DNA of 64,000 bases from Candidatus Latescibacterota bacterium. GTDB taxonomy: Bacteria > Latescibacterota > UBA2968 > UBA8231. Below are positions 1 to 64,000 of the stretch, in pieces (position 1 is the first letter of the stretch; every line of letters starts with the position of its first letter). The DNA lies in contig OZ241889.1 in assembly GCA_965203355.1 (NCBI GenBank), positions 2,432,001 through 2,496,000 of the forward strand. The letters are read 5' to 3'. Under the pieces are notes generated by a model, which saw only the letters and a list, made by a program, of their open reading frames with translations, was not told the origin of the DNA and ran no database searches. The position numbers and the translations under genes are program-made.

Positions 1-168
1 CGCAGCGAGCCGATGGGCCGCTTGCGCGGTCAGTCCCACCACTACGAAGGCATTCCCTTGGTGGCCACGTATCACCCGGCGGCGCTCTTGCGCAACCCCC
101 AGTGGAAGCGCCCGACTTGGGAGGACATGAAGCGGGTGCGGCAGCTCTACGACGGGGTCGAACTCTAA
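1..168 (+). CDS. Uracil-DNA glycosylase family 4, C-terminal fragment (5' truncated by window)
   Basis: Manual translation of frame 1: ...GIPLVATYHPAALLRNPQWKRPTWEDMKRV..., the typical family-4 UDG C-terminal motif; TAA at 166-168. Confidence 0.85.
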   Translation, partial: RSEPMGRLRGQSHHYEGIPLVATYHPAALLRNPQWKRPTWEDMKRVRQLYDGVEL

Positions 169-185
169 TTTTTTGGAGCTAAACC

Positions 186-1568
186 ATGACCCAAACTCCA
201 ACGGAGGCGCAGGATCTCGGGCGGATGCCGCCGCAGGCCGTAGAGGTCGAACAGGCCGTACTCGGGGCGATGATGCTAGAGCAGCGGGCCATCGTCCGCG
301 CCTTTGAAATCCTCGACGAAAGCTGTTTCTACCACGCCCCGCACGGCCGGATATTTGCGGCCATGCTCGCCCTTTTTGAGCAGGGCACGGCGGTCGATCA
401 GCTAACGTTGACCGAGGAGCTCAAGCGGCGCGGCCAGATCGACGACGTCGGCGGGGTTGTCTATCTGGCCAAGTTGGGGTCTGAAGTGGCGACGACGGCC
501 AACATCGACTTTCACGCGCGGCTCGTCTTGGAAAAGGCGCTGGGCCGCAAGTTGATCGAAACCGCTAGCGAAATCATCGAGCGGGCCTATGCGGCCGACG
601 AGGATGTCCAACTGCTGATCGACCATGCCGAGCAGAAGCTGTTCACCCTGAGCGAAAATCAAATCGGCGCCGGCTTTGAGCCGCTCGAAAAGGTGATGGG
701 TGAGACGTTTGAGCACCTGGAGACCGTCCACGCGAGGAAGGGCACGGTCTTGGGAGTGGACACGGGTTTTACCGATCTCAACGACCAGATGTCGGGTTTT
801 CAGAAGGGAGATCTGATCATTCTCGCGGCGCGGCCCAGCGTCGGCAAGACGGCCCTCGCGTTGACGCTGGCGCGCAATGCGGCCGTGGACGCTGGGGTCG
901 GGATGGCGATTTTTAGCTTGGAAATGTCGAAGATGCAACTGGCGCAGCGCCTGCTCAGCATAGAGACCAAGGTCGATTTGCACAAGCTCCGCACGGGGCG
1001 GCTGAGCGAAGAAGATTGGATGAACCTAACGCACAATATCGAACGCTTGGCCCGGGCGCCGATCTACATTGACGACACCCCCGGCATCTCGGTGCTCGAA
1101 GCGCGTGCCAAGGCGCGGCGGCTGCAGCGCGAGCACGGGATCGGTATGGTCATAATCGACTATCTTCAGCTCATGAGCGGGCACATTAGAACGCCGAGCC
1201 GCGAGCAGGAGATTTCGCATATCTCGCGCGGCCTCAAGGCCATGGCAAAAGAATTGGACGTGCCGGTTTTGGCCTTGTCGCAGTTGTCGCGCGCCGTAGA
1301 AAGCCGCACGGACCGGCGGCCGCAGCTATCGGACCTGCGGGAGTCGGGCAGCTTGGAGCAGGACGCCGATGTGGTGATGTTCATCTATCGCCCGGAGATG
1401 TACGACCTCAAATCCCCGGATGGCGGGAGCCTTGAAGGTTTCGCCCAAATCATCATCGGCAAGCAGCGCAACGGCCCGGTTGGTTCGGTAGAGTTGATGT
1501 GGAACAAGGAAAGTGCCACCTACGAGACGATGGCGCCTGGTTGGCAGACCGAGCCGGAAGCGTATTAA
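186..1568 (+). CDS. dnaB: Replicative DNA helicase
   Basis: PPQAVEVEQAVLG N-terminus, Walker A AARPSVGKT, IIDYLQLM, SQLSRAVESR, DLRESGSLEQDAD. Confidence 0.98.
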   Translation: MTQTPTEAQDLGRMPPQAVEVEQAVLGAMMLEQRAIVRAFEILDESCFYHAPHGRIFAAMLALFEQGTAVDQLTLTEELKRRGQIDDVGGVVYLAKLGSEVATTANIDFHARLVLEKALGRKLIETASEIIERAYAADEDVQLLIDHAEQKLFTLSENQIGAGFEPLEKVMGETFEHLETVHARKGTVLGVDTGFTDLNDQMSGFQKGDLIILAARPSVGKTALALTLARNAAVDAGVGMAIFSLEMSKMQLAQRLLSIETKVDLHKLRTGRLSEEDWMNLTHNIERLARAPIYIDDTPGISVLEARAKARRLQREHGIGMVIIDYLQLMSGHIRTPSREQEISHISRGLKAMAKELDVPVLALSQLSRAVESRTDRRPQLSDLRESGSLEQDADVVMFIYRPEMYDLKSPDGGSLEGFAQIIIGKQRNGPVGSVELMWNKESATYETMAPGWQTEPEAY

Positions 1569-1577
1569 CCGGGCCCC

Positions 1578-2591
1578 ATGTTCATCGACGAAATGACCAT
1601 CGCGGTGGAGTCGGGTAGTGGTGGCAATGGTTGCTGTTCGTTTCGGCGCGAAAAATACGTGCCGCGTGGCGGGCCGGACGGCGGCGATGGCGGCGACGGC
1701 GGTGCTGTGATTTTCCGCGTTGACCCCCAACTCAACACACTGCACGACTTCCGCTATCAACGCCATATCCGCGCGGGTCGCGGTGCCCACGGCGAGGGCC
1801 AGCGCCGGACGGGTCAGCGCGGCGAGCACGCGATTATCTGCGTCCCACCGGGTACGCTCTTGCGCGATGAAAAGGGCGCGCTGATCTGCGACATGGTCGA
1901 GGATGGGCAGGAGTTGGTGTTGCTGGCGGGTGGGCGCGGAGGCCGCGGCAACGCCCGCTTTGCCACGTCCCGCGTACAGGCCCCACGACGCGCTGATTCC
2001 GGGCGAGCGGGCGAGCAAATGGTGGTGCGGCTGGAGCTAAAATTGCTGGGGGATGTGGGGCTGGTGGGCTTTCCCAACGCGGGCAAATCCACGCTGCTGG
2101 CGCGGCTTTCCGCCGCCCAGCCCAAAATTGCCGACTATCCCTTTACGACTTTGGAGCCGAATTTGGGGATCGTGCAGTGGGCCGAGGGCGAGAGTTTTGT
2201 GTTGGCCGATTTGCCTGGGCTGATCAAAGGGGCACGCGAAGGCAAGGGGTTGGGCATGCGGTTTTTGCGGCACATTGAACGCACGCGGATCTTGCTGTTT
2301 GCCATTGACTGTACCAGCCCGGATCCGCGCGGCGAATTGGAGGCGCTCCGCGGCGAATTGGCGTCTTTCGACGCGGGGATGCGGCACAAGCCGGCTGGGA
2401 TTGCGCTGACTAAGGCCGACTTGCTGGGGCCGGACGCGGATTTTGCCGACCCATTCGCCGACTTGCGCGTACCGCGTTTTCTGGTTTCGGCCATCAGCGG
2501 TCGCGGGGTGCCTGAGATGACGCGCAGTGTGGGGCAGGCGGTGAAGAAGTTGCGTGCTGACGAAGCGGAGAAAGACGATACGCCGTTCTAA
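1578..2591 (+). CDS. obgE: GTPase ObgE/CgtA
   Basis: FRREKYVPRGGPDGGDGG Obg fold, GFPNAGKST, DYPFTTL, DLPG, TKAD. Confidence 0.97.
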   Translation: MFIDEMTIAVESGSGGNGCCSFRREKYVPRGGPDGGDGGDGGAVIFRVDPQLNTLHDFRYQRHIRAGRGAHGEGQRRTGQRGEHAIICVPPGTLLRDEKGALICDMVEDGQELVLLAGGRGGRGNARFATSRVQAPRRADSGRAGEQMVVRLELKLLGDVGLVGFPNAGKSTLLARLSAAQPKIADYPFTTLEPNLGIVQWAEGESFVLADLPGLIKGAREGKGLGMRFLRHIERTRILLFAIDCTSPDPRGELEALRGELASFDAGMRHKPAGIALTKADLLGPDADFADPFADLRVPRFLVSAISGRGVPEMTRSVGQAVKKLRADEAEKDDTPF

Positions 2592-2600
2592 TAGCACAAC

Positions 2601-3083
2601 ATGCCAACTGTTTATTTGGAAACGACGGTTCCCAGTTACTTAGCGGCCCGGCCAAGTCGAGATAGTATAATTGCTGCTCATCAGCAGATCACGCGTGATT
2701 GGTGGCGCGATGCGTGCCCGTATTTCGATGTTCATGTCTCTGAGGCCGTGTTGTCAGAAATTCGCGATGGTGATTCAGAGGCAGTCGCACGACGTCTCGC
2801 GGTCGTAGAAGGCTTGCCTGTCGTAGAAACTAACGATGATGTACGGAATCTCGTTTACATTTACGATCAATGTCTTGGTTTGACTGGCCGTGCCCAGTCA
2901 GATGTAATCCATATTGCTTTCGCTGTTGCGTATGCAATGGATTATCTCGTAACGTGGAACTGTGCTCATATTGCGAATAGGGCCGTCATTCGGCGGCTCA
3001 TGGACATTAATTCGGAGTTACATCGTCGTACTCCTATTGTCGTTACCCCGGAAGAAGTTCCGATACCCGGAGGAGAATTATGA
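2601..3083 (+). CDS. PIN-domain (VapC-like) type II toxin
   Basis: VYLETTVPSYL...D.IHIA.A...MDYLVTWNCAHIAN pattern of a widespread PIN subfamily; lower GC than flanks. Confidence 0.85.
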   Translation: MPTVYLETTVPSYLAARPSRDSIIAAHQQITRDWWRDACPYFDVHVSEAVLSEIRDGDSEAVARRLAVVEGLPVVETNDDVRNLVYIYDQCLGLTGRAQSDVIHIAFAVAYAMDYLVTWNCAHIANRAVIRRLMDINSELHRRTPIVVTPEEVPIPGGEL

Positions 3084-3847
3084 ACCGCGATCCCATTGTT
3101 GAAGAAATTCATCAAACGAGGGAAAAAATGTTGGCGGAATGCAATGGCGATCTCGGCAAACTGCTAGACCGATTGCAGGCCGCCGAAAAACGAGAAACTC
3201 GCAGTCGTATGGTATCCGCGCCCTTGCCCGCAAAGATCCACGTAGTGAAATCGGCTGAATCCGTGATTCGTGGACTCGTCGGTGCAATCCCGGACGTTGG
3301 AACCGCCCTAAACGAGGCTATCTTTGACCTGCGCGCCCGTCTTAAACAGGAGCGGCTCGAAAAGTTCGTGGAGGAGTTAGCTAGCATCCTTCAGACCCTT
3401 AAATCCGACAAGATAGATGTCGCCTACATTCAAAGTGCAGAGTTTGTCGATTTCCTAGAAGATGTCTTGGTGCGCGCCGCCAAAGTCAGAGCGGATGAAA
3501 AACGAAGAAAACTGGCCGCAGTACTCGCGGGCCGGTTGCAACACGCCGAAGGTACGCCTTTCGACGATCGCTTTCTGGATCTGTTGATTACCCTGTCAGA
3601 CATCCAAGTGTGCATTTTGGCTGAACATCTACGGGCGGCTGAGAAACGAGAACACTCCGATTCAGCGGAAGACGCTAAGCATCGCCAGCCGAGTTACTAC
3701 AATGTCCCGGAGTCAGAGTATCTTCTTTTGCTCCAAGATTTAACGTCAAAGGGACTTTTTGTTTTTGCAGGTATAGCTCTCGGGGAGGTAACAGAGCTGG
3801 GGCGCACGTTTATCTACTTCTTAGAGAATGATGATCGTGCACTTTGA
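3080..3847 (+). CDS. Putative antitoxin peptide fused to an Abi-alpha/DUF4393-like domain
   Basis: ATGA overlap with the PIN gene; N-terminal DPIVEEIHQTREKMLAECNGDL resembles short partners of this PIN family; the rest (LVGAIPDVG...FVEEL...EKRRKLA...VTELGRTFIYFL) resembles DUF4393/Abi-alpha. Confidence 0.55.
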   Translation: MNRDPIVEEIHQTREKMLAECNGDLGKLLDRLQAAEKRETRSRMVSAPLPAKIHVVKSAESVIRGLVGAIPDVGTALNEAIFDLRARLKQERLEKFVEELASILQTLKSDKIDVAYIQSAEFVDFLEDVLVRAAKVRADEKRRKLAAVLAGRLQHAEGTPFDDRFLDLLITLSDIQVCILAEHLRAAEKREHSDSAEDAKHRQPSYYNVPESEYLLLLQDLTSKGLFVFAGIALGEVTELGRTFIYFLENDDRAL

Positions 3848-3905
3848 TGCCGATGAGAAACGCGGGCATCGCATCTCTGGCCGAATCGGCGAATGAATCG
3901 ACGCA

Positions 3906-4751
3906 TTAATTCCGAAAGCCGAGGAACTGTCGCGCAGCCTCGCCCATGATAGACTGGCGCTGATCGCCGCTCAGGTCGGGCAGTAGGTGATCGAGCACTT
4001 CGACGCACGCGCCGTAGCCGGGATCGGCGACAATCCAGGGAAAATCCGAAGCCCACAGCAGGCGTTCCGCACCAAAGGCAGACAACAGGCGGCGGTGCCA
4101 AGCGGCCAAGTCGGGATAGGGATAGGTGGCCTTGCTCATGGCGTATTGGCCCGACAGGTGGACGCAGACGTTGGGCGAATCGGGCGCGGGGCCGAGATAC
4201 CCGGTCGGCGGTGGCATCTCCACGTCGATCTGCGGACGGCCCTTGGCGTCCCAAGTAAATCGATCCTCGCGTGGACAGACCATGAGGTGATTGACCACGA
4301 CGCGCACTTGGGGAAAGTCCGCTAGGAACTGGGGCAGCAGCGGGGCGGAGGTAGAGTGCAGATAGAGCCAGAGCACGTAGTCTTTGCGGGCGGCGTGTTC
4401 CCATATAGGCCGGGAAAACTCGCCGAGCGCGCGAAGCCGGAAGCCGATGATCGAGCCGGCTTCGGCGAGGCGGTCCATGTGGTCGGCGGGTGTGGGCGCA
4501 TCGGGCGGTATCAAGCCGATGCCCAAGAAGCGGTCGGAATAGGTGCGCAGGCAGTGTCGTAAATAGGCGTGATGCGCCAAACTGGTGCCGCCGGTTTGCA
4601 CGAGCACGGCCTTGTCGATGGCGTGGTCGGCCATGTGCGCCAAGAGTGCTTCGACGGGTGCTTCGCGCTCGGCGGGCATGCTTGGGGTGATCGCGCGGGG
4701 GAACTCGGCACTGGGGCGGGCGAAGACGTGTAGGTGAGAGTCGATGCGCAT
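3906..4751 (-). CDS. Amidohydrolase_2 family protein
   Basis: MRIDSHLHVF metal-binding motif at the likely start (4751), NHL, RLLWASDFPW. Confidence 0.9.
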   Translation of the reverse strand: MRIDSHLHVFARPSAEFPRAITPSMPAEREAPVEALLAHMADHAIDKAVLVQTGGTSLAHHAYLRHCLRTYSDRFLGIGLIPPDAPTPADHMDRLAEAGSIIGFRLRALGEFSRPIWEHAARKDYVLWLYLHSTSAPLLPQFLADFPQVRVVVNHLMVCPREDRFTWDAKGRPQIDVEMPPPTGYLGPAPDSPNVCVHLSGQYAMSKATYPYPDLAAWHRRLLSAFGAERLLWASDFPWIVADPGYGACVEVLDHLLPDLSGDQRQSIMGEAARQFLGFRN

Positions 4752-4786
4752 AGTTTTATTGGGTTTGGATGAGGTTAAAGTAAACA

Positions 4787-5740
4787 ATGGCTAAGCGATC
4801 TGCCACAGACAAGATGGGTGCGTCAAGCGTGAAACAGGTGAGAGTGCGCGTACCGGCCACATCGGCCAATCTCGGAGCGGGCTTTGACTGCTTGGGGTTG
4901 GCGCTAACATTGTACCTGGACTTGTCGGCGGAAGAAAGCGCGGGGGAGGGCTTGGAAATCGCGATCGCGGGCGAGGGGACTGGGAGTGTGCCTTTAGACG
5001 AGCGCAACACTGTGTATCAGGGCGTGATGCGCGCCTATGCACGGGCTGGCAAGACGCCCGGGCGGCTACGCCTAGCCATTGACAGCCAGATCCCGTTAGC
5101 CAGTGGGCTGGGCAGCAGCTCGGCCGCCTTGATTGCTGGTTTGACCGCTGGAGCTGAGCTGTGCGGAATGGGGCTGGATCGGGAGGAGATCTTGCGGCAG
5201 GGCGTGGCGATGGAGGGACACCCGGACAATGTTGCGCCCGGCGCGTTGGGCGGGATCGTCATCGCGGCTTTGGATGGCGGAGAGGTTGCCCGGGCGCGGA
5301 TTGAGCCACCAAGGGATTTGGCCGCGGTCGTGGCCATCCCGGATTTTCCCCTGCCCACGCCCAAGTCGCGGAGTGTGCTGCCCGCGCGGGTCGAGCGGCG
5401 GGACGCGATATTTAACGCCGGGCGCGTCGGCTTGTTGGTGGCTGCGCTGCAACAGGGAGATTACAGCCTGCTGCGGATTGCAATGCAAGATCGGTTGCAC
5501 CAGCCCTATCGAACGGCCCTAGTGCCGGGGATGGAAGCGGTGTTGGACGCGGCTGCGGAGGCCGGAGCGTTGGGTGCGGCGTTGAGTGGGGCCGGACCGG
5601 CCGCGTTGGCGCTGGTCGGCGGGCCGGGTGTAGCGGTGGCCGGTGCCATGCAGCAGGCGTGGGCTAAAGAAGGAATTGCTGCGCGAACTTTGATCCTCGG
5701 TCTCGCGGCCGAGGGGGTGCAATGCGCGAAAGCGAGGTAA
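4787..5740 (+). CDS. thrB: Homoserine kinase
   Basis: VRVPATSANLGAGFDCLG, GHMP loop IPLASGLGSSSA, EGHPDNVAP, LSGAGP; true start may be slightly downstream. Confidence 0.95.
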   Translation: MAKRSATDKMGASSVKQVRVRVPATSANLGAGFDCLGLALTLYLDLSAEESAGEGLEIAIAGEGTGSVPLDERNTVYQGVMRAYARAGKTPGRLRLAIDSQIPLASGLGSSSAALIAGLTAGAELCGMGLDREEILRQGVAMEGHPDNVAPGALGGIVIAALDGGEVARARIEPPRDLAAVVAIPDFPLPTPKSRSVLPARVERRDAIFNAGRVGLLVAALQQGDYSLLRIAMQDRLHQPYRTALVPGMEAVLDAAAEAGALGAALSGAGPAALALVGGPGVAVAGAMQQAWAKEGIAARTLILGLAAEGVQCAKAR

Positions 5741-6744
5741 ACATGGTCAGCGAGGCTACACTCATCGACGACATGACGACTCCGACCCCGGAAGTCGTGG
5801 AAGCTGTGCGCCAGTTAGACGGGCCGATTCTGCTGTTGGGGGTCAGCGGCAAGATGGGGCCGACCTTGGCCGAGTTGTTGGTGCGGGCCGGGGCCGAGCA
5901 AGTGATGGGGGTGGCGCGCTTTGCGGACGCGGAAAAGCGGTGCTACTTGGAGGACATCGGCGTGCAAACCATCGCCTGCGACCTGCTGGCCGACGATGCG
6001 CTACAGGAGCTACCCGACGCGCCCAATGTCCTCTTCCTCGCTGGATTTAAGTTTGGGGCTACGGGCCATGAAGACGCGACTTGGGCGGTGAATGCCGCGT
6101 TGCCCGGCGCGGTGATGGCGCGCTACGCCCAGTCGCGGATCGTCTATGTGAGTTCCGGCAACGTGTATGCGTATGCCAAGGCGCCGGGGCCGGGGGCGGC
6201 TGAAGGTGCAACGCTAGCCCCAGTGGGCGAGTACGCTCAATCGCGCTTGGGCGGCGAGCGGGTCGCCCAGTACGCGTCGCGGGTGCGGGGGACGCCCTTG
6301 GTCATTGTGCGGCTGTTTTACGCCACCGAGCCGCGCTACGGCATCATCCGCGATCTCGCCGATAAAGTGTGGCAGCAAGAGCCGATTGATCTGACTATGG
6401 GGTACGTCAACCAAATTTGGCAGGGCGACGCCAACGCCTATTTGTGCCGCTTCTTCCCGCTGTGCAACAGCCCCGCCGACCTCATCAACCTGACCGGCCC
6501 GGATACCTTATCCGTGCGCGCGCTAGCCGAACAGCTAGGGAAAATCATGGGCAAGCCCCCCCGCTTTACGGGCGCAGAGGCCCCGGACGCTCTTTTGGGG
6601 AACAGCCAGCGTTTGTGCGCGGAATTCGGTCGCCCGTGCGTCGGCCCAGCGCAGATGCTGCGCACGGTGGCCGAGTGGGTTATGGCTAGCGGCCCGAGTC
6701 TGGGCAAACCGACCCGCTACGAATCTCGCAGCGGGCGGTTCTAA
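5722..6744 (+). CDS. NAD-dependent epimerase/dehydratase
   Basis: LLGVSGKMGPTLA Rossmann motif, SSGNVY, EYAQSRLGGER. Confidence 0.85.
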   Translation: MRESEVNMVSEATLIDDMTTPTPEVVEAVRQLDGPILLLGVSGKMGPTLAELLVRAGAEQVMGVARFADAEKRCYLEDIGVQTIACDLLADDALQELPDAPNVLFLAGFKFGATGHEDATWAVNAALPGAVMARYAQSRIVYVSSGNVYAYAKAPGPGAAEGATLAPVGEYAQSRLGGERVAQYASRVRGTPLVIVRLFYATEPRYGIIRDLADKVWQQEPIDLTMGYVNQIWQGDANAYLCRFFPLCNSPADLINLTGPDTLSVRALAEQLGKIMGKPPRFTGAEAPDALLGNSQRLCAEFGRPCVGPAQMLRTVAEWVMASGPSLGKPTRYESRSGRF

Positions 6745-7646
6745 TGACCGAGCGGATCGCGGCGGCGGCTATCCAGTCCGTTGAGTTGCTGTTGGCGGGT
6801 AGCGCGGGTGTGCTCCGAGATGGCCAGTTGTTGTGGGCCTTATCGCATTTGTGGGATCAGCCGCGCTACCGCAGGCTAGCCGAGCAGGTGGCCGCAGGCC
6901 GTGTGTGCGACGGGGCTGGGGTCGGCGATGCCCTCGCGTTGGCCGAAGGGCTGGCGGCCTGTGGGTATTGGGAACGGTCGCGGACGCTGGTGCTGCAAAG
7001 TTTGGGTCGATGCGACGCAGTGGATTACGTCGGCGCGTCGCCCGAGGGGCAATCCATGCCCAAGGGGGCGCGCTGTCTCGATGACTGGGCGCAGGTGCTG
7101 AGCGCGTGTACGCGCCTTTTACACGCCCGCGCCGACCGGGCACTGCAAATAGCGGCCGCCCGCGCTGTAGCTGCCATCTTGAACTATCACTACCACCCGG
7201 ACTTGGGGCTGTTGCTCTTTGCCGTCCGCCGCAATTTCTTCCGCTTTGACGATCCCTGGGGAACCTGCGTATCTAGCGCGGCGGCTCTCGCCGCGTTGAC
7301 CGCGATGTTGGACGAGGCCGGTCGCCGCGGGGAGACGCACTTCAGAGCCTTGGTGGGTCGCTATCTGCGCCAACATATAGAAGCCGCTTGGGCGCGGACC
7401 GGAGGTGGCATCCGCAGCGCGTGTTGCGCTGGCGTCTGGAGCGCGGAAAAGCCCGGAGCGGTCCAAGCCGCCGCCCTAGGGGCCTTGGCGACGTTGCACC
7501 GCTATCAGGGCGGCGACTGGGAGGCTGAATGGCTGGCGCGGGTGCGAGATTATCAACGGAACGGCCCTAGCGATCCGCTCGTCGAGTTGCGCTGCTTAGT
7601 ACGCTGTGCGCGGGAACCAAACGAAAAACTTGACATTGTGAAGTGA
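6744..7646 (+). CDS. Hypothetical protein, degenerate AGE (N-acylglucosamine 2-epimerase)-like
   Basis: TAATG coupling to the epimerase gene; GQLLWALSHL and AILNYHYHPDLGLL resemble AGE-family helices, but the protein is short and divergent. Confidence 0.45.
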   Translation: MTERIAAAAIQSVELLLAGSAGVLRDGQLLWALSHLWDQPRYRRLAEQVAAGRVCDGAGVGDALALAEGLAACGYWERSRTLVLQSLGRCDAVDYVGASPEGQSMPKGARCLDDWAQVLSACTRLLHARADRALQIAAARAVAAILNYHYHPDLGLLLFAVRRNFFRFDDPWGTCVSSAAALAALTAMLDEAGRRGETHFRALVGRYLRQHIEAAWARTGGGIRSACCAGVWSAEKPGAVQAAALGALATLHRYQGGDWEAEWLARVRDYQRNGPSDPLVELRCLVRCAREPNEKLDIVK

Positions 7647-7730
7647 GAAAGCCATTCTGACCGCAGACACTTGGGCGGAAGGCCGCACCTTTAAGCACTT
7701 GAAAGCAACATTTTCTGCGAAGAAGTTTTT

Positions 7731-8108
7731 ATGAAAAGGGAAACTAAAGCTGCTCAAAGGGCCATTTTCGCCGCCAAAGCTAGGGCGGAGACGGTGGACA
7801 TGCTTTGTATGGTCCATGTGGACGAAAACACCCATGAGATCGCTATCTCGGGCGTTTGGATGGCTCAGATGGCGGTCGAAGCCGCTGAGACAGCAGTCGA
7901 AGTGACGGAGGCGATTTTGGCTGACACTACTACCGTCAAGTCCACTCGGTTGGCCGCGATCGATTTGGCTGATGCTAGGGCTGCTAGGGCGCGCGCCGAT
8001 GAGGTCTTGGAGTCCGCCTTGATGCGGTTGAGAAGCTTCGAGTGGACATATCGAGACGAACTTATTAGTCGCCTTGTTGGTCTTTTGTACCTTGCTTCAC
8101 AACGCTGA
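7731..8108 (+). CDS. Hypothetical Ala-rich helical protein
   Basis: 125-aa ORF filling the gap on the coding strand; no recognised motif. Confidence 0.45.
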   Translation: MKRETKAAQRAIFAAKARAETVDMLCMVHVDENTHEIAISGVWMAQMAVEAAETAVEVTEAILADTTTVKSTRLAAIDLADARAARARADEVLESALMRLRSFEWTYRDELISRLVGLLYLASQR

Positions 8109-8173
8109 GAATCGCCAAGATACCAAATTAAGGCAATCCAGAATTCCTCTTCTCAAATCAGCAGAGGCCCATT

Positions 8174-9265
8174 ATGATCGTCTATCACGGTACGACGCGC
8201 CGTGCGGCCCGCCGGATCGCCCGCGATGGCTTTCAGCCGCGGTCGCCGTCGCGGCGGGTGTGGCTTTCGCGGAGCAAGAGTTACGCCAAGCAGCGGGCAC
8301 ATGCCAAAGCGCGGCACACGCGCGATCGCCCCATCGTCTTGACCGTAGATATCGACTTGAAAACGCTGCGCCAGCGCTACGGCAGTCGGCAGGTGCGCGA
8401 AAGCGGCGGGGTCATTTCGATCCGAGGAGACATTCCCGCGTCCTCGCTGCGCAGCCACTACGGGCTGGGACTCCCGGAGACGGCCGAGGAGATCGCCCGC
8501 TGGGTCAACGCCGTCTTGGGCGTCAAAGCGCACAAAGGCGTCAGTGCCCGCAATGAGGGCGTCTTGCGCTTGGCCCGCTGGATCGACAACCGGCTGACGA
8601 CCCGACCCCATACGCGGATCGGCGAGAAGGAACTGCTCGCCCGCGCCGCCCAGTGGATCCCGGACTGCTTTGCCGGAGTGGAGATCGACTTTGCGCATTT
8701 GCGGGTCTGGCCCAAGGTGGTGCGAGAAGCCGAGGCGCGGCAGGCCTCATCCGCGAAGGCAGCGTCCGTCGATCGCCAAGAGGAAGAGGAGGCCATTGCT
8801 TGCTTGGAGTCGGACAAGCCACAGCGGCAGGTGCGCGGCCTCCAACTCTTGGCCGGCCTAGACGACCCGGACCTGTTCGAGTGGTGCGTATTGCTGCTCG
8901 GCGAGGGGCCGCCGCAAAGCGCGGTCGGTATCCTCAAAGTAATGCGGCGTTGCCAGGACATTCAGCCGGAGGTGTTGGCTCCGTACGCGGAGAGCGAGCA
9001 CAAGGCGGTGCGCGGCGCGGCCATTGAGGTACTGGTCCTGCGCAGCGGAGAAGAGGCCCCCAAGTGGTTTTGGCGCGGCCTGACCGATCCCGTGCCGCAC
9101 GTGCGGCTGAGCGCGGCCAAATTTCTCGACCGCCTGGACCCGCACGTGCATCGCGACAGCTTTGAGGCCGCGCTCTACGACCCGCACCCGCAGGTGGCGC
9201 AAGCCGCCCGCAAACTGACGCGGCACATGGGATTTAAGCCGTTGGTTTGGTCGGCAGCGGGATGA
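8174..9265 (+). CDS. Protein with N-terminal ADP-ribosyltransferase (KptA/Tpt1 C-lobe)-like domain and C-terminal HEAT repeats
   Basis: YHGT...IARDGFQP...VWLS...PIVLTVD; HEAT-like units LTDPVPHVRLSAAKFL and LYDPHPQVAQAARK. Confidence 0.65.
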   Translation: MIVYHGTTRRAARRIARDGFQPRSPSRRVWLSRSKSYAKQRAHAKARHTRDRPIVLTVDIDLKTLRQRYGSRQVRESGGVISIRGDIPASSLRSHYGLGLPETAEEIARWVNAVLGVKAHKGVSARNEGVLRLARWIDNRLTTRPHTRIGEKELLARAAQWIPDCFAGVEIDFAHLRVWPKVVREAEARQASSAKAASVDRQEEEEAIACLESDKPQRQVRGLQLLAGLDDPDLFEWCVLLLGEGPPQSAVGILKVMRRCQDIQPEVLAPYAESEHKAVRGAAIEVLVLRSGEEAPKWFWRGLTDPVPHVRLSAAKFLDRLDPHVHRDSFEAALYDPHPQVAQAARKLTRHMGFKPLVWSAAG

Positions 9266-9336
9266 TTCCTGTTTTGATTGACGACTTTTCGCGGGCCGCT
9301 TTTTTGCCACGAAGCTAGCAAAAGAGGCGTGTTTAT

Positions 9337-10848
9337 ATGGTTGCTAAACAGCGCGTGGCTTTGGGGGCGATTTTTACCGAGTGCAATCAATTCGGTGGCG
9401 AGCCGATTGAGCGGTCGTGGTTTGAACGCTATGAACTGCGGCGCGGGCGCGAGGTGCTGGCCGCTGAAGACGGAGTGGTCGGCGGTATGCTCAACGTGCT
9501 GGCGGTGCGCGAGGTGGAAGTCGCGCCGCTGTTGTTTGCTAGCACTTGCCCCGGCGGGCCGCTGACGCGGGCTTGTTACGACCCGCTCAAGGAAGAGCTT
9601 TTGGCGCGGCTCAACGAGGCACTTCCAGTAGATGGCGTCCTCATGCCGCTGCACGGGGCCGCGGCCGTGGAGGGCGGCGTTGATTTGGAAGGGGATTTGC
9701 TGGCTGCTGTCCGAGGTGTCGTCGGTGACGCCGTACCTATCGTCGCCACGCTCGATTTACACGCTCATATTTCCGCGCAGATGATGCACGCTGCCGACGG
9801 GTTGGTGGCTTGGGAGACTTATCCGCATCGCGATGCCTTTTCCACGGGTGAACGCGGGGCGCACCTGCTATGCGACACACTGGTCGGCGCGTGCAAACCC
9901 GCGATGGCCATGGCCAAGGTGCCGGTGCTCACCGGAGCCATTCACGGCTCGACCGAGGACGACGATCCCTTCGCGCAAGTAATGGCCATGGCCAAGGTTG
10001 GCGAGCAGTGCGACGGCATCCTCTCGGCGAGTGCGATCTTGGTACATCCCTATCTCGATTTTGCTGGTATGGGCAGCGGCGGGCTGGTGATTGCCGATGG
10101 CGATTTTGCCAAAGCCGAAGCACTCGCCCGGGCGCTGGCCACGGCGTATTGGCAGCGGCGCTTTGCCTTAGAGCCAACGCTGTACGCCCCAAAAGATGCC
10201 GTGTGCGCTGGTTTGGCCGTCGAGGGCGGTCCGGTGGTGCTGGTGGAAGCGGCGGATTGTTGCGGCGGGGGCGCGGCTGGCGATAGCGTGGCGGCACTGA
10301 CCGCGCTGTTGCAGGCCGAGTTGGACGGACCGGCGCTGGTGCCCTTGGTGGATGCCCGGGCGGCGGCGGCCTGTCACCAAGCTGGCATGGGGGCTGAATT
10401 GGAGTTGACGCTGGGGCACGGACACGACCCGCGTTGGGGGCAGCCGATCGCCGTGCGCGGCCGGGTGCTGCGCTTGAGCGATGGCCGCTTCCGCTACCGG
10501 GGCGGCATTTGGGAGGGAGTCGAAGGGCAAATGGGACCGGCCGCCGTGCTCGCGCTGGGACAAATTCAGGTGTTGTTGGCGTCGCATCCGACCTATGAAT
10601 GGGACCACGAGCAGTTTGCCGCGCTTGGGATGGACGCGGCGCAAGCGCGCTTTATCGTCGCCAAGAATCCCATGAACTACCGCTTCGCCTACGGAGCCAT
10701 AGCCCAGGCCGTTTTCGTGCTCGACACCCCGGGACCGACGCCCGCGACCGTGCGGCATTTGCCGTTTGTCCGGCGGGCGCGGCCCTTTTTTCCGTTGGAC
10801 CCGGATATGGTGCTGGAGGTGGAGGTGCTGTGTGCGGCTGCGCGTTAA
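9337..10848 (+). CDS. M81 family metallopeptidase (MlrC-like)
   Basis: ECNQF, LHGA, LDLHAH, TYPHRD, ADCCGGGAAGDS motifs. Confidence 0.9.
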   Translation: MVAKQRVALGAIFTECNQFGGEPIERSWFERYELRRGREVLAAEDGVVGGMLNVLAVREVEVAPLLFASTCPGGPLTRACYDPLKEELLARLNEALPVDGVLMPLHGAAAVEGGVDLEGDLLAAVRGVVGDAVPIVATLDLHAHISAQMMHAADGLVAWETYPHRDAFSTGERGAHLLCDTLVGACKPAMAMAKVPVLTGAIHGSTEDDDPFAQVMAMAKVGEQCDGILSASAILVHPYLDFAGMGSGGLVIADGDFAKAEALARALATAYWQRRFALEPTLYAPKDAVCAGLAVEGGPVVLVEAADCCGGGAAGDSVAALTALLQAELDGPALVPLVDARAAAACHQAGMGAELELTLGHGHDPRWGQPIAVRGRVLRLSDGRFRYRGGIWEGVEGQMGPAAVLALGQIQVLLASHPTYEWDHEQFAALGMDAAQARFIVAKNPMNYRFAYGAIAQAVFVLDTPGPTPATVRHLPFVRRARPFFPLDPDMVLEVEVLCAAAR

Positions 10849-10894
10849 AATGAATATTTGACCTCTCACTGGAAATGCAACGACAAAAGATCGC

Positions 10895-11497
10895 ATGATC
10901 AACATAAAAAACATGCTCGTGCCTACGGATTTATCCGACCATGCCGGCTATGCGCTGAGTTATGCTCGGGAACTCGCCTCGCTCTGCGGTGCCAGCCTAC
11001 ATCTTCTGTACGTGATAGAGCTGCACTGGTTTGACGAAGAGGCCGAGCTCCCCGAGGAGATTGCCCATGCCCTGCCCCAATATCAGCGGGACAAACAGCT
11101 CCGGTTAGACGCCGTGAAGATCGAGATTGAGGGCGAGGGCCTTGAGGTCAAAGTTAGGGTTGACGCTGGGGCACCCCACGCCGCGATCATTCGCTATGCC
11201 AGAGGCCACGACATTGACCTCATCGTCTTAGCTACGCACGGCCGGAGTGGACTCGCCCACGCCCTGAGCTGCAGCGTGGCCGAGAAGGTGGTCCAGATGG
11301 CTCCTTGCCCGGTGTTGACCGTCAAACATCCAGCGCGCATTCGCGCTGCCGTAGGCGGGATTCAGAGGGCCGAAATGCCTCCTACTGAACTTGGGGCCGA
11401 AACATCGGCGGGAGTGAGCGATCTCCGCCGATGCGGTATTCAAAGGAGCCGCGAGGATAGGCAAAGCCCAACTGATCGCTGTGGCCGAAAGCCTTGA
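10895..11497 (+). CDS. Universal stress protein (C-terminal read-through overlaps mscS)
   Basis: MLVPTDLS, DLIVLATHGRSGL, SVAEKVVQMAPCPVLTVK. Confidence 0.9.
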   Translation: MINIKNMLVPTDLSDHAGYALSYARELASLCGASLHLLYVIELHWFDEEAELPEEIAHALPQYQRDKQLRLDAVKIEIEGEGLEVKVRVDAGAPHAAIIRYARGHDIDLIVLATHGRSGLAHALSCSVAEKVVQMAPCPVLTVKHPARIRAAVGGIQRAEMPPTELGAETSAGVSDLRRCGIQRSREDRQSPTDRCGRKP

Positions 11498-12299
11498 CGA
11501 TCCTTCCCACAATATCGCTGGAAATGCGTTGTCGCTCGACTGCTATGGACTGATAACGCAGCCGCATCATGACCCCGGAATCGAAAAACTCTGCGCGGAT
11601 GAACGGCGTTTGGCCGGTCTCCTTGATGATTTCTCGAGTCACTTCAGCGGCGCAGTTGATGAGCGTCTGCTCGGCTAATTGATAGTCCGAGTCGTAGGAG
11701 ACCCGCACGGGTACTTCGTCGAGAATATACTTGGCTTCCTCGGAGACAGCGTAATTGGTGACCATCTGATCAAACAACACTGCATTGGGGATTAAAATGC
11801 CTCGGTTGGATGATTCTTCCCCGCCAATAGTCCCGCCTACTTCGCCCAACAGAATATGCGTCGGACTGATGTCGAGCACATCGCCCCGGACGCCCTGAAT
11901 GATGATCCGATCTCCGATCTGGAAAGGCTGCTTGATCATAACCATGAGCCAAGCGGCAACGCCAGTGACCGGACGTTGCAAAGACCAACCTAGTATCATG
12001 CTGAGAAAGGCCGCGGTCAATCCCATGGCGGCCAATGAGCCGGACAAGCTAACAATCACTAAGATGATGCCCGCCAGCATGAAGGCATACTTCAACAGCG
12101 ATTGAACCTGACGAATATCCGCATCCTCGCGTTTTTGGTGCTGCATGGCCTTTAGGGTGAGTCGTTTGGTAATTTTATAGGTGGCTATTATGGCGATTAA
12201 TACTAAAATGATCAGAAGAGTGTCTCTTGCTGTCCCGGGAACGTAGTAGTTGATCCACTGCTCCATAGTGCTCAGCCAAGTAGTGATTTTCTGTTGCAT
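11382..12299 (-). CDS. Small-conductance mechanosensitive channel (MscS family)
   Basis: Three N-terminal TM segments, PFQIGDRIIIQGVRGDV, ILIPNAVLF, FAYP; lower GC. Confidence 0.9.
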   Translation of the reverse strand: MQQKITTWLSTMEQWINYYVPGTARDTLLIILVLIAIIATYKITKRLTLKAMQHQKREDADIRQVQSLLKYAFMLAGIILVIVSLSGSLAAMGLTAAFLSMILGWSLQRPVTGVAAWLMVMIKQPFQIGDRIIIQGVRGDVLDISPTHILLGEVGGTIGGEESSNRGILIPNAVLFDQMVTNYAVSEEAKYILDEVPVRVSYDSDYQLAEQTLINCAAEVTREIIKETGQTPFIRAEFFDSGVMMRLRYQSIAVERQRISSDIVGRIVKAFGHSDQLGFAYPRGSFEYRIGGDRSLPPMFRPQVQ

Positions 12300-12702
12300 T
12301 AGTCAGCTCCCTTTGGAAAAGCAAAAGAAAAAACGCGATGTCGTCCGCCTACTGGTTGCTGAATGGAAGATCGCGCTTGTTGAACAAGTATGTAACCGAT
12401 GTGCAATAATATAAGCCTATGAGCCACTGCTACACCAACTCGAAGGTTGCGTACCAGCTACGCCTTTTCTTACTGGAAGCCGGAATGGCCCAACCACTTG
12501 CGGCATTGGGCTGCTTGCAAAGAAACTCTTTGTCGATGACGGCCCCGACCCATATCCGCCGGCTTTTGGCGCTAGCGGAAGCGGCTGGATTCCGCTGCCT
12601 GATCGGCCCCGACCAAGAACATGACCGGTTTGACCTTTTGCCGGTTGTGCCGCAGTATATCCTTTCGATAATACTTGAGTTACACACAAACAGGAGGGAA
12701 AA

Positions 12703-13695
12703 ATGAGCGAGGAAAACCGCGCGACTTGGGCTGATAATTGGCTCGGATACCGCGAAGAGATCAAGGTCGTCGATGTCACGATCCGTGATGGCGGCCTGAT
12801 GAACGATCACCAGTTTACCGACGACGTAGTCCAAGGCGTGTACGAGTCTTGCGTCGAGGCCGGGATTGACTACATGGAAATCGGCTATATCAACTCGCGG
12901 GAGCAGTTTCCGCCTAGCGAGTTTGGCCCGTGGAAGCACTGCCGCGAGGAGGATATCCGCCGCATCGTCGGCGACAACGACACCTCGCTAAAGTTGGCAG
13001 CCATGGCCGACGCCGAAAAAAGCGATTACAAGACGGACATCCTGCCCGCATCTGAAAGCGTGTTGGACCTGATCCGCGTGGCCACCTACATCCACCAGAT
13101 GCCGCTGGCGTTGGACATGGTCAAGGACGCCGCTGACAAGGGCTATGAGACGACCTTAAACTTAATGGCCGTTTCCACTGTGCCGGAGTCCGAGGTCAAG
13201 AGTGCGCTGGAGATGCTGATACGTTCAGACGTGGGGGCTGTGTACGTGGTGGATAGCTTTGGCTCGCTTTACAGCGAGCAGGTCCGCGCACTGTGCAACA
13301 TGTTTTTTGAATACTGCGAGGGCACCCCGATCGAGGTCGGGATCCACGCCCACAACAATCGGCAACTGGCCTTTGCCAATACCATCGAAGCCGTGACACT
13401 AGGGGCCAATTGTGCGGATGCGAGTTTCGCAGGGTTGGGCCGCGGCGCGGGCAACTGCCAGATGGAGCTTTTGTTGGGCTTTTTGCACAACCCCAAGTTT
13501 CGCTTGCGCCCCGTGCTCAAGTGCATTGAGGAGCACGTTGAGCCGCTGCGCTCTAAGTTGCTGTGGGGGTACGACTATCCCTACATGATCACCGGCCTGC
13601 TCAACGAGCATCCGCGCGCCGGCATGGCTTTTAACGCCTCTGAGGACCGGGGCAAAATCGTCCAGTTCTACGACCAGATGGAAGAGCAGGAGTGA
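12703..13695 (+). CDS. HMGL-like (DRE-TIM) aldolase, 4-hydroxy-2-oxovalerate aldolase-like
   Basis: DVTIRDGG, VDSFGS, GIHAHNN, GLGRGAGN; SD AGGAGG upstream. Confidence 0.88.
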   Translation: MSEENRATWADNWLGYREEIKVVDVTIRDGGLMNDHQFTDDVVQGVYESCVEAGIDYMEIGYINSREQFPPSEFGPWKHCREEDIRRIVGDNDTSLKLAAMADAEKSDYKTDILPASESVLDLIRVATYIHQMPLALDMVKDAADKGYETTLNLMAVSTVPESEVKSALEMLIRSDVGAVYVVDSFGSLYSEQVRALCNMFFEYCEGTPIEVGIHAHNNRQLAFANTIEAVTLGANCADASFAGLGRGAGNCQMELLLGFLHNPKFRLRPVLKCIEEHVEPLRSKLLWGYDYPYMITGLLNEHPRAGMAFNASEDRGKIVQFYDQMEEQE

Positions 13696-13701
13696 GCTTC
13701 T

Positions 13702-14304
13702 TCAATACCAGAGATAGCTGGCGTTGAAGGCGATGAGCAGGCCCGTTACCTCTGCTTCGACCGCTTGATCGTCAATGGTGGCTTCGGCGCTGGGCCGGCC
13801 CCAACCGACCGTGCCTTTGACTAGCCAGTGCTTGCGCATCTCGTAGCCGATGCTGCCGGCCAGCCCAAGGCCGTCGAGGACATTGTCGCCGCCGTCGTCA
13901 TAGCGGGCGGTGCCGAGGACGGCTTCGACGAAAGGCGATGGCGCTCGTTTTTTGAAGAAATAGGTCGCGCTAAAGCCGTCGATTTCAAAGCTGGTTTTAC
14001 CCTTTGCGATTGTCTTGCCGCGCAGCTTGATGTCTTCACTGTCGGTGTCGCTGCCTAAGTCCAAGACCCAGCCTAAGACGAATTGGTCGGTGAGGCCGTA
14101 GCCGAACTGGAGGGTGGTGCCGAATGCCGAGTCGCTGTCCTCCTGCCGAGAAAGCTTGCCGTCAATGAGCCACTCCTGCTCAATGAACTGATAGCCCGGC
14201 CCGAAGCCCAAACCAAGCGAAAAGCCCTCGCGTCTTGAATCAAAGGCGTAGGCGGCCAGCGGCAGCGTTAGCAAAAGGGTGAAAAGAGGCAAGGCGCGTT
14301 GCAT
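13702..14304 (-). CDS. Outer-membrane beta-barrel protein
   Basis: Signal peptide, amphipathic beta strands, C-terminal aromatic signature (FNASYLWY). Confidence 0.75.
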   Translation of the reverse strand: MQRALPLFTLLLTLPLAAYAFDSRREGFSLGLGFGPGYQFIEQEWLIDGKLSRQEDSDSAFGTTLQFGYGLTDQFVLGWVLDLGSDTDSEDIKLRGKTIAKGKTSFEIDGFSATYFFKKRAPSPFVEAVLGTARYDDGGDNVLDGLGLAGSIGYEMRKHWLVKGTVGWGRPSAEATIDDQAVEAEVTGLLIAFNASYLWY

Positions 14305-14457
14305 GGTGAAGCTCCCTTTAGGATTGTGGGATTAGATAGGGAACAAAGCGAGACTTAAACGGGCTGTCAAATGGACCAACGCCCCTAGCGAAGGGTTGGA
14401 ACGCGGGACGTTGGACCCACGGTCCGCAGTACCGCCGCCAGCGGATTTTTTTGTCGG

Positions 14458-15585
14458 CTAGTGCGCTGAAGTCTCAGGATCAAGCTCGGCAAAGACGGCG
14501 ATTAAGCGGGGGAAAAAGGCGGCGAAGGTCGGATAGCGGTCGCGCTGGGATTCGTATGCTTCGAGGCGGCGGGCCACGGCGTGGACATAGCGGAAGCCGC
14601 GCCCGGATTCTGCGCTCAGTGCCCGGCGGCCTGCTTCCGCGCCGAGATGACGGTGGGCAAGGCGCGCGGTGATGGCGCGGATGAGGTGTTCATTGGCGCA
14701 GTCGAACCAGTGCGTGTACCCGATGCTGGCCATCTGTTCGGCCAGCGGGGCGAATAGATCGGCATGGGGCTTCAGTATTGGATAGTACTCCTCGCTGAGG
14801 GGATTGACGAAGGCGTGGCTGAATTCGTGCCATATAATCTGCAAAAGCTGTTCGCGGGGGCCGTATTCGGGTAGGCCCTGCTGCGTGGCACCGGTGGGGC
14901 CGAGTAGCGTATAGACATCGTACGGCCCTTTAGCGGGGCCGATGTGAGGGCCAAATCCGCCGTGGTGCAAGAGCGGGCTGAGGACGAGGTGGTAGCCAAG
15001 TTGGCGGGTGCCGAAATAGGCTTCGACTTGGCCGGTGGGATCGGCATCGGCGAGTGCTTCGCGGAGCCGTGCTGCGAGGAGTCGGTAGAGCTTTTGGCTG
15101 CGAGAGAAGAAGCGGTTGAATTGGGTTTGGCGGGCAAAGCTGCGCAAGGTGTGGATAAAGCGCGCGAAGTTTTCCTCGCCGCGGAAAGCGCGATGGATAT
15201 GGGGGGGAATGGGTTGGGTTGGTGCTAGTTCGGGCGGATCGGACAGATAGAGCATGGCGGTTGGGTAGGCATCGGACCACCCGGTGTCCAAGCTGAGACT
15301 GCGAAAAAAGTCCACGGCCTGCTGGGGAGGATAGCGCGAAAAGTGAGCGACGAGATCGTCCGCGTATGCCACCCGGTAGGGCGTCAGATAGCGATACTGG
15401 CTGAGGAGTTGGACCGCGGCGAGCAGTTCAATGCGCGGGTCTGCACCGATGTGTAGGCGTTGCTCGGCGCGGATGTCGGACGCCATCAGCAGCGCAAGGA
15501 TAGCGCACACACGACAAAAGCCGACTCGCAAGGAGCCGGCTTTTATTGTTGCAGAGCGAATTTTCAACGATGTCAGGGAGACCAA
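14458..15585 (-). CDS. DUF4932-like secreted protein with HExxH motif (start uncertain)
   Basis: DPRIELLAAVQ, WHEFSHAFVNP, NEHLIRA, YESQRDRYPTF. Confidence 0.75.
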   Translation of the reverse strand: MVSLTSLKIRSATIKAGSLRVGFCRVCAILALLMASDIRAEQRLHIGADPRIELLAAVQLLSQYRYLTPYRVAYADDLVAHFSRYPPQQAVDFFRSLSLDTGWSDAYPTAMLYLSDPPELAPTQPIPPHIHRAFRGEENFARFIHTLRSFARQTQFNRFFSRSQKLYRLLAARLREALADADPTGQVEAYFGTRQLGYHLVLSPLLHHGGFGPHIGPAKGPYDVYTLLGPTGATQQGLPEYGPREQLLQIIWHEFSHAFVNPLSEEYYPILKPHADLFAPLAEQMASIGYTHWFDCANEHLIRAITARLAHRHLGAEAGRRALSAESGRGFRYVHAVARRLEAYESQRDRYPTFAAFFPRLIAVFAELDPETSAH

Positions 15586-15914
15586 GAGCCGCCGGGGGCC
15601 GCTTCGGCTTGGCTGGGGGCCAAGCGGGTGTCGTGTAGCGCTTCTTTGAGCTGTTTGCCCGGCTTGAAGTGAGTTTTGCGGCGGGCGGGCACGTACACGA
15701 CTTCGCCGGTGCGCGGATTGCGGGCGGCGGGCTTGGGCTTGGTGTCTTTGACTTCGAGGACGCCAAAGCCTCTGATTTCAATGCGGTTTCCCTCGATAAG
15801 GGTTTCGCGCATGGCCTCAAAGAGACTGTCGACCATTTGCAACGTCAGGTTGTTTTTGCAGCCGAGCGTGTCGGCTACCGATTTCGCTAGATCTTTCTTG
15901 GTTATGGTAGCCAC
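15573..15914 (-). CDS. HU/IHF family DNA-binding protein
   Basis: TKKDL...RIEIRGFG...ARNPRTGE...FKPGKQLK. Confidence 0.95.
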   Translation of the reverse strand: MATITKKDLAKSVADTLGCKNNLTLQMVDSLFEAMRETLIEGNRIEIRGFGVLEVKDTKPKPAARNPRTGEVVYVPARRKTHFKPGKQLKEALHDTRLAPSQAEAAPGGSWSP

Positions 15915-16026
15915 TAAAACCTCGCTAGCTGAGGAGTTAAATCGGTGCTGATTTTGTGCATAAGTGCTTGTATTATACGAAATTCTGAAACTTAGGCAAG
16001 GGAAAAGTAACAGCGAACTAAGCGCG

Positions 16027-17034
16027 TCACCGGGCTTGGAATTGAGGGTCGGAAAGGGTTTTCAAAAAGGCCACGAGGGCGCGTTTATCGGCTTCCGTCA
16101 GGTCGAGGTTGAGCCGGACGAGCAACAGGGGGTCGGTGAGAGCTGTGCGGTGAAAGCCAGAGTCGTAGTGCTCAATGACCTCCGCTAAGGTCTGAAAGCG
16201 GCCGTCGTGCATGTACGGTGCGGTGTACTCTACGTTGCGCAGGGTTGGCGTCTTGAACTTGCCGCGATCAAAGCGTTTCCCGGTGCGCTCGGCCAGCCCC
16301 TCATCCAGGGGAACTCGGTCCAGCCCGTTGTTGTGGAACTCGTTGTCGGTAAAAAGCGGCGCGACGTGACAGTGGAAGCAGTCGCCCTCCTCGGTGTGAA
16401 AGAGCAAGAAGCCCCGTTCTTCTGCTGGGGTAAGTTCCGCTTGGCCGGCCAACCAGCGGTCGTACTTGCTATCTGCCGAAACGAGCGTGCGCTCGAATTG
16501 GGCGATGGCTTGGGCGACGCGTTGGCGGTCAATGGGCGCGTCGCCAAATGCGCGGGCAAAGAGCGCGGGGTATTCGGGGTGGCGCTCCAGTTTGGCCACC
16601 ACGCGGTCCCAGTCCTCGCCCATTTCCACCGGCGTCTGCACGGGTTCAAGGGCTTGGCTCTCTAGGCTAGCGGTGCGCCCGTCCCAGAAGAAGGACGAAC
16701 TCCAGAGCAAGTTGAAAAGCGGCATGGAGTTACGGCTGGTGAGGCCGCCGACGCCTTGGCTAAAGGGCTGCGGATCGGAGAAAGCGTGGGCCGGCAGGTG
16801 GCACGAGATGCAGGCGATAGTGCTATCAACGGAGAGGATGGGATCGGCAAAAAGCCGCTCGCCCAGGGCGATGCCCTCAACGGTCAGGGGATTGTCTGGC
16901 GGGATTGCTGGCGCGGGAAATCCCGCCGGCACGACCAATTTGTAGAGGCTTGGGGTAGGCGGAGCGGCCGGGGGAACGCCCGCGTCTTGGCCGCAGGCGA
17001 CTAGCCCTAACAGGATCAGTGCCCCAAACTGCAT
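16027..17034 (-). CDS. Di-heme cytochrome c peroxidase family protein (MbnH/MauG-like), lipoprotein
   Basis: Two CxxCH motifs (CISCH, CFHCH), FFWDGR, FKTPTLRN, PYMHDG; lipobox LVAC. Confidence 0.92.
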   Translation of the reverse strand: MQFGALILLGLVACGQDAGVPPAAPPTPSLYKLVVPAGFPAPAIPPDNPLTVEGIALGERLFADPILSVDSTIACISCHLPAHAFSDPQPFSQGVGGLTSRNSMPLFNLLWSSSFFWDGRTASLESQALEPVQTPVEMGEDWDRVVAKLERHPEYPALFARAFGDAPIDRQRVAQAIAQFERTLVSADSKYDRWLAGQAELTPAEERGFLLFHTEEGDCFHCHVAPLFTDNEFHNNGLDRVPLDEGLAERTGKRFDRGKFKTPTLRNVEYTAPYMHDGRFQTLAEVIEHYDSGFHRTALTDPLLLVRLNLDLTEADKRALVAFLKTLSDPQFQAR

Positions 17035-17043
17035 GAGTTCGCC

Positions 17044-17781
17044 CTAGTCTTGAGCGACTTGCTCGGAGTGCCCGATTGGACCTAGGGAAAAGACGGTAGC
17101 ACCGTTGCCTTGCAAGATCAACTGCGCATCGGCGTTGCCCATGATTCCGCCGCGGCCGCTAAAGTCGTACCTCGATGGCGCGTCGTACCACTCGTTGAGA
17201 TCCATCACCACGGCGATTGCCCACTCGTCCCCGCTAACGGTTAGGGAAAGCGGCCGGGAGACGTCAAGCGAAAAGTCTGCCCCGCCCGCCGGGCCGGTAT
17301 GCGTGAGAAAAGCCTCTTCGCCGTCATCGGTGCGGAAGAGGCCCTCCATGCGCATGTAGTGGTAGCCGCCGCCCATGGGAGCGGGCCACGCCATGTTGTT
17401 GAAGTGATCGACGCTCGGCAGTGCGCCGGTCTCGTTCTTAGCGCCGTCGATGCCAAAGGTAAAGTGCAGGGCAGCGTATTGGCCGCCGGGCACTTGGGCT
17501 GCAACGCTTTGGGTCGCGCCCACAAAGGCATCGCGGTAGTGGAATTCGGCCAGTTCGACGCGCTTGCCGCCGGTCGTCTCCAAGGCGATATCCGAGACGA
17601 TGTACTCTAGGCGGGTGACGCCGTACTCATTGCCCGCGGCATTGGTGTAGCGGATCGCCTCGGGCTCGAGGTCGGCACCGGCGACCGTGTGGTTGAAGTA
17701 GATGGTCACCTCGCCTTGGTCGTCATCGGAGTTGCCGCAGGATAGCAAAAGGCAACAGGTGGCCAATATGAGGTATTGCAT
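17044..17781 (-). CDS. MbnP family copper-binding lipoprotein
   Basis: YTNAAGNEYGVTRLEYIVSDI, MAWP..GGYHYMRMEG, THTG; directly upstream of the MbnH-like gene. Confidence 0.75.
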   Translation of the reverse strand: MQYLILATCCLLLSCGNSDDDQGEVTIYFNHTVAGADLEPEAIRYTNAAGNEYGVTRLEYIVSDIALETTGGKRVELAEFHYRDAFVGATQSVAAQVPGGQYAALHFTFGIDGAKNETGALPSVDHFNNMAWPAPMGGGYHYMRMEGLFRTDDGEEAFLTHTGPAGGADFSLDVSRPLSLTVSGDEWAIAVVMDLNEWYDAPSRYDFSGRGGIMGNADAQLILQGNGATVFSLGPIGHSEQVAQD

Positions 17782-17963
17782 GGGATGTTCCTTGTGGCAA
17801 AATATACGGGCTTCAATTGGGAGGACAAACGCCGGCCGCTCGGCTAGATTGCCCAGCCTTTTTGCGTTTTGAGTGTGCTCACGCGCCCTCTACTCGGCTT
17901 GTTCGTCTTTTCTTAAGACGGTACATTACCAATGAAATGCGCCAATTTGTCGAGTCTGTCCAA

Positions 17964-19415
17964 ATGACCAAGGGCAAGGCCGCCCCCGGAGAGCGTCCGC
18001 GGACGCGGATCGGCTACAAGCTGATTTTGAGTTTCGTGCTGCTGGTTATGGTCGTTGTAGGGCTGTCGGGTTGGGTGCTCTTCGATCTGACGGACCGCAG
18101 CTTAGAACGGCAGATGAGCGACCATCTCGTATCGGTTGCTACGTTGGTGAGTGCGAATTTGTCCGGTGAGGTGCTGCTCCGCCTGCACCCGGGCCGCGAG
18201 CACCTCAATCTCTACCGGATCCTATTGAGCAAATTGCAGCGCGCCGAACAAGGAGTTGGCGCCCGGCACATCTTCGTTTTCGACCGCGAGTACCGCTCGC
18301 TGCTCGACACGGATGGGCTGATGCCCATTGGCCGCGAATACCCCAAACTGCTCTTTGACAGCCGAGAACTGGAGCGAGTCTGGCAGGGCCATACCGCGCA
18401 TTCGGTGCTTTTTTACGACGACGATATCCCGTACATGACCGGCTACGCCCCGATTTTTCACGACGGCGAGGTCGTCGCGGCTGTCGGAGTCGAAATCGGG
18501 GCTGGGTTTGTGGACTCCATCCGCATCTTTGGGCGGTCTGTGCTGATTTTTGCCGGGTTGGGTGCGTTGCTCACGGTCGGAGTGGCCTGGGTGTTGGCGC
18601 GGACCCTGACGCGGCCCATCCAAAAATTAGTCGAGGCCGCCCGCGAAATCGGCCGGGGCAACATGAACCAAGAGGTGGCCACCGTGTCCGACGACGAAAT
18701 CGGCTATTTGGGCGAGACCATGGAGGAGATGCGGCGCAAGCTAGTCGCCCGCGATGCCCAGCTGCGCCTCATGTTGGGCGGCGTTGCCCACGAAATTCGC
18801 AACCCACTGAGCAGCATTGAGTTGTATGCCGGCCTAATCGCCGGCGACTTGCCCGCTAGCGACGAGCGCAAGCAACACATTGAGAAAGTCACCGAGGAAG
18901 TGCGTCGGCTCAATGGCGTAATTTCCGAGTTCCTCGAATTCGCCTGCCCGGCACCGGCGCAGCCGCAGCCGACCGAGCTGGCCCCGTTAGTGGCCAACGC
19001 GGCCTTTTTGCTGGCTCCGGAAATGGAGGCTGCGGACATTAGCTACGAGGAGCGCGTCGCGCCGGATTTGGTGTGCTATATCGACGCCAAACAGATGGAA
19101 CGGGTGCTGTTCAACCTGATGAAGAACGCCGTGCAAGCCATGTGCGATGGTGGGCACTTGACGGTGCGCGCCGCGGTCGCAGGTGAGGAGGTCGTCGTCG
19201 AGGTGGCCGACGATGGCTCAGGTATGTCGGAGGAGGTGCAGACGCGCCTTTTTGATCCTTTCTTTACGACCAAAGAGCAAGGAGCGGGTTTGGGGATGGC
19301 GTTGGTGGCGCGGGTGGTTGAGGAAAATCGCGGCCGGATCGAAATAGACAGTCGGCAAGGCGAAGGTACGGTGTGCCGTTTGTGCCTGCCGCAGCCCAAA
19401 AATGGGGTACTATGA
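17964..19415 (+). CDS. Sensor histidine kinase (HAMP-HisKA-HATPase)
   Basis: Two TM segments, HAMP, AHEIRNPL, NLMKNA, DDGSG, FDPFFTTK, GAGLGM; start inferred. Confidence 0.93.
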   Translation: MTKGKAAPGERPRTRIGYKLILSFVLLVMVVVGLSGWVLFDLTDRSLERQMSDHLVSVATLVSANLSGEVLLRLHPGREHLNLYRILLSKLQRAEQGVGARHIFVFDREYRSLLDTDGLMPIGREYPKLLFDSRELERVWQGHTAHSVLFYDDDIPYMTGYAPIFHDGEVVAAVGVEIGAGFVDSIRIFGRSVLIFAGLGALLTVGVAWVLARTLTRPIQKLVEAAREIGRGNMNQEVATVSDDEIGYLGETMEEMRRKLVARDAQLRLMLGGVAHEIRNPLSSIELYAGLIAGDLPASDERKQHIEKVTEEVRRLNGVISEFLEFACPAPAQPQPTELAPLVANAAFLLAPEMEAADISYEERVAPDLVCYIDAKQMERVLFNLMKNAVQAMCDGGHLTVRAAVAGEEVVVEVADDGSGMSEEVQTRLFDPFFTTKEQGAGLGMALVARVVEENRGRIEIDSRQGEGTVCRLCLPQPKNGVL

Positions 19416-20875
19416 GCAGGATTCTGATTATCGACGACAACAAAAGTCTCGGCGACGGGCTGGTGCTGAGCTTGAACAAGATGGGGCACCAAGCCGTTGC
19501 CGCTGGGAGTGGGCGCGAAGGTTTGGCGCGGATGAAGGACGAGCCGTTTGATTTGGTCATTACTGATTACCGCATGGAGGAGATGGACGGGTTGGCGGTG
19601 ATGGAGGCGGTCCAGCGCCAAGCACCCGACACCGACGTAATAATGATGACGGCCTACGATACGCGGGAACTGGCCGTAGCGGCGATGGAGCGAGGCGCGA
19701 TCGACTTTATCGTCAAACCCTTCCTGCCCGATGAATTGTGGCTGAAGGTCAATAAGCGGCTCGATTATCGAACCAAGCTACAGGAAGCCCAGACCAAGCT
19801 GCGCGAAGCCCAAACCCTTCGCCAAGAAGCCGAGGCCAAGCTGCGGGATTGGGAGCACTTATTCGAGCAAAACTGCTACCTGCGCGAAGAGATCGACAGC
19901 CGCTACAACTTCGGCGAGATCGTCGGCCAATCGCCGCCGATCAAGGCCGTGCGCGAGCAGGTGCGCAAGGTGGCGTCGTCGTCGTCGTCCGTGCTGATCT
20001 ACGGGGAAAGCGGCACTGGCAAGGAGTTGGTTGCCCGCGCTGTCCACTACCAGAGCCGCCGCAGCAAAGGTCCGTTCGTCAAGGTCAACTGCGGGGCTTT
20101 GCCGACTGGGTTGGTTGAAAGCGAGTTATTTGGACACGAGCGAGGGGCCTTTACCAGCGCGGTGCGGAGCAAGAAGGGCAAGTTTGAACTAGCCGAAGGC
20201 GGGACGATTTTTTTAGACGAGATCGGCGATATACCTTTGGAGACCCAAGTGCGGCTGTTGCGGGTATTGCAGGAAAAGCAGTTTGACCGCGTGGGCGGCG
20301 AGCAGCCGATCGACGTAGATGCGCGGGTGGTGGGTGCTACCAACCGGCCGCTCAAGCGCATGGTCAAAGAGGGCACCTTCCGCGAAGATCTGTTCTATCG
20401 ACTGGAGGTCATTCCCCTCACCTTGCCGCCGCTGCGGGAGCGGCGAGAGGACATTGAACTATTGGTCAAACACTTCACGGAAAAAAAATGTGGGGAAATA
20501 AACATCCCGCCCAAGCGTCTAACCAAAGAAGCCTTAGCGGGCTTGAAAAGCTACCCGTGGCCCGGCAATGTGCGCGAACTGGAAAACGTCATCGAGCGCA
20601 CGATGGTGTTGGTAGATGGCGAGGAAATCGGCTATCACGATCTGCCGCTGATCTTCGACGAGGGGACTACACCGGGAGATGTTGTTGAGAAGTGGGCGGG
20701 GGGGGACGCTGACGACAGGAGTTTGCAACTCAACGAGCGTCTCGACGAAGTGGAGCGCGACCTAATCGCCCGGGCGATGGAGGAAGCCAATCACGTTAAG
20801 ACGAAAGCGGCTTCGCTTTTGGGCATCAAGACGAGTGCTTTGTACTACAAACTCGACAAATACGGTCTAGATTAG
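19412..20875 (+). CDS. Sigma54-dependent response regulator (NtrC/AtoC-like)
   Basis: Receiver domain (ILIIDD, ITDYRM), GESGTGKE, GAFTSA, FLDEIGD, WPGNVREL, Fis-type HTH; ATGA overlap with the kinase. Confidence 0.95.
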   Translation: MSRILIIDDNKSLGDGLVLSLNKMGHQAVAAGSGREGLARMKDEPFDLVITDYRMEEMDGLAVMEAVQRQAPDTDVIMMTAYDTRELAVAAMERGAIDFIVKPFLPDELWLKVNKRLDYRTKLQEAQTKLREAQTLRQEAEAKLRDWEHLFEQNCYLREEIDSRYNFGEIVGQSPPIKAVREQVRKVASSSSSVLIYGESGTGKELVARAVHYQSRRSKGPFVKVNCGALPTGLVESELFGHERGAFTSAVRSKKGKFELAEGGTIFLDEIGDIPLETQVRLLRVLQEKQFDRVGGEQPIDVDARVVGATNRPLKRMVKEGTFREDLFYRLEVIPLTLPPLRERREDIELLVKHFTEKKCGEINIPPKRLTKEALAGLKSYPWPGNVRELENVIERTMVLVDGEEIGYHDLPLIFDEGTTPGDVVEKWAGGDADDRSLQLNERLDEVERDLIARAMEEANHVKTKAASLLGIKTSALYYKLDKYGLD

Positions 20876-20877
20876 CC

Positions 20878-21768
20878 ATGAGAAATCCATCCATTCTTTT
20901 ATTGACTTTAGGGTTGGCCCTGCCCGGAGCCGCGCTGGGGGATTCCGGCCGGCTAGGCGACCTAAAAGCCCAATATCGCGCCTTGGAGATCCAGCGCGAT
21001 TCGCTCGCCAGCCAGCGTTTGCGAGTTGAGGCTGAAGCCGAGGTACTGTCGGCCCACATCGACAGCTTGAAACTGCGGGCCGCGGATTCCGCGGCGTTGC
21101 GAGAAGCCCTGCGCTCCTCGCTTGGATTGGTGCAGTACATGGTTGAGCTCGACTGGAAATGGGTCGCCTTAGAGGCGCAGCAGGATAGCATGGCCGAGCA
21201 GTTGTGTCTTGCCTACGATTGGGAAATCGGCGTACTCATCCAGAAGTTGGCCGTGCAACCAGACCGGGGCCTGTCGGCCCAACTGAGACTCTATCAGGAG
21301 GCGCGGGAGCGACTCGGGGTCGGGGTCCATAACGCGAACCTGCACTACAGCGGACAGATGAAAATTGAGGTGGATGACGGGCCGGACGAAATTCAGCAAA
21401 AGCAAAAGCTATTAGAGGACATCGCCGACCGCCTCAAAGCCGAATGGAGTGCCAACGCCGACTTGATGCGCCGCTTAGAGGCCGAGTACCGGCTGTGCGC
21501 TCAGATGGAACAGGCGCGGGCTAAAACGCGGCAGCCCGAGGAGCCGATTCTGGTGAACGGAGAACAGCCGCATGGGGCGGTGTGGTTGCTCAGGCAAGAC
21601 GAGTCTTTGGCCGAGTTTGATCTCGAATCGTCGCTTGCCGAAGTGGCGCTGAAAATTCACAAGCTAAAGGCGCGCCAGCAGGAAATCCTCGAGCTACAGG
21701 CCGTGGTTGAAGAACGCGCCGAAGCGTTCAAACGCTCCTTACACAGCATGTTAGAGGGCGAGGAATAG
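20878..21768 (+). CDS. Hypothetical secreted coiled-coil protein
   Basis: Signal peptide and heptad-rich sequence; 2 nt downstream of the regulator stop. Confidence 0.65.
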   Translation: MRNPSILLLTLGLALPGAALGDSGRLGDLKAQYRALEIQRDSLASQRLRVEAEAEVLSAHIDSLKLRAADSAALREALRSSLGLVQYMVELDWKWVALEAQQDSMAEQLCLAYDWEIGVLIQKLAVQPDRGLSAQLRLYQEARERLGVGVHNANLHYSGQMKIEVDDGPDEIQQKQKLLEDIADRLKAEWSANADLMRRLEAEYRLCAQMEQARAKTRQPEEPILVNGEQPHGAVWLLRQDESLAEFDLESSLAEVALKIHKLKARQQEILELQAVVEERAEAFKRSLHSMLEGEE

Positions 21769-21793
21769 CCCGCACTTTGGCCGGCGAGGAGCT

Positions 21794-22186
21794 TCACTCG
21801 CCGGTGCGCAACCCTCGGCTGACTTCCACTACATTGTCTTGCGTCGCGCCAAAGGCACACCTGAGCCGTTGATAGGCTGCCCACGGGTCTGTCTGGCGGC
21901 CGCAAGTGAAGAGATCGAGGGCGGCGTAACCACGCTCGGGCCAAGTGTGGACGGCCAAGTGGCTCTCTTGGACGATGAGCACCCCGGTGACTCCGCCCGG
22001 ACTGAAGCGATGGAATGCCGCGTCCAAGACGCGGGTGCCGGCCGCTTGGGCTGCGGCTTGCAACTCGGCTGTGATATAGTCAGGGTCGTCGAGTCGCTCG
22101 CGGTTGCAGCCATAGAGATCGACGAGCAGATGGCGGCCTAGGGCCTGCATTGGAACGGGCCGGCGTGGTGGTGCGGCCATGGGCAA
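21794..22186 (-). CDS. speD: S-adenosylmethionine decarboxylase proenzyme
   Basis: GRHLLVDLYGC, FSPGGVT, ESHLAVHTWPE self-cleavage site, DLFTCG. Confidence 0.93.
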   Translation of the reverse strand: MPMAAPPRRPVPMQALGRHLLVDLYGCNRERLDDPDYITAELQAAAQAAGTRVLDAAFHRFSPGGVTGVLIVQESHLAVHTWPERGYAALDLFTCGRQTDPWAAYQRLRCAFGATQDNVVEVSRGLRTGE

Positions 22187-22201
22187 ACGGCAACGAGGCC
22201 C

Positions 22202-22390
22202 TCAGACATATTCGACGATGTCCGTAGGTAGGCACTTGAGGTCTCGGCATATATTGGACAGGGTGTACGGGTCCATGCCCTCTGTGCCTTGGTCGATGGC
22301 CTTTTTGATGTGCTGATAAGTGGTCAGATTGATTTCGGACTTGCGATCTTCGAGCATCTGCTCAATCACTTCCTTCTTAAAACGGATCAT
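22202..22390 (-). CDS. Small Cro/C1-type HTH protein
   Basis: TLSNICRDLKCLPTDIVEYV; strong SD (GAGGAGG) upstream. Confidence 0.7.
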   Translation of the reverse strand: MIRFKKEVIEQMLEDRKSEINLTTYQHIKKAIDQGTEGMDPYTLSNICRDLKCLPTDIVEYV

Positions 22391-22455
22391 GCGACCTCCT
22401 CGCTTGCGGATGGGCTAAAAATAAGTAAGGCCACGCCGGGGCTGCCGTCAAAAAG

Positions 22456-23703
22456 CTATTCGTAGCGCAGGGCGTCTATGGGGTTGAGGAGGGCGGCTTG
22501 GCGGGCCGGGTAGATGCCAAAACCAATGCCGACCGCCGCCGAAACCCCAAAGGCGAGGGCAATGGTCCAAGGCTGGACGATGGTGCGCCAGCCCGCGTAC
22601 AGGGTGATCAATTCCGGGATGGCGTAGCCCAGCACTACTCCAGTCAGGCCGCCGATTAGGCTGACCAACAGCGACTCGACCAAAAATTGCGCCAGGATGT
22701 CGCGCCGCCGCGCCCCCAAGGCTCGGCGGATGCCGATTTCGCGGGTGCGTTCGAGCACCGAGGCCAGCATGATATTCATAATGCCGATGCCGCCGACCAA
22801 CAGGGAAATACCAGCGATGCAGCCCATGACGACATTGAAGATCTGCTGCGTTTTCTGGCTTTGGCGCAACAGCTCTTCGGGAATGGCGATCTTGAAGTCC
22901 TCGACGCCGCGATGCCGCCGGTTGAGGATGGTGCGGACGATGGTCGCGACCTCTGGCAATTGGTTGGAGTTGGGGATTTTGACGGTGATTTGGGTCAGTT
23001 CAGGCTCGCCCGGCTCCCAGTGAAAGCGGTTGAGCAGGGCCGTCAGGGGAACGTAGATATCTTCGTCGGTGTTGCGGACTTCGAGCACCCCGCCGATTTT
23101 GCCGCCGGCCGCGCCCTTGTCTTCGAGTACGCCGATGACCGTGAACCACTGGTTGCGGATTTTGACTCGCCCGCCCAAGGGATTGTCAAAAAAGAACAGC
23201 GCCCGCTTGGCGTCTGCGCCCAGCACGCATACGCGCTTGGCGGTGTTCAAGTCTTCGGCAGAGAAAAAGACCCCGCTCCCCATGCGGGCGTCGAGCACCG
23301 GCAGATAGTCGGGCGTTGTGCCCACCACCATGGTGCGGAAGGTGTGGTCTTGGGCTTGGGCTTTGACCCGGAGCTCGCGCTGGGGGGTGACGTAGTCGGC
23401 CAAAAGGCAGATGCGGGCAATGGACCGCGCATCGTCCCAAGTTAGGCCTGGGGAGCGATTGTGGTCGCTGTCGGCGGATTCGGATGCCTCGTCGGCTTCT
23501 TTTCGCCAATGCTGGACGATGATATTGCTAATGCCCATCTGACGGATTTGTTCGAGCGATTCCTGCTTGGCACCTTCGCCGATGGAGAGCATGGCAATGA
23601 CGGCCGCTACGCCGAAGATGATACCAAGCATGGTCAGCAAGGTCCGCAGCTTGTGCGACAGGAGGCCGACGAGGCTCACAGAGATAGTTTCGCGTACATC
23701 CAT
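22456..23703 (-). CDS. ABC transporter permease (MacB/FtsX family)
   Basis: LRTLLTMLGIIFGVAAVI, ISLLVGGIGIMNIMLASVLERTREIGIR, PIDALRYE. Confidence 0.96.
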   Translation of the reverse strand: MDVRETISVSLVGLLSHKLRTLLTMLGIIFGVAAVIAMLSIGEGAKQESLEQIRQMGISNIIVQHWRKEADEASESADSDHNRSPGLTWDDARSIARICLLADYVTPQRELRVKAQAQDHTFRTMVVGTTPDYLPVLDARMGSGVFFSAEDLNTAKRVCVLGADAKRALFFFDNPLGGRVKIRNQWFTVIGVLEDKGAAGGKIGGVLEVRNTDEDIYVPLTALLNRFHWEPGEPELTQITVKIPNSNQLPEVATIVRTILNRRHRGVEDFKIAIPEELLRQSQKTQQIFNVVMGCIAGISLLVGGIGIMNIMLASVLERTREIGIRRALGARRRDILAQFLVESLLVSLIGGLTGVVLGYAIPELITLYAGWRTIVQPWTIALAFGVSAAVGIGFGIYPARQAALLNPIDALRYE

Positions 23704-25055
23704 TAGTGCGCTTGGGGAGCGGGCAAGGCGTCGGCTGCTTCCATGAGGCCGCTGGCGTCGGCCGCTTGGAGTGGGTCGCGCAGGGCGACATGGTCGTCGG
23801 GTGCCAGCCCTTGTTCGACGATGACGAAGTCCTCGTTTTTCTGGCCCAGCTTCACTTCCCGTTCCTCGGGCTGGCCGTTCACTAAGCGATAGACGAGGGT
23901 GCGTCCATCTTTCTCAAAGACCGCGTCTAGGGGGATGTAGAGAGGCATGGGCGCGGCGGTCGCGACTTCGGCCGCATCGCTTTGTACGGAGTCGGGCGCG
24001 GCGCTAGGCTTTGGCGGGATGGTCTCGACGACGACGTGACAGGTGGCGGTCATGCCGGGTTTGAGGCGAACATCTTCTTCTTCGATCTGGACGATTACGT
24101 CAAATACTTTGACGTTTTTTTCGCCTTCCTTCTCGCGGCCGAGCGAGGCGATGCTCTTGATTTTGCCGTGGAATGTTGGTTCGGGCAGGGCGTCGAGTTT
24201 GATGGTGGCGACTTGGCCGGTGTCGAGCTTATCGACCTCGACCTCGTTGACGTAGGTTTTGACCTGCATCTGGGAGAGGTCGGGCAGAGAAATGACGTTG
24301 ACGCCGCCCCAGATTTCGTCGCCGACGCGGACCTTTTCCGGCCGCGCGCCTTTCCAAACTTTGCCGTACACGACTAAACCGGGCTTTTCGGCCTTGATGG
24401 TCGTGCTTGCTAGATCGTCGCGTGCCTGTTTCAAATCGCGCTCTTCGCGCTCGATTTCGAGTTGGCGCTTTTTGACTTCAGCGGCGTTGACGATTTTTTG
24501 CGAGGCCAGTTTTTCGCTGGCTTGCTGGTGGCTCAGCGTGGCTTTGTAGGCCTCGATTTCGGCTTCTTCCTTTTGCACCGTGGCCTCAAAGGCCATGCGT
24601 TCGATCTTTAGCTCGGCCAAGCGCAAGTTGGCCTCCTCGTTGGCGATTTCGGCTTCGAGCTTGGCGATTTCGGCTTTTTGGGTGGCTAGCGTTTTCTCTA
24701 GGTCGGCCTTGGAGGACTCGACTTGCTGCTCGGCGTCCATGACCCGCTTCTGAAAATCCGTCTGTTCAAATTGCACCAATAAATCGCCGACTGCGACTTG
24801 CTCGCCTTCGGGAAACAACTCGATGATTTTGAGCTGGCCGCGGACGCGGGGCGCGACGACGTTTTCGGCCTCGACCGATTCCAACTCGCCGCCCTTGAGC
24901 TTGAGTTCGATGACGAACGCGCCCTGCTGGACCGGATAGATGGGGATGGAGGATGCGGCTTCTTCTCGCATCAGGTGCTCGCCAAGCCAAGCCCCGCCTA
25001 AGACGAGGACTAAGAGCAGGGAAAACAGCCACCAGCGGCGTTTGATTTGCGTCAT
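23703..25055 (-). CDS. Efflux periplasmic adaptor (MacA/HlyD-like)
   Basis: N-terminal anchor, EGEQVAVGDLL, long coiled coil, LKPGMTA. Confidence 0.9.
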   Translation of the reverse strand: MTQIKRRWWLFSLLLVLVLGGAWLGEHLMREEAASSIPIYPVQQGAFVIELKLKGGELESVEAENVVAPRVRGQLKIIELFPEGEQVAVGDLLVQFEQTDFQKRVMDAEQQVESSKADLEKTLATQKAEIAKLEAEIANEEANLRLAELKIERMAFEATVQKEEAEIEAYKATLSHQQASEKLASQKIVNAAEVKKRQLEIEREERDLKQARDDLASTTIKAEKPGLVVYGKVWKGARPEKVRVGDEIWGGVNVISLPDLSQMQVKTYVNEVEVDKLDTGQVATIKLDALPEPTFHGKIKSIASLGREKEGEKNVKVFDVIVQIEEEDVRLKPGMTATCHVVVETIPPKPSAAPDSVQSDAAEVATAAPMPLYIPLDAVFEKDGRTLVYRLVNGQPEEREVKLGQKNEDFVIVEQGLAPDDHVALRDPLQAADASGLMEAADALPAPQAH

Positions 25056-25070
25056 AAAGGCCCTTCCGCG

Positions 25071-26252
25071 TCAGGGTGCATTGGGGTGTTGCAGGGCGAC
25101 GATATCGCCTGCGGCCAAGCCAGCGGTGACGACCGCTGCGGTGGCGTTTTTTGGCCCGATCACTACGGCCACTTCCTTGAATTTTCCTTTGTCGAGGCGG
25201 AAAGCGACTAGCCCATCGTCCCGCTTGAAGAGGGCACCCAGCGGCACTGAAAGCACTTCCGGGATGGTTTCGAGGACGATTTCGACCTCGGCCGACATGC
25301 CGGGCTTGAGCCGGTTGTCCTGCTCGTCAATGTCGATGACGAGCTCGAAGACGTGGATATCGGGCGCGCCGGGCTGGGGCGATGCCATGGGGGCTAGTTC
25401 GGACACCGCCCCCTGGAAGACCGGGCCGGGAAAGGCTTCGAGGCGGATGTAAGCCCGCTGGCCGACGCGCACGCGCTCGATGTCCATTTCGCCGATTAGG
25501 CACAGCACCTGCATCTTGCTCAGGTCCGGGATTTCGAGCAGCGCGCGACCGCCCCAGACTTGGTCGCCGACCGCGACTTTGCCCTCCTCGTCGGTGCCGG
25601 GCTTCCAGATTTTGCGATAGACCACAATACCTGGTTTGACCGCATAGACGCTGGTGCGTTCGTAGTCGCGGTGCGCCTTTTCGTACCGCTCCTGTCGGCG
25701 GGCGATTCTCAACTCGTGATTGAGAAAATCCACGCGATTGACCACTTCTTGGGCGGTGGACTCCTGTCGCGCTTCCGCTACGGCACGCCGAGCCTTCGCC
25801 GCCTGGATGCGCCCTTGCTCTTGGTCGATGGTCGAGGCGAACTGCTGGCGTTCTTGGTCGAGCGCGGCGAGTTTGAGCTCGGCTTGGCGCTGCTGGATCT
25901 TGCGCTTGATGTCGGCTAGGCGTTGCTCGCTTTCGGCCTTGGCCTTGGTAAAGTCCGAATGGGCCTCTTCTAGCCGGCCCTCGCGGTTGAGCATCTCTCG
26001 TTCAAACTCGGCCGGGTCGAACTGGAGGATCAAATCGCCGACATCCACTTGCTCCCCTTCGGGCCAGAGGTGGACGATTTTGAGCCGGCCGCCGATCCGC
26101 GGCGACACCACGACTTCGCCGCTGGCCGCCCGCACCTCGCCGCCCTCAAAGTGCGTCACGGTAAAATCGCCGCGTACGACCTCGGCGGTGGGTAGGTCGG
26201 GTGGTGCGCCTTGACAGGCGCAGAGCGCGAGGACGCAAAAGACCGCTCTCAC
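25071..26252 (-). CDS. Efflux periplasmic adaptor (MacA/HlyD-like), lipoprotein
   Basis: Lipobox [23 protein letters not shown]. Confidence 0.9.
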
Positions 26253-26947
26253 GGGGCGACCTCGGCGGTGGGATGATCGCTTTCGATGCGGCCATCGTGG
26301 AAGCGGACGATGCGGCGGCTGCGGCGGGCGAGGTGTTCTTCGTGCGTTACGAGGAGGATCGTGTTGCCCGCCGCGTGTACTTGGTCGAAGAGGTCCATGA
26401 TTTCGTCGCCGGTGCGGGAGTCGAGGGCACCGGTCGGCTCGTCGGCGAGGATGATGGAAGGCTCGTTGACGAGTGCGCGCGCAATGGCCACGCGCTGCCG
26501 TTGGCCGCCAGACAGCTCGTTGGGCCGATGCCCAATGCGCTCGGCCAAGCCCACAGATTCGAGGGCGCGGGTGGCTCGTGCGCGGCGTTGGCGCGCTGGT
26601 AGGCCGCTGTAAATCAGCGGCAGCTCGACATTGCCGAGGGCATTGGCGCGGGGCAGGAGGTTAAAGGTTTGAAATACAAAGCCGATCTCTTGATTGCGGA
26701 TCCGCGCTAGATCGTCGTCGTCCATTTCGCTGACGAGGGCGTTGCCGAGGGCATAGCTGCCCGAGGTGGGTACGTCGAGGCAGCCGAGGATGTTGAGCAA
26801 GGTGCTTTTGCCCGATCCCGACGGCCCCATGATGGCCACGTACTCGCCCGTGGCCACGCAGAGGTCCACCTCGCTTAGAGCGTGGACCGCGGTCGCCCCC
26901 ATGTCGTAGATTTTGGTCAGGTTGCGTATTTCAATGATCGCGTCCAT
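26249..26947 (-). CDS. ABC transporter ATP-binding protein (MacB/LolD-like)
   Basis: [29 protein letters not shown]; likely start MDAIIEI at 26947. Confidence 0.96.
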
Positions 26948-27596
26948 CGGCCTCCTCAACCGAGCGCACTTGCCTCCGTTCCAGCCACCCGGCCACCGTC
27001 GCTGGTGGCCGGCGTACGCGCACGTAGTCGGCGCGCTCTTCCTCGACGAGCAGGACCGCACCCGCCTCAACGCGGGCTAGCACTGGGGCACTACGATCCG
27101 GGGTAGCGCGCAACGCACCGCCGGCGGGCGCGTACACCATGCGCTCGACAAAGCGGTCAATCGTGGCTCTGAACACGGCGATGGCGTCGCGGGCCAAATC
27201 GCCGTGGGGCTCGACCCGCACGGTCGCTAGCTGGCTGTAACGCCAAGTGACACCGGCACCCGCTCGGCTCGGCGTGCGGAGATGGGCCCATTCGGGTACT
27301 GGAGCAGATGCCTTGGGGCCGGCGGCGGTAAAGACTGCGGTGACCAAGGTCTCGGTCTCGGGGTTGTAAGGGCTAGGTTGGGCCTGCCAGCGGAGCAATT
27401 GGCCGTCTTCGTACGCTTGCAGGATATAGGCGCGGGTGAGTTCGTCGAAGCGGGCGACAATGCCCCGGTATTCACACTCGGTGCGTTGCAATCCGTCGAT
27501 GTCGCGGGCCATATCGCGCTCAACGCTTCGGTTGGGAGAGGGCAGCAAGACGAGGGCGGGCGCGAGCACCGTCTTGAAGAGGCGGGCAGCTAACAT
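26931..27596 (-). CDS. Hypothetical secreted protein with C-terminal SH3-like domain
   Basis: [15 protein letters not shown]...YVRV...GWLE SH3b-like pattern; start at 27596 supported by the upstream promoter. Confidence 0.65.
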
Positions 27597-27611
27597 GGCG
27601 TTGATATAAAG

Positions 27612-27640
27612 ATGATAGCCGAGCGGTGTATCCTTGTCAA
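27612..27640 (-). promoter_or_regulatory. sigma70-type promoter
   Basis: TTGACA-17 nt-TATCAT on the minus strand just upstream of ATG 27596. Confidence 0.65.
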
Positions 27641-27827
27641 AGAGACAATCGAGGTTTAGGAGAGCGGCGGGCCATTCGTCTGACGCATGGAGACCGCGAG
27701 GGCCATTTCGGGATCGGCACATCCGAGAGCGGCTTTATCCCGCCCCTTGCTACATTTTTTTTCCGCCGGAATGTGCTTATGTTTCCCCAACAGCGCGTTC
27801 TATTAACCTTATGTAAGGAGGCACGTT

Positions 27828-28817
27828 ATGAACTATCGATCCCTGCGGATCGCCTGCTTGGCAACGCTGGGGCTGGCCGTTGCTGGCTGGGGGGACGCCG
27901 ATGGTAAAATCGCGTTTCTCTCCAACCGCGAGGGGTTCAATGATGTGTGGATTATGAATGCGGACGGGAGCGACCTGGTGAACCTAACCCAAGGCCAGTA
28001 TTGCGATAGCCCGATTTGGTCGCCGGATGGCACGAAGATCGCCTATCTCGATGTTGGTGCCGATTATTCCGGTAGGGATGTTTGGGTGATGGACGCCGAT
28101 GGCGGCAATCGAAAACAGCTAACAGACGATATTGAATTCATCGGCCCTAACGGTGCAGACGACCTGTTTTGGTCTGAAGACGGCCAAAGCATTTACTACT
28201 TTGTGTGGGATCGCTTTGAGATGTTTGCCTTGGCGCCAGACGGCAGCGGATCCGCACTGGTGGAGTGGAGAGGTGTAGAATGGAGAGAGGCGGCTTTGAT
28301 ACTCCGCCGCTTCTGGGATCGCCGCTATCTTTCTCCAGACGAAACCAAACGGGCCTTCGTCGGCGTTCTGCATGGTGCTGAAGAGGGCCAAGCTGCGGAC
28401 GAAGAGGGCCGAGACCTCTTCATTGCGATCACTGAAGACCCCCCTTTGCTCGGTTCAGACCGGGTCACGACCGTTCTCCTGTCTGGTCAACCTGTTGCGC
28501 TCTTTTTTGGGGATGGGGGGCGCGGCGATTCTTGGACCACTACTAGTTTTCCCCTTACTTGGGCACCCAACAGCACGAGGGTAGCCTTCACTTCGTACAC
28601 CATTTTCAAGAGTTCTGGCACTTCTTACTCCTATTATCCCGACACTGGGGAGATTTGGGCCGTTGATATAGACGGGAGCAACTTGGTCAATCTGACCAAC
28701 GGTTTGGGCGGCGATCATCCCATTTGGCAACCGGTCGTCCCGGCTGCCATGGCTACAAGCGTCGAGGCCCAGTCTTGGGGGCGGATCAAATCGCTGCTTT
28801 CAACAGGTACTCGTTAA
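27828..28817 (+). CDS. TolB-like/PD40 beta-propeller secreted protein
   Basis: Signal peptide, KIAFLSNR...MNADGS, PIWSPDGTKIAY, TWAPNSTRVAF; C-terminal ATSVEAQSWGRIK; SD TAAGGAGG. Confidence 0.85.
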   Translation: MNYRSLRIACLATLGLAVAGWGDADGKIAFLSNREGFNDVWIMNADGSDLVNLTQGQYCDSPIWSPDGTKIAYLDVGADYSGRDVWVMDADGGNRKQLTDDIEFIGPNGADDLFWSEDGQSIYYFVWDRFEMFALAPDGSGSALVEWRGVEWREAALILRRFWDRRYLSPDETKRAFVGVLHGAEEGQAADEEGRDLFIAITEDPPLLGSDRVTTVLLSGQPVALFFGDGGRGDSWTTTSFPLTWAPNSTRVAFTSYTIFKSSGTSYSYYPDTGEIWAVDIDGSNLVNLTNGLGGDHPIWQPVVPAAMATSVEAQSWGRIKSLLSTGTR

Positions 28818-28895
28818 TCGCTGCCGAGCAGTAGGCGGACCAAGCGGCCTTGTTCAGAGTGGATGCGGCGATGGTGCTGCGCCGCTAGTGGAGGG

Positions 28896-29990
28896 TCAGC
28901 GGACTTTGCCGCGCCCGGCGATTTCCCAGATCGCCTCCAGCCGATTGGCCCGCAGCGCGTAGAGGTGATCGTGGAGATTGACCGTGGTGCATCCGTGGCC
29001 GGGGATCAATTCGAGCAGGTCGCCGGGCTGGAGATCGGTGCAGGGGCCGGCTGTGGTCTTGATGCGGCCGTGCTCCTCGGAGAGGGCATGGCATTCCAAG
29101 TCGGGGCGGTCCTTGACGAGGGGGAAGCCGTGCTCGGGCGTCAGGCTCTTGAGGCCGGCGTCGGTGATGACCTGCTCGGGCGTGGGGCGGCTGGTAACGG
29201 TGGTCAGTACGCTGAGCGCGTTTTTGAAGCCCAAGCCCAGTTTGGCGTAGGCCGCATCCATTAGCGCGTACGAGCCCGCTTGGACCTCGGTAATGCCGTC
29301 GAAGGAAGTGCTGACGTAGTAATCGCCCGTACCCGAGGCACTGCAAATTGGGCAGTCAAGGCCGGCGCGTTCCACCTCGTCGCGGGCATTGACGAGGCGC
29401 TGGAGGCAGGTGCGGGCCCCATCGTCGCGGGCCGCCTTGTCCTCGAGGTCAATGACGTGGCCTTCGTAGCCCATTAGGCCGCAGAAGCGCAGGTGCGGTG
29501 CTTGGGAGGCCGCGCGGGCGAGAGCGACGACGGTGGCGGGCGCGACGCCGCAGCGGTTGTGGCCGATGTTGACTTCCACGAGGACGCGGGGGCTGACCTG
29601 ATAGGCTTGGGCTGCCTCGTTGAGATCGGCGAGATTTCGCGGGTTATCAACTGCGACCATGATGTCGCAACGAGCGGCCAGCACCATGAGACGCTCGATC
29701 TTGCGGCGACCGACGACCTCGTTGGCAATGAGGATGTCGTGGATGCCAGCGTCGGCCATGGCCTCGGCTTCTCCGACCTTGGCGCAGGTGATTCCCCGTG
29801 CGCCGGCGGTGAGCTGGAGGTGGGCGATGGCCGGGGTTTTGTGCGACTTGGTGTGCGGCCGGAGGTTTTTGCCTGTTGTGCGGAAGTGCTCGGCGAGGTG
29901 AGCGATGTTGTATTCGAGTGCGTCGAGATCGACCAAGAGGACCGGGGTGTCGATGGCGTCGCGGGTCATGCCGATGTGTTCGGTAGTCAT
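28896..29990 (-). CDS. DSD1/D-threonine aldolase family PLP-dependent enzyme
   Basis: DTPVLLVDLD, RPHTKSHK, GLMGYEGH, LSEEHG, PGHGCTTVNLHD. Confidence 0.92.
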   Translation of the reverse strand: MTTEHIGMTRDAIDTPVLLVDLDALEYNIAHLAEHFRTTGKNLRPHTKSHKTPAIAHLQLTAGARGITCAKVGEAEAMADAGIHDILIANEVVGRRKIERLMVLAARCDIMVAVDNPRNLADLNEAAQAYQVSPRVLVEVNIGHNRCGVAPATVVALARAASQAPHLRFCGLMGYEGHVIDLEDKAARDDGARTCLQRLVNARDEVERAGLDCPICSASGTGDYYVSTSFDGITEVQAGSYALMDAAYAKLGLGFKNALSVLTTVTSRPTPEQVITDAGLKSLTPEHGFPLVKDRPDLECHALSEEHGRIKTTAGPCTDLQPGDLLELIPGHGCTTVNLHDHLYALRANRLEAIWEIAGRGKVR

Positions 29991-30910
29991 AAGCAGGGCT
30001 TTGGGGTTGTGGGGTGAATTATAGGTTGTGATTCGTCTTGTGCTCCCGGCTCGTAGTTAGTCCACAGCACCTCGCGCCGGCTGTCCTTGGTGGAATGGAT
30101 GGTTTTGTCCGGCCCGACTGTCTTGAACCAGCGAGCGGGCGGGAACAACTCGTCCATTAAGGGATGATGGTAGCCGGACACGGCCACCTTACCCTCGCAC
30201 GTGTTGACGACTTCGGCCAAGGTCCGGTGCTCGGCTTCGTCCATTTCAAAGCCGTATGCTTTGGCGTCGCCGCGCGTGGCATGTAAGTAGGGAGGGTCGC
30301 AGTAGAACAAGGTTTTGTGGCTGTCGTAGAGTTGAATCACCTCGACCGCGGGTCGGTTTTCAATCTGGACTCGGATCAGACGCTGGGCAATCTCGTCGAG
30401 CGCATCGACGCCCCCCAACCAGCGAGAGACCACGCCAGACATGCCAGCGCGGCTCGTATTCTTGCAGTTGGCCCAACGACCGAGGGAGGCCGTTTGCGCC
30501 AGCCCGGTGCGGGTCTGCCGCGCTTTGATGTAAAAACGTCGAGCGTGCTCTAAGGCCCCGATGTCCTCGGTGCTGCCGTAGATGGCGTGGTAGTATTCCT
30601 CGCGTGAGAACGGCGTTAGAGCGATGGCGCGGATCAGTGCTTGGTGCTGGTCGCGCAGTACGCGAAAGAAATTCACTACCTCGCCGTCGAGATCGTTATA
30701 GGTTTCGACCGGAGCCGGTGCCCGGTTGATGAGTACGGCCCCGGACCCGGCAAACGGCTCGCAGTAATGATGACACTTGGGTAGCAGAGGGAGCAGCCAG
30801 TGGAGGTGCGAGAACTTCCCACCATACCAACCGAACGCAAGGCGACGGCGCGTGTGGTGCGACGGCGCGTCTGGGAAGATGGGGGACACGCCCCGCGATT
30901 TTTTGGTCAT
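29987..30910 (-). CDS. DNA adenine methyltransferase (D12/Dam-like, alpha class)
   Basis: WYGGK, EPFAGSG (motif I), YCDPPY (motif IV), REVLWTNY. Confidence 0.93.
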   Translation of the reverse strand: MTKKSRGVSPIFPDAPSHHTRRRLAFGWYGGKFSHLHWLLPLLPKCHHYCEPFAGSGAVLINRAPAPVETYNDLDGEVVNFFRVLRDQHQALIRAIALTPFSREEYYHAIYGSTEDIGALEHARRFYIKARQTRTGLAQTASLGRWANCKNTSRAGMSGVVSRWLGGVDALDEIAQRLIRVQIENRPAVEVIQLYDSHKTLFYCDPPYLHATRGDAKAYGFEMDEAEHRTLAEVVNTCEGKVAVSGYHHPLMDELFPPARWFKTVGPDKTIHSTKDSRREVLWTNYEPGAQDESQPIIHPTTPKPCL

Positions 30911-30913
30911 GTG

Positions 30914-32173
30914 CTAAAACGCAAGTGGCAAGTCGCCGTTTTCGTCGAAGGGCATTTCCCCGGCTTCGGCGATGCGTTCCAAATCCTCGCGCTGTTCGAC
31001 TTCGGAGCGATAGGCTTCTGAGACGAGGAGCTCGCCCAGCTCCAAGGTGTTGTGGATGCGCAGGACCTTGGCGTTTTCAGGCGCGACTAGGCCGACGGTC
31101 TCGAGGGCCTTTTCAATACAGATGCGGTCCGTGTCGAAGTAGAGCGGGATGTGTGCGCCCGAGGGGTGGTTGCCGGTCATGCAGTTGATGTAGGTGATCG
31201 CGCGGTCCATCTGCTCAATGGCGCGCTTGTGGGCGTATTCGGCGATGCCAATGCCCGAGGCGTTGCCGTGGGTTTCTGCGGTCAGGCTGCGCACTAGGAT
31301 GCGAGTTACTTTGGGGTACTCCTTGTCGGCCGCGTGATTGTCGTGGAATTTGCGGCCAATGACATTGGTGTCCATGCCCGCGCCGGAGATGTTTTTGCCA
31401 ATCGCATCGACGATGAGCAGATCGACCTCGTCGAAGGGTAAGCGCGGCATCCATTCCTTGGCGAGGACTAACAATTCCCTTTCGCGCTCCGCGAACTCGT
31501 CGGCTCCCACGCCCTTGATGAGCGCGGTTTGGTCGTACTGGTTTTCGACTAAGGCCAGCCCCATGAGTACGCCGCATTGGTCGATGACGGCTTGGCCGAC
31601 CGAGCGGATGATGCGGTCGAAGCTGTAGTGGACAATGGCTTGGTGGTACAGGGCCGCACCTTTGTGCTTGCCCAAGCCGATGAGCATCATCTTGTGCAGG
31701 CCGCTCTCGATTTCGCCGACAAAGTTGGTGTGCGGCTTGACGCGGCCGACGACGGCTACGTGGTCGGCTTCAAAGGCGTACTGGTCGAAAAAGACCGGGA
31801 CGCCGTCTTCGGTCGCGCCTACCTGTACGGTTTCCATAGACGACTTAATAGGTGCGCCGGTGTACTCTTCGGTGACGCCGTAGCCTTCGATGATCGCCTG
31901 TTGCGCCTCGGCGATGCCGCCGCCGTGGCTGCCCATGGCCGGGACGAGAAAGGGCTGGAGGCCGAGGGCCTTGAACTCGGCCACGAGGCTTTTGATCACC
32001 AACGCAATGTTGGCAATGCCTCGGCTGCCGACGGAGATGGCAATGGTCTCGCCGGGATTGATTTTGGGGCCTAAGTCGAGGCGTTGTACTTCGGCGCGCA
32101 CGGCCGCGGGAATGTCCTCAATGGTCGGCGCGGAAAAAAGCTGGCGGACGCGGAACATGCGAGGCAGGGACAT
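30914..32173 (-). CDS. LarA-like (lactate racemase domain/DUF362) protein
   Basis: GSRGIANI, PAMGSHGG, RVKPHT, GKNISGAGMDTNVIGR; start MSLPRMF with SD AGGAGG. Confidence 0.85.
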   Translation of the reverse strand: MSLPRMFRVRQLFSAPTIEDIPAAVRAEVQRLDLGPKINPGETIAISVGSRGIANIALVIKSLVAEFKALGLQPFLVPAMGSHGGGIAEAQQAIIEGYGVTEEYTGAPIKSSMETVQVGATEDGVPVFFDQYAFEADHVAVVGRVKPHTNFVGEIESGLHKMMLIGLGKHKGAALYHQAIVHYSFDRIIRSVGQAVIDQCGVLMGLALVENQYDQTALIKGVGADEFAERERELLVLAKEWMPRLPFDEVDLLIVDAIGKNISGAGMDTNVIGRKFHDNHAADKEYPKVTRILVRSLTAETHGNASGIGIAEYAHKRAIEQMDRAITYINCMTGNHPSGAHIPLYFDTDRICIEKALETVGLVAPENAKVLRIHNTLELGELLVSEAYRSEVEQREDLERIAEAGEMPFDENGDLPLAF

Positions 32174-32183
32174 GGTGGACCTC

Positions 32184-33335
32184 CTAAATGGCTCGTTGGA
32201 AGATGATTTCGAGATCGCGTTGGGTGGTCTTGCGCGGGTTGACGGCGATATTGCCGCTCTGCATGGCAATGCGCGCCATCGTGGAGATGCGGGCCGTATC
32301 GACGCCGACGTCTCCCAACTTGGCGGGGATGCCTAAGTCGGCATTGATATGCCGCACGGCGACCATGGCGGCGTGCGCGGCTTGGCGTTGATCTAAGCCG
32401 GAGATACGGACGCCGAGTGCTTCGGCGATGGCGGCAAATTTGCCCGGGCAAGCAAACCAATTGAACTCCATGACATAGGGTAGCAAGATAGCGTTGAGCA
32501 GCCCGTGATGCACGTGGTAGTGCGCGCCGACCGGATGGGACATGGCGTGGACATTGCCGAGGCGCGTTTGCGAAAAGGCGACGCCGGCCAGCATACTGGC
32601 GATGAGCATGTTTTCGGTGGCGGCTAGCGCGTGGTCGTTGGCGCAGGCTAGGCGCAGATTGTCGCCGATGAGGCCAATGGCGTGCAATGCAATGCCGGCG
32701 GTGATGGGGGTGGCCGTCAGATTGATATACGATTCGAGCGCGTGCGTCAGGGCGTCCATGCCAGTGGCTGCGCCGACGAGGGCAGGCAGGGCGAGCGAAA
32801 GCTCAGGGTCGAGGACGCCGACTTGGGGCGCGATCTTCCAGCTAATGACCGGGTCTTTGTTGCCGCTGGCGGGATTGTCCAGCACGGCGAAGGGCGTGAC
32901 CTCGCTGGCGGTGCCGTAGGTTGTAGGGACGCAGACGAGACAGGGCAGCTCGTTTTTGACTTTGTCGCTGCCGAGGTAATGGGTGATGCGTCCGTTGTTG
33001 GACGCGAGGACGCCGATCATCTTGGCCACGTCCATGGGCGAGCCCCCGCCGAGGCCGATGATGGCGGTGCAGCGTTCTCGGCGGTACGCCTCGGCTCCAT
33101 CTTCGACGGATTCTTGGGTCGGCTCACTTGAACCGTCTTTGAGATAGACGGCATGAGGGATGCGGCCGAGCGCGGCGGCGACTGCTTCTACGGTGCCGAT
33201 TTCTTCTAAGACCTGATCGGAGACGATCAGGACTTTGTCGGCTAGTGAGAAGCAATCGGCCAAGCAGGCGATAGACCCGGGGCCGTGGACGATGCGGGTG
33301 GGATGGCGGAAGTCAAAGTGGGTTTGCAAGGGCAT
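32184..33335 (-). CDS. Iron-containing alcohol dehydrogenase
   Basis: GGGSPMDVAK, PTTYGTASEVT, GMDALTHALESY, HAMSH, HHGLLNAILLP. Confidence 0.95.
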   Translation of the reverse strand: MPLQTHFDFRHPTRIVHGPGSIACLADCFSLADKVLIVSDQVLEEIGTVEAVAAALGRIPHAVYLKDGSSEPTQESVEDGAEAYRRERCTAIIGLGGGSPMDVAKMIGVLASNNGRITHYLGSDKVKNELPCLVCVPTTYGTASEVTPFAVLDNPASGNKDPVISWKIAPQVGVLDPELSLALPALVGAATGMDALTHALESYINLTATPITAGIALHAIGLIGDNLRLACANDHALAATENMLIASMLAGVAFSQTRLGNVHAMSHPVGAHYHVHHGLLNAILLPYVMEFNWFACPGKFAAIAEALGVRISGLDQRQAAHAAMVAVRHINADLGIPAKLGDVGVDTARISTMARIAMQSGNIAVNPRKTTQRDLEIIFQRAI

Positions 33336-33638
33336 GGACAATCCTCTGCGTACAGGGGAGGAAAAGTAGCTAGCGTACATTGTTGCTGTCAAGGTAACTG
33401 GCGGGGGTGGGGTGGATAGCTAAACATAACCCTGCGCGTAGTCGCCCGTGCCCCCAAAGCGGTCGAGTGCGCCATCTGCCGGGGTAAGGCTGGCGTAGGA
33501 TGGAAGTGCCCGGTTAGTACGCCGTTTGCCGCTGCTGGATAGATTGACAAGTTTAGGGAAACAAATAGATTGAGACCTAGATAAAAATCCCCCCTAACGG
33601 ATCGGAATTACAAGGATCCTTTTGAGGAGTTAGGTCAA

Positions 33639-34373
33639 ATGAAAAGATACTGGTTTTTAGCGGTCGGCACCTTGCTGATTTTAACACTCGCGGCCTGTGA
33701 TGTGAATATTGCCTCGGAGGTATTATCGTCCCCAGCCGTTGACAAAACTATCCATGTAAGCGGCAGTGGTTCGGTTACTGGCGAACCAGATATTGCAACG
33801 CTCGATTTAGGGGTGTCTGTTGAGAAAGCGACCGTTGCAGAGGCACGTGAAGAGGCTGCGAGTGCGATGACAAGGTTAATAAATTCTCTGCAAGCAAACG
33901 ACGTGGCTGAAAAAGACATTAAAACGGAGAATTTCAGTATCTACCCCCAATACGACTATGTAGAAAACGTCCTCGTACTGCGTAGTTACAGAGTAAACAA
34001 CACCGTTAAGGCGAAAGTCCGAGATTTGGCAACCCTCAGTGATGTCATAGATGATGCGGCCTCTGCGGGGGGGAATAGCATCGTTATTAACGCGATCCAA
34101 TTTATGATTGATGATACTACACCATTACAAACCGAGGCCCGTAGTTTGGCCGTAAAGGATGCCGAAGCGAAAGCACAAACCTTAGCGGAAGCAAGTGGTG
34201 TCAGGCTGGGAGAACCTATTACCATCACTGAAAGTACCTATCTGGCCGGTTCGCCCATTCCGTTTGCAATGGCAGAAGCCGACTTCGATGATGCCGCGCG
34301 TACTACCACCCCCATTGCCCCCGGCGAACTCGCCGTCACCGTGACTGTCACTGTGGTCTATGCAATTGAGTGA
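33639..34373 (+). CDS. SIMPL (DUF541) domain lipoprotein
   Basis: Lipobox LAAC, IHVSGSGSV..PDIA, FSIYPQYDY, AVKDAEAKAQTLA; markedly lower GC. Confidence 0.9.
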   Translation: MKRYWFLAVGTLLILTLAACDVNIASEVLSSPAVDKTIHVSGSGSVTGEPDIATLDLGVSVEKATVAEAREEAASAMTRLINSLQANDVAEKDIKTENFSIYPQYDYVENVLVLRSYRVNNTVKAKVRDLATLSDVIDDAASAGGNSIVINAIQFMIDDTTPLQTEARSLAVKDAEAKAQTLAEASGVRLGEPITITESTYLAGSPIPFAMAEADFDDAARTTTPIAPGELAVTVTVTVVYAIE

Positions 34374-34639
34374 AATTCTGTCTCGCCACTCTCTAATGCA
34401 CAAACGCTACAAAGTTCCTTAGCAGGAATCTGAGATTCCGCTGGTGTTCGCGGAAGTAGGCGCTAGCGATCTGGGGCTGTCGTCTGGTGCGATGGTCTAG
34501 GGCCGCTCTATTTCGCCGGTCCGCCCGTCGATGTAGCTCGATCCGATCTCCCGTAAGTTCCTGCAAGGTTTCCTATACATTAGCTCTCGGCCCTACGCTC
34601 TGCTATCGTTGCCGATGTCAAAACAATCGACAAGCGCAA

Positions 34640-34960
34640 TTAGGCCAAGAGGCGTGTAATCTCATCCACCGGAAAAGTGGGCAATGGCGTCCGTTGGCCG
34701 TTGCGGCTTAGCTGAAGAGGGCGCACCGTGCCGATGCGGGCGACCGCTATGTTGGCGTCTTGCCGGGCCGCGAGGATGGCATCGGCGGAATCGGCTGTGC
34801 AGCCGATCAGTAGTGCATCCGAGGAGATCGAGTTCAAAGGCCGCCCAGAGATCCGCTGTGGCCGAATCAATGGGCCGCGCATGGCAGTCGATTTCTGCGC
34901 CCACAGCGGGTATAGGCGTCGAGCAGACGGCTTAGTTCATGTCGCTGGATAGGTGTTCAC
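34640..34960 (-). pseudogene. Decayed AIR synthase (HypE/PurM-like) family gene
   Basis: Fragments in different frames: ELSRLLDAYTR / GAEIDCHARPIDSATADLWAAFELD / ALLIGCTADSADAILAA...ARIGTV...TPLPTFPVDEITRLL; only ~320 bp remain. Confidence 0.6.
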
Positions 34961-36486
34961 TGGGTGTAGAAAGCGACGATGGCTTGGACGAGCGCGGGGA
35001 TGCTGCTCTCGCTGGGCTGCACGTGAACGGCAAACCCGAGTTGGCGCACGGCTTCAGCCGTGGTGGGGCCGATGCAGGCGATGTGGGTGCGGGCGAATAC
35101 GGCCTCGGCGCGTTCTGGCCCTAGTACCTGCTGAAAATTGTGGACGCTGGAAGGGCTGGCGAAGACGAGGAGGTCGAGTTTGTTCTCGGCTAGTGCGGCC
35201 GGGAGTTCGATTTGGTCTGGCAGGCGATTTACGTACGTCGTCAAATGGTGAACTTGGGCACCGCGTGCGGCGAGCGTGTCGGCGAGTTCAGTGCGGCCAA
35301 TGGAAGAAGCTGGCAAGAGGATCTCCTGGCCGGTCATCTCAAATGCAGCAAAGGTGCTGGCTAGCGAGGCCTGCGATTGGCGCGGGGGCACGAGGTCGGG
35401 GACTAAGCCGTGTTGGCGCAGCACGGAGGCCGTAGCTAAGCCGACGGCCGCTATGCGCGTATGGGCAAAGGCCCGGGCGTCGAGGCCGCGCTGATAGAGC
35501 CGGTCGCAGAAGAAGGCTACACTGTTGGGACTGGTGAAGACGACCCAAGCCGCGTTCCCAAGCCGGTCTTGGGCCGCATCCACAGCCGTCCAGTCGTCAG
35601 GTGGACCGATGTGCAGGAGAGGCAGCGTCGATACGGCGGCCCCTTCGGCTTCGAGGCGTTGCTGGAGGGAACCGGCCTGTTCGCGGCTCCGGGTGACGAG
35701 TAAGCGGCGACCAAAGAGCGGTTTGCTCTCAAACCAATTGAGCTCTTGGCGCAACGCGACGACTGGGCCGATTGCGATGAGGGCTGGCGAGCGGATTTGC
35801 TGGGCTGAGGCGCGGGCCGGCAGGTATTGAAGATCGGCGACGACCGTGCGCTGGTCGGGCCAAGTGCCCCATTCGATGGCTGCGGCCAGCGTCGAAGCCG
35901 GTCGGCCCCGAGCGACGAGATGCTGGCATATACGGGCGATCTGGCGGACGGCCATGAAGATGACAAGAGTGCCGTCAAAGGTCGCTAGCTGATCCCAGTT
36001 GATGGCCGCGTCGGGCTTGGCCGGATCCTCGTTGCCAGTGACCAGCAGGGCGGCCGAGGCCATGCCGCGATGGGTCAGGGGGATACCCGCGTAGGCCAAG
36101 ACGCCAGAGGCCGCAGAGACACCAGAGACGATTTCAAAGGGAATGCCAGCTTGGCGCAGGTGCAGGGCCTCTTCGCCGCCGCGGCCGAAGATGAAAGGGT
36201 CGCCGCCTTTGAGACGGACGACGACGCGACCTTGGCGCGCGCGATCGACGAGGAGCGCGTGGATCGCGTCTTGAGAGGGGTTTTTGCGGCCGCCGCGTTT
36301 GCCGACCGCGATTTGCTCGCATGTGTTGGGTACTAGGTCGAGCAAGCGGTTGTCGAGGAGGTCGTCGTACAGGACGACGTCGGCCTCGCGCAGATAGCGC
36401 AGGCCCTTGAGGGTCAGCAGGCCGGGGTCGCCGGGGCCCGCTCCGACGATGTACACCGTGCCCGGAGTGGCATATGCGGCGGACAT
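34957..36486 (-). CDS. cobA: Uroporphyrinogen-III C-methyltransferase / uroporphyrinogen-III synthase fusion (CobA-HemD)
   Basis: VYIVGAGPGDPGLLT, RLKGGDPFIFGRGGEEA, then HemD motifs LVTRSREQA, FTSPNSV, FASPSSV, IGPTTA; start coupled to the hemC stop (TAATG). Confidence 0.93.
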   Translation of the reverse strand: MSAAYATPGTVYIVGAGPGDPGLLTLKGLRYLREADVVLYDDLLDNRLLDLVPNTCEQIAVGKRGGRKNPSQDAIHALLVDRARQGRVVVRLKGGDPFIFGRGGEEALHLRQAGIPFEIVSGVSAASGVLAYAGIPLTHRGMASAALLVTGNEDPAKPDAAINWDQLATFDGTLVIFMAVRQIARICQHLVARGRPASTLAAAIEWGTWPDQRTVVADLQYLPARASAQQIRSPALIAIGPVVALRQELNWFESKPLFGRRLLVTRSREQAGSLQQRLEAEGAAVSTLPLLHIGPPDDWTAVDAAQDRLGNAAWVVFTSPNSVAFFCDRLYQRGLDARAFAHTRIAAVGLATASVLRQHGLVPDLVPPRQSQASLASTFAAFEMTGQEILLPASSIGRTELADTLAARGAQVHHLTTYVNRLPDQIELPAALAENKLDLLVFASPSSVHNFQQVLGPERAEAVFARTHIACIGPTTAEAVRQLGFAVHVQPSESSIPALVQAIVAFYTQ

Positions 36487-37394
36487 TAAGGCTCCAGCAA
36501 CAGGGCGTCGGCACCTTGGGCGCGCAGGGCATCGGCAAGGGTGTCGGCAAGAGCTGCGGTACAGGTGGGAGCGGCGCGCAGTTCGGCGCGCAGCAATTGA
36601 ATGCCTTCGGGATGGCCGACCAAGCCGTCGAGTGCTAGGAGGTCGCCCTCCATGCGGCCCCAAGTGCCAATGGGTGCGTGACACCCAGCGCGTAGAGCGT
36701 GTAGCAAATGGCGCTCGGCTTGCACTGCGACTAGGGTCCGGGGGTGGTTGAGGGCTGCGACGGCGGCCCGTGCGGGGTGGTCGCCGCGCATTTGCAGCCC
36801 TAAAGCACCTTGGCCGGGGGCGGGCAGAACCTGATCCAAGGGCAGATAGCAGCCGATGCGCTCCTGCCAGCCGAGGCGGTTGAGCCCGGCAACGGCCAAG
36901 ATGACGGCATCGCATTCGCCGCGCATGGCCTTGTTGATGCGGGTGTCTAGATTGCCGCGGATATCTAGGATGTTTAGGTCGGGCCGCAGCGCCTTGAGTT
37001 GGGCGCGACGGCGCAGGCTGCCCGTGCCCACTCGTGCGCCATCCGGCAAGTCGGCTAGTGAAGATATGCCGGGGCCGACGAGGGCATCGCGCACATCTTC
37101 GCGCTCGGGGATGGCGACCAAGGCGAGGTCTGAGTGCATCTGGGTTGGCAGGTCTTTCAGGCTGTGAACCGCTAGGTCAATATGCCCATCCAACAGGGCG
37201 CATTCGAGGGCTTTGGTAAAAACGCCCGGGTCCCCCCCCCAACTGCGTAGCGAACCTGTCGTCGCGTCGCCAGTGGTGCGGATGGGTGCGATCTCAAGGT
37301 CTAGCCCGCCGTGCCGTGCTAAGAGACGGTCGCGGACTTCGCGGGCTTGGACGCGGGCAAGTTGGCTACTGCGACTGCCGAGGACGAGTTTCAC
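36486..37394 (-). CDS. hemC: Hydroxymethylbilane synthase
   Basis: GSRSSQLA, AVHSLKDLPT, GTGSLRR, IRGNLDTR, PAPGQGALG, GCHAPIG; GTG start inferred. Confidence 0.96.
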   Translation of the reverse strand: MKLVLGSRSSQLARVQAREVRDRLLARHGGLDLEIAPIRTTGDATTGSLRSWGGDPGVFTKALECALLDGHIDLAVHSLKDLPTQMHSDLALVAIPEREDVRDALVGPGISSLADLPDGARVGTGSLRRRAQLKALRPDLNILDIRGNLDTRINKAMRGECDAVILAVAGLNRLGWQERIGCYLPLDQVLPAPGQGALGLQMRGDHPARAAVAALNHPRTLVAVQAERHLLHALRAGCHAPIGTWGRMEGDLLALDGLVGHPEGIQLLRAELRAAPTCTAALADTLADALRAQGADALLLEP

Positions 37395-37421
37395 GGGATG
37401 CGGCCATAGGGCATATATAGA

Positions 37422-37458
37422 GCAAGGGAAGATTCCCCCAGTGGAAATCTTCCCTTGC
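37422..37458 (-). terminator. Hairpin downstream of glnA
   Basis: Perfect 13-bp stem GCAAGGGAAGATT/AATCTTCCCTTGC about 30 nt after the glnA stop; no strong U-tract. Confidence 0.6.
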
Positions 37459-37487
37459 CCCAAGTACCATTTGTATTTTTGGTTTTT

Positions 37488-38978
37488 TTAGACGTCGTAG
37501 TATAGGGCGAACTCATAGGGGTGGGGCCGCAATTGGATGGCCTTGACCTCCTCGGTGCGCTTGTAGTCGATCCAGGCGTCGATCAGGTCCTCGGAGAACA
37601 CCTCGCCCTGCAAGAGAAAGTCCCGGTCTTGCGCCAAGTGGTCCAACGACTCCTCCAACGACCCGGCCGTCTGCGGCACGCCGGCGCGCTCCTCAGCCGA
37701 CAAGTCATACAGATTCTTGTCCAACGGCGGGCCCGGGTCCAACTGCCGCTCGATGCCATCCAACCCCGCCATCAACATCGCCGCCAGCGCCAAGTAGATG
37801 TTGCACGACGCATCTGGACAACGGAACTCCACCCGCTTGCTTTTGGGACTGGGCGAATACATCGGAATGCGCACCGACGCGCTGCGGTTGCGCTGCGAAT
37901 AGGCCAAGTTGACCGGTGCTTCGTAGCCGGGCACCAGCCGCTTGTAGGAGTTGGTCGTCGGATTGGTAAACGCCAACAGCGCTGGCGCATGGTGCAGCAG
38001 GCCGCCGATGTAGTGCAAGGCCATCGAACTCAGCCCGGCATAGCCGCTGCCAGCAAACAGCGGCTTATTGCCCTGCCACAGGCTCTGGTGGGTGTGCATG
38101 CCCGTGCCATTGTCCTCAAACAGCGGCTTGGGCATGAACGTGGCGGTCTGGCCGTGCTGCCGCGCCACATTCTTGACGATATACTTATACATCATCATCC
38201 GGTCGCCGCACTGCAACAGCGGACAAAAGCGAATGTCGATCTCGCCTTGGCCGGCAGTGCCGACCTCGTGATGGTGAATCTCCACGTCGATGCCGCAGGC
38301 GATCATGGTCTGCACCATCTCGGTGCGGAGGTCGTGCAGCGAATCGGTGGGGGGCACCGGGAAGTAGCCGCCCTTGTAATCGGGCTTGTAGCCGAGGTTG
38401 GCTCCGTCGGCACCGCTGTTCCAGCGGCCTTCCTGCGAGTCGATTTCGTAGAAGCCCTTATGGGGTTGCTGGTCGAAGCGGATGGCGTCGAAGATGAAAA
38501 ACTCGGCTTCGGGGCCGAAATAGGCGGTGTCGGCCAGTCGGGTGCGCTGCAGGTAGGCTTGGGCGCGCTGGGCGACGCCGCGGGGGTCGCGGGCATAGGG
38601 CTGTCGGGTGATGGGGTCTTCAATAGAGCAAACAAGCGACAGAGTGGGCACCTCGGTGAACGGGTCCATGACGGCGGTGGTCGGGTCGGGCAGGACGAGC
38701 ATGTCGGACTCGTTGATGGCCTGCCAGCCGCGAATGGACGAACCGTCGAAGCCGAGGCCGTCTTCAAACAGGTCAGGTGTCAAGCCGGTGCTGGGCATGG
38801 TAAAGTGCTGCCAGGTGCCCGGCAGATCGACGAACTTGAAATCGACCATCTGCGCTTGGTGCTGCCGGGCTAACGCCAAGGCCGCGTCAATAGCACTGGC
38901 TTGGGACGACTTCGGCTTGGCTTTGGTTTTAGCTTTGGCTTTGGTTTTAGCTTTGGTTGCTGCCTTGGCTTTGGCCAT
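37488..38978 (-). CDS. glnA: Glutamine synthetase type I
   Basis: [40 protein letters not shown], adenylylation loop DKNLYDL. Confidence 0.98.
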
Positions 38979-39028
38979 GACAATTCCTTTCTCGCGCCAA
39001 CTTTAAGGTGGTTAAAAACAAAAGTTAA

Positions 39029-39057
39029 ATAGTACGATTCTGTAAATCGGCTGTCAA
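39029..39057 (-). promoter_or_regulatory. sigma70-type promoter of glnA
   Basis: TTGACA-17 nt-TACTAT on the minus strand. Confidence 0.65.
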
Positions 39058-39076
39058 GCAAGCCGAGCCGCGAGTC

Positions 39077-39104
39077 TTGACAAGCAATCGGTGGCTTTTA
39101 TTAT
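39077..39104 (+). promoter_or_regulatory. sigma70-type promoter of the hrcA operon
   Basis: TTGACA-16 nt-TATTAT, back-to-back with the glnA promoter. Confidence 0.55.
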
Positions 39105-39170
39105 ATCTCAGAGCCTCAGAGAACCTCAGTACTTATCTGGCGTTTATGCCGCTGGAGATGCTTTCCGGCC

Positions 39171-40196
39171 ATGGCCACTAGCCCACTATCCAAACGCGAA
39201 ATCCAAGTTCTGCTTGCCTTGGTCAAAGCCCACGTCGCCCTTGGCGTTCCGGTTGGCTCACGGACGTTGAACCAGCGCGAGGACCTAGGCGTCAGTTCGG
39301 CTACCATACGGAATACCTTAGCCTCTTTAGAGGAAAAGGGCTTTGTTGCCCAGCCCCATGTCTCGGCGGGCCGCATCCCCTCTGAAAAGGGCTACCGATT
39401 CTACGTGCAGCGCTGCATGGCCATGGCCGACACGGGCTCGGATGAGGCTGAGATCACCCTGCGGCAGCAGCTAGAGGCCGCACAACAAGAGGGCGATTAC
39501 GAGGCGATCCTGCATCAACTGGCGAGGACCATCGGCGACCTGTCGAACCAACTTGGGTTGGTTTTGGCCCCGCGCTTCAACCAAGGTGTCTTTCACAAGT
39601 TGGAGCTTTGGCACTTGGGGCAGCGCCGCCTGTTGCTGGTCGTCACGATCCGCGGCGGCCTGACAAAGAGCTTGATGATCGAGGTAGATTGCGCGGTGTC
39701 GCAGCGCGATTTAGAGACCCTGAGTCGGCTTTTTAACGAGCGCTTACACGGGTTGACGATGGCTGAAATCCAAAACGCGGTCGAGGCGCGCATAGCCGAG
39801 TTAGGGCCCGTCCCGCGGCCAGTGGTGGAGGCCATCGTAGGTCACATCGAAGGCTTGGCTATCACGCGCGGTGCTGACCTCCACATCTCGGGGACTCGCA
39901 ATCTCTGTCTAAAGCCCGAATTTGACGATCCGATCTACGTGGCTGGTTTGGTCGACTTATTAGAAAAAAAGGACCTCCTCGCCCAGCTTATGAGCGAGCG
40001 GCGTGGCGTGGTCATCACCATTGGCTCCGAGCACCGGCCGCGGGCGATGGGGCGATGCAGTATGGTGACGTCCAGTTATGAGGTTGCCGGCGCGAGCGGC
40101 GTGATCGGCGTAATCGGCCCGACGCGCATGCCTTATAGATTCTTGGTGAACCTGGTCAATTACGCGGCTTCCCGAGCGGCCGATTTGATCTGCTGA
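39171..40196 (+). CDS. hrcA: Heat-inducible transcription repressor
   Basis: PVGSRTL, SSATIRNTL, QPHVSAGRIPSEKGYRFYV, GVIGPTRMPY. Confidence 0.95.
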   Translation: MATSPLSKREIQVLLALVKAHVALGVPVGSRTLNQREDLGVSSATIRNTLASLEEKGFVAQPHVSAGRIPSEKGYRFYVQRCMAMADTGSDEAEITLRQQLEAAQQEGDYEAILHQLARTIGDLSNQLGLVLAPRFNQGVFHKLELWHLGQRRLLLVVTIRGGLTKSLMIEVDCAVSQRDLETLSRLFNERLHGLTMAEIQNAVEARIAELGPVPRPVVEAIVGHIEGLAITRGADLHISGTRNLCLKPEFDDPIYVAGLVDLLEKKDLLAQLMSERRGVVITIGSEHRPRAMGRCSMVTSSYEVAGASGVIGVIGPTRMPYRFLVNLVNYAASRAADLIC

Positions 40197-40256
40197 CGAA
40201 TTTTTGTCCCAATCCATATCCCAATCACAGTTCACAGTTAAGAGTAAGGAGTGTCG

Positions 40257-40862
40257 ATGAGCGAGCGCGAAACTCAGGACCACGTCGGCGTGGAAGAGGC
40301 GAGCGCCGAGGGTCCTGTCGAGTCGCAGGACGAAGCAGCCGACCCATGCGAACAAGCAGCGGCGGAATCGCAAGAAACAGCCGCAGAATCACAGGACGAA
40401 GGGCTGGCCGAACTCGAGGCCGTGCGCGCTGAGGCGGCGGCTAATTACGACCGCTATGTGCGGGCGGTCGCTGAGTTGGATAACTACCGCAAGCGCACGG
40501 TGCGGATGCGCGCGGAAGCTCGGGACGAGATTTTGCGCGATATTTTGTTGCAAGTCGCGCCCATCTTGGACAACTTGCGCCGCGCCCTTGGCCAAGAGAC
40601 CCAAGAAGCCGAGTCGCTCAAGCAGGGCGTCGAATTGATCTGTGGCCAGTTCAACGACGTTCTCAAAGGCTATGGACTAGCCGAGATCGAAGCACTGGGC
40701 CAGCCTTTTGACCCCGAAGTCCACGAGGCCCTAGCGGAGGTCCCAGATGACGAGTACGCTCCTGGTACGGTCATTGAGGAGATGGAAAAGGGCTACAAAC
40801 TCAACGACAAGGTAGTTCGTTGTGCGCGCGTCGTCGTCAGTAAGGCACGCGCGGAGAACTGA
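40257..40862 (+). CDS. grpE: Nucleotide exchange factor GrpE
   Basis: RAVAELDNYRKR, FDPEVHEA, KGYKLNDKVVR. Confidence 0.96.
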   Translation: MSERETQDHVGVEEASAEGPVESQDEAADPCEQAAAESQETAAESQDEGLAELEAVRAEAAANYDRYVRAVAELDNYRKRTVRMRAEARDEILRDILLQVAPILDNLRRALGQETQEAESLKQGVELICGQFNDVLKGYGLAEIEALGQPFDPEVHEALAEVPDDEYAPGTVIEEMEKGYKLNDKVVRCARVVVSKARAEN

Positions 40863-40871
40863 GGAACCAGC

Positions 40872-42014
40872 ATGTCCAAAAGGGACTACTACGAAGTACT
40901 GGGCGTCGAGCGAGACGCCAGCGAAAGCGCGATCAAAGGAGCTTACCGCAAGAAGGCGCTGAAGTACCATCCCGATCGCAATCCCGGAGACGCCGCGGCT
41001 GAGGAGCAATTCAAGGAGGCATCCGAAGCATACGAAGTGCTTTCAGATCCTGAGAAGAAAGCCGCGTATGATCGCTACGGGCACGCCGGCGTTGAGGAAA
41101 ATTTCGGGCGCGGTGGCTTTCAGTGGTCGGATTTTACGCACGCGGGCGATTTTCAAGATATTTTCGGCGACATTTTCGAGAACTTCTTTGGCGGGGGGCG
41201 GCGGTCGCGCGGGGGATCGGCGAAGCCAAAAGGCCGCGATTTGAAGATTAAGGTGGCCTTGACGCTAGAAGAGATCGCCACAGGCGTGGAAAAGAACATC
41301 GCCTTGACGCGCTTGCAGCGCTGCAAACGCTGCGATGGAACCGGCGCGGCTAGTGGAGCGGACCGCAAGGCCTGCGGCACTTGCGGTGGGCAGGGCCAAG
41401 TGCAACAGATGGCGCGCACCCTCTTTGGTCCGTCCATGACCGTGGTGACGTGTCCGGCCTGCGAAGGGGAAGGACAGATTGTGTCCAATCCCTGTCCAGC
41501 GTGCCGAGGCGAGGGCCGCGAGCGCGGCCAAACGACTTTGACCGTGCGCATTCCCGCGGGCGTTCAAGAAGGCAACTACATTCCATTGCGCGGCCAAGGC
41601 GAGGTCGGGCCCCGCGGAGGACCGGCCGGCGATTGCTTGGTTTTTATAGAAGAAAAAGAGCATGACTACTTTATCCGCGATGGCAACCACGTGATCTACC
41701 GATTGCCTTTGGGGTTTGCCCAAGCTGCATTAGGCGCGGAAGTAGAGGTCCCGACCTTGTCTGGCAAGGCCCTGTTGAAGATCCCCGCTGGCACCCAATC
41801 AGGGCGCGTCTTCCGCATGGGTGGCCGGGGCATTCCAGATGTCAATGGGCGCGGCGTTGGCGATCAGCTAGTCGAGGTCGTCTTGTGGACTCCCGAGGGG
41901 CTCAGCCGACGGGAGCGCGCGCTTTTCGCGGACTTGGCCGAGCTCGAAAAAGAGCGCGTGGCCAAAGAGGGCGAAGGCTTCTTTGCCCAAGTGCGCAAGG
42001 CCTTTGGCTCCTAA
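40872..42014 (+). CDS. dnaJ: Chaperone DnaJ
   Basis: J domain with HPD, G/F-rich region, four CxxCxGxG repeats. Confidence 0.98.
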   Translation: MSKRDYYEVLGVERDASESAIKGAYRKKALKYHPDRNPGDAAAEEQFKEASEAYEVLSDPEKKAAYDRYGHAGVEENFGRGGFQWSDFTHAGDFQDIFGDIFENFFGGGRRSRGGSAKPKGRDLKIKVALTLEEIATGVEKNIALTRLQRCKRCDGTGAASGADRKACGTCGGQGQVQQMARTLFGPSMTVVTCPACEGEGQIVSNPCPACRGEGRERGQTTLTVRIPAGVQEGNYIPLRGQGEVGPRGGPAGDCLVFIEEKEHDYFIRDGNHVIYRLPLGFAQAALGAEVEVPTLSGKALLKIPAGTQSGRVFRMGGRGIPDVNGRGVGDQLVEVVLWTPEGLSRRERALFADLAELEKERVAKEGEGFFAQVRKAFGS

Positions 42015-42026
42015 GAGTAGGTACCC

Positions 42027-42800
42027 TTGTCCATTCCTCGAACCGGCCCCTTCGCCCAAGTGCGTCATACCGTCGCCATTGCCAGTGCCAAGGGCGGCGT
42101 GGGCAAATCGACTGTAAGTATCAACTTGGCCGTGAGTCTGGCGGCCCAAGGGGCGCGTGTCGGCCTGCTTGACGCCGATATCTACGGCCCGAGCATTCCC
42201 TTGATGATGGGTATCAGGCAGCAGCCCGCAACCGGGCAGGAGGGCACTATGCGCCCGGTGTCCAAGGCTGGGGTCGCCCTGATGTCGATTGGTTTTATCG
42301 CCGGCGAGGATGCGCCCGTGGTCTGGCGGGGACCGCTCTTGGCCCGGGCGTTACAGCAGTTTTTGCATCAAGTAGAGTGGGGGGTGCTCGACTATTTATT
42401 GATCGATCTGCCGCCCGGCACCGGGGATGTGCCGCTTACCTTGAGCCAAGCCGTGGCTCTTTCTGGTGCCTTGATCGTTACTACGCCCCAGAGCGTGGCA
42501 CTGGAGGATGTGGAGCGGGGTATTGCCATGTTTTCCAAGGTCGAGGTGGATGTCCTCGGGATAGTCGAAAACATGAGCTATTACCTATGTAGCCAATGCG
42601 GCCAACGCCACGAGATTTTCGGATGTGGTGGCGGCCGCGCGGCCGCGGAGCGGTTGGGGCTGCCCTTCTTGGGAACACTCCCCCTGTCGGCTGCAATTCG
42701 CCAGAGCGGGGATGAAGGCCGGGCCGCGCCCGATCCCCTTTTCGACGCCATTGGCGAAGGGCTAGTGGCCGAGTTGCGCCGCTTGGAGGCCAGTGAGTAA
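42027..42800 (+). CDS. Mrp/NBP35 (ApbC) Fe-S cluster carrier ATPase
   Basis: ASAKGGVGKST, DADIYGPS, DLPPGTGD, ENMSYYLCSQCG. Confidence 0.93.
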   Translation: MSIPRTGPFAQVRHTVAIASAKGGVGKSTVSINLAVSLAAQGARVGLLDADIYGPSIPLMMGIRQQPATGQEGTMRPVSKAGVALMSIGFIAGEDAPVVWRGPLLARALQQFLHQVEWGVLDYLLIDLPPGTGDVPLTLSQAVALSGALIVTTPQSVALEDVERGIAMFSKVEVDVLGIVENMSYYLCSQCGQRHEIFGCGGGRAAAERLGLPFLGTLPLSAAIRQSGDEGRAAPDPLFDAIGEGLVAELRRLEASE

Positions 42801-43680
42801 GCGGGCTTGGCACTGCTTGCGGCTAGCGGTGCCGGCGGTCTGCGCCCAGGACGTGAGCGCATGGGCGTACGAGTTGGGTAGCTGCGGCCTGCAGGTTGAG
42901 GAAGCCGGGGAGTGGACGCAGTTGAGCGCGTACTTTGCTGCCGAGCCAGCGTGCGATTTGGCTGGAGTGCGGCGCGAACTGACGCATAGGCTCGCCGGGC
43001 GCGGCTTGGCAGCGCCGATCGGCACCGAATGCGTGGAGGAACAGGATTGGGAGGTTGCGTGGCGGCGATTCTTTGCGCCGGTGTGGGCCACCGAGCGGAT
43101 CGTCGTCCACCCTTTGTGGATTCCGGTCGAGCTAACCGAAGGCCAAATCGCCGTGCGCATAGACCCCAAAATGGCCTTTGGCACGGGAGGGCACGAATCG
43201 ACCCAGCTTTGCTTGCAGGCGTTGGAGCGTTGTCTACACCCTCGGATGCGCTGTCTGGACTTGGGGACGGGTAGCGGCATTCTCAGCATTGCCGCCGCAT
43301 TGCTGGGGGCTGGCCCGGTGCTCGCCGTGGACATCGACGAGCAGGCCGTGGCCAATGCGCGGGAAAACTTGGCTAACAACCGCATTGGCTCTGAGCAGGT
43401 AGAGGTGCGGTTGGGGGGCGTGGAGGCCGTCGCTGTCGCGGAAAGGCCCTTTGACTTGGTCTTGGCCAACATCCAAAGCCATGTGCTGCGACCCCTTTTG
43501 CCCCCTTTGCGCGGCTTGTTGGCCGCAGATGGATGGATCGCGTTTTCGGGTTTGCTAGCGCGGGAAGAAACAGCGTTTTGCCGCTGGGTCACAGAAGCTC
43601 AATTAGAGGTCGATACAGTTTTGGCAAAAGAGGCGTGGATCTGCGTGGTAGCGCGAAACAGTGGAGGTCAACTTGACTAG
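42793..43680 (+). CDS. prmA: Ribosomal protein L11 methyltransferase
   Basis: [37 protein letters not shown]. Confidence 0.95.
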
Positions 43681-44125
43681 CATCCTAGTCCTACACGGCC
43701 CCAATCTCAACTTGCTGGGAACGCGCGAGCCCGAGGTATATGGTCGGGAGACTTTGGCCGAGATCGACGCGTTGATCGCCGACCACGCGCAGCGATTCGG
43801 GGTGCAGGTGCGCTGCCGCCAATCCAATAGCGAGGGTGCGCTAATCGACGCTCTGCAGCAAGCCCCAGAACGCGGCTTGTTGTTCAATCCAGGGGCCTTT
43901 ACCCACTATAGCCTTGCCCTGCGCGATGCCGTAGCGGCCAAGGGGTTGCCGACGGTCGAGGTGCATCTGTCCAATGTCCACGCACGGGAACCGTTTCGCC
44001 AGCACTCGGTTATCGCGCCGGTCTGCCTCGGGCAAATCGCTGGGTTTGGCCGTTTCAGCTACGTGCTCGGGCTAGAAGCTTTGGTGCATCACCTGAGGGG
44101 TGCGGAAGGTGCTCAGAACGAATAG
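43673..44125 (+). CDS. aroQ: Type II 3-dehydroquinate dehydratase
   Basis: [40 protein letters not shown]; TTG start after GGAGG. Confidence 0.96.
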
Positions 44126-44697
44126 ACGTAGGATACGCCAACGCGCGGCGTGCCGTCGTGGAAACTGAGCTCGGGAAAGATGCGGCGGGTGGTTTTGCGC
44201 GGGATCAGGGCCACCCCGAAGCTACCGGCGGCGAGCACCGCGGTGGACCAGCCATAGAGGCGGGCGCGATCGGCTTTGTCGTCGAGTTTTTGGGCGCGGG
44301 AGAGCTGGCCGTATTCGCGATTGAGGGTCGCTTCGGCTTCGTTGTCGGAAGCCCGGTCGAATTGCAGCCAAGAGAGCAGGCCGAAGGCCAGAGCGCCGCC
44401 AAGGAAACTGATGTAGGGAAACTCGGTCACCGAGACCGTCTGGGCCCCTCCACCCAGCGACTCGAGGGTGATGATCTTGTCGATTTCGGTCTTGTCAAAA
44501 GTGAAGATCTGGTCGTTGACGCGCATGATGACCAGATCTTGGTCTTTTTCGAGTAGATTGCCTTCCACCAAGCTGCCATCGGCCAGATAGAGGCGAGTAT
44601 CTGCCCCAGCGATAGGGGTCGGTTCCGTCTCGGCGCGGGCCATGACGGGTTGTAAAACGAGGCACAAGCAGATAACTAACGCCGTGTAGCACTTCAT
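44113..44697 (-). CDS. Hypothetical secreted/membrane protein
   Basis: Signal peptide, [11 protein letters not shown] small beta domain, two hydrophobic helices, C-terminal YSF. Confidence 0.65.
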
Positions 44698-44750
44698 GGT
44701 AAGGCTCCTTTGGGTCGCTTTTCGCAGATATTATACAAGGTCGATACTTA

Positions 44751-46097
44751 ATGTCAATAGATGAGACGGTTGCCGACATGAGCCGTTCCGGCGAGTGTGC
44801 GGCCGCCGCCGAACTCGCCGAAATGACGATCGCCCAGATACGCGCACGGGTAGCGGAGTGGAAAAGCGGCGATCCGGGTTGGGCCGTGCTCGAAAAGGAT
44901 CGCCGCGTTGGCGTCCGGCGCTTGGTAGTTGAGCGGCGGCGGCGCGATGCGCGGGCGCAGGCGGAGTCCCAGCGCCGGGAGCGACTTTTGCAATTTGAAC
45001 GGCCCCTTTGGGCGCAGGGGGTGCGCCGGGTAGCTGGTGTCGACGAGGCGGGGCGCGGTTGCTTGGCCGGGCCTGTGGTGGCCGCGGCGGTCGTCTTGTC
45101 GCCGGACGGCGTCATCGCCGAGGTCGATGATTCCAAGAAACTGTCGCGCACCCAGCGCGAGGTGCTGTACGAGGAGATCGCGGCCAAGGCCATAGCTGTG
45201 GGGATAGGACAAGTCGAAGCGGCGGAGATCGACCGCTTGAACATTCTACAGGCCTCGCTCAAGGCCATGCGTTTGGCACTGGAGAATTTGCCCACTTCGC
45301 CCGACCGGGTGCTGATTGATGGACACCTGCCGGCGCGCAGTTCCTACCCCGAGCAAGCCATCGTCGACGGAGACGCGCGCTCGCTGTCGATTGCCGCCGC
45401 CTCGATCGTGGCCAAAGTACACCGCGACCGCCTGATGTGCGAATGCGATAGCCACTATCCCGAATACGGGTTTGCCGCACACAAGGGCTACGGCAGTGCC
45501 GCGCACTTAGCCGCACTTGACGCGCATGGCCCTTGCCCACTGCATCGTCGCAGTTTCAGCCCGGTGGCCGCGCGGATTGCCGCGCCGCGCTCGGAGCTTT
45601 TTCGCTCTTTTGCGGAGGGCCTATGCGACTGCGCCAACCTCGCCGAGTTAGAGCGGTTGGGGCAGTTAGTCAAAGAGGTCGCCGACGAGTTGGTCGCCGA
45701 TGAACTCGCGGCCTTGAGAGCGGCGTATCGGGCGCAGCGCGATAGGTTGGGGGATATTGGGCGGCGGGGCGAGGCCGCGGCCGCGGCGTATTTGGAGGAA
45801 CGAGGTTATCGAATTCAGCAGCGTCGATATCGCGCGGCTGGAGGTGAAATCGACTTGGTGGCCGAAGACCGGGACGAGTTGGTTTTTGTCGAGGTAAAGA
45901 CCAGCCAGCGCACGTCTCGCCCTGAACAAAGGGTGGATCGCGCCAAGCGGCAGCGTCTGACGCAGGCTGCCCAGCACTATGTCCAATACTACACCGCAGC
46001 CGATCCGGTCTGCCGCTTCGACGTGATCGCCGTGTGGCTGGGCGCAACCGGCGCAGAAATCGAGCATTGGCCGGACGCATTCAAGCCTTTCGATTAA
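44751..46097 (+). CDS. rnhB: Ribonuclease HII fused to YraN (UPF0102) endonuclease-like domain
   Basis: AGVDEAGRG..AGPV, DDSKKL, IAAASIVAKVHRD, HKGYG; then GRRGEAAAAAYL..GY, GEIDLVA, LVFVEVKT, RFDVIAV in the same frame. Confidence 0.92.
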   Translation: MSIDETVADMSRSGECAAAAELAEMTIAQIRARVAEWKSGDPGWAVLEKDRRVGVRRLVVERRRRDARAQAESQRRERLLQFERPLWAQGVRRVAGVDEAGRGCLAGPVVAAAVVLSPDGVIAEVDDSKKLSRTQREVLYEEIAAKAIAVGIGQVEAAEIDRLNILQASLKAMRLALENLPTSPDRVLIDGHLPARSSYPEQAIVDGDARSLSIAAASIVAKVHRDRLMCECDSHYPEYGFAAHKGYGSAAHLAALDAHGPCPLHRRSFSPVAARIAAPRSELFRSFAEGLCDCANLAELERLGQLVKEVADELVADELAALRAAYRAQRDRLGDIGRRGEAAAAAYLEERGYRIQQRRYRAAGGEIDLVAEDRDELVFVEVKTSQRTSRPEQRVDRAKRQRLTQAAQHYVQYYTAADPVCRFDVIAVWLGATGAEIEHWPDAFKPFD

Positions 46098-47392
46098 GCC
46101 GCTAATTCGCTATAGACGATCTGGCCGCCGACGATGGTGGCTACGGCTTTGCCCTTTAGGTGATAACCGGCAAAGGGGGTGTTCTGCGATTTGGAGCGGA
46201 AGTGCGCGGGGACGACCTCCCATTCGCGCGTCAGGTCGAGCAGGGTTAGATCCCCAGGCATCCCCGGTGTGAGTGCGCCGCCGGGCAGTCGCAAGATGCG
46301 TGCCGGATGGCAGGTCCAGCATGCGATGGCTTCTTGCAGGGACAAAGCGCGATCCACCAAGTAGGTCAAGGTGAGGCCGACGGCTGTCTCTAGACCGACA
46401 ATGCCCATGGGAGCTTGGGTTAGGGATTGGGCTTTTTCCGCGGCCGTATGCGGCGCGTGGTCGGTCGCAATGACCTCTATGGTGCCGTCGGCTAGCCCCG
46501 CGAGCATGGCCTCGACATCGGCGAGTGTGCGCAGCGGCGGGCTCATCTTGGCGGCCGTGCCGTAGTGCTCGACCTCGCGGTCGGTCAGGACGAAGTGATG
46601 GGGCAGCACCTCGCAAGTAACGGGTAGGCCGTCGGCTTTGGCTTGCCGGACCAATTGCGCGGTGCCCGCTGTGCTGATATGGGCGATGTGCAAAGGGCCG
46701 CCGGTCTGGCGGACGAGGTCTATATCGCGGGCGACCATCTCCTCCTCACCGGCGGCGGGCATCCCCTTGACGCCGAGGCGTGCGGCCACTTCTCCGGCGT
46801 GCATACAGCCGCCGGCCGTAATCGACTTGACCTCTTCGTGTGGGAAGATGGGCCGGTCGAGATCGCGGGCAATTTCGAGAGCACGCCGCATCAGGGCCTC
46901 GTCTTCGACCGGGTCGCCGTCGTCGGAAAAGGCCACCGCGCCCAAGTCGGCCAACTCCGCGAGCGGGGCGAGCTCACCGCGCCCTTGGCGCCCCACTGTT
47001 ACACAGGCGATTGGATAGTAGCGCACGGCGGCGGTCTGCGCGCGCTCCAACATTAACTGCAAGTGATCGCGGCGGTCTGGGGGAGGATTGGTATTGGGCA
47101 TGGCCGCCACTGCACAGATGCCACCAGCGGCGGCCGCGGCCGTGCCGCTCTGAATGGTCTCCTTGTGTTCGTAGCCTGGTTCGCGAAGATGAGTGTGGAT
47201 GTCGATAAAACCCGGAGCAACGACCAAGCCGGTCGCCCTGAGGACCGGTACGTCGGGAGGCGTCGGGAGGATCGGGGCCGATTCGACTATTTTTCCTCGG
47301 CGAATGAGGATGTCCCCTAGGGCATCGGTGCCGTTGGCCGGATCGATGAGGCGTCCTTGGCGGACGAGCAAGTCGGCAGAAAATTTAGACAT
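46094..47392 (-). CDS. pyrC: Dihydroorotase
   Basis: DIHTHLREPG, MPNTNP, HIAHIST, KMSPPLR, ATDHAPH, SKSQNTPF. Confidence 0.95.
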   Translation of the reverse strand: MSKFSADLLVRQGRLIDPANGTDALGDILIRRGKIVESAPILPTPPDVPVLRATGLVVAPGFIDIHTHLREPGYEHKETIQSGTAAAAAGGICAVAAMPNTNPPPDRRDHLQLMLERAQTAAVRYYPIACVTVGRQGRGELAPLAELADLGAVAFSDDGDPVEDEALMRRALEIARDLDRPIFPHEEVKSITAGGCMHAGEVAARLGVKGMPAAGEEEMVARDIDLVRQTGGPLHIAHISTAGTAQLVRQAKADGLPVTCEVLPHHFVLTDREVEHYGTAAKMSPPLRTLADVEAMLAGLADGTIEVIATDHAPHTAAEKAQSLTQAPMGIVGLETAVGLTLTYLVDRALSLQEAIACWTCHPARILRLPGGALTPGMPGDLTLLDLTREWEVVPAHFRSKSQNTPFAGYHLKGKAVATIVGGQIVYSELAA

Positions 47393-49094
47393 GGGAGAAG
47401 GCGACGAGTGGGGCGAGCCAGTCGATGGCTTCCTCTATAGTCAACGGGTCGCCGTTTAGGGCTAGGCCTCGTTGTCGCAGGTGGCGTGCCAACTGGACGG
47501 CCTGTGGTGCCGCGAGCCCGCTGATAGACTCGAATTGTGGATGGGCGAGAACGGCGCGCGCCATCCCTTGTAGTTCGATGCGTCCTTGGCGCAGAACTAC
47601 TACGTGGGTAGCTAGGCGTCCGATTAGTTCCATATCGTGGCTGATCAGCACGAGAGTGCGGCCTTGCTTGCTTAGCTCGGCGCAGAGTTGGCACAAGTTG
47701 GCCGCTGTCTGGGGATCGAGGCCGGCGGTTGGTTCGTCGAACACTAAGACCTCTGGGTCCATGGCGAGGACGCCAGCGAGCGCGACGCGACGCCTTTCGC
47801 CGCCGCTCAATGAGAGGGGCTGGCGCGGCCCGAATTCTGCCAGCGGCATATCGACCAAGGCGAGCGCACGAGCCACGAGGCCATGGACGCGCTCGTCCGC
47901 CAAGCCGAGGTTGCGCGGCCCAAAGGCCACATCCTCGGCCACGGTTTCGGCGAAGAGCTGGAGTTCGGGAAACTGGAAGGCCAAGCCGACGCGCTGGCGG
48001 ACGCGCGCCGGGGGCTGGGAGTTGATGTCGCAGTCGTCGAGGAATACGCGACCGCACGAGGGTTTGAGCAGGGCATTGAAGTGCTGGGCGAGGGTGGTCT
48101 TGCCCGCGCCATTGGTGCCCACGAGGGCTAGGACAGAGCCGGTGGGGACGCCCATAGTGATGTCGCGAATCCCGCGTCGCTGGGTGGGTAGATGCTCGTC
48201 GTAAAGGTGCGTCAGTTCTTCGGTCGCTAGTTTGCTCGGGGTGGGCGGCAGCGGAGTGGGCGGAGTCCAAGGGGGCAGGGATGTCTGGGGTTTTAACGTG
48301 GTCAGCACATCGGACAAGGTGGCTAGCTCCAAGGGGATCTTGGCCAGCGACAAGTGAGCGGCGAGGGCACTTGCAAAGGGCCGGCCGAGGCCGAGATCCC
48401 GCAGCTTGAGCGGGTCGTCGGCAAAGAGGGTGGCAGGTGAACTGTCCGCATGGACCCGACCTGCGTGGAGGACGATGACGCGGTCGGCGCGCGCGGCTTC
48501 TTCCGGGGATTGGGTGATGAGTATGGTCGCGATGTCGTAGGCCGAGCGCAGTCGCTGAAGCAACTCGGCCACTTGCTGTCTTTCGCCGGGGTCGAGCAGG
48601 GCGGTCGATTCGTCCAAGACGAGATAGCGCGGTCGCATGGCCACTATTGCGGCAATAGCCACGCGCTGCTTCTCGCCGCCAGAGAGCTTGTGGGGAGGAT
48701 AGCGGCGATAGGCTTCGAGGCCGAAAGCGGCGAGTATTTCTTCGACGCGGCGGTGAATTTCATCGCTGGCTAGGGCTAAATTTTCTAGACCAAAGGCCAA
48801 TTCGTCGGCGACCGTGGTGGCAACTAGCTGATCGTCTGGATTTTGCAAGACCATGCCGACTCGCTGGCGGATGGTGCGGAGTTGGGTCGGGTCGCTGGCG
48901 TCCATGCCATCGACGAGGACCCGGCCTGTTTGAGGCTGTAGGAGTCCGTTTAGGCAGTGCGCGAGGGTGGTTTTGCCCGAACCGTTGGCCCCGATGAGGG
49001 CGATGTCCTCCCGAGGGCTGATGTGGAGATCAATGGAGCGCAAAGCGGCTAGGCCTCGGCGATAGCTAAGGCTGAGTTTTTCGACGCGGATCAT
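47385..49094 (-). CDS. ECF transporter ATPase, fused double EcfA-EcfA'
   Basis: Two ABC domains: GANGSGKTT / QNPDDQ / LSGGEKQR and GTNGAGKTT / FQFPELQLFAETV / LSGGERRR. Confidence 0.92.
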   Translation of the reverse strand: MIRVEKLSLSYRRGLAALRSIDLHISPREDIALIGANGSGKTTLAHCLNGLLQPQTGRVLVDGMDASDPTQLRTIRQRVGMVLQNPDDQLVATTVADELAFGLENLALASDEIHRRVEEILAAFGLEAYRRYPPHKLSGGEKQRVAIAAIVAMRPRYLVLDESTALLDPGERQQVAELLQRLRSAYDIATILITQSPEEAARADRVIVLHAGRVHADSSPATLFADDPLKLRDLGLGRPFASALAAHLSLAKIPLELATLSDVLTTLKPQTSLPPWTPPTPLPPTPSKLATEELTHLYDEHLPTQRRGIRDITMGVPTGSVLALVGTNGAGKTTLAQHFNALLKPSCGRVFLDDCDINSQPPARVRQRVGLAFQFPELQLFAETVAEDVAFGPRNLGLADERVHGLVARALALVDMPLAEFGPRQPLSLSGGERRRVALAGVLAMDPEVLVFDEPTAGLDPQTAANLCQLCAELSKQGRTLVLISHDMELIGRLATHVVVLRQGRIELQGMARAVLAHPQFESISGLAAPQAVQLARHLRQRGLALNGDPLTIEEAIDWLAPLVAFSHV

Positions 49095-49102
49095 AGGGCG
49101 GC

Positions 49103-49131
49103 AGCATACGGTAAAAGAATTTTGCCGTCAA
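49103..49131 (-). promoter_or_regulatory. sigma70-type promoter, (near-)leaderless transcript
   Basis: TTGACG-17 nt-TATGCT ending 8 nt before the ATG at 49094; no SD. Confidence 0.5.
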
Positions 49132-49242
49132 GCCGTTAAGTTGACAGTCAGAAGTGGAGATTGTTTATTCAAATTCAAGGGTTTACGAAAATTAGGAGCG
49201 CTGCCAATCGCGGGCGCTCGCAACGTGCTTTGGGTGAGAATT

Positions 49243-50085
49243 ATGGCTTTTATGAGCAAGATACTGTGTCGGTGGATTTGGGTGCTCGCTATTGGAGTCG
49301 CCGGGTGCAGCGAATCGGACGGAGAACTCCAGATCGTCGGTCCCGATCTACCCGAAGGGCCGGGTCGCGTTTATCCCATTGCAGCCGTTAGCTTCACGTC
49401 CAACGACAGTGTCGAAGTGAAGGCACTTTTTGGCGCGGCCGAGGACGGCCAATCGCTGCCAGTGGTGATCCTCCTACACGATCTGGGCGGCAACAAATCC
49501 GACTGGTTGAACAACACCGGCACGTACGTGGCCTTGCTCGAGCGCGGCTACGCCGTCTTGGCCATCGACATGCGCGGACACGGCGAGACGCCACTACCCG
49601 AGGGCCGAGAGACCTTGGAATTAAGCGATTTGGAACGGAGCTTTCTCGATGTCCACGCTGCGCTAATCTGGCTGCAGAGTCAGTCCAAGATCGATATCAG
49701 CCGCATCGCGGTCGTGGGCAGTGGCGCGGGGGGCAATATAGCCTACGTGTCTTCAGGTGTTTTCCCCGAGCTCATAAAAACCGGCGTCTCCCTCTCGCCT
49801 GGGCTGTGGGCGGCCACCTCGCTGGAGCCGCTGGTCATCGGGACCGGCCTTGAATCGTTTGGGCCGCGGTCCGTACTCTTTATGGTAGGCGATCAGGACC
49901 AAATTGCCGTGAGCGAGGACCGCATCCTTAGCTATAAAGATTTCGCTTCTCTCCTAGAGGAAAAAACGGCCGAGCCGAAGGATTTGCGCGTTTTTACAGA
50001 CTCGGCTGACCACGGCTATGCCTTGCTCGACAATGTGGCCGAGGCGCAGGATATGTTCTTCCTCTGGTTGGAGGAAAACCTCTAA
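49243..50085 (+). CDS. Alpha/beta hydrolase-fold lipoprotein
   Basis: Lipobox VAGC, VILLHDLGG, AIDMRGHGET, IAVVGSGAGG, DHG. Confidence 0.85.
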   Translation: MAFMSKILCRWIWVLAIGVAGCSESDGELQIVGPDLPEGPGRVYPIAAVSFTSNDSVEVKALFGAAEDGQSLPVVILLHDLGGNKSDWLNNTGTYVALLERGYAVLAIDMRGHGETPLPEGRETLELSDLERSFLDVHAALIWLQSQSKIDISRIAVVGSGAGGNIAYVSSGVFPELIKTGVSLSPGLWAATSLEPLVIGTGLESFGPRSVLFMVGDQDQIAVSEDRILSYKDFASLLEEKTAEPKDLRVFTDSADHGYALLDNVAEAQDMFFLWLEENL

Positions 50086-50112
50086 ACAGCACGTTACCCG
50101 CGGTGCTAGCCC

Positions 50113-50820
50113 ATGTACTCGCCGCCTGCCATTGCCGTCGTCATTCCCGCCTGCGACGAAGAAGAAGCCATCGGCAAGGTGCTGCAAGACATACCCGATA
50201 TCGCACAGCAGATTATCGTCGTCGATAATGGTTCGGCCGACCGCACCGCCGAGGTGGCCCGCCGCTTGGGTGTCTGCGTCGTCGTCGAGCCGCGCCGGGG
50301 CTATGGCCAGGCCTGTCTCGCGGGCATGGCCCATCTCGACAGCCCGGATATCGTCGTCTTTCTCGACGGCGATTACAGCGATTACCCCGAGGACATGCGA
50401 GATATAGTAAAACCGATCCTGGCAGACGATGCCGATATGGTCATTGGTTCTCGGGTCTTGGGCGAGCGAGAAAAGGGGGCTCTTTTGCCGCAGGCTCGCT
50501 TTGGCAACGGGTTGGCGACCTTCTTAATCCGTCTGTTGTTTGGCGTTACTTTTACGGATTTGGGGCCTTTTCGCGCATTGCGCTACGACGCGCTCATGCG
50601 GCTAGAAATGCAGGATCGCAACTTTGGTTGGACCGCGGAGATGCAAGTCAAAGCCGCTCGGTTGGGGCTGCGTGTGGTCGAAGTGCCGGTGCGCTATCGC
50701 CGCCGCATTGGCGGTTCCAAAATCACCGGTACGCTCAGCGGTACGCTACGGGCCGGATACAAAATTCTCTGGACCATTTTCCGCTATGTGCGATGGCGTC
50801 CTAGGCCGTCTCGGGGATAG
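50113..50820 (+). CDS. Glycosyltransferase family 2
   Basis: VIPACDEE, VVDNGSAD, FLDGDYSD, TDLGPFRA. Confidence 0.93.
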   Translation: MYSPPAIAVVIPACDEEEAIGKVLQDIPDIAQQIIVVDNGSADRTAEVARRLGVCVVVEPRRGYGQACLAGMAHLDSPDIVVFLDGDYSDYPEDMRDIVKPILADDADMVIGSRVLGEREKGALLPQARFGNGLATFLIRLLFGVTFTDLGPFRALRYDALMRLEMQDRNFGWTAEMQVKAARLGLRVVEVPVRYRRRIGGSKITGTLSGTLRAGYKILWTIFRYVRWRPRPSRG

Positions 50821-50834
50821 GTTGATACCGCTCG

Positions 50835-51863
50835 ATGCGCTTGGTGGACTACGACTTTGACCTGCCCGATGCCCTGATCGCGCAACGCCCAACGCCCGAG
50901 CGCGACCAAGCGCGTCTGTTGCTCTTGAACCGGGCGGATGGCTCGTTGCAGCACCTACACTTTGGGGCTATCGTCGATCAGCTCGCGCCTGGCGACGCCT
51001 TAGTATTGAACCAAACACAGGTCGTGCCAGCCCGGCTCAAGGGGCGTAAGGTTGCTACTGGAGGCCGGGTTGAGCTGCTGCTGCTCAGGCCGCTGACAGC
51101 GGGCGATTGGCTAGCGATGGGGCGGCCTGGGCGGGGCCTAAAACCCAAGACGCGGTTGGAGTTTGGCGACGGAGCGGTACAAGCGGACATCGTCGAGCAG
51201 GTTGCGCCGGGGCGGTTTCGCGTGCGCTTTGCCGTCGAAAATGTGCTGGCGCGGCTGGAAGAGATCGGCGAAATACCGCTACCGCCCTATATTCGGCGGC
51301 CGGCCGAAGCCGCAGACCGGGAACGCTATCAGACTATCTATGCGGCGCGTCCGGGGGCTGTGGCCGCCCCCACGGCCGGCCTGCACTTTACCCCTCAGTT
51401 AATCGAGGAGATTGCTGCCGAGGGCGTGGCGGTCCTAAAGGTGCTTTTGCACGTGGGGCCGGGCACGTTCGAGCCGGTGCGCTGTGCTGACCCGCGCCAG
51501 CATGTACTCGAGCCTGAATACTGCGAGATCGACGAGTCGGTGGCGGCCGCGCTCAGGCGTTGTCGCGCGGGTGGTGGGCGCATCGTCGCCGTAGGTACCA
51601 CCGTGGTGCGGACTTTGGAGTCAAGCGTTGATGCGGAAGGCCAGGTGTGCGCCGGCCGAGGATTTGCCAATGCTTTTATCTACCCACCCTACGCATTCAA
51701 AGCGGTCGATGCGTTGGTGACCAACTTTCACCTGCCTCGCTCGAGCCTGTTGTTGCTCGTGGCGGCGTTTGTCGGGCGGAAACGGCTTTTGGCCGCCTAC
51801 CGCGAGGCCATAGAGCGGGGCTATCGCTTTTACAGCTATGGCGATGCCATGATGATTGTGTGA
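50835..51863 (+). CDS. queA: S-adenosylmethionine:tRNA ribosyltransferase-isomerase
   Basis: YDFDLPDALIAQ, PLPPYI, YQTIYA, AAPTAGLHF, TNFHLP, FYSYGDAM. Confidence 0.97.
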   Translation: MRLVDYDFDLPDALIAQRPTPERDQARLLLLNRADGSLQHLHFGAIVDQLAPGDALVLNQTQVVPARLKGRKVATGGRVELLLLRPLTAGDWLAMGRPGRGLKPKTRLEFGDGAVQADIVEQVAPGRFRVRFAVENVLARLEEIGEIPLPPYIRRPAEAADRERYQTIYAARPGAVAAPTAGLHFTPQLIEEIAAEGVAVLKVLLHVGPGTFEPVRCADPRQHVLEPEYCEIDESVAAALRRCRAGGGRIVAVGTTVVRTLESSVDAEGQVCAGRGFANAFIYPPYAFKAVDALVTNFHLPRSSLLLLVAAFVGRKRLLAAYREAIERGYRFYSYGDAMMIV

Positions 51864-51867
51864 AGCC

Positions 51868-53031
51868 GTGGAAAGCATAACCGCCATCATCCCGGCCGCC
51901 GGGCGGGGGCAGCGCATGGGAGCAGATCGGCCCAAACAGTACCTCCCGTTAGGGGGTCGACCCGTGCTCTGGCACGTACTCGCGCGGCTCGAAGATAGCC
52001 CGCTGGTGGCCGATATCGTCTTGGTCGTGCGGCGCGAGGACCTGGACTATTGCCGCCAACTGAGTAAAAGCGGGGGGTTTGCCAAAGTCGCCGCCCTCGT
52101 GCCCGGGGGGGCTGAGCGCAGCGCATCCGTGTATCGGGGCTTGCAGGAGACCCGCGCCGATATGGTTTTGGTACACGACGCCGTGCGGCCGTTTATTTCC
52201 GAGGGGCTGCTGGAGAGGGTGGTCGCCGCCACGCGCGAGCACGGAGCGGCACTGCCCGCTTTGCCGGTGGTAGAGACGATCAAGGAAGTGGCGGATGATC
52301 GGGTCGTCGGTACGTTGCACCGCGAGCGGCTGTGGCAGGCGCAGACCCCGCAGGGCTTTGACCGCCAGTTGCTGCTGAGGGCATACCACGCGGCTGGAAT
52401 CGACGCGATGGCTACCGACGATGCCGCGCTGGTTGAGCGACTGGGACACGCGGTCTGCGTCGTGCCCGGCGAAGCCGACAATCGCAAGCTCACCACGCCC
52501 GAGGATCTGGCTTGGGCTGAGTGGCGAGTTCGCGCCGGAGAGGAGATACCTGCTATGGGCTTGTGCATAGGACAGGGCTACGACGTGCATCGCTTGGTGG
52601 AAGGGCGACCCCTGATTTTGGGCGGAGTCGTCGTGCCCTTTGACCGGGGGTTGGCAGGCCACTCGGACGCGGATGTGCTGACTCATGCCATAATCGACGC
52701 GCTCTTGGGTGCCTTGGCGGCCGGCGATATCGGCCAGCTCTTCCCGGACTCGGACGCGCAATACAAAGACATATCGAGCTTGGTGCTGCTCGAGCAGGTC
52801 GGTGTCCTGATAGCGGAACGAGGGGCGCGCGTCCTGCACATTGACGCGGTCGTCGCAGTCCAGCAGCCCAAGCTCGCGCCGCACCTAGCGGCGATGCGCC
52901 AAACGCTAGCGGCGACCTTGGGCCTAGCGATGGGACAGGTTTCGCTCAAGGCCACCACGACCGAACACTTGGGATTCGTCGGGCGCGAGGAGGGCGTGGA
53001 GGCCCAAGCCGTGGCCCTTTTAGCCCGCTAA
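51868..53031 (+). CDS. ispDF: Bifunctional IspD/IspF
   Basis: IPAAGRGQRM..KQY, VHDAVRP, AQTPQ, KLTTPED; then IGQGYDVH, GHSDADV, KATTTE. Confidence 0.95.
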   Translation: MESITAIIPAAGRGQRMGADRPKQYLPLGGRPVLWHVLARLEDSPLVADIVLVVRREDLDYCRQLSKSGGFAKVAALVPGGAERSASVYRGLQETRADMVLVHDAVRPFISEGLLERVVAATREHGAALPALPVVETIKEVADDRVVGTLHRERLWQAQTPQGFDRQLLLRAYHAAGIDAMATDDAALVERLGHAVCVVPGEADNRKLTTPEDLAWAEWRVRAGEEIPAMGLCIGQGYDVHRLVEGRPLILGGVVVPFDRGLAGHSDADVLTHAIIDALLGALAAGDIGQLFPDSDAQYKDISSLVLLEQVGVLIAERGARVLHIDAVVAVQQPKLAPHLAAMRQTLAATLGLAMGQVSLKATTTEHLGFVGREEGVEAQAVALLAR

Positions 53032-53034
53032 AGC

Positions 53035-53628
53035 ATGGCAGAATATTTGGACGCTCTACTCGCGGCCCTGTCTGGCGTCGATCCGCTGTGGGCGTATGGC
53101 ATCTTGCTGCTTAGTGCCTTTTTGGAAAACATCGTGCCACCCATACCGGGCGATACGGTGGTGGTGTTCAGTGCCTATTTGGTCGGGCGCGGCCTCTTGG
53201 ATATATGGTCGGTTTTTCTGGCGATTTGTGTTGGGGGTATGGCCGGCTTTCTGGTCATGTACTACTTGGGGTATAGCCGGGGGCGCGCCTTTTTCGCTGG
53301 CCGTCGGGGTACGGCGAGGCTGGCCCAAGCCGAGCAATGGCTCAGTCGCTACGGCGTCGCGCTCCTTTTAGGCAACCGATTTTTAAGCGGCATTCGGTCG
53401 GTCATCGCCATTGGTGCTGGTCTGGGACGCATGCCTTGGCCGACGGTCGTGCTCTGCGGCGCGATTGGCATGGCCGTTTGGAATGGACTGCTGCTTTACG
53501 CTGGAATTTTGGTGGGTGAAAACTGGGAACAGGTCGCGGAGCTACTCGCACAATACAATAGATTATTAGCGGGGCTCCTATGCTTGGTAGGGGCTGTACT
53601 CACTTGGCGTTGGTGGCGCAAGCGTTGA
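53035..53628 (+). CDS. DedA family membrane protein
   Basis: ENIVPPIPGD, RFLSGIRS, GLGRMPW. Confidence 0.93.
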   Translation: MAEYLDALLAALSGVDPLWAYGILLLSAFLENIVPPIPGDTVVVFSAYLVGRGLLDIWSVFLAICVGGMAGFLVMYYLGYSRGRAFFAGRRGTARLAQAEQWLSRYGVALLLGNRFLSGIRSVIAIGAGLGRMPWPTVVLCGAIGMAVWNGLLLYAGILVGENWEQVAELLAQYNRLLAGLLCLVGAVLTWRWWRKR

Positions 53629-53653
53629 CAAGCACGGATAGAGGGCTTATAAT
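53625..53653 (+). promoter_or_regulatory. Consensus sigma70 promoter
   Basis: Exact TTGACA-17 nt-TATAAT. Confidence 0.8.
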
Positions 53654-53699
53654 AAAAATTTTCGTACATTATAGGCAGCGGGCAGAGAAAAGAGACGAT

Positions 53700-54428
53700 A
53701 TGGCATATCGTAAAGATCCCGATTTAGAGTTCTTGAAAAACGTTCCGAGTGCTAATCTAAATGAACTTGTCGATTATTTAACCAAAGATAAAGATGGGAA
53801 TCTGCGGTTGACAGAAGAACTAACGGATAATTCGCGGTACAAATCCGATTGCCCTGATCACCATCAATACTGGGATTTGATAGCTGCTGAGCTCCAATAT
53901 TTCGGTGCAAATACTATCGCAACGATTCTCAGAGGCGGTGAAGGTGTACCTTATAGGGAGATATTGACCGACGTCTGTAACAAGATGAAGGTAAACTACA
54001 ATCAGGCCGCCAGAGTTGGTGCGATCGAAATGAATCTTTTAATGAAGGTCTTGACTGACTCAATGGAAAAGATGAGCCCTGATGACCTAAAGGCAGTTGT
54101 TGAAGAGCTAAATCTGAATACAACGGATTTTACGGGTCCAGCAGTTGCAGCCGCACTACAGGGGGCAGTCTTTTACAGCGGCTTTGCAGCATATCAAATG
54201 GCGACTATAGTAGCAAATGCGGTTGCTAAACAGCTACTTGGTCGAGGGTTGACCATTGCTGCAAATGCCACACTGACGCGCACTATAGGGATGTTTGCCG
54301 GACCAATTGGGTGGGCTTTGACAGGTCTTTGGACGATAATTATCATTGCGGGGCCTGCCTATCGCGTTACAATTCCTGCCGTGATTCAAGTCGCGTATCT
54401 CCGTGTGAAAACACAGTACGAAAGCTAA
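53700..54428 (+). CDS. DUF3944/YaaW-like (UPF0174) protein
   Basis: MAYRKDPDLEFL, LQYFGANTIA..RGGEGVPYREIL, GPAYRVTIPAVIQVAYLR; low GC. Confidence 0.85.
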   Translation: MAYRKDPDLEFLKNVPSANLNELVDYLTKDKDGNLRLTEELTDNSRYKSDCPDHHQYWDLIAAELQYFGANTIATILRGGEGVPYREILTDVCNKMKVNYNQAARVGAIEMNLLMKVLTDSMEKMSPDDLKAVVEELNLNTTDFTGPAVAAALQGAVFYSGFAAYQMATIVANAVAKQLLGRGLTIAANATLTRTIGMFAGPIGWALTGLWTIIIIAGPAYRVTIPAVIQVAYLRVKTQYES

Positions 54429-54474
54429 TCGGTTGGGTGGCTTTCTATAAATTAAAACACCACTATGAGAAAAG

Positions 54475-54912
54475 ATGATGAACGACATTACTCACGCCCC
54501 TAAAATGGGTGAAATCAAGCGGCAGTGGTTTGTGGTTGATGCCACCGATAAGGTGCTAGGGCGGCTGGCTTCGGAAATCGCTCAGGTGCTGCGCGGCAAA
54601 AACAAACCTGAATACGCTCCACATGCCGATGTGGGCGACCACGTCATCGTGATCCATGCCGACAAGGTAAAAGTCACGGGCAACAAGGCCGAAAAAAAGG
54701 TCTATTATCGCCACACCGGATACCCAGGTGGTTTGCGGGTCACGCCCTACAGCCGCATGGCCGAACGGCATCCCGACCGCATCATCCGCAAAGCCGTGTG
54801 GGGTATGCTGCCGCACACCAAATTGGGCCGGACGCAGCTCAAGAAGCTCCGCGTTTATGCCGGCGGCGAACACCGGCACCAAGCGCAAAACCCCCAGCCT
54901 CTCGAACTTTAA
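54475..54912 (+). CDS. rplM: 50S ribosomal protein L13
   Basis: [33 protein letters not shown]. Confidence 0.98.
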
Positions 54913-54928
54913 GCCAAAGGCACCCCCC

Positions 54929-55321
54929 ATGCCCTTAGAAAGCTATGAAGCGACCGGCCGCAGAAAGACCTCGGTCGCCCGAGTGCGGATGCAGCTCGGC
55001 AATGGCCGTATTTACATGAACGGTCGTGCGGTCAGCGAATACCTGCGCCGAGATTCCCTGGAGATGATCCTCGTGCAGCCGCTGGATCTGACCGAGACGC
55101 GGCACGCGTTCGACATCCACATTTCTACCGCTGGCGGCGGCTTGCGCGGTCAAGCCGGTGCCGCCTGCTTGGGCATTGCCCGCGCCTTGTTACAGTACGA
55201 CCCGCAAAAGCGGGAAGTGTTGAAGAAGGGCGGTTTTTTGACGCGCGATGCCCGCGAGAAAGAACGCAAGAAGTACGGATTGGCCGGTGCCCGCAAGCGC
55301 TTCCAATTCTCCAAGCGCTAG
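54929..55321 (+). CDS. rpsI: 30S ribosomal protein S9
   Basis: TGRRKTSVARV, ERKKYGLAGARKRFQFSKR. Confidence 0.98.
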   Translation: MPLESYEATGRRKTSVARVRMQLGNGRIYMNGRAVSEYLRRDSLEMILVQPLDLTETRHAFDIHISTAGGGLRGQAGAACLGIARALLQYDPQKREVLKKGGFLTRDAREKERKKYGLAGARKRFQFSKR

Positions 55322-55333
55322 TTCTATTCCAAT

Positions 55334-55424
55334 ACACACGCTTCCCGATGCACAGCAGAGAGTGGCCCGTGGACGTTAGGCGTCTGCGGGTTCTGTGTGT
55401 AGATGAAGGAGGCGGAGGCCCAAC
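55334..55424 (+). ncRNA. rpsB leader (t44-like ribosomal protein S2 autoregulatory element)
   Basis: Starts ACACACG and ends GCGGAGGC-CCAAC directly upstream of rpsB, matching the conserved ends of the t44/rpsB leader; internal stems. Confidence 0.7.
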
Positions 55425-55442
55425 AAACATTGAGGAGCGATC

Positions 55443-56213
55443 ATGGCTGACTTCACTATCCGCGACTTGCTGGAAGCGGGCACCCACTTCGGGCACCAGA
55501 CCCGGCGTTGGAACCCGAAGATGCGGCCCTACATCTTCACCGAGCGCAACGGTATCCACATCATCGACCTGCAAAAGACGGTCGGCAAGGTCGAGGCTGC
55601 TTGCGAGGCCGTGCGCCAGACAGTGCGCGCCGGGCGTGCCGTGTTCTTTGTCGGCACGAAGAAGCAAGCCGCCGAACTCGTGCGGCAGGAAGCCGAGCGT
55701 TGTGGCATGTTTCACGCCACCGAGCGCTGGCTCGGCGGGATGTTGACCAACTGGCAGACCATTCGCCAAAGCATCCGGCACCTAGAACATCTCGACCGCA
55801 TCTCGACCGACGGGACCTACGAGAACCTCAAGAAAAAAGAAGTTCTGCTGCTCGAAAAAGAACGCGCCCGGCTCCAGCGGACCTTGGCCGGCATCCGCAA
55901 CATGGGCGGTTTGCCCGGCTTGGTCTTTATCATAGACATCAAGAAGGAGCACATCGCCGTGCGCGAGGCGGCCAAACTGGGCATTCCCTCCGTGGCCATC
56001 GTCGACACCAACTGCGACCCCGACTTGGTGACCTATCCCATTCCCGGCAACGACGATGCCATCCGCTCGATTGCCCTCATCACGCGCCTCATTGCCGACG
56101 CGGCGATTGAGGGTAGGGCCGAAGCCGAAGCCGAGAGAGCGGCGCGCGACGACAAGCAAGAGGCCGAACAAACCGAAGAGGCCCCGGCCAATGTAGCCGA
56201 GGCCACTACATAG
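55443..56213 (+). CDS. rpsB: 30S ribosomal protein S2
   Basis: [44 protein letters not shown]. Confidence 0.98.
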
Positions 56214-56238
56214 CTAGATCAACTGTTTTTGAAAGCAA

Positions 56239-56847
56239 ATGACGATGACTCAGATTACCGCACAAAGCGTACGAATGCTCCGGGAGAAAACGGGCTTGGG
56301 CATGATGGATTGCAAGAAAGCCCTGCAAGAAACCGGCGGCGACAGCGAAAAGGCCATTGAGTACTTGCGCAAGCAGGGCCTGTCCGCGGTGGAGAAACGG
56401 GCCGGCCGCGACGCTAGCGAGGGCCTGATCCAAGCGTATATTCACCAAGGCAGCCGCCTCGGGGTGTTGTTAGAGGTCAACTGCGAAACCGACTTCGTCG
56501 CTCGCACCGACGACTTCCAGACCTTTGCCAAGGATGTGGCCATGCACATTGCCGCTTCCCAGCCCTTGGCGATCGATCGGGAGGGCATTGCTGCCGCCGC
56601 CGTGGAAAAGGAGCGGGCCATCTACCTCGAACAAGCCAAAAACGAGGGCAAGCCCGAGCATATTGCCGAAAAGATCGTCGAAGGCCGCCTGGAGAAGTTC
56701 TATCAGGAAAGTTGCCTGTTAGAACAGGTCTTCGTCAAAAATCCCGACCAGACTGTCGGCGAATTGGTCACCGAGCTAACCGCCCGAATCGGCGAGAAAG
56801 TTACCGTGCGCCGCTTTGAGCGGTTCGTCTTGGGAGAAGACGCCTGA
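56239..56847 (+). CDS. tsf: Elongation factor Ts (short ~200-aa form)
   Basis: LREKTGLGMMDCKKAL, EVNCETDFVA. Confidence 0.97.
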   Translation: MTMTQITAQSVRMLREKTGLGMMDCKKALQETGGDSEKAIEYLRKQGLSAVEKRAGRDASEGLIQAYIHQGSRLGVLLEVNCETDFVARTDDFQTFAKDVAMHIAASQPLAIDREGIAAAAVEKERAIYLEQAKNEGKPEHIAEKIVEGRLEKFYQESCLLEQVFVKNPDQTVGELVTELTARIGEKVTVRRFERFVLGEDA

Positions 56848-56865
56848 AAGCACATTGAGGCCGCC

Positions 56866-57426
56866 ATGTTGGAAGAGGTCCTTGAAACAGTAACAGAGGC
56901 GATGGATAAAGCCGTTGAGTCCCTGCGCCGCGACTTAGCCGCTATTCGCACGGGGCGGGCCTCGGTTGCCATGCTCGACAATGTGCGGGTGGATTACTAC
57001 GGCCAACAGACACCGCTCAATCAGGTGGCGACGATTAGCGTCCCTGAGCCGCGCTTGTTGGCGATCAAGCCCTGGGAGGCCACCTTGATTCCCGCGATTG
57101 AAAAGGCCATCCTCGCCGACAAGAGCTTGGGGCTCAACCCGGCCAACGACGGTGCCGTCATCCGATTGCCCATTCCCGAACTGACCGAGGAGCGGCGGGT
57201 AGAAATCACCAAAGTGGCCCGGCAGCGGGCCGAAGAAGGGCGAGTTGCCGTGCGCCATGCGCGGCGCGACGGGATCGACTTGCTCCAAGAGGGGCAAAAG
57301 GACGGAGACATCTCCGCAGACGAGTCGCGCAATGCACAGAAAAAAGTGCAGGAGTTGACCGCTGAATACGTAGCCTCCATTGACGAGATTAGCGAAAATA
57401 AGGAAAAGGAGATCATGGAGGTCTGA
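56866..57426 (+). CDS. frr: Ribosome recycling factor
   Basis: IRTGRAS, VDYYG, PELTEERR, KEKEIMEV. Confidence 0.97.
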   Translation: MLEEVLETVTEAMDKAVESLRRDLAAIRTGRASVAMLDNVRVDYYGQQTPLNQVATISVPEPRLLAIKPWEATLIPAIEKAILADKSLGLNPANDGAVIRLPIPELTEERRVEITKVARQRAEEGRVAVRHARRDGIDLLQEGQKDGDISADESRNAQKKVQELTAEYVASIDEISENKEKEIMEV

Positions 57427-57446
57427 GCGGCCCCTGCTCTCTGGTT

Positions 57447-58331
57447 ATGCCGAAGCATGGCCTCGTTTTGTCGTTCTACTACATTCTCTGGTCCATGCGC
57501 CCCCGGCAGTGGATCAAGAATGTCTTCGTCTTTCCCGCCCTCGTTTTTTCCGCCCATCTTTTTGAATTTTCCTATCTGGTCCGCAGCTTAGGAGCGGCCC
57601 TCTGCTTTGTCTTGCTGAGCGGCGGCGTCTATTTGTTCAACGACATCTTCGACCGCCAGTACGACCGCCTGCATCCCCAAAAGTGCCATCGGCCCATTGC
57701 CGCCGGCCACCTGTCGGTCGCGTTGGCTTGGGGGGCGGCTTTGATGGCGTTGGCCCTGGCGTTGGCTGGCGCGTTTTGGCTGCACCCTCATTTGGGGTGG
57801 GTGGCTGTGCTCTACGCGGCACTCAACGCGGCGTACTCGCTCCGACTCAAGCACGTAGTGTTGGTGGATGTGCTGATTGTGGCCGCGTGTTATCTGCTGC
57901 GTGCCGTCGGCGGTGGCCTCGTCATCGAGGTGTCCATTTCCACTTGGTTTATCGTCTGCATCTTTGCGCTGGTGCTCTTCGTGGCTGTGGTCAAGCGCCG
58001 CCAGGAAATCGTGCAACTGGCGGCGGCGGCGGCCGATCACCGCGCCATTCTCAAAGAATACAGTCTGCCTTTTCTCGATCAAACGATCGCCGTCCTCACG
58101 GCTATGACCGTGGTCTGCTACGCGCTGTACGCGATGGGGGTGGGTGGCGCAGGCGATGCGCGATTGCAGTGGACGATCCCTTTTGTGCTCTACGGCGTGT
58201 TGCGCTATCTCTATTTGGTATATCACCGGGGGCAGGGGGACGACCCGACAGCCGTTGTCTGGCGTGATCGGCCTTTGCAGGTCAATACCTTGCTCTGGCT
58301 GGCGGCTAGCCTATTCGGGCTGTATGTCTAA
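57447..58331 (+). CDS. UbiA prenyltransferase family (decaprenyl-phosphate phosphoribosyltransferase-like)
   Basis: MRPRQWIKN, YLFNDIFD..DRLHPQKCHRPIAAG, AYSLRLKH, KRRQE. Confidence 0.92.
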   Translation: MPKHGLVLSFYYILWSMRPRQWIKNVFVFPALVFSAHLFEFSYLVRSLGAALCFVLLSGGVYLFNDIFDRQYDRLHPQKCHRPIAAGHLSVALAWGAALMALALALAGAFWLHPHLGWVAVLYAALNAAYSLRLKHVVLVDVLIVAACYLLRAVGGGLVIEVSISTWFIVCIFALVLFVAVVKRRQEIVQLAAAAADHRAILKEYSLPFLDQTIAVLTAMTVVCYALYAMGVGGAGDARLQWTIPFVLYGVLRYLYLVYHRGQGDDPTAVVWRDRPLQVNTLLWLAASLFGLYV

Positions 58332-58629
58332 CCGAGGTAAAGGGGAAGCGAGCATGGCCGCGCATTTGATTAGGAACGGGCGACCGCTCGCATTGCGCTA
58401 ATTCGGTGTATCCCGCGCCGCTCTGCGCCGATAGCGGCCTAGACGGCTCCGGCTTGCGTCAAGCCGCTAACTCAAGCTCTGAATTGCTTTGTTGCGAAGA
58501 AAAGGTAAACAAACGTAGCTTTACTCCCGTTGAACGGATCGCCACGCTCGGCCTGAACCCCGGCGACCCAAGCCCGACCTCAACCGTACCGCGACAATTG
58601 GAGATTTCAAGACGTACCACGACCTACAT

Positions 58630-58658
58630 TTGACAAACTTCAGCTGATATTGTATAAT
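58630..58658 (+). promoter_or_regulatory. Consensus sigma70 promoter for the adhesin-like gene
   Basis: Exact TTGACA-17 nt-TATAAT. Confidence 0.8.
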
Positions 58659-58752
58659 TGTTAGGTTAGGTATGAAATTCACAGCGCACAGCGGCGCGTT
58701 TGAGTTATAGAACCCCGGCCGCTGGCGGCATTCTTAGTCGGATTAACAGGAC

Positions 58753-58923
58753 ATGGGCACAACGTCAATAGCACAAAGAACGCCATCGCCGGGAGCGGTG
58801 CTTGATGCAATGACGGTGCCTTGTTCTACGCTTGCGATAACGCCGAGTCCTAATCGTCATAAGTCGTTAAAAAAACAAATACTTACCCCCCCCCCCCCGA
58901 ATTTCTTGGGCATTAAGCCCTAG
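58753..58923 (+). CDS. Putative 56-aa leader peptide crossing a poly-C tract
   Basis: SD-like ACAGGA, ATG 58753, MGTTSIAQR...HKSLKKQILTPPPPNFLGIKP*; below the ORF-track size cut-off. Confidence 0.45.
   Translation: MGTTSIAQRTPSPGAVLDAMTVPCSTLAITPSPNRHKSLKKQILTPPPPNFLGIKP
58886..58898. repeat. C13 homopolymer (simple sequence repeat)
   Basis: 13 consecutive C; the longest homopolymer I noticed in the window. Confidence 0.9.
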
Positions 58924-59096
58924 CTTCACTCACCAACCTATTCGCCTCGCTCCCCTTCCTCTACGGAAGCGGGAAACGGCCTTACTCTGCCCGGCCGCGT
59001 CGGTAAGCTCCACCGACCACTGGCCACCGGCCACTGACCACCCATCCCCATCACAAACGAAACCCCTCCTCGATAGCCTCGCGGTTATCGGCCGGC

Positions 59097-59140
59097 GACG
59101 TCGTAGCCCGAGCTCTCGCCGCGCGGGATTCGTCTTTTTT
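59097..59140 (+). terminator. Possible intrinsic terminator/attenuator within the leader
   Basis: Imperfect GC-rich hairpin (GACG..CCCG / CGGG..CGTC) followed by T6. Confidence 0.4.
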
Positions 59141-59251
59141 AACGGTAGCAAAAACGCAAGAACACAACGGCTTAGTTCTACGGCCAAGTCCATTTTCTTC
59201 TATCCCTTTCCTTTCGCCCGTGGGCGATGCTTTCCTTCAGGAGGTTGAGTA

Positions 59252-62200
59252 ATGATACATGCGAAGTTGTCCGTGCCGCGCTTGGCTTTTGTGCCTTTTT
59301 TGCTGGCGGCCATTTTGGTGTTTGGCTGGGCCGGGGAGGCTGCGGCTCAGACCGAGAACATCGACATATCTGTTGATCGGCGTTCCGTCCGCGAGGATGG
59401 AGGGGCGCAAGATATTATGATAACAGCCGAATTACGCGACGCTGACGCGAAGGCAAAGGTCGATCTTTATCTTCCGCTGAGTCTCGTCGGTGTCACGTCC
59501 CGCTATCTCAACGATTTATTCACCATATCCTTTCCCTCTTTGGTGATTAAGAAGGGCGAGCGCAAGGCGACCGGGACGATCACCATAAACCCGACAAACA
59601 ATAATCGGATTGGAATTAACGCGGCCAACGCTTCGGCGGATGTTGATACTCTGACCATAACGGGTACGGTCGATACGGCTAAGGTTAAAATGCGGGTTAA
59701 TCTTCCTATCGTGATTGACGTGGGCGGTACCACTGGAACCATCTTCGAGAAAGGCAAAACCGCCGCGTCCTATACTGAGAAAGAGACTGGTGTTACGGGC
59801 GTCTTCTATATTGAGCTGATTGACGACGATGTGTTCGTCCCCAATATCGATCTCTCTGCTTCGCCGGCCAAACTCAGCAAGCAGGCGGATGCGACTCCGA
59901 TTGAAGTGACGGCGCTGTTGAAGGGCGGCTCGTTGGCGAGCCACGACCTTAAATCCCAATTGGTTGTTTCTTCTGGCAGTGACTTCTTGACGCGCGATGT
60001 GGATTACTCGCTGAGGGGTTTGGGTTCTCTGACCATTCCAAAGCGGAGGATCGACGCGACGACTACGTTCACCCTGGATCCGAATAATAAGGATGGCACG
60101 ATCGAGCTGAGATCCAGTCCCGATACGCTGAAGGTGGTTTTCAAGAAACGGGTGAACAGCGCGGGTAAGCAGGTTCGGTTCGACTTAAGGCATGAAGGGA
60201 CCTTAAATGGAGATAATTATGTGCATTCGACAAAAGACGATGTCAAGCTTAACGAATACATTAATAACACCAATGCTACCATCGGCATTGACTTCAACGG
60301 CGATGGGGATATTGGAACAGAGGCTAATACTATTGAGGGGACTAAGATATTTGGGAGAAAATTCGTCGCATGGGCGAATGAAGACTTTAGCACCTCCGAC
60401 AAAATCCCGGCGGGGACCGTCTTGGTAGAAGCAGACTTGGGGATCGACTTTTTCGAGGATGACGATTTGTTGGATACCTATGTGGTGCCCGCCGGAAAAG
60501 TGCTAACGGAAGCAAGTCACGCCTTACTTGATGTAGGGGCCAAGACTGTCACCGGCCATGACCCTGTTCTCAAACTCCGTATTGACTTTAACGGCGATGG
60601 GCAATTCACTGACAGTGCCTTCGCCGATGGGACAGTGATAAAGCATGTGGACTCTTTTGTCATTCCTGTTGTGGTCAATCCGGGCACCATCACGGTCGAG
60701 GACGTTGCAGTCGCGACGATCAAGAATTTTACGCTGAGTCCGAAGACGATCCGCGAGGCCGCCGGCGCGACCGACGTTACGATGACGGTTGAATTGGCGA
60801 AAGCCTTGACCGGCGCGAAGGCGGTGGACTTTCAGATTACGGCGGGTCAGGGGACGCGCGATGTGCATTACGAAGTCGAGGTGATTGAGGGGCTGACGAT
60901 CCCGGTCGGCGATACGAAAGGCACGGCGACGTTGCGCGTCACGCCGGTGGACAACAGCGGTGTGAATGATGCGCGGACGTTCACGGTAAAAGCGAAGGTC
61001 GGCGACGAAGAGGATCAGACGAAGGATCAGACGTTCACGATCACGGACGATGAGACGTTGAGCGATGACATCACGCTGTCGGTCAGCCCGAGCGAAATCA
61101 AAGAGGACGCCGGGGCGACGACGGTCACGGTGACCGGCACGTTAGATGGCAAAGTGCTCGACGCGGATGCGACGATGACGTTGGTCGTGGATGGTACGCC
61201 GGACAAGTCGGCGACGCGGGACGCGGATTATACGGCGGTGCTTAGCTCGCTGACGATTCCACGCGGCGAGATCACCGGCTCGACGACGATCACGGTCACG
61301 CCCGTCAACGACGGGAAAGACGACAACGACGAGACGATCACGATCAAGCAGTTGACGGACAATCTCAAGAACCAAGACGACGACAAGATCAAGGTCGGCA
61401 CCACGAAGATCACGCTGAAAGACGCGGCGAAGATGGATGATTCTTCGGATACGCCGGCGGACACGGGCCGACCGAGTTTCGGCACTGGTGCGTTAGCCTT
61501 TGAAGCGACGGTGGGGCAGGCGTTCAGCGAGGTGTTGCCCGCGGCGACGGGCGGCCAAGGAACGCTGCGGTACCGGGTCTCGTCGGACCTGCCGATAGGT
61601 CTGTCGTTTGACACGGCGACGCGGACGCTTTCGGGCACGCCGACGCTGGCGGGCATGTCCTCGGTTATCTATGTGGCACTCGATAGCGATGGCGACAGCG
61701 GCGCAAAGACCTTCACCATAACGGTCAGCGAGGCCCCGCCGGTGACCGTGGGCGTCGCCAGCGTAATGGCTTCGCAATCGGCCGTGCGCGAAAACGGCGA
61801 CACGGCGGAAATCCGAGTTACGGCGACTCTGTCGGAGGCGGCCCCGGCGCCCGAGACGGTCCGTTTCACGATTGTGCCGCCGGCCAGCGGCGCGATGGCC
61901 ACCCGCGACGTGGATTACACGGCGGCGTTGGTGGGGACGATCACCATTGCGGCCGGGGAAAAGGTCGGTTCGACGACGCTTTTCCTGTCGCCGATTGACA
62001 ATGCTTCGGCGGACGGTCATAAGCACTTGGGTGTTCGGGCGGTGTCTTCGGGCGGTTGGGGGCAGGTGGACTTGCGGATTTCCGACGACGAGACCGCCAG
62101 CACGTCTTTGGTGGTGTCGGTAATGCCGAGCGCGATCCCCGAGTCGGCGGAATTGACGGAAGTGATGGTCATGGCCGCGCTGGACGGCAAGCCGTTGGCC

Positions 62201-64000
62201 GAGGCCGCCACCGCCATCATCTCGATTGATGAGGTGGCTTCGAGTGCCACCCGCGACACGGACTACTCGGCCCTGTTCGATCCGACGATTACCATTGCCG
62301 CCGGTTCGATTATGGGTTCGACACGCCTGTTGATCGATCCAGTTGCGGACGGCATGGCCGAAGGCGACGAGACGGTTGTACTCAACGCGATGCTGCCGGG
62401 CTTGACGGCGGGTTCGGCGACACTGGTGCTGACGGAAGCGGCCGGCGGCATGATGGACGATAAGGAGATGATGATCCCCTTGTCTTTCGTCGAGGGCACT
62501 TCGATCGACGCACATGCCTATACGGCGGGCACGGCGATTACGCCGTTGGTCCTGCCGGTGGCGTTGGGCGGCGAAGGCACCATCACGTATAGCGTGTCAG
62601 GTTTGCCAGCCGGGCTGTCGTTTGACGCGGCGACCCGGACGATTTCCGGGACACCGGAAGCGGCTACCGATGGGGCCGTTGAAGTCACCTACACGGCGAT
62701 GGCTGGCGCCGAAAGCGTCTCGCTGACGTTCACGATTACCATCAACGCGATGCTGGACTTTGGCGACCTGAGCACGTTGTTCGGCGGCGGTGGCGGTGCT
62801 GGCAAAGCCAATCCAGCGGATTCGCACACCGACAACATGATTCAATTCACCATTAACGTGCCAGCAAACCTGACGCTGCCGGCGGTCTCCGGGGGCACCC
62901 CGCCGCTGACGTATAGCGTGTCGGGTCTGCCAGCGGGACTGTCATTTGACGCGGCCACCCGGACGATTTCGGGCACGCCGACGACGATGGGCGAGACGGT
63001 CGCGACCTACACGGTCATGGATGCCAGCGGCGCGAGTCAGTCGCTGCCGTTGAGCATGGCGGTGGTGGAGCCGCCGCTGTCGGTGCCGACAAACCTGGTC
63101 GCCGAAGACTACAAAGGTGCGGACGGCCAAGGCGACCAAGGCGGTTTCGTGATGCTGTCTTGGGAGTTGTCGGCCGATCATAAGTCGCTGGACGGCTATC
63201 GCATTTTCCGCGCGTTGCCGGTGCTGGAAAATGAGATGGTGCCGTGGGCGCGGGTGGATGCCGTGCCCGGGGTGGCGATGGGTCGCGCCATCGTGGCGAC
63301 GCTGGACAATGTCTCGACGCGCTGGGGCATTGCCGCCGAGCGCGGGGGTCGCACCACGCACGAGATGGCCAAAGCCGTGTTCGTCGAGGCGGGTGATTTG
63401 ACGCAGCCTTACGCGCAGATGGCGAAGACACTGCAAGCCAGCCGCGCCGCCGCGCAGGGCGGTGAGGGTCCGGTGCTGGCGTCGTTGCTGCCGGAAGCAT
63501 TGGCTTACGCTCGCGGCGTGGCGCCGAAGCTAAATGTCGTCAGTAGTGTGCTGAGTTCGTCGATTACTTGGACGGCCGAGGCTGTGCGGGCGACTGACGA
63601 CATCGCGCCGTTGGCTGTGTCGGCACTACAGGTGTTGGATGCGCCCGACGATCAAGGCGGTCGCATCGCGCTGACGTGGACGCTGTCGCCGTCGGATCAG
63701 GTGCTGCAAGGGGTTGTGGCTGGCGCGTTAGGCCCGGCACCGGTCGAGCCGATCGTCGGCGTACATGGCTACCGCATCTATCGCCGGGCGGTCGGGGAAG
63801 AAGCGTTTTCCGTGGTCGCCGAGGTGGCGTCCGGGGTCGCGTCCTTCGTCGATGAGACGGCGCAGCATGGCGTGCATTACACCTATCAGGTGCGGCCCTT
63901 TGATGGGGACAACGAGACCGGTTCGGTTGAGCATACCGCGCTGGCCGTGCGCAACCAGGTGACTGATAGTCAAGGGCAGGCTCTGTTGGGGTTGTTCGGC
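59252..64000 (+). CDS. Giant secreted adhesin-like protein with Calx-beta-like, He_PIG (putative Ig) and Fn3-like domains; 3' truncated
   Basis: SD AGGAGGT, signal peptide MIHAKLS...GEAAA|Q, frame open to the window end (1583 codons); repeated ATRDxDY...TI...DDE and YSVSGLPAGLSFDAATRTISGTP units; GYRIYRR / YTYQVRP. Confidence 0.93.
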   Translation, partial: MIHAKLSVPRLAFVPFLLAAILVFGWAGEAAAQTENIDISVDRRSVREDGGAQDIMITAELRDADAKAKVDLYLPLSLVGVTSRYLNDLFTISFPSLVIKKGERKATGTITINPTNNNRIGINAANASADVDTLTITGTVDTAKVKMRVNLPIVIDVGGTTGTIFEKGKTAASYTEKETGVTGVFYIELIDDDVFVPNIDLSASPAKLSKQADATPIEVTALLKGGSLASHDLKSQLVVSSGSDFLTRDVDYSLRGLGSLTIPKRRIDATTTFTLDPNNKDGTIELRSSPDTLKVVFKKRVNSAGKQVRFDLRHEGTLNGDNYVHSTKDDVKLNEYINNTNATIGIDFNGDGDIGTEANTIEGTKIFGRKFVAWANEDFSTSDKIPAGTVLVEADLGIDFFEDDDLLDTYVVPAGKVLTEASHALLDVGAKTVTGHDPVLKLRIDFNGDGQFTDSAFADGTVIKHVDSFVIPVVVNPGTITVEDVAVATIKNFTLSPKTIREAAGATDVTMTVELAKALTGAKAVDFQITAGQGTRDVHYEVEVIEGLTIPVGDTKGTATLRVTPVDNSGVNDARTFTVKAKVGDEEDQTKDQTFTITDDETLSDDITLSVSPSEIKEDAGATTVTVTGTLDGKVLDADATMTLVVDGTPDKSATRDADYTAVLSSLTIPRGEITGSTTITVTPVNDGKDDNDETITIKQLTDNLKNQDDDKIKVGTTKITLKDAAKMDDSSDTPADTGRPSFGTGALAFEATVGQAFSEVLPAATGGQGTLRYRVSSDLPIGLSFDTATRTLSGTPTLAGMSSVIYVALDSDGDSGAKTFTITVSEAPPVTVGVASVMASQSAVRENGDTAEIRVTATLSEAAPAPETVRFTIVPPASGAMATRDVDYTAALVGTITIAAGEKVGSTTLFLSPIDNASADGHKHLGVRAVSSGGWGQVDLRISDDETASTSLVVSVMPSAIPESAELTEVMVMAALDGKPLAEAATAIISIDEVASSATRDTDYSALFDPTITIAAGSIMGSTRLLIDPVADGMAEGDETVVLNAMLPGLTAGSATLVLTEAAGGMMDDKEMMIPLSFVEGTSIDAHAYTAGTAITPLVLPVALGGEGTITYSVSGLPAGLSFDAATRTISGTPEAATDGAVEVTYTAMAGAESVSLTFTITINAMLDFGDLSTLFGGGGGAGKANPADSHTDNMIQFTINVPANLTLPAVSGGTPPLTYSVSGLPAGLSFDAATRTISGTPTTMGETVATYTVMDASGASQSLPLSMAVVEPPLSVPTNLVAEDYKGADGQGDQGGFVMLSWELSADHKSLDGYRIFRALPVLENEMVPWARVDAVPGVAMGRAIVATLDNVSTRWGIAAERGGRTTHEMAKAVFVEAGDLTQPYAQMAKTLQASRAAAQGGEGPVLASLLPEALAYARGVAPKLNVVSSVLSSSITWTAEAVRATDDIAPLAVSALQVLDAPDDQGGRIALTWTLSPSDQVLQGVVAGALGPAPVEPIVGVHGYRIYRRAVGEEAFSVVAEVASGVASFVDETAQHGVHYTYQVRPFDGDNETGSVEHTALAVRNQVTDSQGQALLGLFG
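62585..62980 (+). repeat. Two near-identical ~70-bp He_PIG coding repeats
   Basis: ACGTATAGCGTGTC..GACGCGGC.ACCCGGACGATTTC.GG at ~62585 and ~62909; a more divergent copy lies at ~61570-61640. Confidence 0.8.

Follow-up and report, generated by a model that had tools for sequence, protein, structure and literature searches.

A C13 tract in the leader of a giant adhesin gene is probably a slippage-prone expression switch in an uncultured bacterium

A run of 13 cytosines (C13; 58886-58898, plus strand) lies between a consensus promoter and the start codon of a giant putative adhesin in the stretch of bacterial DNA analysed here (64,000 nucleotides, hereafter the window, whose positions are used throughout). 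This run is probably a slippage-prone expression switch of the kind known from pathogens, and the leader before the adhesin gene is a credible contingency locus. The tract is the sole C13 in the window, and none of 100 dinucleotide shuffles contains one; it is unusual, and it is an uninterrupted repeat above the slippage length of about 8 for homopolymers. It begins about 220 nt downstream of the predicted transcription start and 228 nt downstream of the -10 hexamer, while the promoter spacer (58636-58652) carries no tract, which rules out a promoter-spacer switch of the Bordetella fim type.

The promoter is itself unusual. At 58630-58658 on the plus strand, TTGACA, a 17-nt spacer and TATAAT make up a sigma-70-type site with 12/12 consensus matches, the sole such site within 57400-60000; the original prediction had placed a perfect sigma70 promoter at these positions upstream of the adhesin ATG, and the coordinates check. 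Judging from the promoter position, transcription would start near 58665 and yield a leader of about 590 nt before the adhesin ATG. A second promoter near the gene, which in the original prediction counted against the switch, was looked for, and no promoter-like site was found between the tract and the adhesin, neither sigma-70-like sites (at least 8/12 matches) nor sigma-54-like sites occurring in 58900-59250. Given the perfect promoter and the lack of a further promoter-like site in that interval, the leader is probably one transcript; RNA runs were absent from those listed with the stretch.

The gene that follows (59252..64000, plus strand) is the 5' part, 1582 codons, of a giant secreted repeat protein that runs off the window. 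This putative adhesin has a signal peptide and He_PIG Ig-like domains (PF05345, three stretches, E 1.6e-29), and its Shine-Dalgarno sequence, AGGAGGT (59239-59245, plus strand), stands 6 nt before the ATG. The C13 thus precedes a secreted He_PIG protein of a multigene family, for which 397 relatives were found. Across this large family, a nearly invariant signal peptide begins at ATG 59252, at least 25 representatives of 50% identity clusters match from residue 1, and M1 is invariant in the family alignment (A1). Since this conserved family start lies 354 nt downstream of the tract, a tract inside the coding region of the regulated gene (the pilC type) is ruled out, and a frame change at the tract cannot truncate the adhesin. 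Two close paralogs are located on a 4,171,184-nt contig, and the S2 protein of the window likewise lies on a 4,171,184-nt contig.

Public sequence data bear on whether the tract is real and retained. Four runs (X1, X2, X4 and X5) were compared over a 1.4-kb stretch, with contig matches at 88% or more, giving 35, 232, 121 and 83 matching contigs, respectively, across all identity classes; many diverged look-alikes of the leader occur in these public runs. The sole listed contig that spans the tract (X2 record 10; 106 nt, 58819-58924) carries C13 with 0 differences, including 26 letters to the right of the tract, and no tract-length indels were seen among the 12 of 19 indels shown in public-run contigs. 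These data bear on the view that the tract is functionless, either a neutral or recent homopolymer or an assembly length error, with a frame pattern that arose by chance, which we regard as quite unlikely. Homopolymer length is error-prone in long-read assemblies, and the open frame described below is not significant, as would suit this view; however, it does not sit well with the lack of C13 in the shuffles, with the exact reproduction of C13 and its flanks by an independent contig from another run, with look-alike copies whose differing flanks also run into the C run (loose ends at 58874 in X1 and X2), or with the position before a surface-protein family, a classic site for contingency loci. 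A query of the tract plus the 11 bases that follow it returned three matches in metagenome contigs, which have nothing else in common with the window and were taken as chance.

Between promoter and adhesin, a leader ORF (58753..58923, plus strand) starts at ATG 58753, crosses the tract, where it encodes TPPPPN, and with C13 comprises 56 codons. Translation and frame checks bore out the original prediction for each of the reading frames: the 56-aa leader ORF crosses C13 and stops at TAG 58921-58923; the C14 frame stops at TAA 58914-58916; and the frame entered with C12 or C15 is closed upstream by TAA 58868, has no ATG, GTG or TTG, contains no stop in 58871-59245 and ends at TGA 59246-59248, directly after AGGAGGT and 3 nt before ATG 59252. 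This last frame (58871..59248, plus strand), stop-free and start-free over 125 codons and entered only with C12 or C15, is also the adhesin ORF's own frame (window position mod 3 = 2), a point that had been missed. It crosses the terminator-like hairpin described below, and the C14 frame is closed early. An open post-tract frame is not special in itself: at least one of the three frames stays open to the end in 12.8% of 5000 dinucleotide shuffles of 58899-59251, or about one shuffle in eight, because this stretch is C-rich and stop-poor.

Signs of translation were sought in both frames. The leader ATG has AGGA merely 1 nt upstream, a poor ribosome-binding site; among the 56 ORF starts in the window, a Shine-Dalgarno-like motif lies 4-9 nt upstream in 18 and is lacking in 34. 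The leader ORF is not called as a gene, its exact sequence being absent from the protein collection, and exact look-ups of five small leader ORFs there gave no matches. Among longer proteins in the protein collections none was found to start with the leader peptide, a weak search since 15 matching residues would stay below the threshold, and among collected proteins of 68-219 aa none resembles the long-frame product. The nine listed substitutions in the leader ORF or immediately before it show no third-position bias, nor do the 11 in the long frame, eight of which alter the residue and none of which creates a stop. Among the indels listed for the interval from the leader ATG to the tract are two distinct forms with a net change of -6, and these preserve the frame. 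An A7 run within the ORF (58870..58876, plus strand) ends 9 nt short of the tract, and several look-alike contigs lack one of its bases (one base omitted at 58869 in 2, 2, 2 and 1 contigs of X1, X2, X4 and X5), so that not all copies hold the same frame between ATG and tract.

From the tract onward, the leader resembles a Rho-loading (rut) site. The stretch 58886..59110 (plus strand) is C-rich and G-poor (44% C, 20% G) well over a span of at least 80 nt, and its C-G skew is matched in either direction by 0.27% of the window's 225-nt windows; a 14-nt unit is repeated 2.4 times inside it (59010-59042), and the predicted fold of the leader as a whole is no more stable than those of shuffles (z -0.93). 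At its end stands a terminator-like hairpin (59109..59140, plus strand; core 59114-59128) with 10 pairs and one bulge, -10.4 kcal/mol, followed by UCUUUUUU. Its pairs span 59109-59132, inside the long frame. The nine lowest-energy hairpin-plus-T-run candidates downstream of the tract (58660-59250 searched) all fall at 59089-59135, the sole terminator-like candidate region found there. Terminator-like sites are not enriched (6 vs 3.2 +/- 1.9 in shuffles), and the hairpin is modest, with the listed variant 59124 C>A breaking one of its pairs. Comparison of the leader with known RNA families gave only a sub-threshold Zeta-pan match on the minus strand (20.6 bits vs a gathering score of 56.7), and the whole window gave no matches at gathering scores.

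On this anatomy we tentatively advance a contingency switch that acts through the leader-ORF frame and attenuation, with C13 and C14 being OFF and C12 and C15 being ON, and we hold it to be the likeliest of the readings considered, though possible rather than probable. With C13 or C14, ribosomes from ATG 58753 would terminate no more than about 25 nt beyond the tract. The C-rich, G-poor RNA, together with the hairpin and U-run at 59109-59140, would be left exposed, and Rho, the hairpin or the two together would end transcription before the adhesin start. A tract of C12 or C15, or a +1 slip by tRNA-Pro, would instead take ribosomes on to TGA 59246, so that they shield the Rho-loading stretch, open the hairpin and come to rest 3 nt short of the adhesin ATG. 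The steps that we infer are transcription from this promoter, reading of the leader ORF by ribosomes, termination within the leader and any change in tract length. The original interpretation stands in part: the anatomy is as it described and fits a leader-ORF attenuator, but its supports for a frame switch are weak, given the 12.8% of shuffles, the poor ribosome-binding site and the lack of protein matches; nor was variation in tract length seen, the single listed contig that spans it carrying C13.

The same stretch could act without any leader peptide, the tract tuning expression as a volume knob through the 5' untranslated leader, by Rho loading, RNA processing or RNA structure. Poly-C is Rho's preferred ligand, and the tract heads the long C-rich, G-poor stretch. 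The leader ORF, moreover, gives no sign of translation or coding constraint, and the tract segment is common to many look-alike leaders. In X1 and X2, the bins at 58723-58769 (leader-ORF start) and 58864-58910 (tract) rank at or near the top of the leader in summed depth, with the bin 58911-57 being deeper than the tract bin in X2; in X4, later leader bins exceed both, and in X5 the tract bin lies below flank depth. This untranslated-leader account leaves unexplained that, in two of the four runs, the segments of leader ATG and tract are equally widespread and that two listed indels between ATG and tract are multiples of three, and a change of one base in 13 cytosines is small for a length-dependent RNA effect. 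It has a precedent in the 5' UTR repeats of Haemophilus influenzae hmw1A, which are reported to act via RNA structure and processing (PMC12721329), yet we regard it as doubtful here. Two gaps in the contigs are noted along the way, neither of which proves anything, as both are coverage holes: no X4 contig crosses 58629-58675, and the exact contigs listed for X1 leave 58764-58901 uncovered.

The look-alike contigs also suggest a possible history of recombination. The leader looks like a mosaic, with pieces common to other copies interspersed among pieces at flank depth, and contigs in three of the four runs join 58914 to 59291, the sequence between being marked as not known. Both observations would fit a leader ORF and tract that are a recombination relic of the usual arrangement, in which start codon, poly-C and signal peptide lay in one frame, with little or no regulatory role here; if the joins are direct, the leader ORF enters the hydrophobic core of the signal peptide in frame. 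We find this rather improbable, however. Diverged sequence may lie between the joined parts, and the position corresponding to ATG 59252 is the start in at least 25 family representatives. The two closest paralogs begin with another short N-terminus that lacks poly-Pro, and no long protein was found to begin with the leader peptide, albeit in a weak search with 15 residues.

The leader-ORF switch can be set beside several known systems. In Neisseria pilC, Campylobacter and others, surface-protein genes carry homopolymer tracts in the 5' part of their coding sequence; a long G/C run tied to a surface protein and an ON/OFF frame logic are shared with the present case, whereas the tract here lies outside the coding region. 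In Bordetella fim, a C-stretch in the promoter alters transcription initiation, and poly-C is likewise upstream of an adhesin-type gene; here, by contrast, the spacer has an ordinary 17 nt, and the run follows the predicted start site. Leader peptides control Rho-dependent termination in E. coli tnaC-rut and in the Salmonella mgtA and corA leaders, where, as proposed here, a leader ORF stands beside a C-rich Rho-loading site and ribosome position decides Rho loading; these leaders sense a metabolite or ion by ribosome stalling and have no mutable tract. The H. influenzae genes hmw1A and hmw2A are reported to carry 7-bp repeats in the 5' UTR (PMC12721329, PMC8262952). As in the present leader, a simple repeat there follows the promoter and precedes the start codon of a large adhesin; it lies outside the coding sequence and, as proposed here, acts via the mRNA leader. 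The reported difference is that a heptamer array gives graded control by repeat number with no leader ORF, against a homopolymer here.

The closest parallel is the pil1 locus of Streptococcus gallolyticus, in which a short peptide stops 39 bp upstream of a terminator, giving low expression, and repeat changes that shift the frame yield a longer peptide, with ribosomes then keeping the hairpin from forming, giving high expression (PMC3894217). The novelty claimed in the original prediction for a switch outside the regulated gene was thus wrong, pil1 working in this way, and since the present anatomy fits that design, the idea of a leader switch is not categorically new. Both leaders comprise a promoter, a short leader ORF with a slippage-prone repeat, a stem-loop terminator (putative here) and an adhesin with its own ribosome-binding site. 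The repeat is 22 GCAGA units in pil1 and a homopolymer here; the leader ORF of pil1 has a recognizable ribosome-binding site, whereas ours is poor; the pil1 hairpin reaches -18.7 kcal/mol as against -10.4 kcal/mol; and the distance from the short stop to the hairpin is 39 bp in pil1 but about 190 nt here. The pil1 switch is not reported to involve Rho, which the C-rich, G-poor stretch suggests in our case. As a further difference from pil1, just one of our two alternative frames extends far, and its end adjoins the adhesin start.

A broader version of the leader-ORF switch would apply to the whole family, with poly-C serving at once as a mutable DNA frame counter and as the head of a Rho-loading RNA shielded only by the long frame, each giant adhesin gene being switched independently by ribosome-dependent anti-termination. 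We regard such a family-wide cassette as unlikely; if true, no contingency-locus system would have been described before it in uncultured bacteria of the Gemmatimonadota-like kind. For pathogens, phase variation is textbook knowledge, and no literature tying slipped-strand phase variation to sponge symbionts was found. If the leader works as a switch, an uncultured bacterium would vary a giant surface-protein family stochastically, as pathogens do, and would do so by a rarer route, a mutable leader ORF coupled to transcription termination, so far known from one Gram-positive pilus operon. With promoter, leader ORF, tract, Rho-type stretch, hairpin and start all within 620 nt, the locus would make a clean test bed.

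Searches for relatives of the locus elsewhere returned little. The adhesin N-terminus retrieved 0 relatives in genome contigs, which says little, the search patterns having come from variable parts of the protein; the family alignment A1 gave 0 matches in viral contigs and matched 0 of 208 genomes of one phylum. DNA queries against the same 208 genomes and 86 of another phylum gave only 65-81% matches, to housekeeping genes over longer stretches. For the S2 protein, the best of at least 80 loci in genome contigs had 65% identity, and no close locus was found by S9, S2, EF-Ts or RRF; the ESM Atlas returned best scores of at most 0.88, which are leads only. The S2 protein of the window falls in a 90%-identity cluster with proteins named Gemmatimonadota. 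The sole habitat label met was 'sponge metagenome', in two further runs with small shares (0.12-0.13), and no habitat is claimed from it.

An upstream element (58488..58628, plus strand), defined by word depth in the public runs, ends just before the promoter. Neither this element nor the leader has a second copy within the 64-kb window, folding of the element gave nothing special, and a 25-base piece of it used as a query had 0 matches in viral contigs. In the public runs, the element occurs in many look-alike contigs, sometimes inverted, and the summed word depth of 58535-58628 exceeds that of the flank 58300-58440 from about 8-fold (X5) to about 49-fold (X2) in X2, X4 and X5. Loose contig ends listed at 58624 run on into differing sequence (agreement 0.50-0.54), and the reverse complement of 58608-58620, read by eye, lies inside one loose end at 58516.

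The giant secreted repeat protein gene, here called the adhesin gene, begins at ATG 59252 and encodes a product with a signal peptide and He_PIG Ig-like domains. A search of its first 300 residues against 1.84 billion cluster representatives returned 397 relatives, and at least 25 of the best 150 of these match from their own residue 1. The signal peptide (MIHxK...GWAGEAxAQ) is nearly invariant across the family, and the mature parts have diverged. Since this signal peptide is shared from residue 1, ATG 59252 is, on comparison of the proteins, the conserved start, and the C13 tract at 58886-58898 lies outside the coding region. The two nearest of the relatives listed (53% and 49% identity) share a contig of 4,171,184 nt, a length equal to that of the contig bearing the window's own S2 protein, and are thus very probably paralogs on the chromosome that contains the window. 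Contigs of 4.5 and 5.5 Mb carry other family members.

Several features of the family stand apart from the leader. The signal peptide (window 59252-59350; family proteins P0024-P0151) is kept almost letter for letter in at least 25 giant proteins that have otherwise diverged, which points to export or sorting by a dedicated route, or to recombination that is frequent at the 5' ends. An in-frame 6-nt insertion at 59273, within the signal-peptide coding region, occurs in two contigs of the public sequencing run X2 and one of X5. Additionally, the pairs P0064/P0187, P0184/P0188 and P0185/P0189 belong to one 90% cluster of family members; partners differ in protein length and come from contigs equal in size within each pair (102,819, 33,205 and 17,601 nt), so that each pair may represent a split gene or tandem copies.

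A 920-nt gap precedes the adhesin gene, with rpsI, rpsB, tsf, frr and a UbiA-family prenyltransferase as its upstream neighbours. The sigma-70-type promoter of the original prediction, TTGACA-17 nt-TATAAT at 58630-58658, is present with 12 of 12 positions matching, and the only other promoter-like site between 57400 and 60000 is a 9/12 match on the minus strand. A second promoter near 59200 had been named as evidence against the proposal; 58900-59250 contains neither a sigma-70-like site of at least 8/12 nor a sigma-54-like one. By motif matching, the promoter at 58630 is the sole recognizable one for the adhesin leader, and as no other promoter-like site lies within 58900-59250, the 590 nt that follow it probably constitute a 5' leader. 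No known RNA family matched in the gap or across the window, and the fold of the whole leader is not better than those of shuffles (z -0.93).

The C13 tract itself is present as predicted. No other run like it occurs in the window, and 100 dinucleotide-preserving shuffles did not produce one; that it has no function at all we regard as improbable. The reading frames around it were also described correctly: a leader ORF runs from ATG 58753 across the tract to TAG 58921 (56 aa), a C14 allele would stop at TAA 58914, and the frame entered by C12 or C15 is closed upstream by TAA 58868, lacks any stop and any ATG, GTG or TTG between 58871 and 59245, and terminates at TGA 59246, directly 3' of AGGAGGT and 3 nt 5' of ATG 59252. 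To this we add that the long frame is the reading frame of the adhesin ORF. Of 5000 dinucleotide shuffles of 58899-59251, 12.8% kept one or more of the three frames free of stops to the end, an openness made commonplace by the C-rich, G-poor composition of the strand. What is unusual is thus the tract and the perfect promoter, the open frame being within chance. The only other homopolymer of at least 9 in the window is a G9 run (37232-37240, minus strand), in frame within the hemC porphobilinogen deaminase ORF (36486-37463, minus strand) and suited as an error control for tract-length counts. A C run of at least 9, followed by the 11 bases that come after the tract in the window (GAATTTCTTGG), occurs in three metagenome contigs unrelated to the window (L001 12034-12053, L002 1180-1199, L003 693-712), which we take as chance, the expected number being only roughly estimated.

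The striking property of the post-tract leader is its C-rich, G-poor stretch. From the tract to 59110 the strand is 44% C and 20% G, a C-G skew reached in either direction by only 0.27% of 225-nt segments of the window, and the stretch resembles a Rho-loading site. A 14-nt unit with the consensus CCACCGACCACTGA is repeated 2.4 times within it, at 59010-59042. Candidates for a hairpin followed by a T run form a single cluster 3' of the tract (59089-59135), the best-defined, terminator-like form spanning 59109-59132 with ten pairs, one bulge and -10.4 kcal/mol, followed by UCUUUUUU. This hairpin lies within the long frame, approximately 190 nt 3' of the short stop and 110 nt 5' of the adhesin ATG.

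The same order of parts characterizes the S. gallolyticus pil1 locus, the single worked example of the design. There, a promoter, a leader-peptide gene with GCAGA repeats, a stem-loop terminator and the pilus genes follow one another; translation of the short peptide ends 39 bp short of the hairpin, giving low expression, and out-of-frame repeat changes yield a longer peptide whose ribosomes prevent the hairpin, giving high expression (PMC3894217). By analogy, in C13 or C14 alleles a short leader peptide would leave the hairpin and some 190 nt of C-rich RNA unshielded, and in C12 or C15 alleles the long form would cover both and end beside the adhesin start. The principle of controlling a gene through a mutable leader ORF that lies outside it and is coupled to termination is therefore already in print and not categorically new; what would be new, if true, is a homopolymer in this role, the possible involvement of Rho, a leader cassette common to the whole family and the lineage carrying it. 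Our literature search found no paper tying phase variation to sponge symbionts.

This leader-ORF frame switch with attenuation is our best explanation, held only tentatively because no Shine-Dalgarno motif stands at a suitable distance from the leader ATG, there is no sign that the leader ORF is translated or that its frame is conserved, the open frame is at chance level, and no variation in tract length was observed. Control through repeats in an untranslated leader is reported for H. influenzae hmw1A (PMC12721329); such an effect of the tract, with no leader peptide, is here a rather doubtful possibility. Taking the two together, that the tract is some contingency switch for the adhesin family is fairly probable, and likelier than the frame switch alone.

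Eight public runs from five studies contain the leader stretch or part of it, and four (X1, X2, X4, X5) were compared through their contigs only. Contigs matching the 1.4 kb at 88% identity or more number 35, 232, 121 and 83, respectively, and fall in all identity classes, so many diverged leader copies exist, as paralogs, strains or other organisms. Summed depth relative to unique flank, which is not a copy number, is at flank level over the promoter segment (58629-58675); in X1 and X2 it is highest or nearly so within the leader at 58723-58769 (the leader-ORF start and 30 nt before) and 58864-58910 (the tract), with 58911-58957 deeper than the tract bin in X2. In X4 several later leader bins exceed both, and in X5 the tract bin falls below flank. 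Among the adhesin bins, 59381-59427, in the N-terminal coding region about 30 nt 3' of the signal peptide, is the deepest in each of the four runs. These uneven depths make the leader a mosaic, the leader-ORF start and tract being among its more widely shared parts, clearly in two of four runs.

Loose ends at 58874 (X1, X2) mark copies that differ in the flank before the tract and likewise enter a C run. Between leader ATG and tract, the indels listed comprise net losses of six bases, in two different forms, and the loss of one base from the A7 run (58870-58876). The substitutions listed in the leader ORF show no sign of coding; of the 11 listed for the long frame, 8 change a residue and none creates a stop. 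The sole tract-crossing record among the matches listed (X2 record 10, 58819-58924) has no differences, hence C13, with 26 letters on its right side against the 31 required. Contigs joining 58914 to 59291 in three of four runs, by a junction that may or may not be direct, suggest that the leader could be a relic of an in-frame start-tract-signal-peptide cassette; we consider such an origin unlikely.

Directly 5' of the promoter, an element of about 140 nt (58488-58628) has very many matching contigs in three runs. Its bins 58535-58628 are raised in X2, X4 and X5 to a summed depth, again not a copy number, of about 8- to 49-fold the flank. Of the loose ends listed, those at 58624 continue into differing sequence, and one loose end shows an inverted copy beside another copy. 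The element could be an upstream regulatory sequence particular to the family, or else a small repeat.

Among the matches listed, scans of genome and metagenome collections gave no DNA of a relative, and a search of 208 and 86 genomes of two phyla gave distant housekeeping matches only. The 90% cluster of the S2 protein includes members named Gemmatimonadota bacterium by their source, and that of the prenyltransferase includes members named Gemmatimonadota and Latescibacterota, a source also giving the name decaprenyl-phosphate phosphoribosyltransferase to members of the latter cluster; rpsI adjoining rpsB is consistent with that part of the tree. At 56239-57426, frr comes directly after a short tsf (202 aa) and pyrH does not intervene, the EF-Ts-to-RRF match-start distance being 627 nt, compared with about 1100-1900 nt in the best 25 of 80 loci fetched with S2.
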